From positions 943,118-1,007,117 of the forward strand of contig BCIN01000002.1 of NCBI GenBank assembly GCA_039545335.1: 64,000 bases of DNA, written 5' to 3'. Position 1 is the first letter of the stretch, and each line of letters begins with the position of its first letter. The notes beneath the pieces were generated by a model. The model was not told where the DNA came from and ran no database searches. It saw nothing but the letters and a program-made list of their open reading frames with translations. Source of the stretch: Kondoa subrosea. Lineage: Eukaryota. The position numbers and the translations under genes were made by a program. Of the stretch, positions 1-64,000 are shown one piece after another.

Positions 1-2293
1 TTCCCTTTCCGCTTCTTGGACCATAGTCTTGATTAATGAAGAAGGCAGATGTAGTTCTGATATTCCATCCAAAGTCATACAGAACAAACTCGGTTCTGCA
101 TGTCGCAGTGAAGCAGCAAAAGAAACGACTTGTTTTGGTGCTGGAATCTCAAGAATTCGATCTATCCGAGGAAGGAGAGCAGTCGTATCTGGTTGTTCCG
201 CTTTAGATCCCAAGTATGTTTTGACGTATTCAAGAGCTGAAGTGGAAGTAGCTTTTGCAACTGGAGAAGTGACTGGCTGAGGTAAAGAAATATGCAGCGC
301 AAATATAGATCCACGCAGAGTGTTGCTCCAAAGAAGAAGCTGTGAGGCGGCGTCATACGAGAGGAAGTTGTAGCATACTTCAACTGGTTCTCTAGCTGGT
401 CGAACCAATTCAGAATGAGATAAGAGTCTACCGGAAAGAGAGAAGATATTGATCTTGGTAGCTGAATCGTAAGCTACTGCTAAACCAGCTGGATGACCTT
501 CTTTATCACTCAACAATACAATCTTGGCATTGAATTTTTCGCTTGAAGGCTCAAGGCAGAAGAAGGAAGAGATTTCCGACAAGTCAGATCCAGATAGTAG
601 ACGCAAGCGGCCATTATCCAACACAGCCAGAAGTGATGCATCTTCCGAGATGGCGAAATCGGAAGAATCGGATTGCGAAATGTTAGCTGGGTTCTTTGAG
701 CTTGTCAGCTGCTTCTTCGCAATCCAGCAGCCTGAAGAGTATCCTTGATCGACTTGCATAGGGCTGCTCGCCTGTTGTGGGATTTTGCTGTAGTCGAAAG
801 CGAGAAGATAACCATCAGTTGCAGCAAAGAAGATCTTGTCATTGTTTTGCGGATCAAAATGAACTGAATAGAGGAGCTTTTCTGGGTAGCCAGCATCTGA
901 ATCCAATGACTGCCAAGGCAAATTCATCTGCAACAGCATTTTATGCCTGTACCTCAAGAAATTCGTTAGCGTATTATTCGCAGATAAATTAACGTACGCA
1001 CGGAGGATGATCTCTTTGGAATTCAGGTGGGAATTTCCAAAGTATGCAACTCCCATCGAGCGAAACAGAACACAATCGAACTTGACCATCTTGCGTCTTA
1101 ATTTGGCCGAACTCCATATCCAGAACAGCAGCTTGATGACCTTTCAATAACAACCTCGCACCAGAATTTCGATCCAAAACTCTAATGCTTCCTCTTTTCG
1201 TTGCATAAGCAATCAAGTTCTCCCTTACTGCGACTCTGCGTCCAGTTTGATACGCATTGAGTGTTTCAAAGAGAGTGACAGGCGTGATCTTGAGGTCTTC
1301 TTTCAATGTATATTCAAGAGCCGAAGCAACTTCGATTGAGAGGGAGGTGGATGAGATGTCTAGCTGCTTGCCTGAGAAGGTAGACACTTGTGAGGAAGGA
1401 CGTTTCTTGCTGGCCAGATAGAGGTCAGGAACGGCCAGTTGAGGAGCAGATGGAGCAGAATTCGGTGTAAAAGGGGGATCATTGCCTTTGAAGATCAGGC
1501 TTGGTTGCAGTTGAGCTACTTTCGCTGGAGTTGTATCACTCTTCCTTTCTGAAGAAAGAGCGCTGACTGGATCTTTCGGTTTCAATGAGCTAGACTGGGA
1601 GACTGTGGGAGACTGTGCGCGAGATGATTGTTTAGAGGGCGAGCGAGAGCCGGATGCCTGTACCTCTGAGACAATTGGGCTCGAGATTGAAGGCTGATTA
1701 GTTTGTGGCTTGCTAGGAGAAGCAGCAGCATTTGTGTTGCCATTCGCTTTGTCTAGCGATTTAAGTTGTTCAGATGAAGATTTTGCCGGGCTTTCATCCT
1801 GCTGAGAATTGGAAGGTCCACGAGCAAGAAGATCAAACGGAGAAGTGAATGTGAACATAGAAGCTTGCGGAACCTGAGCGGAAGACGCTGGTTTGCTCGA
1901 ATCCTGAGAAGGCGTTGTCGGAGCAGAAGCTTGCAGCAACTGTTCGAGCAAGAGAGTACCTTGAGACGGTTTGGTAGGCACTGAAGCTGGTGCAGGACTG
2001 CTAGGCGGAGACACTTGATACGTAAAGGGATTATATGCTTTTACCGGAGCAGATTGAGGTGCTGCTGGTGATGGTTTCGAGGTAGAGAAGATGTTAAGCA
2101 AGCTGTTTTGCTGTTCAGGTGTGATCGAAGGCGCTGTGTTGCCTCGAGAAGCTGAATTTGACTGAGAGGCCATATTCGCAAAGAGCAGATCCAACGCATT
2201 GCTCTCTTTGGCTGGCGTAGTAGGCTGTTCTTGTGAAGCCGGTCGACCAGAAGCTTGCAGCATCGCCAGCAAACCAGCTGAAGATTGATCCAT
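1..2293 (-). CDS. EDC4/Ge-1/Pdc1-like mRNA decapping enhancer (low-complexity N-terminus + WD40 propeller); 3' end lies outside the window
   Basis: 434-aa first exon: S/P/Q-rich region followed by GRRVAVRENLIAYATKRGSIRVLDRNSGARLLLKGHQAAVLDMEF, typical of the EDC4 WD40 start. Further coding exons continue to position 1. Confidence 0.65.
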
Positions 2294-2474
2294 GACGTTT
2301 CGACTGTGAGGTCGAAGTTTGAGAGAGAGAGCGAGTGTGTTGTTCTGGGACAGCGACAGCGCGCCAGGTTGTGCTCTGATTATCCTTCAGTCACCTGCCA
2401 TATAGTGTGCAGCCCGTTTTATGCGCAGTCTCCTTCCTTCTGCTCTCACAAATCTATTCCGCTCGAACACTGCA

Positions 2475-3318
2475 ATGGCCTCACTCGCACCTAATCCACT
2501 GCCTTCAAAGATCTATAAGATCATTCCCGGCGATGAGTGCGAGACTCGAGCGCTCCTTCTTATGCCTTGCCTAACGTATACTCTTTCTCTCAGTCCTCGT
2601 TACACGTCGTTTCCAGTTCCAATACCAGCTTCGCACGAGTTCTTCTTGTCTCCTCTAGACGCGAAAGGCAGGTCCCTTGCGCATGTGTCGCGGCGGAAAT
2701 ACTAATGCTGCATACAGATGGATTCATACATTTATCAACAGCGAAACAATTAGGTACGCTTGACGGCCATCTAGAGCAATCGCTCTCAAATGATCCGGAA
2801 CGTACAGAGGGCACACTGAGTCGCTTTTTTGCCGACTCAAAATCAATAGGTCAGTTCCTGCTCGCGTCAGAGGAAGATCGCTCATTGTGACTTAGGCTTG
2901 TTGCGAGCGGATTACGATCGAATCAGGTTGGTCATGCAGCGATAGGCAAGAAGTGTGCAGACTGACAACTTTGCCCCATCAGTACCTGGAAGAAGATTGT
3001 ATGGGAGCAATCTGGTGGCGGCGATGTCTTTCCTCATTTGGTACGTGAGTAGCGCTATTGCATTGTTCAATGTTGACAAGTGCTGTTGGTGTACAGTATG
3101 GTACGTCTTTAACAACCAGTACAGCTACTAGTCACCGCTCTTATGATCGTCTTTTAGGCCGACTTGAAGGAGAAATGATAGAGGTGAATTTAGGAATGCG
3201 CCGAATATCTCGATGGGAGCTAATCTACCAACAGGCCTTCCGCTTTCTCGAGAGGAAAGATGATGAGAAGTGGGGCCAAGTTTTACAGAAGCTGGCGGAC
3301 GAAAAATGGTTATTGTAA
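2475..3318 (+). CDS. DUF952 family protein (multi-exon)
   Basis: Spliced product contains IYKII...LSPLDAKDGFIHLSTAKQL...TLSRFFAD, the DUF952 signature. Confidence 0.7.
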
Positions 3319-3539
3319 AACTGTAATGTAAAGATCGGTCTCTGTGCAGACGCACTACAGTGTAGCGGCGCTTCCGCCTGCTCCAATCGTCATTACCGCC
3401 TCGGTATGATTTCGGTATTTTCGTCGCTATCAATCAAATTTCGTCGGCATCGGCAATTTCGAGACGATATCTATCTAATTGCACGGTCTCTGACTTCCTC
3501 CAAGCTACTCTTCTTCACTAATCAAACACTAATACCAAA

Positions 3540-4243
3540 ATGGTTTATCACACGATTGTCAAATCTGTGAATCATCCAAAAATCATATTTTTTTTACGCA
3601 ATTGGCTAATGATGTGTACAAATACCAGATTGCTCGCGCAAACTTCGAAGCAGTCAATCGAAAGGACTATGAAGCCATCCTTGCCTCTTGTTCGTACGTT
3701 GTCTGTGTTGCTTACATAATGACAGATAGAACTAACTATATGTCACAGTGATGATATCGTTCATAAATTCGGCGGTAGTCATGCTCTAGGCGGAACTCGT
3801 AGAGATAAGGAGGGATTGAAAGAATGGTTTCACCGCTTGGGAAGGGTAGTACCTGGTTTACAGCTACAAGTAAAGGACCTCTGGGTGAAAGGCCAGTCAC
3901 TTCATTTCGATCTCATCAACTCGGTACTGACTGTTATGAGGATGTCCAGGCTTTCCATGGGACACGACTATCCTCATTCGCTGGGATGCGACGGATGAAT
4001 TCCCAAATGGTGATCCATATCGCAATCATGGTGTTCATGTCATTGGTACGTGAATAGTAAAGTCGATTTTGAATCATGTTAACGAGTCCATAAGGTATGA
4101 AATGGGGAAAAGTGTATTCGATCGATGCGAATGAAGATAGTCAGATCGTAGACATGATGATGAAGGCAAAGGTGGCTGCTGGAGTAGAAGAAGCCGGTTA
4201 TCCTCCAATCACTAGCGGTGCACCGAACCGGAAGAGAATTTGA
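3540..4243 (+). CDS. SnoaL-like / NTF2-fold protein
   Basis: Five exons give MVYHTIVKSIARANFEAVNRKDYEAILASC.DDIVHKFGGSHALGGTRRDKEGLKEWFHRLGRVVPGLQLQVKDLWVKGFPWDTTILIRWDAT...YRNHGVHVIGMKWGKVYSIDANEDSQ. Confidence 0.75.
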
Positions 4244-4597
4244 GTTTGGGGCTTTGGCATATGATAGTCTTCTTCTTCTTTCCATATGTACAGTAACACA
4301 TGATATTCTTGCTGGCAATTGAACGTCTGTTAGACATTGTTTTTCCCCAAACAATCATGTGCGGCTTCATTCGTGTGTGGTATCGAGAAATTTACAAGGA
4401 ACATTTGATTTCGATTGGACTTGCTGGCAAAAGATCGAGTGCAAGCCAAGTGCATCATGCGCATAAAGTTGTGCCCGGACTGGAGAGAAAGTGTATAAGC
4501 CATAGTAGTTAGTGTACTTGTACAAGACGTACATTATCATTACAAAGCAAGAAGAAGAAGCCAAAACGGACTGAGCATGACGGCAAAGAGGCTCTCG

Positions 4598-5215
4598 CGA
4601 ACACTTGATACAAGGCGCACAAGGGCAGAAAGATCTAGCCTCTAGAGTTGTGCAAGTTAGGTGACGCGCAGTTGCGTTCCGCAGAAACAACATCTGCGTC
4701 GTCAACCGCATGAGCAAGCACAGAGAGACAGAGACAGAAAGAGGCTTCTTTGAATTCGAAAGTATAGCGGGCGCGAGTATGTCAAAAGATGAACAAGTCT
4801 ACCATGAACACTTCGTTCGTGAAGGCTCACTGGAAGAAAGTCTCTTTTCAAGTGTAAGTCAGGTGACGCCCAAACGATCCTCCGCAGAGTACAACCCAGA
4901 GCATTGACCGCATGACTAAGCACAGAGAGACAGAAAGAGGGTTCTTGAGGTATAGCGCAAGCGAGTATCCAAAAAGAGAATCACAAATGCTCTCAAATGC
5001 GAGAAAGTGGAAAAGAAGCTTGCTGGAAGCCAAAGTGTTGAGGAATCTCCAGGAACACTTCGTTAGTGAAGGCGCAGTGGAGGATGTCACTCTTCAAGTG
5101 CAAGTCAGGTGATGCCGAGCTGGTTCTCCCACAGAGAACGGTCCAGAACATTTACCGCATGAGCAAGCACAGAGAGACAGAAGGAAGCATCTTGAGGGAT
5201 AGCGAGCGCGAGTAG
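4598..5215. repeat. Degenerate tandem repeat, ~200-250 bp unit, about three copies plus a partial one
   Basis: CCGCATGA(G)C(T)AAGCACAGAGAGACAGA recurs at ~4706, ~4908 and ~5155. GAACACTT..AAGGC.CA and GTG(C/T)AAGT(T/C)AGGTGA(C/T)GC blocks each recur three times. Confidence 0.85.
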
Positions 5216-5927
5216 AGAAAGCTTTAGGAAGAAATGATGGCTTACGTCTTGTGTAAGGAAAGTATGACTGGAAACAGGAGGAAGAAGAACAAGAGCGAGA
5301 CAGGACACATAGATAGGAGTTGCGTCGTGTCATGGAACAATTCTTTCTGCGACTGACCAGCTTTTAGATCAGGGCAAAGTGTCGCGACAAGATTGCAAAC
5401 AGACTGCAGCTGGCAATGCGATTCCAGGCTACAACGCGCGCGTCTGCGCGTACGAGCTCCTGGTCAAGCCGAGAAGGCCAGTAAGGTAAGGAAAAGCAAA
5501 CATATAGAGCGAAAAGCCCAAGCAAAAGATAAGGTCATTGGCAGTATCACCAAACCATTATGCTGCTGCAGCTGACGAAGTTCAGGCAAAGTTTGTTGTA
5601 TGTAGCTGCACGATGCACATCGAAAGAGGTGAGACACCGAGGAGTCTGGAAAATGCAAGCCTAGACATGCTCGTCCTAGGCATACGAGAAAAAAAATACC
5701 GAGTCAAAGTCTTGTCCCAATACGCTGACTTTGCCTGACTTATATCTGGTCGCTTGCTGAGCTTGGATGTTCTTTCTTGGCCATACTACTGCACAAGGTG
5801 ATTGCCCTCGTCTCGAAGTCTGCATAAAAATCCCGCTGACATTGCAGAGGACAGATTATCTCTCGACCTACGTGCTCAGCCTGCCTGCTTGATCTTTTAC
5901 AACACACCCCACATATAATTCACAATC

Positions 5928-8900
5928 ATGCTACGAAGTTCTAAGCGAGGGTTATCGCAATTAGCTACCTCGACCAGAATTTCTAATACCTCGAAATCTC
6001 TTCTCCGTCTATCACTAGTCACTCCTACTGTCGTTCGACCATTCAGTGTCTCATCTTTCACGAAAGATAGTCAAAATAGCTTGCATTCACCTTCTGAATT
6101 GGCAAAGAAGTTATCGGCAAAAGTCTTGATACAAGTAGACAAGCCTGATGTAAAGAAAGTTCTTGTTGTCGGCTCTGGAGGACTCAGTATTGGTCAAGCT
6201 GGAGAGTTCGATTACTCAGGTCGGCAGTTTTGGGCATTTAGCTGGCTTTGAGCTAAAGTGTCCTTATCAAACGACAGGATCACAAGCTATCAAAGCTCTG
6301 CGAGAATCGAACGTCGAAACGATCTTAATCAACCCCAATATTGCTACTATCCAGGTAGGCTGTTTTCACGCACACTTCAACAGCAAACTCACAGCGCATA
6401 ACAGACCTCACACCATCTAGCAAACGAAGTCTACTTCCTACCCGTTACAGCAGACTATGTCTCCTACGTGATCGAAAAAGAACGACCAGATGGAATTCTC
6501 TTGACTTTCGGCGGTCAATCCGCTTTGAACGTTGGTATTCAACTTGACAAGATGGGTATTCTCGAGCGTATGGGTGTGCAAGTGCTCGGTACACCTATCA
6601 GAACTTTGGAAGTATCAGAAGATCGTGATCTCTTCGTCAAAGCTTTGAATGGTATATATCTCTTCTGCTAGCAGTATCGGTGTCTTGTTCTGAACTGTTG
6701 AGATAGAAATTGATATTCCTGCTGCTCATTCTACAGCAGTCTCAACCGTTAACGATGCTCTCAAAGCAGCTAAAACTATTGGATATCCAGTCATTTTACG
6801 TTCTGCTTTCTCTCTTGGTGGACTTGGTTCTGGGTTTGCTTCCAATGAAGAAGAACTGAGCGATTTGAGCGCAAAGAGTTTGAGTCTCAGTCCGCAAGTC
6901 CTCATTGAAAAATCACTCAAAGGTTGGAAAGAAGTCGAGTATGAAGTAGTCAGAGATGCAGCAGATAACTGCATCACTGTTTGCAATATGGAGGTAAGAC
7001 GGGTGTTCAGACTATGTTGCAATAGTGGTTGAGCGTTCCCTTCCTTACAGAACTTCGATCCGCTTGGCACACATACTGGAGATTCAATAGTTGTTGCTCC
7101 TTCACAAACTTTAACAGATGATGAGTGAGTTGTTCAAAAGAGTCTCATCTCTCTTTCGCTAAGGTGTGACTTACAGATATCATATGCTTCGATCTGCTGC
7201 TATCAAGATTGTCAGACATGTCGGTGTTGTTGGCGAATGCAACGTACAATATGCTCTCAATCCAGACTCTCGCGAATATATGGTCATTGAGGTGTGTTAC
7301 AGTCTATAGTTGTCCTTCTCTGCTGATAAATTGATCGCAGATGAACGCTCGTCTTTCCCGATCAAGTGCCCTGGCATCAAAAGCTACTGGCTACCCTCTC
7401 GCATACACTGCTGCCAAGATTGCTCTTGGTCATACTCTACCGGAACTACCTAATGCTGTTACCAAGACTACTACAGCTTGCTTCGAACCTTCTCTCGATT
7501 ATCTCGTTACCAAAATTCCGAAGTGGGATCTTGCCAAGTTCCAATACGTCAACCGAGAAGTTGGATCGTCAATGAAAAGTGTAGGAGAAGTGATGGCTAT
7601 CGGTCGAACTTTCGAAGAATCTTTGCAAAAGGCTATTCGTCAAGTCGATCCTCGCTATACTGGTTTCGCTGCCTACTTCCAACCTGAAGACCTTGATCAT
7701 GCCCTTTCTGTTCCGACAGATCAACGTCTGTTCGCTGTTGCTCATGCTATGCTTAACAAGGACTACTCTGTTGACCGAATTCATGCCATTACTAAAATCG
7801 ATCGCTGGTTCTTGTACAAGCTCGATAACATTGTTTCTGTGCACAAAGAACTGGAGAAGATTAACCTAGAGGAAGTGAACGAAGATCTGATGCGCCGAGC
7901 AAAGAAGATGGGTTTCTCAGATCGTCAAATCGCCGACCTCATTTCCAGCTCCGAAGACAAAGTTCGTGCGCAGAGGAAGAGCTTGGGTATCACTCCTTTC
8001 GTCAAACGTATCGATACTCTTGCAGCAGAATATCCCGCTCACACCAATTACCTTTATACTACTTACAATGCCTCAACTCATGATGTCGAATTCGATGAAC
8101 ACGGAACAATGGTTCTTGGTTCTGGTGTATACCGAATTGGTAGTTCAGTCGAATTCGATTGGTGCGCTGTTACTTGCGCTCGTCGAATCAGAGCTTTGGG
8201 CAAACGAACTGTCATGATCAATTACAACCCTGAAACCGTTTCCACCGATTTCGATGAAGCTGATCGCTTGTACTTTGAAGAGCTCGGGTACGAGAGGGTC
8301 ATGGATATCTATGAGTTGGAATCTGCTCAGGGTGTGGTTGTCAGCGTTGGTGGTGAGTGTCGCAAAAGAATTAAAGAGTCGTACAAGATTTGATGAAAGT
8401 GATCAGGTCAATTACCTCAGAATATCGCTCTTCGATTGAAGCAGAATGGTGTCAATGTCTTGGGCACTGCGCCGGAGATGATTGACAGCGCAGAAGATCG
8501 AGAGAAATTCTCTGCTATCCTCGATCGTGAGGGCATTGATCAGCCAGAATGGGTTGAAGCTACAACGCCGGAAGAAGCACTCAAGTTCGCCGAGAAAGTT
8601 GGCTTCCCTGTTCTCATTCGACCTTCCTACGTTCTTTCCGGTGCCGCCATGAACGTCGTTTGGGACGCTTCAACTCTTAATCACTCTCTTACCGCCGCTG
8701 CTGAAGTTTCTCCGGATCATCCAGCTGTTATTACCAAATTCATGGAAAACGCTCAAGAAATCGATGTCGATGCGGCAGCACACAAAGGCAAACTTCTTGT
8801 GCATGCTGTTTCTGAGCATGTAGAGAATGCCGGTGTGCACTCCGGAGATGCTACTCTCGTTTTGCCCCCATTCTCACTGAACGAAGACGATCTGGCACGC

Positions 8901-10095
8901 CTGAAACACATCGCTGAAAAAGTCGCGGCTGCTTTCGAAATTAGCGGTCCTTTCAACATGCAAATCATTCGATCAACGCCCGCCGATGGTAGCGAGCCAA
9001 CGCTTAAGGTCATCGAATGCAATCTTCGAGCTTCTCGTTCTTTCCCATTCGTATCCAAAGTCTTGGGTCACAACTTTATTGATGTAGCTACAAGCGCTAT
9101 TCTTGGCGAAGGAGTACCTGAGCCTGTTGATCTCATGGCTCAGAAGCGAGATTACACAGCCATTAAGGTAGCACAGTTCTCCTGGACAAGACTGGCTGGT
9201 ATGTCACACAAAGCGATTCTTGTGATGCACAAATTGACGTTCTGGAACAGGTGCCGATCCATTCTTAGGTGTAGAGATGGCAAGTACAGGAGAGGTAAGG
9301 CGCACATGCATCCGCCGATATTGTAGCTCATTCAAAGTTTGACAGGTTGCCGCATTCGGTCGCGATATACATGAAGCGTATTGGGCTTCTTTACTGTCCA
9401 TCAATGGTCTCAAGCTACCTCGAAAGGGCGCTGGCGTGCTTTTAGGTTTGTCGAAAAGCCTCATAGCAGTCTTTCATAGACTTGAATTCTCGTAGGCGGT
9501 GATATCACGAAACCGGAACTTGCATCAGTCGCCCGCTCTTTGTCTGATCTTGGCTTCCAGCTGTGCTGCTCAAATCGCGAAGTCGAGCAATTCATCGGTT
9601 CTCTGCCATATGTCAAGAAACCAGTGAGGGTTGAATTCCCGCTAAAGGATAAGCGCAGATTGCGTGAAGTCTTGTGAGCTTCTTGCTTGCAGATCTGTGC
9701 TCGAGAGTCTGATATCAATCGACAGTGACCAACATGAGATTGAGATGGTTATTAATCTCTCCAAGTCTCGGGGCAGAGATATGCTAGACGAGGATTACGT
9801 CGCTCGAAGGTCAGCCTTTGCATTCTGACTGTTGTTTTGGTTTACATTGATCCTCGATCTACAGGAATGCTGTCGATTTCGGATTGATGCTAATCAATAA
9901 TGCTCGCTGGTGCGTTGATTCCTACTTAGCTGCTAAATTGTTGCTCATAATTTCCTTATCTTACACAGCGCTCAATTGTTCGTTGGCGCCCTCACAAAGA
10001 AGATGTCAAGCGGTGGATATACTGAAGGCAAATACATAGAAGGTAGAATTCCAGCTGAAGTCAGACCTTGGTCGAATTGGGCAGGATATGTATAA
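5928..10095 (+). CDS. CPA2: Carbamoyl-phosphate synthase arginine-specific large chain, mitochondrial precursor
   Basis: N-terminal presequence; [53 protein letters not shown] and [16 protein letters not shown] motifs; no fused GATase, ATCase or DHO domain. Confidence 0.95.
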
Positions 10096-10133
10096 TTAGA
10101 GCTTTGTAATACTAGACTTCCGTTGAGATACTA

Positions 10134-12616
10134 CTACATTAATCCTATTTCTCTCAAATTGTCTCGAGTTACAATATCTTCAAGAGACTAGAGAACGAGC
10201 GATGAGATTCGTTCCCACAGTACAGCTAGAGTGTGCACGGACCTGTATCGTCTGAAGAGCGATGGGCACATGTTCGCGCTGACTTCACACTGGTAATGTC
10301 AAGCTTACCAGTCTGGTACTCCTCGAATCAAGCGAGCATAAGAAATGACTGTAGATCCGCCGAGCTTTGCTATGGGGCGCTGCCGCCTTTTGGAATCGAT
10401 GCTTTATATAAGATCTTGCCGCTTCATATGAGTCCTCAGGCCCTATATAGTCTCTACAGGCGAAGGAATCAGCTGTACAAGCCTGAACTATGTATGCATA
10501 GGAGGGACTGACGGAAAGAAGTTTGCCAATTTTCGACCACATCGAATCTTCCGCTTGAGTACATCTGTTTTGTTGAGGAAAAGTATCACATTGACCTGTT
10601 TCAGTATCTTATTGGCGCAGCTAGATCTGATGTTTAATACTGAAACCTCGAAAGGGCTATTGACTGACATCTGTTCAAACTGCAACAGTAGGCTCAGCAC
10701 CCGAAACTATCAGCTCGCAAGTACTTACCAGGTTGAGTGCCGCTAGCAAACTGTTTTCTTTTGCATTGGCAAGATTGCTCATACTGGACGGTATTGATGA
10801 GTGAGCAGGTATCTCGATCTTAAGACTCACTCGTAGTCTCCAGAATCGGCAACGAAGATGATTGCACTGGAAGCTTCGAAGAAACCTGCAAGTGATCCTA
10901 AGGTGGAACAACGGGCACCGCTGACACTAAGAGCAAGTATGAGATTGGGCAAGTGTGCTCCAGAAGAGCCGACTCTATGACCTAGCTGAAGTATCAGCCC
11001 CGGCAAATGAATGATGAAGGGTCCAGCCTACTCTATATATCTTGTTTGGTGTCGGCACAATCTGCTCTTCAATGCCAACTGAAGCAATCTTTAATCTCAC
11101 AAATAAGGTGAGGCGTCCATTATACAAATCAACACACTCACTCTCAGGTTTAGAATATCCTCCTCTCTCGCTTCATAACCATCTTTTGCAATTGATCCGA
11201 CTCGAGACAAGAAGTAAAGAGCTGACTCGCTCAGCAATGCATGTATATCGATCAGATGACTATCATTCGCATTCATTCGTTCAGCTTCGGTTCTACCATT
11301 GTGCAAGCGCATGACTTCGTCAAACAGCGCTATAACTTCTTCCCTCGAACTTGCCAGTATTCGAGCCGGCAAGAATTCTCTTTCTTGAGCCAGACGAGAG
11401 TCGGATCCGAGTTCTGTCAGTTCTTTGTATTCTGGATGAAGAATTGTTCGCCATTGCCTTGAACTGATGAGCATCTACATCCACAGCAGTATCAAAGAAT
11501 GCACGAATAAGGCACACATTCGCTCTCACCTCGGTGTGTAGATGTTGCTGTTCGTTGGCCTTGAAAGTGTTGGACGATTGCATATCGACAGTATCATACG
11601 ATGAGCCTGTATCAGTTGATTGGCGATATTTGTTCTTCATGGCTAGCCGAGCTGCGACTTCATGTGAGTGACACCTGAACTTTGGCAGCTTGGCATACCG
11701 TGCTCAGATAAGCTTCGACCCTTATCGCCACCAATTGAGAGCGATACCACGCCCAGTCTACGTGACGAAACAGTGTGAAACGAGCAAAGAAGGCTTGGTC
11801 AAGCTTACCGATCTCTCAACTGCTGCTCGCAAGCAATTAGAGGCTGCAACTTCATCTTTCGTAGCTCTAGAGTCCTTAAACGATCTTCACAGCTGCTTTC
11901 CAATGACCTGTCTTGCGAAGTAGAAGCGCTGAAATCTTCCTTCATTGATTGTCTCGACTGTGTAGGTGTTATAGTCGGATTTTCTACGTTCATCTCATAT
12001 TCTTCCAGTGCTTCCAGAAGTATTCGACACTTCAATTGTCCGTCAACGTAAAGCACCTGGTCACAGAAGTCGGCTTACCGATGCTATGATGGATAATAAT
12101 ATTGCCAGCTCGTAGATCTTTGCTTCAGCCTTGATGGTGTCTGCCTTTGCGTTTAGATAACACCTTGCACGCTTCGTCGCGAGTGGCATACCTGGACAGT
12201 AGTGCATCAACATCTAGATTAGATAAGCACTCGGTTGACCTCGCCATTAGAGCACAAACTCACCTGTTTGACTACTCAAGAATTAGTCGATACATATTAA
12301 GTGCTCGAGATAACGTACCAAGCGTAGTTTTCCCCGCATTGGGTAATCCAAGCAACAAGAGCATATCGATGCTCGTGCTCTTGGACAGATGTAGATCTTC
12401 CCTGTTCACAGTATTCAGCATTTGAGCTTGTCTGTCAGATCAGTTGGCTTACAAATTAGGCATTCCTGTAGACGCAGCACCCAATCTTGCCCTACGCACT
12501 CGCTGTCTCTCCAGTTCCCGGTCAATCCTATTGCTAATTCGTGTTGCTTCATCCTCTGGCTCTGGTGCCAATTGCAGATTCAGCCTATTTCTTCTGCTGA
12601 CTTTCGAGCGAAACAT
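10134..12616 (-). CDS. Atypical heterotrimeric G-protein alpha subunit (paralogue 1)
   Basis: Spliced motifs: ATRISNRIDRELERQR, P-loop LLLGLPNAGKTT, EEDILNLRIASVGIEE, DVSGAR, ILFLNKTD, YSHFLCSLD, C-terminal NLREIGLM*. Confidence 0.8.
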
Positions 12617-12992
12617 GCTGGTCGAAGCGAGCAAAGAGAAGAGGCAGAACAAAAGACAGTAGAGCTAACCCTAAATGGGAGAAGAACATTCGAATGATAG
12701 GAATACTACATGGAATCCGCAGGGTTTGCTCAAAACGGCCTGGATAACCTGAGATCGAGACAGCAGAAGAGGAGGAGAACTCTAGCTTCAACAGCAATAC
12801 ATCACCTGCTCGCATACAAGCAGACCTTCTGTCACGCAACATTGGACAAATCAACTCGATAGCTTGAAATCCGACAAAGTCTCGTGTTGCGCTACTCGAG
12901 CATGCTGAGATAGTGATATAACACACACCAAGCTTCCGTTGTGTTTGAATTGGGAGTGATTGCTATCGGACAGGAAGTCGCGGATCGTTATC

Positions 12993-15666
12993 ATGTCTAC
13001 CTTTCGACCTGCAATAGCGCTTGTTCGCTCTTTAATGCAAGCGCCGCATGCACAAACAGCTCAACTGCTTTGTGGTCGCTCTTGGCAGCAACTTCTTCGG
13101 GACAAACAAGCTCGCAATCTCTATACTTCATCTCGACTATCACAGATTCAAGGACCTACGCCCTCAATTGGACCAAATTTTACTCTCGATACGGACGTGG
13201 GTGATGATTCTAAGTCAGAGTCACAAGGAGCTGGCGCTCGGAATGCGTTCATGGATGCTGCAATGGGAACAGCTGTCGGTGCGATAACGATCTTCCCTTG
13301 CCCTACACTCAACACCAATTGGCTTTCGTAGGTGTTCTGCTAATCGGACTGGGCGGTGTCGGTGAGTCAACAGATTTCAGCGAAGTGATTCTCGAAACTC
13401 AAGTGCTACCAGCTTATCACAGCTGGTATAAATGGGATGTGAGGCGTCCCTCTCAGTCGAGCGAGTCCCATTCTGCGATCCTCATTTCGATCATCAAAGG
13501 TCCTTCGCAAGATCGGAATAGCTTTCGAGCCTGGATTTGATCCAGTCCGTATGGCTCGTCCACGCATATTCTTGCTCTCTGCTTACATAAACCTATAGTT
13601 GAATTAGACAGAGCTACCAGGTCTGCGAAGTTTCAAGGAGCTCGCGATGATACAGAAGCAGAGGGCGAATTGCATGATGCCCACCTTCGCCGATCAGAAC
13701 AAAGTCTAGTTGACGGAATTATCGACGGCAAAGAAGTATGTGAAAGTTGGCTCCTTACTCATTCTAGCACCTTCTGATCGGCTTTCTGAATTAGGTGGGA
13801 CATTACTATCTTCTCCTCGGTGCTAAAGGCGTTGGCAAAGTATGTCAAGTGATCCACATTCACATTCGATGACTTATCGACGCCCGAAGTCAACTATGAT
13901 CATCGATGCGATGAGAAAGAACGAAGCAGATGGTGTTGCAGTAATGGAAGCGCACGAAGATCCCGAAATCTTTCGCCTAAGATTGGGCAAATGCCTGAAC
14001 TTTGAGTTTAACGAAGTAAGAGATTACATTATCGCTCTGTACTGGACTGAATGTCCATGTTAGGACTACTATGGTAAGGTCTGGCTTCTTCGCTCAACGG
14101 GGTTTCACCCCTCTACTGCTGTGCAGGTGGCCTCTTTTCCCGCAAGGACCCAAGAGATGCTGGACCGCTGCTAGATATCGAGAGAGCGCTTAATAAGGTG
14201 AGTTACGATTGGTTGCCTTCTATTTCTGGACTGATGCTCAACCAGCTAGAAAAAGTAGCTATTCGGTATGTCCACATGCTTCTATGCCCCTGCGATTGCT
14301 GAGAAACTATTTCAGATATGCTCGAAATCGGGGACGACGTAAGTATTTCTCCTTTTTCGCTGCCTTAGGATGGGCTGAATGGTGCGAGTAGCTCTTGTTC
14401 TGGTAAGCCAATGAATGTGTAGAACATTGTGGTAGCTCACAAGCTGTCAAGGTATTCAACAATGTCAGTGTCGTGACCGGTCACGACATCAGCACGAGAC
14501 ACTGATCTGTTTTGACAGATCCATTTTCTACATAATGATGAAGACGGTCATTCTCTCTTACATGCCTGTCAGCCTATCTTCACTTGTTCGTTATCTCAAG
14601 CACTAATCCTTCATACAGTGCAGCAAAGGGCGGAAAGCTGGGCAGCTGCTCGGACATTGAACGTTATTTTTTGTTCCGATGATTTCCACATTTACGAAAC
14701 ATTGAAAAAGAATGGATCAAGAATGGAAGTACTCAACGTCAAAGATCTTAATAAGCACGAAACAATCAGTGCAATCCGAGCGAATCGACCGGATGCTACT
14801 TATGAACAAGCTTCAGAAGTCTTTAGTCTCCTAGGTGGAAGATTAGCTTTCTTGACCAAAGTCGTGAGGCAGCATGATATCGTGCAAGCTTCAAAGAACC
14901 TGTGGGTGAATATCTGCACGGTCTGATCACAATAATAATCTGTCCTACAGTATTCAGCGCGAAAAAGAGTGGTTACTCGCGAGAAAGAACTGCATTCCGG
15001 ATCACGACGATGATGTAATGGACGCTGAGAAGGAGAGCAGTTGTGCTTGGTTGCTATTCGAAGAACTAGCAAAGCGATATGAAGCTTTCCTCAAAGAAAA
15101 TCCTCAATCTGCAGGAGAGAATGATGCCTATTTACCGTACTGGAAGGCTTGCGAGGTAATGACTAGGTAAGAAGAATGTGTTTGTAATGATATATATCTG
15201 ATGGCCGTTCAGACCGGATTTCCTGGAGAGTCTAGATATAGATAATATGAGTAAGCTCTTTAGAGCGCTTATCTGCGTTTAAGTGCTGGAATTTTCCTCA
15301 CAGTACAAATAGAGTCAGCTTAAACCTAGACCTCTCACGGACAAAACTGATACAAAATGCCACAGTGTCGACCATAGGTGAGACCGGCCGAATCAGCTAT
15401 CATCTCCCTGACGCAATATTCCTAGAGTCCGTGCTGATAGTGTGATGCTACTGAATGCTATGCGTGAAGTGGTAGCAGACGAAGATTTCGAGGAAAGGGT
15501 GCGTGCTAGTCTTGCATTAGTCAACGTGCTCTAATTTCGTTGCTAGATCAACACGACGCGCGAGCGTATTGATGCTATCGAGTCGCTGCATCGCACAAGA
15601 GAGCTGGTCATCAAGGACAACGAGGGGATATTCAGGCTGTCACTCGAGAGAGGGAATTCGAAATGA
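12993..15666 (+). CDS. Uncharacterised fungal P-loop (AAA-like) ATPase with N-terminal targeting peptide and TM segment
   Basis: Presequence-like N-terminus; TM AAMGTAVGVLLIGLGGV; Walker A YYLLLGAKGVGKSTM; EAHEDPEIFRLRLGKCLNFEFNE; many microexons. Confidence 0.7.
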
Positions 15667-16096
15667 TAGGCTTTGGTTCGGCCTTGTTGGACTTTGTGCT
15701 ATCGTTTTTGAAACAGAGCAGTAGCTTGCGCGTGGTCGCCGCTTGATGATCACTACGTAAAGCTGAGGGGCGGAGGCTTATTTTTCGGAATCCAAACTTG
15801 AAACTTGACTTACTTAAATCGATGTATTGGCTTACCTATTCAGCAGTCTTGCTTTCGTCGACGCTGTTAGTAAAATGTAGCGAAGGTAAAACTTGCGTCA
15901 GCCGCACCTAATGTGTTACGCTTCTACAAGATCGACGTGGAAAGATCCGAATGCTTGGACAGGAGCTCAGGCCTCAATCCAACGTGTTTTATCTTCGCTG
16001 TTTCTCTTCCTTTCTTCTTTCATCCTCCTGCTCTCATCGATGCGTAGCAAAGATTGCACTTTGCGATTTACAGCAACTCTGCCTGTCTTGAATTTG

Positions 16097-18019
16097 ATGG
16101 GTCCTCCTTCTATACCGCCGTTGTCTATTCCCATACCTGCGAACGAATCGAAAAACGATCGCCTGGACAGGCAAGCGTTGGAAAGCCATGCACGACAGGA
16201 ATCGCTCAAGATAGATCAAGAAATCGAGAAAGCTAGGCAGGACAGCATACAGCGGTCGCGCTCTGAGGTCACTTTACTGTTGCTAGGGTATATCTTCTCT
16301 TGAGGAGCATGCTTTGAGCTAATGATCTCGCGAAGACCGCCAGACACAGGAAAGTCAACTCTAAAAATCCAATATAGGCTGCAATTCGATCGAGCAGCAC
16401 TCGACTCTGAGCGGCCATGTCTTCGCCTAGTGATCTTCTTGCAACTTATAGCAACAGTCGATGCGATGCTCACAGCTCTGGAAGACGACGTCCGATCGAC
16501 GCGGAATCATCCTGAAATGAGCAAGCAATCAATCGCAATGGCAATGCGACGTTTACGCTTCAGGCCTCTGTTTGCTATGGGTAGTGACTTGGCAAGCGAA
16601 ATAGGTGCAATTGATCTTTCAGCAATAAAGCCTGAAGGTCTACCGGGCGCCAACCTTTGGAGCAGTCAGAATTCTGTAATACAACGTCCTGGTTCCGCTT
16701 CTTCCACGAAAACATCGTTCGGATCTACCAGAGCCCTAGATGCCAATGCTATTAAGGGCAAGATGGAATTCAATATAATACCTTCGCGCTTCCAGAAGGC
16801 GAGAAAGTCGATAACTGAAGAGGGGAGTCCTCTGTCGAGACGGCTTGGAAAGAATGATCCAGGTCTTTTCCTCTTCCGCCAGACATGCTTCATCCCGTTG
16901 ATTTAGTCTCAGCGGCACTGCTAACGGGATATCACAAGGAAATTCGATGTCTGCGAGCCGATTTTCTAAGTCGGGCAGCAATAGCCGATGACAAACACCT
17001 TTCTTCTTCCAAATGGAATCTCTCGGACAGCAGCACTTTGTCAGTCTAGAGCCCGCATCCTCACTTTCTCGCTGACGTTTTGGTCAGCTTTCTTAATAAT
17101 CTCGATCGCATATCCGCGCCTGACTGGCTACCGGAAGACTTAGATCTTTTGAGGAGTCGTGTAGCAACTGTCGGTATAGATGAAGTCAGGCTGAATGTGA
17201 ACTCAATGGTAAGCAAAGCTCTTCGCAACAAGTGTACTTTCGATTCTCAACATTGCAAATAGACGTACAGAATATGTGTAAGCTGACCATAGGTGCATAA
17301 TGCTTGTCTGACTCGTCCGCCCAGGATGTCGCTGGTTCACGAGGCGTGCCCAGGGCCTGGTCAAAGTTTTTCGACCAGGCGCAATTGATCATTTTCGTCT
17401 GCAGGTCAGTATGAGCCCTTATATTAGTAGTGTATGCTGATTGTTTGTCTCTAGTCTGAGCAGCTTCGACGAAATAATGATGGTCGACGACGAGCGATTG
17501 GTCAACAAGCTGGAAGATGCACTGTCGACCTTCACAGAGATCTGCTCGAATCAGCTTCTGGCGAATTGCGATTTTGCATTGTTCCTCAAGTAGGTGTTGA
17601 TCTTCCCTGTAAACGTATATTTGACGAGCTCCTCGTACAGCAAAGTGGACTTGCTTCGCGCCAAGCTGAAGAACAGAAAGCATCCTGTCAAGCGCAACTG
17701 GCCTCGCTTTGATGCACCGGCAGACACTGCAGGTCGGTCTCCGTTCTTTTGTACTGGCGACTGCTAATGCGTGTATCTACACAGAGGCTGTTTCGGGCTA
17801 CTTCAAGCAAGCTTTTAGAGATCGATTTAAACGTGCGAATCGACAGCTGCAAACCTCTCGAACACTTCACGTGTACACGACATGCGCTCTGGATTCGTCA
17901 ATGCGTGTCGTGATTAGTGCCATCGAAGACTGTGCGACTTCATTGCCTATTCTTTGATCGATGCTAATAACCTTACAGCGATATTACGCAAAGTCCTCAA
18001 ATCAGTGGAATTCTTATGA
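16097..18019 (+). CDS. Atypical heterotrimeric G-protein alpha subunit (paralogue 2)
   Basis: SLKIDQEIEK, LLLLGPPDTGKST, DLLRSRVATVGIDE, DVAGSR, ALFLNKVD, VYTTCALD, C-terminal VLKSVEFL*. Confidence 0.85.
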
Positions 18020-18143
18020 GCAATAGCTGGTAGCTGAAATCATGATTGGTGTATTTCTATTTATGCTATGACGAAACTCAAAATACAAGTCTACTCTACA
18101 TTTGTATAATATAACAGGCTTGTCTAAAGTTCAGTTGATGTAT

Positions 18144-20487
18144 TTACAAGGGTCTCCTAGGTTTACGGTCTCTAGGAGTTTTGCGATCGAAAGCAAGCTT
18201 GCCAAGGATGTATGCTATCGCTCCTTCAGTCTTTCTTTTCAGTACTCTGGCCTCGTCTGGTACTGGAAAGGAAAGAGGCATTCGATAAGATAGCCAGAGG
18301 TAGAGAGACACAGTGCGGTGGAAGGATTCTAGAGTCGTGAGAGAATTGACGGAGAGCAAATGCTTGACAGCTGCTTCATCGCCTTTGCCTTCTGACAGCA
18401 GAACTATTTCTCTTACTAGATGCAAAGCTCCCGATCCTTGAGCGTAGGTTTGCAAATTGAAATAGCCCTTGCGACTGTGTTCGCTGACGAAAGCGTTGAA
18501 AGCGGCTTTGAGAATTTCGTCACGAATATTGACAGGCGCATTTGCCATAGTCAGCCGATCGTTCACAGACAAGTCTTTGTGTGGATCGAGCAGAGAAGCT
18601 ACTTTGATGTTCGGATGCTCGGGTTCGAGACGGTAATTGCTGCCCGTGATGCCGATCTGATGTATTACAGAAAGAATGTTTGATAGTTTGCTGTCGGGAT
18701 GGCACACGGAGAACATCTTGCTGACCATTGAAGCTGAAGGAACAAGAATGGCGCGTGTGAGATGAAGTATCGGCTTATCCATTGCTATTCGAACAGCGGG
18801 TAGGTCTTCCTTGTCCAAGGTTGTGACGATACCGACTGTAGGGTCAGTGGATGGAGTTTCGCTTGACGGCTCGTCTCCGATATCCGGAGCAGATGGTGAA
18901 GAAGGGACATGCATGCCAAATCGACCAGCCCTTCCGCCAATCTGCTTGACTTGAGGGAAAGCTAGAGCTACGACTTCTCTTCCGTCGAATTTGTGAACGG
19001 CTTCAAAGATGATGCGGCGGATTTTGCTGTAAGCAAGTACAAGCCTCATCAGCTGAAGCGGAAAGAGAGACATTGCTCGCTTACAGATTCAACCCCATAC
19101 CGATAGCATCACTTGCAACCATCACATCATAGCCTTCTTCAGAATTGAAGCTCCTCGCCTGTTCTTCACGCACTTCTGGCGGTAGACCACCATAAGCTAC
19201 AGCAACTTTGAGTCCAGTCTGCTGTTCGATACTTCTCTTGACGGCAAAGATATTGTTTCGACTAAAAGTGACGACGCAATCGCCTTTCTGGATTTGACTT
19301 AGATCGTTATTGAGACTGTAGTCTGCTACTTTGAGTGGACTGAGTCGTTGATATCTCCTTACTTCCACTTGATCACCCATTGAAGCCGCTATTCTTTGTA
19401 CTAAATCCACTGCGCTTTCTTCACCGCAAAGATGTAGCTCGGTGGCTTCAACAGAAAGTAGAGCGTTTGTCCAAGCAGCACCTCGAGCTGGATCTGCAAT
19501 CATTTGAATCTCATCCACCACTACTACATCATAATGTCTTCCTGACGGTAGCATTTCAACCGTGCAGCTTGACAAAGTATCCAAGGGGTCCATATATCGT
19601 TCTTCTTCCCCAGTCAAGAGATTGCAAGGTCTTGCTACTCCATTCAGACCACCAATTGCACCAGCATTGAAACGAGCGTAAACTTCATGCGCCAACAACC
19701 TCAACGGACCAGCGTAAACTCCAACTCTAGCTTGTGCTAATCTTGCTAATGCAGTATGTGTCTTTCCACTATTGGTAGGTCCAACATGCATGATGATCTT
19801 GCGTGATAGTTTCCTGGTAAAAGGGTACCATTCTGCTGGGTATCGATAATCGGTATTGATGAGAAGGGATCGTATCCGAGAAGATAATTCGCCGGCCGAC
19901 TCTGGTTGATCGGAAAGCCAAGTGAGGAAACTGCGAATCATTCTTCGATCGATAGCGATCATTCCCTCGGCTGCGTAATGACTTGAAAGCTCTTCGAAGC
20001 TGCCGCTATAGATAGTATACATCAGATAGATGTACTAAATCGGGCCCGACTGAACTAACAAATCGACTGTCTCTGTTTGATCCAGCTGATTCACCTGAAG
20101 CTCGCTCCATTGCTTCGCTAGCTTGACTAGTCCATGTAGCGGACGATGCAGAACGTGGGACAGAGTGACCAGAGATGCATGTGCAGTAGATTGTTGCGTT
20201 TCAAGCAAAGTCAATTTCTTGCGCAAAGCAATAACAGAAAGCTGTTTAGGATCTTCAACAAAAGCTGGCTTGCGTTGTTGGAACGGGTTATTCGGTCGAA
20301 TAGCATGTCGTTGATCCCTGCTTTTCTGTGCCAGTCCATAGCTATTCGGCCTCGAAGATCGTTTGCCAGCGAAATTAGTTCGACCGAAGGTCTCATCTAC
20401 TGTATAAGCAGGAGCTGTACGAAGGCGTCTGATTTGCTGAAAACATTGACGAAGGCTCTTTCGCTGTAAGCCAGAGAACACATTCAT
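18144..20487 (-). CDS. SUV3: Mitochondrial ATP-dependent RNA helicase SUV3
   Basis: [49 protein letters not shown] and LYLWLSYR motifs. Confidence 0.95.
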
Positions 20488-20580
20488 GCAAAAACCGACA
20501 AAGATGGTCGTACTCAATCAACAGCTTTACAATTACTAATACAGCTTTCAGGGAGTACAAGAGAGTTACAAGAGGCAAAT

Positions 20581-23500
20581 CTAGCAATGCCTATAAGATG
20601 TGTACATTGTCTCTTCGGTCGTTTCACTGCCATCTTCGCGCTCTTCTCGATAGCGCCTTTCCATCTGGTAGTGTTCTGGTTCGTATTCTACCTGCAGGTC
20701 TAGCCTATGTTCTGATTCATTGGATTGCGAATTATTTATAGACCAGTAATCTTCTTGAAGCTGAGGCAGATGTTTGTTCGAAGTTCGAGGATAAGAGTGA
20801 GGAAGGTGTAGATCAGGCAGATCCCAAGGTTCGATTTGAGCGTTTGAAGATTGAATATGAAGAGGTGAAATCGCTGGCAGCGAGTTCTGACCGGCATGCG
20901 CATCGAAACCGAAGAAAGAGCTTTCTTGCATTCCAGGTTGTGCAGCAATTTGATGTTGTTGCTGCTGAATACGAAGTGCCAATGCTGCTACTTCTGCACT
21001 GCATGAATAGTGAGAGAAGCGCCAACTCTTTCTGGGAGGCAACGTACATATGGTTCCAGCTTTGGTCCGAATTTGAGACTGCATTGCCTTCTTCTATAGG
21101 CAAGTATGTAGCAGATGCTTGATCGGCATAAGTGAGCTGTAGCATAGACTGGTCGTTCTGCGGATACGAAGAACTGAGCTGTTGATTTTGATAGTAATCG
21201 GGTTCGAGGTATTGTTGCGGAATAGGTGCCTCTATGGCCAATTGCTGGGCAGACAGATAGCTCGCCAATCCAGACTGATGTGCTTGTTGAGCAGCGTAGT
21301 CATACTCTCGCTGAAGATGCTGCTGTTGTAAAGCATGGTGATTGGAAGCGGCGAGTTGTTGATCCAGCTGTTCTTGGTACATCGCATCGACTGATGACGC
21401 AGATAATGTATCGAATAGATCATATTTCGATACAGGTGCACTGATCGGGCATGACATTCAGCAAGCCGTCAAAGGGTTTATCGAAACGTACTACTGCTCA
21501 GAAACATTTGGCATATGATCGTGCTGCTCCGCCCAGAACTGGTGATGATCAGGTATTCGTACATGCCCAGCTCTGAGCACTAATTAGCGCGGAAGCCGGG
21601 AGGGAAAGCTTTACTGACACAAGATCCGGTTGTGCTGAAATTGGTTCAGCAATAGGAACAGATGAAGTTTGGGATACTGGATCATTGCTGTTCCGAATGG
21701 GCGCGGAGATAGAGATAGGTATGTCAACAGGATAAGCAGTTGGAATGTGGTCAGCTTCTTGACTTGAAGATGGTTTTCCAAATTCTTCATGATGCAAGTG
21801 TGCATTGGTCGGACTTCCAGACATCGGACCAGGCTGTGATATATGTTCATGATGATACTCTGGTTGAAAGTTTGTCCTGGGTTCGTCTGTCCGCTCACGA
21901 GCTGTTGAAGGTTCTGCAAGGTTCTGCCAACGCTTGCGAGGACTCTGCGATGGCGATCTGCCTGGTTCAAAACTGCTATACATCTGAGGTTGCGGCGAGA
22001 GCGGCTTATGGACAGGACTTGAGCGTCTTAGCAGCCAAGGGTCTTGAAAAGCTGAAGCATTATCAGACGCAGGAATAGGTTCGTCCTTTGTTCTTCTATT
22101 ACCTGGACGAGCTGCATCTGTAGTGGTCGCGGGTGCTGCTCGAATATCTGTTGAGCCTGTAGAGGGGTCAAGCTGTGTAGGCCTTGGTCTTCCATTACTA
22201 TTATTCTGTGAGTTCCTCTGATCGTCCAACCGTACTTGTGGCTGTGACTGCCTATTGACAACCTGAGCTTGTGAAAGGTGTTGGTAGGCAGCACTCACTG
22301 TTCATCTGGTACATGATCTAGAGCATTTGTCTGCTGAATCCGAATGAGCTATCATCTACACATTCCAGGCTACACATACTCGATCTCCCAAATCTTCGCG
22401 CTTCGGTCGGAAGAAGGTCGTATATTGTGGTTTTGGCCTCGAAGGACTTCGATCACTTTCGTCGTCTGGGCTAGCTTCGGAGGTGATCGAAGATGATCGC
22501 CTCTTCTGAGAACGGATAAGATCGTAGACTGAACAGCTGCGTTAGGCTTACTGTCTGTCTCCTTCTATCATGCTTCCAATTTCTGCCTCGGTCATGCGCT
22601 TGCTCATTTGTCTGATCTGCCTTTGTCGCTGGCTTTGATGGATCACTCGGCTTGGGGAACTGCTGCAGAAGAGCTCGAATAGCCTCAATCGGGAAGGGAT
22701 TCTGGCTTGGTGCTGCTGCCTGAGCGGATATTGGAGCATTCTGGCTAGGTGAAGGTCGAGGCAAAGCTGGCGCTAGGATGGGTGCCGCGGCAGATGGTAC
22801 AGGATAGTAAGGTTGAGCACCGTAAGGCGGCTACGACAGGACCTAAGTGAAATCAACGAGCGTTTGGGTAGACATACCTGCATGAAAGGCGGTCGGTTCA
22901 AAGGATTCCCATACTGGCTGTACACAGACCTTAAATAAAGATTTGAAGAAGCTGGACCAGAGGCTAGGATACCTTATTTGATTTGCGTAAGGATTCATGG
23001 CAGCTAGTGGATTTGCGAGTGTACTATCGTGTGGCGTTCAATCTTTCATGAAAGAGACGAAGCTTGGAACTCACTTCATGGGTATTTGTGGCATAGGAGG
23101 AGGAGGGACTGGGGGCTGGGGCCTGTTGAGTAGCAACATCAGCTGATCTTGCTCTGATTTGGCATGATTCACGAACATCGGAGGCAAAGGAGGCAATGCT
23201 TGCAAAGGTGCAGCATAGATCGGCTGTTGCGGTGTCTGGGTTTGCCTGTAATTTCGGGAATATGAGACCGCTTTTAGCAAATGCAAAAGAAACGGCCTAC
23301 AATGCAGTCGGAGGAAGTGACCTTTGATATGTCACCGCAGGAACATCAGCTCGTACAGATGTAGCAACAACAGCCGGTTGCGAAGCTGCAGACACAGGCT
23401 GTCATACACGTCAATCATCTGTCAAATATGGCTAAGTCTCGCTTACAAGAGCTTCTGCGACAGAATCGGGAACGCGGGACACGACCGTTTCCGGTACGCG

Positions 23501-24726
23501 AGACATACTTTCTCTCTCATTTTGTACCTACTGACAATACATGAGACAAGCATGAGATTGAAATGTCAAAGACGAACATTGTGCTGTCGCTGCGAAGCTT
23601 GAGAGCGCTGTGACTGTTGATATTGCTGCTGCTGGAATTCAGAAGAGTTCTGGAAGGCAGAAATCTCCGGTTGACGAGAAAGAGCGGGCTGTAGTGTTTC
23701 TGCTTGTGCAACGTAATTCTGATCAACTCTTTGCTGGACAGACTTCTTTTGTGGCCTATGCTCTGACGAATAGGGTTGTGGGGTGATATATTCGCTTGCT
23801 TTGACGGATATCAGACTAGGTAAATAAGCCGCTGAAACGGAACCTTACATTGGGTTGGAGGCACACTTTGCGTCATCGTGGCCGGATGAGCATATTGAGA
23901 TGGCGGTACAGTATTCGACGGTATTTGTGGATGCGTCTGCGCTGCAGCCGGTCGATGCTCAGCAAATTGAGTCGTAGAAGAGGCGGTCGAAAAGTTTGGC
24001 TGAAGTCCAGCTACAGTATACATAGCTCCCGATTGAGTTCCTACTGTGGAGACAGCACTACTTTGCTGCAAAGGCTCGGCAGGTCTTGAAGCATTATACT
24101 GCGAAAGGTCGCGCTGAATATCTTGTGAATAGGCTGAGAGCCTATCTGGCGCTTGAGATACTGGCGCGGATTGTTCTGTTCGCACTTGGGTGACAGATTG
24201 ACCTTCTCGTTGAGTCGGCAAGCCTTGAAAAAGCTGATGAGCAGATTGTGGCATATTGCTCGCTTCTTGTACTGCTCTGGTATCGCTATGATGCTTCTCA
24301 CGAGCGCTATGTGCCAGATCAATGGGCTTTCCAGTCGGATTGATTGACTTTGAGAGGTCTTTCAACTTTGATAGGGCAGGATTGCGAGCAGAAGAGGCAG
24401 AATCAGGTAATATAGAATTATCGCGAATAGAAAAGGCAGAATCAGAGGCCGCAGTTTTGCTAATTTTGACGCCACTGTCCGTCATAGAAGTGATCTTGCT
24501 CTCGTCAGGCCAAAGAGCTGAATGACCTCTGACCAAGCCTTGATCGATTTTGGCCGCAAATGCTTTGAGGGCAACGACTTCGGGCATGGTCTCCAGCTTG
24601 GAGGCACGAGACGATTTGCTTGGAGTTATCGTACCTTTCTGTTCTGATTTCGAGTTACTGTTTTCTTTCGACTAGTATATCGCAAGTAAGCTTTTCGCTA
24701 CACGCCGAATGACACGAGCTCACCAT
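20581..24726 (-). CDS. Large low-complexity (Q/P/S-rich) hypothetical protein, multi-exon; may be more than one gene
   Basis: Chain of same-strand ORFs (258, 71, 97, 249, 214 and 167 aa) separated by intron-like gaps. The first exon appears to be ATG only (24724-24726), followed by GTGAGC. Confidence 0.5.
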
Positions 24727-25047
24727 GATGTACAGAGCACACGTATCGCTGTTATAGGTAAGCCTCGGTTACAGACATGAAAGCAAAGGTGACCGCGGAG
24801 AAAGCACTGCATTTCAGGAATAGGCAGTGCCGGTATACCTATCTCTCACGAGGTCTAACACAGCATGACAGCAAAGAAAGACTATTGCCAAGGTCAGTAT
24901 ACCTTGAAGGGGAGGAAGACTAGGCTCACCTGAGAATTGGAGATCGTGACCCTGGCGCGTGAGTATGTAATCAAGAACCGATAAATATGCATTTGTACAG
25001 TAACTGAAATCCCATGGAAAGAGTCCATACGTGAACCAGCACGTTGA

Positions 25048-27071
25048 TCAATCGAAAGTCTAGAGAATTGTCAGAATTGCTCATTGCCTTGGTTTTACTA
25101 GAAGCTCACCGCCGGTTCGCAATTTGGAATCGTAAGGTCCGCTTTGAGTGTTCGGTCCGAGTCTATTTGTGCCTTGTCAGTGTCAAGCAGGCCTGATACT
25201 ATAGCACTTACTGAAAAGACCCCTGAATCACATATTCAGTCAAAGAAGCACAGGTCTATCGTCAGGCAGCTTACCAGAAACTTTCCGCGCCACCTGTTCT
25301 ATAGGTTTAGCGGGAAGATTACTATACAGGACATTTAGAACTTACCATATTGACTTGCTTTCCATTCTTCATCGAAAGCTTCGAACCAGAAGTATGGCGT
25401 CGAGTTAGTATTTGCTTGGCAAGCGTAATCATTCAAGAAAGTCTGTGAAAAGGGGGAATAGGCACAAGATGAGATTCAGGCTGTTTCTCGCCTGCATTGA
25501 TTCTTACCTGCATATTGGCCATACTAGCGTCCGAGCCATTTAAAGTGAGAGATCCATTGGCGAATGCTCCTCCTGGCCAACCAACTCTGTTCGAAGCGGA
25601 AAGCAAAATGGAATTAGCAGGATGCGTTATATCTTTGATTCGCTCCGCCCTACTCTGCTGCGTAGATAGGTGGCTTATTTGTCGCTGCTTTGGCTAATGA
25701 AGGAGTATCGGTTTCGAGATAGTTCCAGGTCCAACCAGCTGCTAGATCAATCCCAACGCCGGACTTCAAGTGAACCCTCGTCAGCTTCATATCAACTAGA
25801 ACCAATCATCACTGACGAAGAAACTGTGGGTTTTTCAAAATGCATCAGCTAGAATAACCAGCAATTGCAGGATGAGCACCGACGGATGTACATTCGCCAT
25901 GACGAAGTCTGAGCCTTGAGCCAAAGCGGTAGTGATCATTGAACCAGCGTCTGAAGAATTCCGAGTTAACCCAGTGCATAATAGCCAACAAGATTGCAAC
26001 TGACCTGCGAAGCCGACTGGAATTGTTTTTGGCAAGTTAAGCGCTGCCAATTTGGTTCTGACATCGGCCATGTTAGCAATGACCAAAGCCTATAGTCATA
26101 TTAGCACTGAGTTGACAAAAGATCGTTCTAGAACGGACTTCAGCTGCTGCTTGACCCCTTGCGCCATGTGCGGTAAATTGATTGAGTACTGTCATCATAA
26201 GATTAAGCTTAACACCAAAAGTGCAATGCTAATTTTCAACCGACCATATTCATTACCAGAGATGACTCCCTGAATATGATCCGTTCCAAATTGGGTGATG
26301 GCATCCGTAACAGCGGCAACTTGTCTTTCATAAACTGTTTGATCTTCATTGATGTAAATACCCAAGAAGACAGTCATGTCCACTCCTGTCCTATCTATCG
26401 CATCTAAGACCAAAGCTGAAGTATTGCAATCCGCTCCGTAAAGTCGAAGGACTTTGGTCAATTGTGACATGAGCTGGATATCTGTTGATACACCTTCAAT
26501 GGTATCACCACAGTTCGGATAGAAGGAGGAGTCTAGTAGTCGAAAGGATGAGAATTGTTTAAATTGAAATTGAACATGTATGAGAACGAACAAGGTGGAC
26601 TACGCTCGACAGGTCAGCATGTCAAAAGCATATTGGAAGGAGAATCTGCACACCTGTAACACATGCCAGGGAAAGAAAGGTGTAGATTGCTATCTTTCGT
26701 AACGGAAGTAACTCGTCCAGTCTTGGCGCTTCCAGATGAAGACCCTCGCGTCAAGAAGTATGCAGCGACTCCTCCTCCAACACCAGCAAGGAGTAATATT
26801 CCAGCAGCAGCTGTTTCTCGCTGTAAGTTGGGCTACCCTTTCCACAACGCTTTTGTCATAGCTCACTCCAAAGTACAGATTTCTTCTTGTACCAAGCTAC
26901 TTTGGTACCGTAGCCCACTCCAGTGAATCCACCTCCATAGCCTTTATCATTCAGATCTGGCACGCTCATCATGCTCGAAGTATTCATGTCATTGTTGTAA
27001 AATTGGTGTGGTGCTTGACTATATCCTCCTCCTCGTCCGTAGCCATCGTCTATGTTCTGGTAGCGCGACAT
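25048..27071 (-). CDS. Glycoside hydrolase family 17 (beta-1,3-glucanase/glucanosyltransferase), type II membrane-anchored
   Basis: [28 protein letters not shown]...[42 protein letters not shown]. Confidence 0.9.
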
Positions 27072-27450
27072 GTTGAATTGCTAGAGTTCACGCGTTGGGA
27101 ATCAAGGCAAGTTTCTCGACTTATCCGAGCACAGCCAAAATCCCGAAAGTGCGACTTGAAAGGAGAAAAGGTATACAGCAAAGGGAGGTATGACAAAGTT
27201 ATTTCTTGAGCTCGTTGCTTCGGCAGATGTATAGGCTGGGAATAGAAACTTGGGGTAAAGCGTTAAAGGTCGAGATGTGCATAATTAGACAAACGCGAAG
27301 CAAACGCTGATCGAGCCGAATACAGCTCTAAGATCGACGACTCGTATCTAGGAGTCGCTTGAGAGATGCAAATCATGACCTTTGCAAATAGCGGTTGCAT
27401 CTTCGCAAGTGAAGGTAGCCAAGATCATACTTCTTGCTTGGAATGTACTC

Positions 27451-28612
27451 TCATACAGCTCCTCCAGCACCAGAAGCAGGTCCTGGTGGTCCAAATCCAC
27501 TTCCACCCGATCCAGGGCCTTCTTTCCTATTTTGCAAATAAGCACCCAAAACCGTTCTTGTCGAGTCCAACATCTTTCCAGCTAATTCAAAGGCTTTCCC
27601 TTCTCTGACTGAGGTCCAAACTTGATCTATCACTCGATTATACGTTCCGTCCGCGTAAAAGGTTGGGATCTTGGCTAGATTGTTCAGACCTGGTGACCAG
27701 ATTCGTAAATTATGTGCTCGGAATCGCTGAAGTAAGGATTGCGTGTCTTCCGCAAAAGATATAATGCCCATACTGCTCGAATCATGAGCGCAGAAGGAAA
27801 AAGATATGGTGTAGACCTTACTTTTGATCCGACATTGTATATTTCTGTTTCGCGCCAGTAAGTTTAAGGTGCAGGTTCTCTTGCTTGACCACTTTCGTTA
27901 ACTGAGACCACTTCTCTTGTTGGACTTGATAGCATAAGACAGCTAGTTCAGGCGGAACACCTGTCCAACATCATGCCAAGTTATGAGATTTCATACTCAT
28001 GACCTTAGAGCACTTCTGTACGGACCCATGAATTCAATATGATTGTGATAGTTCTTCTTCCCCTTGAACCAGACGACGTATTTGCCTTCCTACATATAGG
28101 CATAGGAATCAGTTTGATGGTTGATTCACTCGAGGAAGACGAGCCGAGCTTTTATAGCCGCTCAATAGACTGTATAGTGACTCACTAAAGGTGAAAAGAA
28201 GTACCGATCTTGCTCTATCCGTTCCTCCTCTGTCAACTCCTTCGGTTGTCGCTTCAACGCTTGCCTTCTAGCACTCCTCACTGCTTGTCTAAAGCCTTTG
28301 CCATAGTTCTAATCCATTCCAAATCAACCCTTAAGCATTGGATAGCGAGAATTGACGAACGAGGTAACACCAACCAGAACACTCAGGTTCTTGCTTTGCC
28401 AATCTTTGAGCTTCAGTCTGTTTGCATGAGATCCTGCATCGCTCTACACCAGCTCTAGGCACGCTAGCATCGTATTCGGGCTGATATTCACGGAACAAAG
28501 CAGTCAGTTGTTTCGATGACGGGCGATCTGGGTCTTTGGGTAGCTGGATTGCAGGTAAAGGCTTGACAGGAGCTACGGGAGCTTTAGATGGACCTGCTAC
28601 TGGTACAGACAT
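27451..28612 (-). CDS. Hypothetical protein (multi-exon)
   Basis: Spliceable exons MSVPVAGPSK..., NYGKGFRQAVRSARRQALKRQ..., EGKYVVWFKGKK..., GIISFAEDTQSLLQRFR...; family not recognised. Confidence 0.55.
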
Positions 28613-28983
28613 GACAGAGCGAGGGGACTGAAGGTTGCTAGACAACCTGCATATTTTCGTGTTCGACTTGCTTTGCAACAAACGTCGAGACAAGCGATTC
28701 CAGGAGTAGTGGACTTGGTTCTTTTCTTGCGCTTCTTGCCTTGTTGCATTTTCAGATGCTGCTGCCTCGTATTAGAGATACGTCTATGACTTACCCCTCT
28801 TCCATTCTTGTCTTTCATTTCTTCATGCCAAATTCATTCATCCCCCCCTCGGCACATGACTGCTCTCATTCTCTTTCTGCGCTTTTACCTGCTACTGTAT
28901 CCTTGAAACCGAACGAATCACTGTTCAAGTTGCATAAGCTCTCCATTCGAGTGGTTTCTGTCATTACCTTGTAATTCTTCACA

Positions 28984-31637
28984 ATGGCGGATATCTTAGG
29001 CTTGATCACGACAAGTATTGATCTTGTCAACTGGTTCAAAGATACTGCAGACCAGGTTCGTTGCTTCCGCTCACAATGTGTTTAGTGATCACTAGTCTGA
29101 CTTTATACTTGTTCAGATCAAGGAGAATCGGCAAGACCTTGCTGAGATGACCGATGCACTTCATGCTCAAATGAATACTGCCGATCACCTTAGTAGAAAG
29201 CTAAGAGGAGCTATCGAAAGCTATCCGCATGGTTCAGAGGAATACGAAAGCGTTAAAAGGGACATAAAGAGCTTTCATGGGATGTTAGCGCTTTCTCTGA
29301 AGGTATGCTCATGATAACGATGATGTTTTCGAGCAGTCTCACAAGACGCAAGAGCGCACTGGAGAAACTTCGACCGAAACCTGGCGGGAACGCAATTGAA
29401 GCTCTCGCAACCTTTACAAAGAGCTTTTGGCAGAAGAATAAGATAAAGAAGGAGTTAGTAGGTTTGCATGCAGAACTGGATATGTACATGAGCGAAGCCA
29501 ATGTAGGTTTGCAATGTTTTCAGACGTTTTGGAAGAAAGCTAATCTTTGGTTTGGCTAGTATCGCAACATTATCTTGACCCAGATCACAACAACAAAGGT
29601 TGCTCTGCAGCAGTCGTCGAGCGATGCACGTCAGGACAAAGCACACCAGATACTACTGCAGAAGTCGGACCAAAACGCAGAAAAGATAATAAAGAACCTC
29701 ACAGACGAGTGTGCGCGTCTGCTTCTGGCTATAGAACAGAACGCTATTGCTAGAGCTCAAGATTTGGCGGTCGAAGAATTGAATCAGCCCATTGCCAATC
29801 TTCCAGATCATCCTTCCGCCATGACAATGGCTTCTATAGCTCGGTCAGAGGCTTCGGCTCTTCACTTCGACTACGCAGAATCCATTCGAGACACAATAGA
29901 CAGCGCAAAGAGCAATGCGCTTCCGGATGTTCTTCGTTATCTCGACGCAGCAGCCGTCAAAGCAAATCGCCTAGGCGAAGATGAAGATGCACTACTATTA
30001 CGAAGCATGCGAGAAAGATGGCAGCGTATCATCACACCGCTCGGACAAATCGATGAGCCAGAGATCGAAGCTGTGGAAACTGTTAATTTTGTCTGGGACT
30101 TTGCGCCGGTTACCAAACTCGTACAGCTTGTCACGAGATGTCAGCTTGCTGACACAGATGAAGAAAAGGAGAAGAGTATGCACGATTTGCATGACCACAT
30201 CGGTGCGTTGATCCTCCGTCTTTAACGTGCAATTTGGCCAATCCTTGATCTTTGCAGACTGTTTCGCCCCTGCGATACTGATTGTTCGAACTCCTAAGGC
30301 AATCACCTTCCTAGTCGAATCGTTGAAGGATTGCAGTCGCCGCACATATGCTCTACATTGTTTCTCTGCCCTTGTAGGTACGTGGTTCTTTCTTGCACAT
30401 TGAATTATCGCTGATCTGCTACAACAGTCTTTCCCACAGTCGTTACAGCTTTGGGGTACATAGGATTTTTGAAGTCCGTGGCGGCGCTATTAAATGGCAA
30501 GGAGTTGAGTGAAACGGCCACGGAGGCAGCTTGTGGGTGTTTGAGACAATTTTCAAGTATGCTCCTAGTCTCAAGGGTCTGGAGCTCTCGTTCGCTTATC
30601 GAATACTCTCGTCACAGGGTGCTCGGAAGGGAAAGGTCAAATTCTGTCAACTGCGAATGTCTTGCGAGCTTTGCTGGCCTTACTTCAAGACGGGACATCT
30701 ACAATGAAGATGCAAGCTGCTGGGTGTCTTGCGAACCTCACAGGTTTGCTTCTGATCTCAAACCTTTGATCATTGAGCTTCCATCGGCTCACCTAAACAA
30801 TTCTTTTGCAGACTCTAATGAAGGAAAAGCTCAGATCTTGGCAAACCAACATTTCTTGCCCGCTTTATCAGCTTTACTTCAGAGTGATACAGCTGAAGGG
30901 AAAACGGAAGCTGCTGGGTGTCTTGCGAACCTCGCAGGTACGCTTCTGATGCTCAAACGTCTGATCATAAGCTTCCATCGGCTTACCAGAACAATACTTT
31001 CGCAGTGTCAAATGAAGGGAAAGATCAGATCTTAGGAGATGAACATTTCTTGCCCGCTCTGTTAACTTTGCTTCAGAGTGGTACGCCTGAGGGAAGAGCT
31101 GCTGCTGCTTGGTGTCTTAAGAACCTCGCAGGTACGCTTCTGATTTTAAAAATGTCTGATCATTGAGCTCCCACCGGCTCACGGGAGAAATTCTGTCACA
31201 GGATCAGACGAAGGCACAGCGCATATTTTGGCAAACCAACATTTCTTGCCCGCTCTATTGACTTTACTTCAGAATGGTACGCCTGAGGGGAGAGCTGCTG
31301 CTACTTGGTGCCTTGAGAATCTCGCAGGTACGCTTCTGATTCTCAAACGTCTCATCATAAGCTTCCATTGGCTCATCTAAACAATTCTTTCGCAGACTCA
31401 AATGAAGGAAAAGCTCAGATCTTGGCAAATCAACATCTCTTGCTCGCTCCATTAGCTTTGCTTCAAAATGGTACGTCCGAAGAGAAAGCTGCTGCCATTA
31501 GGTGTCCTGCTCGGCTTCCTGATGAAAAATTCTCCCTCTCACGCAACTCCATTGCTGACTCTCTTCCTGGTGAAGAATTCTCCCTCTCATGTAACTCCAT
31601 TGCTGATTCTCGAGCGCAGTGTCTGTACAAGATATAG
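28984..31637 (+). CDS. Armadillo-repeat protein with N-terminal helical (MLKL/HeLo-like) domain
   Basis: Exon 1 MADILGLITTSIDLVNWFKDTADQ, exon 2 IKENRQDLAEM...; C-terminal 42-aa repeats such as DSNEGKAQILANQHFLPALSALLQSDTAEGKTEAAGCLANLA match the ARM consensus. Confidence 0.8.
30618..31520 (+). repeat. Tandem ~194-bp exon+intron cassettes (126-nt exon + 68-70-nt intron)
   Basis: Exons 30618-30743, 30812-30937, 31006-31131, 31202-31327 and 31396 onward. Introns share GT(AC/TT)GCTTCTGAT..TCAT..AGCT(T/C)CCA..GGCT(C/T)A..CAG. Confidence 0.95.
31515..31610 (+). repeat. 48-nt direct duplication in the last exon (LPDEKFSLSRNSIADS / LPGEEFSLSCNSIADS)
   Basis: Two adjacent near-identical 48-mers are visible. 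Confidence 0.85.
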
Positions 31638-32174
31638 ATGTTGAAGGCCAAGAAGAATTTCATACAGATTAAGGATTTACAGGATTTTCTCCTTCGAGCA
31701 GTGAGAATTGCATTTCGATGCCTTCTCGGGAAGAGAAAGTCTGACCGTGCTGTCCGATGGCAATAATGAGTCGTGTTGAGATGGACTGCCATTGTAGAAG
31801 CTACTTGATCCATAAGCCTGCATTAAAACCCACGAAGGAAAGCTCCCCACTGCCGACTCTCGACAGCTGCTATAGAAACTCCTCTTGCCGAACTACGCCC
31901 AAACATTTTTGTGAAAGCTGTTTATATCGCCGCTTGCAAAAACTCAGATTCACACTCGCTGAACCGACAGATCGATCAATGTTGCGAAACAAAACCCATA
32001 TTCGCATAGCTCTTGGTATGTTACATGTTTTCTCCTTACATAGTCCAACGCAGATGTTCCGGCGAGCAATTCTTTCCCGCTATCTGAGCACTATACGACG
32101 ATGACCGTCGGTGCGCTAGCGGTGTAGCAAATTGAGGGTTCCGCTTCTTGCCCGGTGGCCCTTTCCGACTCGTC

Positions 32175-33755
32175 TCAAGCTGCATCTACCCGGACCCATA
32201 TTGGCCATTCATTTTCCCAATCAATCTCCGCTTGAATTGTGCAGTATTCGCAACGGCATTGACCAGTCTCTTCATGATGTTCCCTCAAGCAAGACTTGCA
32301 GAGATTGAGCGCCATATGATAGGTCTTGACGTCCTTGCTAGGTTGAGCTACCCAGCGCCGCATCATGTTAGTCTTCGTCCTTTTTCGGAGGGCAGAAGTA
32401 TTGACAGCCTCGGACAAAGCTGTATCATACCTCCATCTTGTCGCTTCAACAATGCGGTACGACTTCATTTTGATCAGATCATAACAAGAAGAATGGTAGA
32501 GATGAGGTGTCCCAAACGGTGTGAGAAAGATCTCGCATGATTGACAATGAAAGCTGTCGCAATTCAATAAGGGTGCAAGATGCATTGGCAATTCGACATT
32601 CTCTTCAGAAGTATGTTGCTTGAGTAGATGCATACAGCTCGACAGGAGACTTGGTATTGCATGACTGGTCTTTGCCAAGTTCCAGTCATGAGGTAGAGCA
32701 CGGAATTTTGACAATTTGATATTGTTGTAGAGGCTTATTCCGTTGATTTTCTGGAAGCGAGTAAGTGATGGCACGAAGCCTTCGAAGCTGTTGTGGTCCA
32801 GATTCAAGTAGCGAAGGTTAGGAAGACTGCTTGCCAAAGACGCAGGAATAGCTATCTAACGATGAGCTAGACTTTAGGCACAGTGAGAGAAACACTTACT
32901 AGAAAGCAAGTTGTGAGAAAGGTTCAACGACCAATACTGCTGTAGAATGCTAGGTACTAGATCCTCTTGCGAATCGAAAGACATATAATACTCCACTAGT
33001 TCACGAAATTGCTGAAGACATATCGGTACTGCTTGCAGCCGCTGATTGCTGAGGTTCAGGTAACCGTCATCTAGGCCCAGAAGTACTGCTTCAATCGAAT
33101 CCAGTACGATCTGACAGCAAGCGCCTTCGAAGTTCACAAAAGACGGAAATGGCCTCTGGGGTTCCATTAGACATGATACGACAGACAGAATAGTAACTCA
33201 CTTGTTCGATAGCTGTCCTAGCTAAGCGCCATCCCCCACATGGTCGAAGCCTTTCGAACTTGCGCAGTAGAAGCGACCCTTTGGAAGATGTACGGCTCTC
33301 GATAGACTTGAGCTTCTTCAATATGTGCAATTCCTTTCGATCTGCTGTCAGATCAGCATAGATCCAGACCAGAAGTCACTGAGACTCACATATGATAGGT
33401 TTGGCGAAGCCTGGCATTCCGAACGATCCAGCAATGCAGTCGCTCAGTTGTCTGTATGATCGCTCAGCTTTGATATGCAGTGTCCATGCTGAGCCTACTG
33501 TAATGCAGACAGATCCTCGACATTTCTACGTCCCTTTAAGCAGTCCACAAATCGGCGAAACTTGCGTCTTTCCAGAAGTTTCACAAGCCATGGTACAGCT
33601 GGTATGTCAGGTCTATTGTGATAGAAGCTAGGACCGGCTTCCTGCAAGTCTGTTTGAGGTATCTCTGTTTCTTGCGTAATTGGTTCTAGGTCGAGAGGCT
33701 CTTCATCTGAGCTTTCTGAGTCGCTGGTATCTCGTTGCTTTGGTATACGTGGCAT
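32175..33755 (-). CDS. Leucine-rich repeat protein with Cys/His-rich C-terminus
   Basis: YLNLSNQRLQAVP, LNLSHNLLSS, LRYLNLDHNSFEGFVPSL and ISLYNN LRRs; C-terminal CQSC, CKSC..EH and C.C..C. Confidence 0.75.
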
Positions 33756-34068
33756 TAGGCTGCCATCCTGCGTTTTTTGGTATATGATCAAGGCCGTTCG
33801 AGTAAGACCCAGCGTCGCAAGGGACGATTTCTCGAATGTCAACATGTCAATCTTTGAACTCGGCAGACCTTGTGTATGGTACAGACAGACATTTACAATG
33901 AGTTCACTGGTTTACATATCTACAAATTCGAGTGCTGGCCTCGATAGCTTTGACTTTCAAAGTGACTCTACTTTATCCCATGCGGAAACAGTCGTTGAAG
34001 CTGTATTCCTTCTGCATCAGTGTATCTTTCAAGATTAGCACAAGCTCAGCACAAGCTTAGTACTCACC

Positions 34069-35273
34069 TCAGAGCAACCTCATCTTGAGCGTCAAGTCTT
34101 CATCCACTTTCCCATCTTGAATCGCTTTCTCCAACTCTTTCACATCCCAATTCGCACTCACATATCTTCCCCTGAGCTTCTTCGCTGCTTCATTAGTAAC
34201 TAACCAGAGTACGAATCCGCCTGGCAGTTTCTCCGTATCAATAAGGAAGTGATGAGTATCTTCTGGCATAGCTCCTGCTAAAGTGGTCTTGATTCCCCCT
34301 GGGTGAAAAGCTATTGCGATAACACCTTTCGAAAAGTATTCGATATCGATGTATTCTGTGAATCGGTTCAAAGCGGATTTGGTTCCTTCATATGCGGAGA
34401 ATCCAGCTTTGGTGTAGATTGAGCCTATGGATGAAGTGGAGATGATGTAGAGTGGTTTATGAGAAGGCGAAATAGAAGAAGAGAAACGACGTTTGAGAAG
34501 ATGATGAGTAGGTAAGTAGACGCCTTTCTGCTTACCTTCTCAGCGAGTTCAGAAAGATATGGTTGGAAAAGAAGACGGACAATATTGACCGACCAAGTGT
34601 TCCACCAGGTCTCTGGATCGCTTTCATGAATAGGCTGAGTCTTCTCCAGAACGCCAGCATTATTGACAAGTACTGCACAACTTGATTAGAAACAATTTCA
34701 ACAGCGTTTGGAACATACCGTCTACTTCGATACCCTCTTTTGTCAGTCTCTCAAATAAGGCCGCAACAGATTCGTTCGAAGTAACGTCTGTGACTTGGGT
34801 TATGATCTTTGGTGAGTGATCAAGTTTCAGAGCTTCGATGTCTTGCTTGACTTGCTTCAACTGTACTCTCGATTATAAGCTATTTTGTGTATGAGATGAT
34901 CGTAGCATCCTACCTGGGATTCGGTCCTTGAAGCCAGAACAACTGAAGCTGCTCCAGCGCTGACATCTGAATAATCAGCTGTCAGAACAACAGAAACACA
35001 TGAGGCTCACGTGGCAAAAGCCTTCGCAATCTCTTCGCCAACTCCGCGACCAGCTCCGCTGTTTCGCAAGTCAGCTTGTCGCCATTCGATGAGAATGGTG
35101 CGGACTTACGTAATCACTACGTTTAATCCTTTGGCGGTCCCTTTCAAGGCTTTCGTCGCATCGATAGCATCGTAGACGCTGACATGGCTTGAGTTATATG
35201 CAGACAAGCGGACTCCGAGGGCTTACTCGTGACGCAGAGTCTTGATGTTTTCCTTCTCAAATCTGCAGGACAT
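34069..35273 (-). CDS. Short-chain dehydrogenase/reductase
   Basis: VVIT-GAGRGVG Rossmann motif, NNAG, FSAYEGTKSALNRF (YxxxK), AFHPGGIKT, LRGRYVSANWDV. Confidence 0.9.
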
Positions 35274-35401
35274 ACTGGCAGATATACGTCTCAAATGAAG
35301 ATACGAAGTGTTCTGGTCAGGGCTGGCGAGCGGCTGTCGAGGCCTGTCGGCTGGTAAGCTCCAAGAAACTATTTTCAGCCTTTTGATCTGCAACAAGCAT
35401 T

Positions 35402-36151
35402 ATGTCAGCTCAGAACACTTCGGACCTGGTGCACGTAGCCGACCACTTACTGAATCAGTGTAACCACCTGCTGCAAAGCATTTCTGATGAGAACTTGAAG
35501 AAAGAATCGAAATTGTCGCCTGGCTCGACTATTGGCAAACATTTACGGTCAGCCAGCTGTTCATAATGTCAGCTATGTATGCTGAGATGCCAAACCAGGC
35601 ATATCTATGATCACTATCGATTGCTCCTTGATTCTATATCACATGCGGCAGCAACTTCAAATGAGACCATCTCACTCAATTACGATGTCAGAAGCAGGGA
35701 TGTAGCAATGGAAACTTCAGTACAGCTATCGATAGAGCAAGTTCAGCAACTGCAACAAAGATTGAAGAAAGAGGTTGGGCCAGAGATGTACAATCGGACT
35801 ATCAGGTTACAGGCTACTACGCCCTATAAATGCGTAATGGATAGTACTGTAGGGAGAGAGCTATGGTTCTGCTCTTTGGTGAGCTCTTTTCCTCTTCCTC
35901 CAGCCCGTTTACTGACTTGTGTTTGAATTTCCAGCACGCGATACATGTTCGTAGATACTATTGGCAAGCAGAATTCGTTTTGACTAATTGTGTTTATCTT
36001 TGCTTAGCATCAAGCGACAATTCGAATTATAGCAATGCAAGAACTGAAAGTCAAACTAGATAAAAACTTTGGTTTCGCTCCTTCATCAGTGATACACAAA
36101 GAACAGCATCAGCAGGAAGAAAAAAAGAAGAAGAAGCAGTCGAAGCTATAA
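35402..36151 (+). CDS. DinB/YfiT-like metal-binding protein with C-terminal PTS1 (SKL)
   Basis: STIGKHLRHIYDHY, RELWFCSLHAIHH, FGFAPS; ends KKKKKQSKL*. Confidence 0.8.
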
Positions 36152-36274
36152 TTCAATGATTCATGTAGATATACCATGCATAATTTCTCACACTTTTAGA
36201 GTTTACAAGTAGATATGTAGACAAACTGCATCTTTCCCTTTTACACTAGGACACCTTCACGATCCTCCAAACAC

Positions 36275-38024
36275 TCACACATTCCATTCCGCCCAACTTC
36301 GTCCGACGTGTATACCATAATAATCTTCCATGATCAAAGTAGCGATATTCCAGCTCGAAACAGTTTCCGTTTCCTTTTTGCTCTCGTATCAGCCTTTTCT
36401 CTTCGTTCGGCTACGCATGAGAGAGACCATACCATAGTAGAAATCAAGGGTTCCATAGCATTCACGTAGTATAGTCCTTGAGCTAATTCAAACCTAGCGA
36501 AATCTTGTGGTTGCATAGGTCCAGCCACAGGGTAAGCTAGCCATTCTTTTCTATACGTCCACAACACATTCTTTTCTCCAAAAATGTGTTCCAACTCTTC
36601 TTCATCTAGTTCATGTCTTGAAAACACTACTCAATGTCTCATCAGCGCTGATTGTGAGAACGAAAGAGCAAAGGGCAAGACGCACGTTTTACAGCAAACC
36701 GATCTTCTCCCAGACTACGCAGGTAATTTAGACTATTGATCCTCGGTTCTGTCTTACTGCTTCCATCATCAAATGGAGCGAAAGTAGATAGAATAGTCGT
36801 TGGTGCTTTCAAATCACAAGACCATTCTGAATTGAAGTAGCAACTTCTTGGATTAGTCGCATTTGTGACTACTAGTGTTACGAAGAGTTTCGAATATTCT
36901 TGATGAGGTATATGGATTTCCGATGGAGAAAGAATCGAAATATCAGATTGACCATACGGAGCCGCTAGAATAACGATATCGAAGATTTGATTCCTCTGAC
37001 CAGAAGAAGTAGAAGAAGTGATCTCCCAAGTCGGTAAATCTCCATCTGGTCGAGCAAGGGAAAGGACTTGTTCGTTCAATCTGATTGTCGAGCCAGAACG
37101 ATTGGCGAAGTTCTCGAATATCATTCGGTTGCCTCCTTTGACTGATGAAGCTCCTTCTGCTGCTACCGAGACCATCGATAGAAGAGCATGCATATGAGAT
37201 GGGATTTGATTGTAATTGACCCTGTCGATGGATTAGCCTAGATTGCAGAAGGGAACAGAGAAAGCTTACGTCGTTCCAGCTGCTATGAACTCGTCTACAA
37301 ACTGCTTTGAGACTCCATGCGCTTGCAAAAAGTCACTCCCTGATTGTTGATACAGCTCAGTGAAGTTGAGCGAGTCTGCGAAATGAGGAATAGAGCGGAA
37401 TGATCCTATTGCTTGAATGCGAGGCGAATAGAGTTGAACAAAGGAATCCAACATCTCCTTCCTGGTGACTTCTCAGTATTATAAGATTCTAGAGGGAAAA
37501 ACATACAAAGCAGAGCGCATTTTCAGGGGAGACATCCCATATCGCCAAATAATTTTTGCTTTATCCCAATAACCCCATGCATAATTCGAGTCTTCAAAGA
37601 CATAGCGTTCTCCATCATATATTGCCATCTTGGCATCTTCAATTTGAGCTCCTCCGCCGTGACCTTCTTGCAGTGTCAAGCCAAACTCCTTGACCGCATG
37701 AAAGAGATTCTTGTTCGCTGATACAAAGATAGACGCTCCCAACTCTGCATAAGCTGAAGAGTCATTGCCCGGTAAGGCGATAGTTGTAGATCGTCCGCCG
37801 AGGTAATCGCTTTTCTCGTACAGCGTCAGATCAAAGGAGACGTCGTTGTATTGAGACGCTAAGAAGTTCAAGAAATAGGCAGCTGACGATCCACCAGCAC
37901 CAGATCCAATGACAGCAACGCGAAGAGGTTCAGAAGATGGATTCGCGTTGAAAGTTTGTTGCTCTGCTTGGATAGTTGACAAGATCAACCCAAGGATAGT
38001 CAGCAGGGTAGGTATCACGAGCAT
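36275..38024 (-). CDS. Prenylcysteine oxidase/lyase
   Basis: Signal peptide; VAVIGSGAGGSSAAY; ELGASIFVSANKNL; SVKGGNRMIFE; LYYVNAMEPLISTMETETVSSWNIA. Confidence 0.9.
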
Positions 38025-38143
38025 GGTGTCGAGTGGCTTTGCTGGGCTCGTGTATGCGGAATACAGAGAGTTCTACGTCAAGCTCGCTGTAGAGGGCATC
38101 GTCAAAGCAGAATGAAAAGCAGACAGGTCAGTCAAACGCAACG

Positions 38144-38964
38144 ATGTTCAAGAAATTCAGTAAAGCAGAAGATGTAGCCGCTTCTACCAAAGTGAAATCC
38201 AGCGTGCAGCGTGGTATCAGGACGAAATTGCTAGAGCAAATGCCATTATTAGGTGAAGCAGGAGGTGAATCAATATCAGATGATGCAGAACCGCCTACTT
38301 TGCTAGAAACGATCTGGCCAAAGAAGGAAGATCTTACATTAGTCAAATGGTTCGTCTCGTCTCAAGCTGGAATCAAGAAGCAAAAGACTGAGTTTGAATG
38401 ATGAAACAGTCGAGAACATGTTTCAATATTAGCCCTTAATGGTGAACCTCTCTTCTTCAATTCTTTTGATGGTCCCTATTACCCAACATTACATCTCCTA
38501 CATCGATGTACGCCGGTTCCCAACTTTTTTCCAGCGAGAATCGAACTGATTGTTGTTATCCCTAGGGTAGATCCTGACCTCTTACCAAAAGCCCAAGTAG
38601 ACAAAGGAGCCATCAAATTCGTCTTAGCAGGAGCCAACATCATGTGGTTCGTTTCCTTCCTTCTCTTCTTCTCCTTCTTCTTATTGCTTTTGCCAGCCCC
38701 GGTTTGACATCAAAAGGCGCTTCCCTCTCTACTTCATTCCCAGCAGAAAAAGCTCTTGCTATTCATGCAGAAGGAAAAGAAATGGCTTGCGCTGTTGGAC
38801 TAGCGAAAATGTCCAGGGACGATATCTTGAGCGTGAATAAAGGGATTGGTGTGGAAAACATTCATGTCCGTTCTTTCCATCTTCTACCTTCTCTTCTCAC
38901 GCTGATGATACTACGATAGTATTTGGGTGATGATCTTTGGGCTTTAGGTAGAGAAGGGTTATAG
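38144..38964 (+). CDS. TMA20: Translation machinery-associated protein 20 / MCTS1 (PUA domain)
   Basis: MFKKFS...[55 protein letters not shown]. Confidence 0.92.
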
Positions 38965-38989
38965 ATGATTTTTCTAAAATTTGCAAAAT

Positions 38990-40067
38990 CTATGATGCAG
39001 AAGAAGATTGTTGTTGTTCGGCTATCCATGCTCGGATAGCTGTACTACCCATTTTGAGCTTGATTTGATCTTCAGAACCAGCTTGATGTGCATCAGGACT
39101 GATTACTTGAATGACGAAAGACTGCAGAGGTGAAAGACCATTCTTGGACCGTTCATTGTCGACTAGTCGGAACACATTAGTGAAGTATTGAATTAGCTGT
39201 AATCGAAACTTACTAGCATGTGCTCCGCCAATCGATTCTTCTGAAACTACCAAAGCTTGGACATTTGGATCTGTTGCTGTTGGACCAAAAACGTCTTGCA
39301 AAGCAGGTAGTTCTACTTTAAGCGAAGAAGGAGCGATAAGATCGAAGAAGCCTTGCACAGCTTCGCGACGTTGCTCTCTGATATCAAATTTAGTACTGCC
39401 CATGATCTATCTACCAGAAAAGAGACTCACAAAGTCTCAAGAAGATGCTTGTTCGATTTCTTTTGTAGGAGAGGTTGATCTACAATTAGGCTCAAGACCA
39501 AAGTAAATTTTCGGGTAGGAAGAAAGGCGAACCTGTTATACCGACTATAACGCGTTCGGAAGCCAACCAGGCAGCCATAGTAAGCAATACTTTATGACCC
39601 GAATGCAGATGATCAAAAGTTCCTCCTAGCGCTACGTTTGCAGGACCCAATTCGAGCGATTTTGAGTAATGATTGTCAGATTTGACTTGAACGTTCTCTT
39701 CTTCTCCTATTACATGAGCGAAAGATTTGAGATCCAATTGATCCAGGAAAGAAGCTCGAGGAGCTATTGAGTCGTTCTGCGCTTGCCCGAGCCGTAGACT
39801 TTCGATGATTACATTGACAGGTAAGAGAAGATCGCCTCTAGCGTTCAGGATAAGAGCAGCTTGCGTATAGATGAAGGTCAAAAGTGTCTGTACAGACTTG
39901 AAGGAATCCGCTCTATCTAGCGAGCCAAAAGAAGGGGAAGTTAAGATTATCAACAAATGATATTTGCTTAAGGTCGCTGCTTGCTGAACGAGCTTCGAGC
40001 ATAGTTCAGAGCAGTCAAGGTGATCGTTCTTCAGGATTAGGATCACGTCTCGAGGCAAGTTGTTCAT
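38990..40067 (-). CDS. CAB4: Phosphopantetheine adenylyltransferase
   Basis: VALGGTFDHLHSGHKVLLT, LQDVFGPT, ALVVSEES, KMGSTAIR. Confidence 0.88.
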
Positions 40068-40133
40068 GGTATACACGAAAAGAGATAAATGCATGTGTTT
40101 GTGAAGTAATAACGGACGGATCTATAAGTACAC

Positions 40134-41463
40134 TTAGACTTTCTTAACATTCTTACTAATACTGTTTAGGAACTCCACTGCAGTCGTTTTGCTACCGCCG
40201 ACTTCCTTCCCCTCCGTTGAGAAAGGCTTAGGTTTGAGAGCCTCTAATGCTTTGCGAAGAGCCTCAAAAGCCTCGTTCACGCTCTTCTGAGAGACAGCAA
40301 TACTAACAAGGTCTTGCCTTCCATTGAGATGAAGCCAAAAGTTGTACTCTTGATTGTATGCTTCGAAGAGCTTCTTGAGGATATCGCGCTGGTGCGAATA
40401 CAAGCCGGACAAGTTATGAGTTTGACAGCGTCGCTTGATATCCTCGAACACTGTCACGTTGTGACCATATCTACCAAAGCGAATAGCTCGATCCAAAATG
40501 GCGCAGAAGACATGTACATCTTGATCGTTGTAAATGCCATTATGCAAATCATCTGCTTGCAAGAACTTCTTCACCACAGATTGACGACTGAGACAATTGT
40601 CGGGAGCTAAATTGAAATCGAAATGTGTGCAAGAGATCGAGTGATAGGCTGCTGGCCTTTCAGCATGTTTTGCAGGATGAAGCTTGGAATTGACACTCGA
40701 TATACAAGACAGCGGAGAAACAGAATCTAGTTGGTTCGATATGAGCTCAGTCATCAGCAAAGTAATGTACTTACGATCGACAGGTAGAGGACCGAGATGA
40801 CGCATAAAGTTGCGCTGATACTCGTGCAGGTTCTCGCCCAGCCGTTCACAGCTTGATAACCAGACATTTTCAAGACGTTCAGGGATCGAGGTATTACCAA
40901 TTCGGTTTGCGTAAATTCGGTTTGCGTACCATCTATGTTCGATGTACAGCTTCAAATCCGCTTGATAGGCTTCGGCGAAGAGTGCATATCTGACAACCCA
41001 GGTCTTGTCGCGATCCTCGATACTCCTCATCAGGTTCTTCATTTGTAGTCTTGTAAGTATCTGCCAATACTCTTCTTGAAGTTGAGCTATGAAAGGGATG
41101 AAAAATCCAGAATGGATCAAACCTTCTCGAATTGAAGAAAAGATGGAGCGAAGGAGTTTGCCCTCCTCAAATGTGAGTGGTTTGATGGTATCATCGTCCG
41201 AGGCAGCGATTCGGATTTGCTCAAGCTTTGCAATGACTTTCTCCAGATCGATAATCTCCTTGCAAGCATTCTCTTTATCTGCGATTCGGCTATGATCGAA
41301 CAGCTGTTTTATTCCAGTGCCAGGATTGTGGACGTGCGGAACAGTTAGACTAGCCTTGTCATGCGCCTTGCGATCAGCAAGAGGCGATGGACCATATGCT
41401 ATCGCTTTAAGCTTTAGATGTTTTTGAAGCATGAGACTACTCTTACTCACATATTGTCGACAT
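40134..41463 (-). CDS. Hypothetical helical protein (orphan-like), one short 5' intron
   Basis: ~430-codon open frame; ATG TCG ACA ATA T|gtgagt...gatag joins it in frame; no recognised motif. Confidence 0.6.
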
Positions 41464-41807
41464 TTCTCTTGATCCTGATGATGATTGCTAGAGAAGACTA
41501 AATAGAGCGATGTTTGAAACTCCGGTCTTCACAAAGGGTGCTATTCTTAGCGAGGTCATCCTTCTGGGCGACAAGACCAGTCAGAGATATGAGGCCGGAC
41601 ACCAAATGCTACGCGTGCATGCAGCAATCAAACCATTTACACAGGGGCCTCGCGGCAAAGCTCGCCAAAAGCAGTAGACATAAGACTACGATAGAGGAGA
41701 GGCACAGCAGCCATGGTTGTGGTAGAAGAGTGCACGAAGTCGAGCTCCTATCAGAGGATACTGGGCACTCTCTTTGCCAATGCGAGATTTCTCATTTCGC
41801 AACAAGC

Positions 41808-43160
41808 ATGTTTGGCCAAATCGTGATAGGACCGCCAGGCGCTGGTATGCTCCGTCCGAGCCACTGGTATCACGCAGTCCTGATATTCTCTCCTGCACAG
41901 GAAAATCCACCTATTGTGCTGGTTTACAACAAGTTGCGATATATCTTCACCTCGCTGGTCTAGGGCTTTCGTGGCTAATTAGCAAGTACAGTAGTTCTTC
42001 GCTGCTCTAGGTCGACCAGTAGCTATCGTCAACTTAGATCCAGCTTGCCCGAATCAGCCTTACAAAGCAGACATCACTATCGCTTCGTTGATAACTTTGG
42101 AAGATGTAATGAATGAACTGAGTCTGGGTCCGAATGGTGGAATGCTTTATTGCTTGGAATATTTGGAAGAAAACTTTGATTGGCTTGAGAAGGAGTTGGG
42201 CAAGCTGAAAGTCGATTATGTGGTCTTTGATCTGCCTGGCCAGGTCGAATTGAGCACGGATCATATGGTAAGTCATCTTTCGCACAATGTAATCACTCAC
42301 GAATCGGTAAGAGTAGAGTCTACGGCGGGTAGTCGAACGATTAGAGAAACTCAACTTCCGAGTGAGCCTATTCACTTAAGATTTGGAGTATGTATGCTAA
42401 TATGGGAGTCGTAGCTAGCAGCAGTTCATCTCACAGACGCACATCACATAACGGACGCTTCGAAATTCGTATCCGTCCTACTTCTCGCACTTCGGACAAT
42501 GCTACAACTTCAGCTTCCTCATGTGAATGTATTGTCTAAAGTCGACCTATTATCACAATACGGAGATCTTCGTTTGTTATTCATCTCATCTTGCTCCATT
42601 GTCGGCTCACTTTGATTTAGCCTTCAACCTGGAATTCTATACTGAAGTTCAAGACTTATCTTTCCTCGATACTCTGCTAGAACAAGAGAGCACACCACGG
42701 TCGAGACGGTTTGCTCAACTGAATAAAGCAATCTGTGAACTCGTAGAAGATTTTGGTTTAGTAGGATTCGAAACTCTTTGTGTAGAAGTAAGCCCCATCG
42801 TCTCATGTCAATGCGAGTGCTAAACATTCAGGGAGTAGGATAAAGTCTCGATGGCTGCGCTGGTGAAAGCGGTGGACCGAGCTTTGGGTTATGTTCCACC
42901 TCATCAAGAAGAAGAAGACTCTTCAAATGCACCAAAACGGAAAGAATTCGATCCTTCTCAATTAGTACGGTCTGTAGATCCACGGAATCTAGGTAGTGGG
43001 TTCTTGCAAGAAAGGTACTTGTCACAAGATCTCCTTTGTTGATTACTAGCCGATTATATCGTTTCACAGGTGGATTGATCAAAAGGAAGAATACGATGAA
43101 GCTGAACGTGAAGGATGGGCTGAAGAAGGCAAATTGATCAAAGAGCGGACGAAGAAGTGA
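41808..43160 (+). CDS. GPN2: GPN-loop GTPase 2
   Basis: FGQIVIGPPGAGKSTYC, VNLDPA, LGPNGG, FDLPGQVEL, LPHVNVLSKVD, FNLEFYTEVQDL. Confidence 0.9.
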
Positions 43161-43196
43161 TATCTCTCTTTGTCTTGTAAACTGCCAAACATAATT

Positions 43197-44039
43197 ATGT
43201 CCAATACTATACCACCATCAATAAACAATGCTGGACCTGTTGCTACATCACCAGCAATCCAAAAGATCCATAATCCAGCAGATGACGACCGATTTTTCCT
43301 CAGTAAATTGAAGCTCTTGCACAACTGTTTGGACTCGTTCTGAGCCTCCCTACTCCTGATTAGTGCGACATTTAGCTTCTCAAGGCGTCCAGCTCTTCTC
43401 TATCGTAACTCCTGTAGTGCTGCTAGGTCAATTCCCTTCTTCTTTCCTTACAAACATATGTGCTCAAGATCTTGTTCAGGTCGAGCAGCATACACACGCT
43501 CTTTCTCTCTGAATCGTTTCTTACGGAATAACGCTATCGGTCAGTATTCATACTTGTCATGCTATATCAAAGCTGAGCAAGGTATGTGTATGACAGGCAC
43601 TTTCGGTGTTGGAGCTACGACGGGAGGTGGATTAGCTTATGCTCGAAGTGCAGGGTTCAACGATTTCGAACTGCATGATCGAGTGAATGCGATACGGCGG
43701 GATATCCAAACCGTAAAAGCGAATGATTACTCTAGTAAGAAGCGCTGGGCGTCCTCATCTATCTTTTGATTGATGAATGCTCCCGCGTTTCTTACAGTTG
43801 TCGGTGGGATACTCGGAACACTGCTCACTACTTCGATACTGCTTCGAAGAGTCAGTTTGGTATCTTCTCTGCTTGGAGGCGCTGCTCTTGGACAAGCGGG
43901 TGGGATCATGACACATTACTACAGGAACAATGCAACAGTGCGGACGGAAGCGGACAAGCTGAAAGCACTAGTCCCAGAATTGCAGAATGCTTCGCATGAT
44001 CTGGCAGAAAAGGCGAAACGAAATCTAGGAGGGAAATAA
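43197..44039 (+). CDS. Small hypothetical membrane protein
   Basis: Spliceable exons with Gly-rich hydrophobic segments (VVGGILGTLLTTSILL, LLGGAALGQAGGIMTHY). Confidence 0.6.
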
Positions 44040-44106
44040 AGGCAGATTATGATTAATAGAATAATGTCATATTACATGTGTATACAATACAAGAGTTGCA
44101 CACACT

Positions 44107-46960
44107 TCACTTCAAGAAAGTCATACTTCTTTCACCTGAAGTAACATTCGCATTATCCCTCGGACGCATGAAAGGAGCAGTACTGCCAGTAGAAGGCTTT
44201 CCTTCCTTCTTGATCTTCTGCTTCTTCTCTTTCTTCACTATCGGTGCGCTTGGAGCAGGTTGATCCAAAATCGGTACTTCTTTCGAATAATCATACGGAG
44301 CCAATTTCACTTTCTCTTCTACATTATTCGCTTCAGTAGCCTTCTTAGATTTCTTCTTCTTTTTCTTGGGCGTTTCTCCTTCTTCTACAGACCCGTCTTT
44401 GTGAGCCCGCTTCAGTTTCTTCCTTTCGTTTTTAGACAATTTGGATAAAGTGATGACTTCGTTATCATCCTGTCGAGCTGTAGGAGGCTGCCTTGATTCA
44501 TCTTCTGATGTATCCATTGCCGCTGCACTTGTAGAGGCTATTGGTTGAGCTGAAGTAGCTACTATTGGCGTATTACTGGTGGTTCTTTGTGCAGCTGGAA
44601 CGAAGAGATGATCAGTTGAAGGCTCTTGGGGTCGAGTTAGAGTCGGTGCTGGTGTTGAATTGGCAGTCTGTAACGTTACAAATTCGACGTTAGCTTTTGG
44701 CAAGCTGATAGAGCAGTAACCTCACCATGGCGAATGACAAAGCCAACGAAAGAGAGGAATGAACAGCTTTCAGTACTTCCTGAAAGTGCGAATCCAGAGC
44801 TTGTTTGGCTTCATCCGTCGTACTGAATAGAGCACTAGTAGAAGCTTGTATATTCTTGGCATTACTTCTTGAAGGAAGGTTCGTGCTATCGCCAAACATG
44901 CTCGAACTGCTTGCTGCAGCTTTGCCGTGATCTATACAGCAAATCAGAAGGCTCAGAACACATATAGTTCAAGCCTGATAGTTGCCGCACCTTGTTCCCA
45001 TAAGCCAGTAGGTACAATGGGAGCACTCTTGACCACAGGAACAGGTGTTTGCACTTCTTCCATCTCGACATCCTTCGCTGAACCAAGAACCACATCCGGC
45101 AGTTCGTCCCATTCTTCCACTGCCTCTTTGATTACTTTCGCTAACGCACTCTTCCTCCTCACTACAGCATTTGAAGCTGGACTAACGCAACTCAACACTT
45201 CTCCCGTCGTTGTTGGTCTTTTTTCAGCCAATTTGAAAAGAGTATGATGAGGCATAATAAATCTTGGTGATTCATCTTCTTCTCTTGCAATTTGATCCCT
45301 CCAATCATGTAAAGCTCTGAAAACATGAAATTCTAAATCACCTTTATTGTTTTCTGGTAAAGTGTAGGGATGTGGGTAAGGCGGAACAGCATATTGATTG
45401 CCTTTACCCCATTTTTGAATCAAGGAACGCCATCCAATAGTACTTGAACCAGTCAATGGATCGTAAACGAGAGAGGAATAAGCTTGTGATGCAGTTTTCG
45501 CGGATTTGGAGAAAACGGTTTCGACCGCTGATTGAGCCGAATCCAATGTAGAAGGTGGGAGATTATGCAGAGAGGCGAGCATAGTGTAGTAGACGAAGAG
45601 AAGGTAATGAGTATCCGAGCGTGCGTAATGAAGCATTTCAGATGGGATGGGTCGAATTCGCCAATCTGCCATTTGATACCTCTTGTCTGCTTCGAAAGCA
45701 CAGTATCGCTCCAACAGTGATGCAAGCGAATGTTGAGGGAAACCTGTGGTTTGTGAAGTTCCAAACTATGAGCTAAAGCTCAAAGCTGGATCTCTTCCGC
45801 CCACCTAATGCTTTAGAGGCTTGATAAGTATCGAATAAACCAACGACATAAACACCGCAATCCCTCTGTAACCAAATAATATCCCTTTCAGCACCATGAA
45901 ACACTTTAACGATTTTCGGATCGGTAAACGTTTCATTCAATTTATGCAATTCATTCCGAACCGATGGTTCCAAAGCATCCACAACGAAATCTTTCCCTGC
46001 TATTGATATTTGGATCAAACAGACTAATCCAGTGTAAGTTCGGAAATCATGATGTTCCAGATCTACTGCGATGGCTTTTGCTGTTCGGAGATCTTCCAAC
46101 ATCGAATGCAATTTCGGTAAAGAGTCCACAAAGACAAAAGGAGTAGTTTCGAACGAATCTTTCTTGTGAGCTTCTGGAATTTCAGGTCGTTTAGCCAAAA
46201 CTTCTGCTGCTAAGTTGTCGAGGATCAGGGAAAGTTCGTGAGCGTAAGGATTAGGTATTGTTGCTGGTGCGTTCTCATCTGCTGCATTTGCTACTGGAGT
46301 AAGATCCAACGGTATAAGAGCGTTCGGTTTTGTTGGAAGTAGAGGAACCCAAGTCTTGTCCCTTGTATTGTCTATTGGTGTTAAGAAGAGCAGTTGAGGT
46401 TTATCCAGGTTGCTTGCATTGAGTATCGAAGCTGGCAATTTGCCTCGAGCCAAAACCTGTAAAATTCGGATGATTGCTTAGCTGAATGCAGCTCAGCGAA
46501 CCCTCGAACGCACTGGAGTAGGAGGAGTAGGTCTATTCTTCGCATTCTCCGCAACTGCAGAAGTACTGGCCTTACCAACAACTTTCCTCTTCAACCCTTT
46601 CATTTCATCAAAACAGCTATCGGCATGTTCAAACAAGAAATCGACCACATCAACCACTTGACTAGTGAAATCGTCATCATTCACATCATCCACGCTACTC
46701 AATTTCGTAGCAGGTCTTTTCTTTTTCCTCGAGCCATTTGTCGAAGCATATTTCTCTGATTGAGCTTGTCTAACTAAATCCAACAAGTGATTCGTCATTC
46801 CCAACAAGGTCTCAGCAGTAGAATCCAGATCTTTTGCGAAAGGACGCGAGAGGGATCTATTGAAACCAATATCTTCTGGTGCGGGCAAGTCATTTGCTAA
46901 GACTGTTGCTGCTACTAGAGCTGAGCGCATGGTGGATTGATACTCCTCAAAGCATGACAT
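44107..46960 (-). CDS. RRP6: Nuclear exosome exonuclease RRP6
   Basis: PMC2NT-like N-terminus; IAVDLEHHDFRTY, VFHGAERDIIWLQRD, ADWRIRP, YARSDTHYLL; HRDC WRDQIAREEDESPRF; Lys-rich tail. Confidence 0.95.
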
Positions 46961-47145
46961 GACGGGTATAGTCCAGACCACCAAGCGAGGTATATAATGA
47001 GCGTTGGCTGCTCGAGGTCAAGAACTAGATTTTCAAAAAAGAACCGTCGAATGGAAGTCGAGCTGTCGAGAAGCGGTTGGAAAGCGCTGGGGACAGACGA
47101 AGACTCAAAAGGATGACGATCCTAGACTTCATTGATTGATCAAGA

Positions 47146-48520
47146 TTGCAAGACTACACTACAATTCTCCCTTATTCAACAGAACCCTGTAGAAACGCAA
47201 AGGAAAAGCATATCAGTATCAATATCCTATACGAAGAAAAGATTAAGCAAGAGAGGAAGGAGTCAGGGTTAAAAAGCTCTATAATTTTGATTCCGCATTC
47301 CCCTGTAAAGAGGTTGGATGAAGAAATTCAAGTTGTAAAGATTTTATCATCATTCAAAAGAAGACCATCGGTGCGCGTTGCAGCAGGGAAGGTAAAGAAG
47401 GAGAAGTCTTTCGAGGAGTTTTGTATATAAAGGGACAGAAATGACTTCCCTCTTCGTACTTCCAACCATGATGCTCTTCAACACCAAGGATCTTCCTTCC
47501 AAAAAATTGTGGTAACCGAGATGAGCGAGAGTAAGCCCCATTGAGTTGCTTGATTGAATTCCGAAGAAAACATAAAAAGCGACCGCATAACTATTTTCTA
47601 TGACGAACTGGTTTTGCAACAAACGGCCAAAGACAGCACGAATTACGGATCGTTCCTTTGACTTCTCCAATGCGACTTTCATAATATGTCCAATATTCGC
47701 GAAGAAAAGAAAAGGACCTTGACAAGATGTCGAACATTCTGCACAGTCGAGGACAAGATAGCCAAAGCGCTCATATCGTTGCACATAGCCACTACGATAC
47801 CAAGACAGCAAGGATGTTGACAGAAGGTTTCTAGATTTCTTTTCCTTGACTTTCCTTGACCCAGAAGCAAGACATTGTTCCTCGAAAAACCGACAAGCTT
47901 GACTACTAATCCTTTGCAGTTTCGTGATCAATTTGTCGACATTCCAAAAGGAGAACATCTTCCTTCCAGAGAAAAGCCAAAATCGGATGAAGGACCCGAA
48001 AGAAGCATTGTTTGGCGAGTAAGAAGTAGTACATAGACCCAAGTGCTCGGCATCTCGTTTGACAAATAATTGAATCAACGCAGACCAACATTCACTCGTC
48101 GTCGAGCTGAACCAATTGAGCGATTTATAAGAAAATGTCGTGAAACATTTCCCAATATCGAGCAAAGTTGATTCGAAAGCAACAACGATTTCTCCAAGAG
48201 AAGCGACCCAAGTCTTGGACAGAATGCCTACAATCGAACACTCCAATATAGCCATGTAGAGCCATCAACTCGCTCTATGTTCATCGGATTAAGGATGACC
48301 GCTTTCCGGCTTGCAGAGTTTTGACCACAAGTGCAAAGAGCAGGAGGTTCTCAGCATTTAGTCGCGACAAGAGGTCGGAGTAAATGCCAGTATAGTAGAA
48401 CGAAGATCACGGTAGAGGTTTGTCCGGGGACTTGCCCAACAGCTGAAAAATGAGTTCTTCAAAGAAGAGGCGCTGTGTGTTTTGCTGCTATGACTGCGGT
48501 CCTTCGCCTGTGACATAAAT
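47146..48520 (+). pseudogene. Possible decayed gene (one coding-like frame broken by about a dozen stops); a 301-aa antisense ORF lies in the same register
   Basis: The frame of ORF 47146-47430 continues protein-like through scattered TAA/TGA/TAG codons. The minus ORF 47350-48255 is in register and has no recognisable motif. Confidence 0.3.
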
Positions 48521-48691
48521 GTTAGTAAGCAGCTCCAAGAGAGCATAATGCTAGCAAAAACTCACTCATCTCGGTTTGGAGAAAAGAGCAGAAGCAATTT
48601 TTTTCGAAGATAAGACCTTCGAGTCGGTCAGCCGGATAACGCTGATACCCATTTAGGACGATATCCAACCCTTTTGAAAATACTACGAAGC

Positions 48692-50207
48692 ATGCCCTTA
48701 CCTAAGAAAACGAAGAAGAGCAAAGTTCCTGCAGAGCCAACAAATTATGACGAGGCTTTAGAAGGTGAGCTCTGCGGCTTGTACAGCTGCGGAAGTCTGA
48801 TGAGGTGTAACAGCTGCTCTGAAGCAAGAAGAGCAAGGCGAGAGATACGTTGCAGGGGAGAAAGTAAGCTCACCCATGCATTCAGCTCCATAGATCTGAC
48901 TTGCTCTGTAGGCAGAACGACACTATGCAGCAGCTCTAGAACTCTATCGACTTGCGATTTCCTTTGATGCAAGTCAGTCAGACGCGTTCTACAATGCAGC
49001 TCGAGTGTTGCAAACACTGGCAACCCAATTCTACGATATACCTTCTTCCAAACCAGCTCTAGAAGAAGGTATACGTCTATATCAGACTGCTCAGACTCTT
49101 GATCCTTCTTCTATTGATATAGCGTACAATATCGCTTGCGCATTGGTGGAATTAGGCGAATGGTCACACGAAACAGCTGAGAAAGCTCAATTGTGGATAC
49201 AAGCTCGCACGATCTTTGAGGATGTGATCTCGCGGCAGCTCGAAGCTCTAGCTTCCTCATCTGCTGAAATTGCTACCGAATCTGAAGAAGACCAACAAGT
49301 GGAGACGGAAACAACAGACGAGGATATGCAGCAAGAATCGGAAGAAGTTACTACAGTAGTCACAGAACCTATCACGCCGAGCGATGCAATCGAGTCGATA
49401 TTGTCCCTGGTAGAATTGCTTTCAAACATGCAATCCCTTGATCCTGCTTCATCTCTTTCTTCCCCTATCTCGTCCGCGTTGACTCAAGCTCGATCATTCG
49501 TGACCGATGAGAATGCTCAAGACGCTTTAGCTATCAGCAAAACAGAACTTCAAACCACTTTAGCATCAATCGAACAAACCCTTTCCCTAACCGCTTTACC
49601 TTCCCTCGTTTCATCCTACACTTCTCTTCAAGCAGCACATCCAAACAATATGGACCTCCTCTCTTCTTACGCAGACGCACTCTCAACTTCAGCTCAACTC
49701 CTCTTCTCCTCAAACCCAACAGAATCGATTCATTTAGCTACTACAGCTCTGAAACATTATGAAACTTTAATCACTTCGCTATCTTCTTCTATATCTCGAC
49801 ATGGGTTTCCACCACATTTAGTTGAACCTACTTTATCTACAGCTTACGCTCAATGTGCGCTTTTGCATTTACTACTTGATCAAAAAGAACAAGCACATCA
49901 AGCTAGTTTATTGAGTTTGATTAATACTGGGACGGGCTTGATTTGGGTTGAAGGTAAATTTGGAAAGAGCACAAATGGGAGGAAAGATAGAGCTGCTAGA
50001 GAAGCTTTGGAATTCGGTTCAATCGTGTTCTTGAGGACGAGCAGATTTGCAGGAAAAGATGAAGCGGAAGCCCAAGGATTGTTGAGGAAGTTGAATGTTA
50101 GTAGTAAAGTTGTGAAAGAGATTGTGGAGGAAGAGTTTAGGGACGACGCGGTTTGGACTGAAGAGGAAGGAAGGTATTGGGAAGAAGTCGTCAAATCGCT
50201 TGGCTAA
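48692..50207 (+). CDS. TPR-like helical repeat hypothetical protein
   Basis: MPLPKKTKKSK...NYDEALE; TPR-like segments (LYQTAQTLDPSSIDIAYNIACALVELG); 400-aa last exon. Confidence 0.7.
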
Positions 50208-50267
50208 GCAGAATCGCCCGCATATCGAATACATGCCATCACAAACGAACCATGAATGTTACAAGAT

Positions 50268-51432
50268 TCAACCCAATCGATTGCCAGTTCCAGGCCAGCG
50301 ATGTCCAGTGATTCCACTACTACTTCCAGATCCAGTAGTAGCAGTACTAGTATTACCGTTCCGGTTTGGTATCGCATTGTTCCGATTTGGTGCGAAAGCC
50401 GTCACTCCACCTAATTTGATTCCTCCTTGCGCTACTCCTGCATTTGGGTTCATCAAACGTTTCATGAAAGATGGAGGTTGAGCAAAAGGATGGTTCTGTC
50501 GTGATAAGAGGAGAGTATGAACAATGTGTGCCGAGATGAGACCAGTTGCGGATTGCATGAGCTATCAGGATCAAATTCAGTCAATGTACGATATAGAGAA
50601 TGCAAGGGAAAAAAGCGAACATATGGTACTCCTCCTTGTGCCTAGTTCGATAAGATCAGCTATCACACGATGAAGGCTTTTTGAAGGAGAGACTCACTCC
50701 GTCCATGATTAGCAAAAGCCAAGGGAAGTATTGAGCTGGAATGGTAATCATGCCGAAGAGAGATACTCTTTACATGCAATCAGAATTGATCAGAAAGCAT
50801 ATATATATATATTTGTACTGACTGGCCGCCAGGATTCATCCTTGAATTGAGATAGACGATTGAAAGAAGCATAGGCCGGAAGAAGACCATAGCTCGAAGA
50901 GGATACGATAAAGCCTGAGTTGAATCAGCTTGGCCAAAGACAGAGAGACAGTGCGCGTACCGATATTCCTAAGTTGATGAGGATCAATGCCCAAGCATAA
51001 CTGGAAGCGAATGAGCATAGTCTCGTTGTAAGAACGGACACGGCTTACCTTGCTGGTGTTGTCCCAAAGTGATTCTGTTCTATCGCTAGGGAATCGCGAT
51101 AAAGCATGAAGAGACTACAAGGAAATGATAGGTAAGCTCGTCAAAGACTTGTTGTATGGGTCCGACGCACTCGAAGACCAAAGGCAATCCGCTTGAGCCA
51201 AAGAAGAACGGAGCTGTTTCGAGGACTTTAGCTGAACACTCGATCACAGAACGAAGTGCTACAGACTGATGAGTCTCCATACTTGGAACCCCTTTGTGAT
51301 AGCAGGAATGGAGAAGAAGAAAGGATAAGGAGAGATGAGCTTGAGCATGGGTGGTACAGTAACTGCTAATGTTGCACCGCAGAGTGAGGCAGTCACTGGA
51401 ATCTTCTTGAGTTCTCTGAGTGCCTCGTCCAT
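50268..51432 (-). CDS. Derlin (Der1/Dfm1-like ERAD rhomboid pseudoprotease) with C-terminal SHP box
   Basis: LKKIPVTASL N-terminus, multiple TMs, GLISAH, C-terminal HRWPGTGNRLG*. Confidence 0.85.
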
Positions 51433-51887
51433 GTCGAGATCCTTAATAGGCTATGCGGATGTGGCTCGAAGCAAGCGGTACAGATCAAACTACATTTCGA
51501 ACCGGTTGACACGAAACAGTGATGTGGCAGGATCAGACTGCACAGAACTGCTGAGACTTGCAGACCTGGGCTCTACCTACACACCTGTGTGAACAAGCGA
51601 TGTCCTCAGTAAAAAACGAATGGTGCAAACAAGCGACATCTGCATCTTCTCGCAACCTGTATTGAACATTACCGTCTCTTTGGCTTCAGGCCTCGACCTC
51701 TGCTTCTTGAGACTGCGCCTGCTCACATTAGTCTGCGTCTCGGTGACTCTGCTTCTGTCCTGATTCCAAATTTGGGGCTAGTTCGGTGATCGGTCTCGAC
51801 ACATCTTTGGTTTTATGTTCTTCCGTTCTAGCTTCTCATTGCGTGCTCCTTCCTCTTTCTTATCACTTCTGTGCATTTGCTATCATC

Positions 51888-52882
51888 ATGACTGAGAAAC
51901 GGGCAGAAGCTTACAATGACTCTTCACCTTCCGCTGCAGCCAGAGTTGCTGAAGTACTCCAACAATGCTTCTCAAATGATCCGCCTCATCGTTATATGCT
52001 ATCAAGCAGTGTTGAAGGCGATTTCTCCCATAACTTCAGCTCAGATAAGAATGTCAAGCGATTCTACAAGACTATGACACGTGCTGCAAGTATGAACGAT
52101 GCTGAATTCTGGACAACAGGTGATTGGGAATGTGCTGCAGTATGGTACGTCCTGCTTTGACCTTACTTTCTGTTGTACTTGCAGCTAATGGTTGCGAGCA
52201 GGATGAAACCTGGCAAGAAGATTGATGGACCTTGGACAGCTTTCCGAGCTGGTTTTATACCTCTTGCCTGTCGACTAGGATGGACTGCAACGAAGAATAC
52301 TGCTTTTAGCTATTCTCCCAAAATTCAAGCTTGTCAAAAACGACATGAACCTGATGGATTGAAATGCTTTTACCTTTTATGGCTTGCTGTTTTGCCTGAA
52401 CATCAAGGTAAAGGTATGTATATCTCCGATAGACATTCTTCACACTCCCTCACAGCGACTTACGTCGATTTGTTTTGCTTAAGGGTTGACAAGTGCTTTG
52501 TTTCGTCCGTTTCTGGAACGAGCGGATAGAGAACAAGTTGGATTGTGGCTTGAGACCGGTACGATCAAGGCTAGAAGTATCTATCAGTGAGTAATCTTCT
52601 CGGGCGCGTTTCACAGCGCTAAGAGAATCGGTGAGCAGACATCTGGGATTTGAGGTCAAAGAGGAGGTACGGCATGCTTTGTTCCTGTACTGTCGAAGGT
52701 TCAGCTCAAAGAAAGTGTTCAGATCAGAATTGGAAAGGGAAAAGTAGACGAAGAGGGACGGTAAGCTGTATTCCTTGAAGTGAATGGAGCGATACTGATT
52801 CTCAGTCGATAGACCATTGAAAGGAGGACCTGGAATACGTTCTTGGGGAATGCTCAGACTTCCCAAAAGAATCAAGAATTGA
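51888..52882 (+). CDS. GNAT-family N-acetyltransferase
   Basis: FSNDPPHRY, ECAAVW, FYLLWLAVLPEHQGKG, LWLET...ARSIY..LGF. Confidence 0.85.
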
Positions 52883-53133
52883 CAGCCTGTAGAAAGAAGC
52901 GGAACTTTGGTTTGCTCAAGGACAATCTTCTGCCAATGTGCATAGCTTAAACGATTGTATGAATACTATTTATTTGTAAATCTGCTGTTCCTGGTGATAA
53001 TGATAACAGCTTCCGCCAGATCATTACGCGCAAGCATATGAAATTCTTCAGACTTCTAATCTACCACCGCTGATAACGTGCCTTCAGGCTCTTTTCCTGT
53101 CAACGAAACATTCTCCTATCTCGCACACGAAGC

Positions 53134-64000: not shown

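Follow-up and report, generated by a model that had tools for sequence, protein, structure and literature searches.

Gene structure and genomic context

The window, which is the whole 64-kb stretch of DNA analysed here, carries on its forward strand a gene (28984-31637) of 11 exons and 10 GT-AG introns of 50-70 nt, with 681 codons and a TAG stop, and the neighbouring genes are housekeeping ones (carbamoyl-phosphate synthase, Suv3, a Rrp6-like exonuclease and D123). By homology the window falls closest to Microbotryomycetes and other Pucciniomycotina, with no more than 57-67% identity, while an Atlas comparison of a Suv3 fragment gave no taxonomic information. Joining the exons by their coordinates yields a single open frame that starts with the ATG at 28984 and closes with the TAG at 31635-31637, and an in-frame stop lies four codons upstream of this ATG. 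The 681-codon frame is coherent only once all ten introns, each of which has kept its GT-AG borders and a branch-like motif, are taken out. Judging from these signals, the gene is predicted to be spliced according to the 11-exon model, probably constitutively, and the weakest junction of the model is the acceptor of intron 2 (AAG at 29350-29352). For annotation purposes, this means that the protein becomes visible only after ten short introns have been removed. The array described below is not an assembly artefact, since two Logan assemblies (two DNA runs of one sample) each cover 29900-32100 with one contig, showing 0 differences and no joints. No other copy of any exon of this gene was found by BLASTN or TBLASTN on either strand of the 64-kb window.

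The N-terminal 345 residues of the encoded protein have no family match, and its C-terminus consists of seven armadillo (ARM) cassettes of one exon each, two of them old and five belonging to a tandem array. The protein would comprise an all-helical N-terminal region of about 345 residues and, towards the C-terminus, an armadillo solenoid with seven or more repeats, one per exon. The features of the locus are as follows.

28984-29055, + strand: exon 1, N-terminal helical-looking region, no family match
29117-29302, + strand: exon 2, N-terminal helical-looking region, no family match
29353-29502, + strand: exon 3, N-terminal helical-looking region, no family match
29560-30202, + strand: exon 4, linker of about 214 codons without detectable relatives
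30258-30377, + strand: old cassette A, exon of 120 nt in phase 1/1 with a divergent ARM-like repeat
30428-30556, + strand: old cassette B, exon of 129 nt in phase 1/1 with a divergent ARM-like repeat
30618-30743, + strand: cassette 1, 126-nt hybrid exon, old in its 5' part and array-like at its 3' end
30744-30811, + strand: array intron 1, 68 nt, GTTTGC...CAG, 75-82% identical to the other three array introns
30812-30937, + strand: cassette 2, 126-nt exon, Pfam Arm match
30938-31005, + strand: array intron 2, 68 nt, forming with intron 4 the closest intron pair (60/68)
31006-31131, + strand: cassette 3, 126-nt exon, helix-3 W and N as in importin-alpha-type repeats
31132-31201, + strand: array intron 3, 70 nt, diverging most from the other array introns (75-78% identity)
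31202-31327, + strand: cassette 4, 126-nt exon, forming with cassette 3 the closest cassette pair (31/42 residues)
31328-31395, + strand: array intron 4, 68 nt, homologous to the other array introns
31396-31521, + strand: cassette 5, degenerate last repeat opening the final exon, no intron after it
31515-31611, + strand: 48-nt tandem duplication (Tandem Repeats Finder period 48, 2.0 copies, 89% matches, score 159)

Anatomy of the tandem array

A first-pass annotation of this DNA had described four exons of exactly 126 nt, in phase 1 at both ends, followed by a fifth cassette that opens the last exon, and both direct reading and a coordinate script confirmed this anatomy. Each 126-nt exon ends on the first base of a split codon, so that the flanking introns are in phase 1, and the rule of one repeat per exon in phase 1 extends to the older cassettes of 120 and 129 nt. 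These two upstream cassettes, A and B, had been missed in the first-pass annotation. The array introns (68, 68, 70 and 68 nt) are all GT..AG, with CTCAC, CTTAC or CTCAT as branch-like motif, and are indeed homologous to each other as claimed, with pairwise identities from 51/68 to 60/68. Tandem Repeats Finder reported the array with a period of 194 (4.0 copies, 78% matches, score 922, 30714-31491) and also with a period of 390 (2.0 copies, score 1001), and a self-BLASTN of one unit against the window recovered the remaining copies with E from 1e-24 to 1e-51, far beyond chance.

At the nucleotide level the exons of cassettes 2-5 are identical at 91/126 to 102/126 positions (72-81%), and at the protein level all cassette pairs share 18-31 of 42 residues (43-74%). 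This moderate identity implies that the duplications are old and that whole units are not undergoing homogenisation at present. The older cassettes are far more divergent: against cassette 2, A is 18% identical and retains the invariant L, A and C columns, and B is 25% identical and also gave a weak TBLASTN match at 30466-30543. At the other end of the array, the 48-nt duplication encodes a 16-residue tail that is repeated twice.

Armadillo identity of the repeats

The repeats are armadillo repeats, as had been proposed. Cassettes 1 to 4 matched Pfam PF00514 (Arm) with 26.7, 28.6, 31.3 and 27.6 bits, respectively, above the curated cutoff of 20.6 bits, which amounts to four of the five array cassettes. 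Cassette 5 and the old cassettes A and B were unmatched in these exon-wise scans (4/7 cassettes matched overall). In phmmer comparisons with the PDB, residues 7-41 of cassette 3 aligned with each 42-residue module of designed armadillo proteins, W and N included, at E=1.1e-12, a value that sums one cassette over six modules, and the same cassette matched importin-alpha chains at E about 1e-7. A profile of cassettes 2-4 retrieved 44 PDB sequences at E<=0.01, nearly all of them importin-alpha or designed or engineered armadillo-repeat proteins. Each exon therefore corresponds to one structural repeat, in register with the solved modules of designed armadillo proteins.

In importin-alpha-type repeats, the face of helix 3 around a conserved asparagine binds peptides, and by analogy the repeats described here may bind peptides as well. 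In solenoid caps it is normal for the last repeat to be degenerate, and cassette 5 may be read as a putative C-terminal cap. The helix-3 peptides quoted in the first-pass annotation (MQAAGCLANL, TEAAGCLANL, AAAAWCLKNL, AAATWCLENL and AAAIRCPARL) are correct.

Origin of the array and mosaic similarity

We consider it likely that the armadillo array of an ordinary protein-coding gene of a basidiomycete-like fungus was built by tandem duplication of an exon together with its intron. The last five repeats would derive from tandem duplication of a 194-bp unit made up of a 126-nt exon and its intron of about 68 nt, the likely route being unequal crossing-over or slippage between adjacent repeats. 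On one occasion or more the copied block probably spanned two units (390 bp), in keeping with the period of 390 and with five informative columns that group units 1 and 3 against 2 and 4. The unit is symmetric in phase and brings its own splice sites, so that each copy adds exactly one 42-residue repeat in frame. Purifying selection would then have acted on the copies as they diverged, keeping the buried core fixed while surface positions of helices 1 and 3 came to differ between copies, as in armadillo proteins whose repeats touch different parts of a partner. Later exchange between copies by gene conversion is likely.

The cassettes had been described as mosaic, with 2 and 5 sharing their 5' half and 3 and 4 their 3' half, and both match counts and change-point tests bear this out. 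Of the 63 positions in each half, cassettes 2 and 5 share 56 in the 5' half but 39 in the 3' half, and cassettes 3 and 4 share 46 and 56, respectively. In change-point permutation tests, the change points of pairs 2/5, 3/4 and 1/2 lay after exon columns 70, 36 and 96, with p=0.0015, 0.0025 and 0.002, respectively. Cassette 5 differs from cassette 2 at 8/70 columns in its 5' part and at 23/56 in the decayed helix-3 part. Cassettes 1 and 2 differ at 41/96 columns up to exon column 96 but at only 1/30 beyond it, and the array reported by Tandem Repeats Finder begins at 30714, within the exon of cassette 1. Such heterogeneity is not predicted by simple duplication followed by uniform divergence, and needs either gene conversion or uneven constraint. 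The ratios of transitions to transversions among cassettes 2-5, looked at for a RIP-like bias, were only 21:16 to 26:14.

The phase symmetry of the exons had been taken to permit in-frame skipping, duplication or shuffling through recombination in the introns. The first part of this proposal stands, as the frame survives when a unit is gained, lost or skipped, and duplication is evident. The second is unsupported, since the detectable change points lie in exons. Introns are in fact dispensable as crossover sites, because any register of the 194-bp unit gives the same in-frame product.

It is possible, although we lean towards doubting it, that the array is still partly homogenised by short gene-conversion tracts between adjacent units, which introns and some exon segments would tolerate and specialised exon segments would resist. 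The near identity of cassettes 1 and 2 over their last 30 columns would fit such a tract, and the intron that follows is only 81% identical. Incompatible partitions also adjoin one another along the exon (12 against 345, 125 against 34, 13 against 24, and 25), and a PHI-type test on cassettes 1-5 was significant (p=0.001-0.003). Introns 2 and 4 match at 60/68 positions, while the exons next to them match at 91-97 of 126. However, for cassettes 2-5 alone, with 8 informative sites, the PHI-type test was not significant (p=0.35-1.0), and the hybrid nature of cassette 1 might reflect no more than the boundary of the original duplication. Uneven constraint also explains much of the pattern, helix 2 being conserved in all pairs and helix 3 of the last repeat being decayed.

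Divergence of introns and exons

The divergence of the array introns bears on the same possibility. Their mean pairwise p is 0.20 (CI 0.14-0.27), close to that of codon positions 1+2 (0.19), and it is lower than that of silent sites (third positions 0.33, CI 0.25-0.42; four-fold sites 23/75 = 0.31), a direction that is unexpected for neutral introns and that homogenisation could account for. The CIs for intron and third-position divergence nevertheless overlap. Splice signals in short fungal introns slow divergence, though removing 17 splice-signal columns changed the intron value little (0.22). A consensus fold of the four array introns gave a 6-pair hairpin over the branch region (-5.9 kcal/mol, covariation 0) and no competing-structure element.

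Within the exons, Nei-Gojobori pN/pS was 0.21-0.54 in the nine of ten cassette pairs for which it was computable, a ratio that compares paralogous cassettes of one gene. For cassettes 2-4 it was 0.28 in helix 1, 0.17 in helix 2, 0.44 in helix 3 and 0.36 overall. Five exposed helix-3 codons gave a value of 1.4, to which we attach no weight, as they were picked because they are variable and contain about 11 nonsynonymous and 4 synonymous sites. The variable helix-3 positions are 32, 33, 35, 36 and 39 of 42, around the conserved asparagine. Helix 3 thus varies as described in the first-pass annotation, but the contrast drawn there with a conserved framework held only in part, since in cassettes 2-4 helix 1 varies at as many positions as helix 3 (6 each) and only helix 2 is nearly fixed.

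Search for relatives and the receptor hypothesis

Pfam scans were run exon by exon and not on the joined protein. In exons 1-3, at E<=10, they returned only a DUF6468 match at E=0.015, whose 15.8 bits fall short of the 26.9 set as cutoff, and in the non-repeat exons as a whole they found no NACHT, NB-ARC or other P-loop NTPase domain at E<=1 or E<=10. Exon 4, with about 214 residues, is the sole place roomy enough for a NOD, and no match was obtained there. Of 3821 word-sharing candidates between 374 and 2000 residues long, none was homologous to this linker at E<=1e-3. It had no usable match in the Atlas, only two coiled-coil chance matches in the PDB and, in a metagenome scan, 596 pattern matches with 0 relatives. 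Its single-sequence AlphaFold2 model is all-helical with a mean pLDDT of 53.1, too low for use.

A profile of the cassettes was compared with 1.84 billion representative proteins and yielded 328 matches at E<=1e-3 and 0 at E<=1e-30, the best match reaching 105.8 bits over 8 stretches; no close relative of the cassette gene was found among these proteins. Thirty of the 150 listed matches were scanned with Pfam and all proved to be ARM or HEAT proteins of a generic kind, combined with diverse partner domains (ion channel, NACHT, PARP, ART, U-box, SAM, kinase, dynamin, BTB and TPR), and of the ten top matches that were looked up, the 4 that carry names are all from algae or protists. In a phmmer comparison of the joined N-terminal 345 residues with the 150 listed proteins, no match had an E below 0.13. 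One protein with a U-box and a superficially similar N-terminus (P0007) was rejected as a relative, as it had no BLASTP similarity to exon 2 and matched the linker exon only at chance level (best E=1.4). When an alignment of three cassettes was compared with metagenome contigs, it matched 2 loci over 16-24 residues, and these are not relatives. Within the 64-kb window, BLASTN and TBLASTN on both strands revealed no other, orphan, inverted or inactivated cassettes, the next-best match after the array itself being 19 nt long (E=0.01). Array introns of only 68-70 nt leave no room for orphan cassettes inside them.

The absence of homologues for the non-repeat exons and the loss of the Arm signature in cassette 5 might suggest a decaying or non-functional gene, whose repeats would be functionless leftovers of duplication. 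We find this hardly credible, given a frame uninterrupted over 681 codons and 11 exons, ten GT-AG introns with branch-like motifs, a between-cassette pN/pS well below 1, and the fact that degeneration of the last repeat is the usual state of a solenoid cap. A role as a protein-binding scaffold may be suggested instead, and only by analogy, as the non-repeat part has no known relatives.

The first-pass annotation had gone further and proposed a diversity generator for a non-self recognition receptor. According to this hypothesis, the cassettes would form an evolvable or splice-variable surface of an immune-type receptor, in which crossing-over, conversion or exon skipping yields diversity. The uniform 126-nt phase-1/1 exons with one repeat each and homologous introns are what it would lead one to expect, as are the mosaic similarity between cassettes and the variable helix-3 positions around a conserved asparagine, on the face known for peptide binding. 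In addition, the start of the protein may resemble the N-terminal helical domains of fungal cell-death or STAND proteins. One-repeat exons of 42 residues also have a precedent in candidate receptors (PMC3341825).

We nevertheless think this hypothesis improbable. A receptor role finds no backing in the exon-wise Pfam scans, which detected no NOD or other signalling domain and, in the non-repeat exons, neither NACHT nor NB-ARC, and the cassette identity of 43-74% contrasts with the >85% over >=100 residues given for fungal NLR repeats in PMC4986451. The notion of a diversity generator fares no better, with pN/pS of 0.21-0.54 between cassettes and 0.44 over helix 3, change points in exons and not in introns, neither a second locus nor an extra, orphan or inverted cassette within the 64 kb, and no related cassette gene among the 1.84 billion representative proteins. 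A related idea, to which we also give little credence, is a sensor lacking a NOD, in which an unrecognised N-terminal helical-bundle domain for execution or signalling would be joined directly to an armadillo ligand-binding solenoid. The number of cassettes and the helix-3 surface would vary between isolates, by unequal crossing-over and conversion among the 194-bp units, or between isoforms, by in-frame skipping of the 126-nt exons. If it were true, the well-kept introns would be homology tracts or splicing elements, and the gene would represent, in a fungus and with armadillo repeats, what the receptor candidates with one repeat per exon represent in brown algae. Should isolates differ in cassette number, or transcripts skip cassettes, this would be a fungal intron-containing armadillo variable binding domain outside the NLR architecture, but our observations lean in the opposite direction.

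Comparison with known systems

Fungal NLRs with highly internally conserved WD, ANK or TPR/HEAT repeats, for which repeat-based generation of diversity has been proposed, were described by Dyrka et al. 2014 (PMC4986451). They resemble the gene reported here in their C-terminal superstructure-forming repeats, with units of about 42 residues that arise by internal duplication. The present gene differs in having no NACHT or NB-ARC domain, a repeat identity below the level used there as a criterion and, as far as paralogous cassettes can tell, no sign of positive selection. Its repeats are also split by introns, and the word 'intron' occurs 0 times in the available text of that paper.

Another structural parallel is provided by the brown alga Ectocarpus, in which ROCO (LRR) and NB-ARC-TPR genes carry each repeat on its own exon, an arrangement proposed as a source of allelic or isoform diversity (Zambounis et al. 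2012, PMC3341825). As here, there is one repeat per exon, of uniform length (42-residue TPR exons) and symmetric phase, so that in-frame rearrangement is possible. In Ectocarpus, however, the loci belong to multigene families that carry GTPase or NB-ARC signalling domains, exchange cassettes between loci, contain inactivated or inverted orphan exons inside introns and are reported to be under diversifying selection, whereas within the window we found no gene family with signalling domains, no orphan exons and no cassette exchange, and pN/pS is below 1.

Exact exon length is likewise a feature of the Tetrahymena LRR genes, which contain arrays of exactly 90-bp exons with phase-2 introns (Xiong et al. 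2019, PMC6564038). The likeness includes a single intron phase, a junction codon common to adjacent exons, and repeated duplication of an exon-intron unit through unequal crossing-over. In contrast to the five cassettes found here in one gene, that system comprises tens of thousands of LRR exons in thousands of genes of a ciliate.

With importin-alpha and the designed armadillo proteins (PDB 5mfm, 5aei, 1ee4), the gene shares the 42-residue three-helix repeat in the same register. Of the helix-3 W and N of those proteins, both are kept in cassettes 3 and 4 and only N in cassettes 1 and 2. This likeness is confined to the level of the repeat, as the gene has no importin-beta-binding domain and its N-terminal region is unrelated.

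The likely history of the array resembles the internal tandem duplication of repeat-encoding exons surveyed in animal, plant and yeast proteomes by Bjorklund et al. 2006 (PMC1553488), a form of 'exon shuffling' in which one exon-intron unit is duplicated. In that system, as here, a repeat flanked by introns of the same phase is duplicated head to tail and takes its intron along, so that the domain grows by whole units, and blocks of several units are copied too, which is suggested here by the period of 390 beside that of 194. The available text of the survey makes no mention of armadillo repeats (the word 'armadillo' appears 0 times), and the present case differs in its short array of five units, its introns of 68-70 nt and its setting in a small-genome fungus. 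Duplication of repeat exons is an ordinary route of growth for repeat proteins, and our results change no concept in this respect. If the duplication of exon plus intron that we favour is correct, the locus would be a tidy, textbook-style example of solenoid growth by such copying in a poorly sampled branch of the basidiomycetes.

Structure of the armadillo-repeat gene

Joined by coordinates, the exons of the gene form a single unbroken frame of 681 codons in 11 exons, whose 3' end is an array of five cassettes, each of them one armadillo (ARM) repeat in one exon.

28984-29055, 29117-29302, 29353-29502 and 29560-30202 (+): exons 1-4
30258-30377 (120 nt) and 30428-30556 (129 nt) (+): exons 5-6, two older, divergent ARM-like cassettes
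30618-30743, 30812-30937, 31006-31131 and 31202-31327 (+): cassette exons 1-4, each exactly 126 nt
31396-31637 (+): last exon, opening with cassette 5 (31396-31521) and ending at the stop

The frame opens at an ATG, four codons downstream of an in-frame stop, and closes at a TAG (31635-31637). All ten introns of the model (50-70 nt) are GT-AG at their predicted junctions, the least secure of which is the acceptor of intron 2 (AAG). The C-terminal tail right after cassette 5 carries a 48-nt tandem duplication (31515-31611, +; 2.0 copies, 89% matches), by which a 16-residue motif without family match is present twice in the tail.

Taken singly, cassettes 1-4 score 26.7-31.3 bits against Pfam Arm (cutoff 20.6); cassette 5 and both older cassettes lie below Pfam Arm detection. 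In the PDB, cassette 3 pairs position by position with every 42-residue designed armadillo module (E=1.1e-12) and with importin-alpha, its helix-3 tryptophan and asparagine falling on the matching residues of the designed modules, and a profile of cassettes 2-4 retrieves the same targets. The tryptophan-asparagine pair of importin-alpha-type repeats is kept in cassettes 3 and 4; of the two residues, cassettes 1 and 2 have just the asparagine. By analogy with such repeats, the solenoid most likely offers a protein- or peptide-binding surface. Since the array introns sit in the loop leading from helix 3 to helix 1 of the next repeat, one exon equals one structural repeat.

Exon-by-exon Pfam scans of the non-repeat exons gave no credible family, and exon-wise scans found no NACHT, NB-ARC or other P-loop domain. 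The linker encoded by exon 4 (214 codons, queried as 213 residues) has no homologue among the longer proteins of a 5.8-billion-protein collection, nor in the Atlas, metagenome contigs or the PDB; folded alone, exon 4 yields an all-helical model that is unreliable (pLDDT 53.1).

Anatomy of the cassette array

The layout described in the first-pass annotation, four 126-nt exons of phase 1 at both ends and a fifth repeat opening the last exon, with introns of 68, 68, 70 and 68 nt, is recovered by sequence reading of 29400-32400 and by a coordinate script. Two bases at the 5' end of each 126-nt exon and one at its 3' end belong to split codons, and the four introns are all GT..AG. Tandem Repeats Finder reports a period of 194 bp, the length of one exon plus its intron (30714-31491; 4.0 copies, 78% matches, score 922), and a higher-scoring period of 390 bp (30714-31495, +; 2.0 copies, score 1001). 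Five informative columns put units 1 and 3 together against units 2 and 4, which along with the 390-bp period suggests a duplication step in which two cassettes were copied as a block. Cassettes 2-5 are identical pairwise at 91-102 of 126 nt, and cassette 1 stands farther off (70-84 of 126); the introns, pairwise identical at 51/68 to 60/68 positions, are homologous between cassettes, as had been proposed. One unit matches its sister units in the window with BLAST E values of 1e-24 to 1e-51, and beyond these nothing on either strand falls below E=0.01. Two independent Logan assemblies of one sample, the only one found to contain this DNA, are identical over the stretch (0 differences), so the array is not an assembly artefact; the window itself probably comes from that sample, which is hence not an independent isolate.

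Directly 5' of the array, and absent from the first-pass annotation, lie the two older cassettes. These 120- and 129-nt exons are followed by introns of 50 and 61 nt, and share 18-25% identity with the array cassettes, with invariant L, A and C columns in common. Because they too hold one repeat per exon in phase 1 at both ends, the one-repeat-per-exon layout is older than the array, which is its latest extension.

Mosaic similarity and selection

Along the exons, the cassettes resemble one another more unevenly than chance would allow. Between cassettes 1 and 2, differences number 41 in the first 96 exon columns and 1 in the final 30 (p=0.002); for cassettes 2 and 5 the counts are 8 of 70 and then 23 of 56 (p=0.0015), and for cassettes 3 and 4 they are 15 of 36 and then 9 of 90 (p=0.0025). 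A PHI-type test gave p=0.001-0.003 for cassettes 1-5 (24 informative exon sites) and was not significant for cassettes 2-5 alone (8 sites); mutually incompatible groupings (12 versus 345, 125 versus 34, 13 versus 24, and 25) stand side by side along the exons. Given the pairwise unevenness and the test on all five cassettes, "mosaic", the term first applied to them, is a fair word. The recombination in introns invoked at the same time does not fit, as the change points are exonic and the start of the array, too, lies within the first cassette exon; nor is it needed, since unequal exchange at any register of the 194-bp unit stays in frame. Part of the mosaic pattern may instead reflect uneven constraint in place of conversion, as helix 2 is fixed and the cap repeat decayed.

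The array introns (within 30744-31395, +) show a mean pairwise difference of 0.20 (bootstrap CI 0.14-0.27; 0.22 without splice-signal columns). The corresponding figures in the cassette exons are 0.19 for codon positions 1+2, 0.33 (0.25-0.42) for third positions and 23/75 (0.31) for four-fold sites. Because the intervals overlap, the better preservation of introns than of silent sites counts as no more than a tendency. Candidate explanations are conversion that introns tolerate and specialised exon segments resist, and constraint on very short introns; apart from a hairpin of six pairs covering the branch region, the array introns hold no conserved structure.

Between cassettes, pN/pS (Nei-Gojobori) is 0.21-0.54 in nine of ten pairs, the tenth being saturated, and by region in cassettes 2-4 it is 0.28 in helix 1, 0.17 in helix 2 and 0.44 in helix 3. 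Six variable positions lie in helix 1, six in helix 3 and hardly any in helix 2; the invariant helix-3 residues A34, C37, L38 and L41 are what we take to be the buried core, placed via the register with solved armadillo modules. Five helix-3 codons give a pN/pS of 1.4, which carries no evidential weight, having been chosen because they vary and offering about four synonymous sites. The overall and helix-3 ratios, and the lack of a second cassette copy on both strands of the 64-kb window, lend no support to the proposal that the cassettes generate diversity. Plain internal tandem duplication of the exon-plus-intron unit within an armadillo-repeat gene is the best-supported explanation: at least one step would have taken two units together, the copies would then have diverged under purifying selection, and some exchange between them probably took place.

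Relatives and genomic setting

A profile of all seven cassettes gave 328 matches at E<=1e-3 among 1.84 billion representative proteins and none at E<=1e-30, the top match (105.8 bits) being spread over eight stretches. Thirty of the 150 listed matches were scanned and proved to be generic ARM or HEAT proteins whose partner domains vary widely; ten listed matches were looked up, and the four with names are all algal or protist. Metagenome contigs scanned with the cassettes gave just two matches, of 16-24 residues. One listed match, P0007, is a pelagophyte alga protein of 679 residues. It has an N-terminal helical region without assigned family, a U-box, and armadillo repeats that seem to differ very little among themselves. 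The parallel in architecture is superficial: outside the repeats BLASTP gave no significant similarity, with no match to exon 2 and nothing better than E=1.4 for the linker exon.

The 44 ORFs scanned in the window include housekeeping genes (carbamoyl-phosphate synthase, Suv3 helicase, Rrp6-like exonuclease, D123 and an AMP-binding enzyme). The Suv3 fragment (gene 17189-20517, -) is nearest to Microbotryomycetes and other Pucciniomycotina at only 57-67% identity, and the contigs of the sample's two runs sum to about 19 million letters, which suggests a small-genome fungus from a poorly sampled basidiomycete branch. Close relatives that might bear an orthologue are absent from the databases, so that calling the gene unique would be less secure. 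A neighbour on the opposite strand (32175-33200, -), convergent with the ARM gene at its 3' end, contains an open frame of 226 residues with a weak leucine-rich-repeat signal (LRR_4, below cutoff at E=4e-4); no link between the two is evident.

Comparison with known systems

The fungal NLR phenomenon requires, by definition, repeats with more than 85% identity across 100 residues or more (PMC4986451), whereas the cassettes have 18-31 of 42 residues in common. This and the lack of a NACHT, NB-ARC or other P-loop domain in our scans count against a non-self receptor. In Ectocarpus, receptor candidates with one repeat per exon belong to families in which loci undergo exchange and introns contain orphan and inverted exons (PMC3341825); the introns here are too short to hold a cassette. 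The reading of the array as a diversity generator for a non-self receptor thus has no support in the tests run, and does not match the features that define the families invoked. The structural half of the first-pass interpretation is sound but commonplace. Our limited literature search found nothing on armadillo repeats encoded one per exon, and we do not claim that the arrangement is unpublished. Duplication of this kind is already well described by Bjorklund et al. 2006 (PMC1553488), with precedents in the Tetrahymena arrays of 90-bp LRR exons (PMC6564038) and in Ectocarpus.
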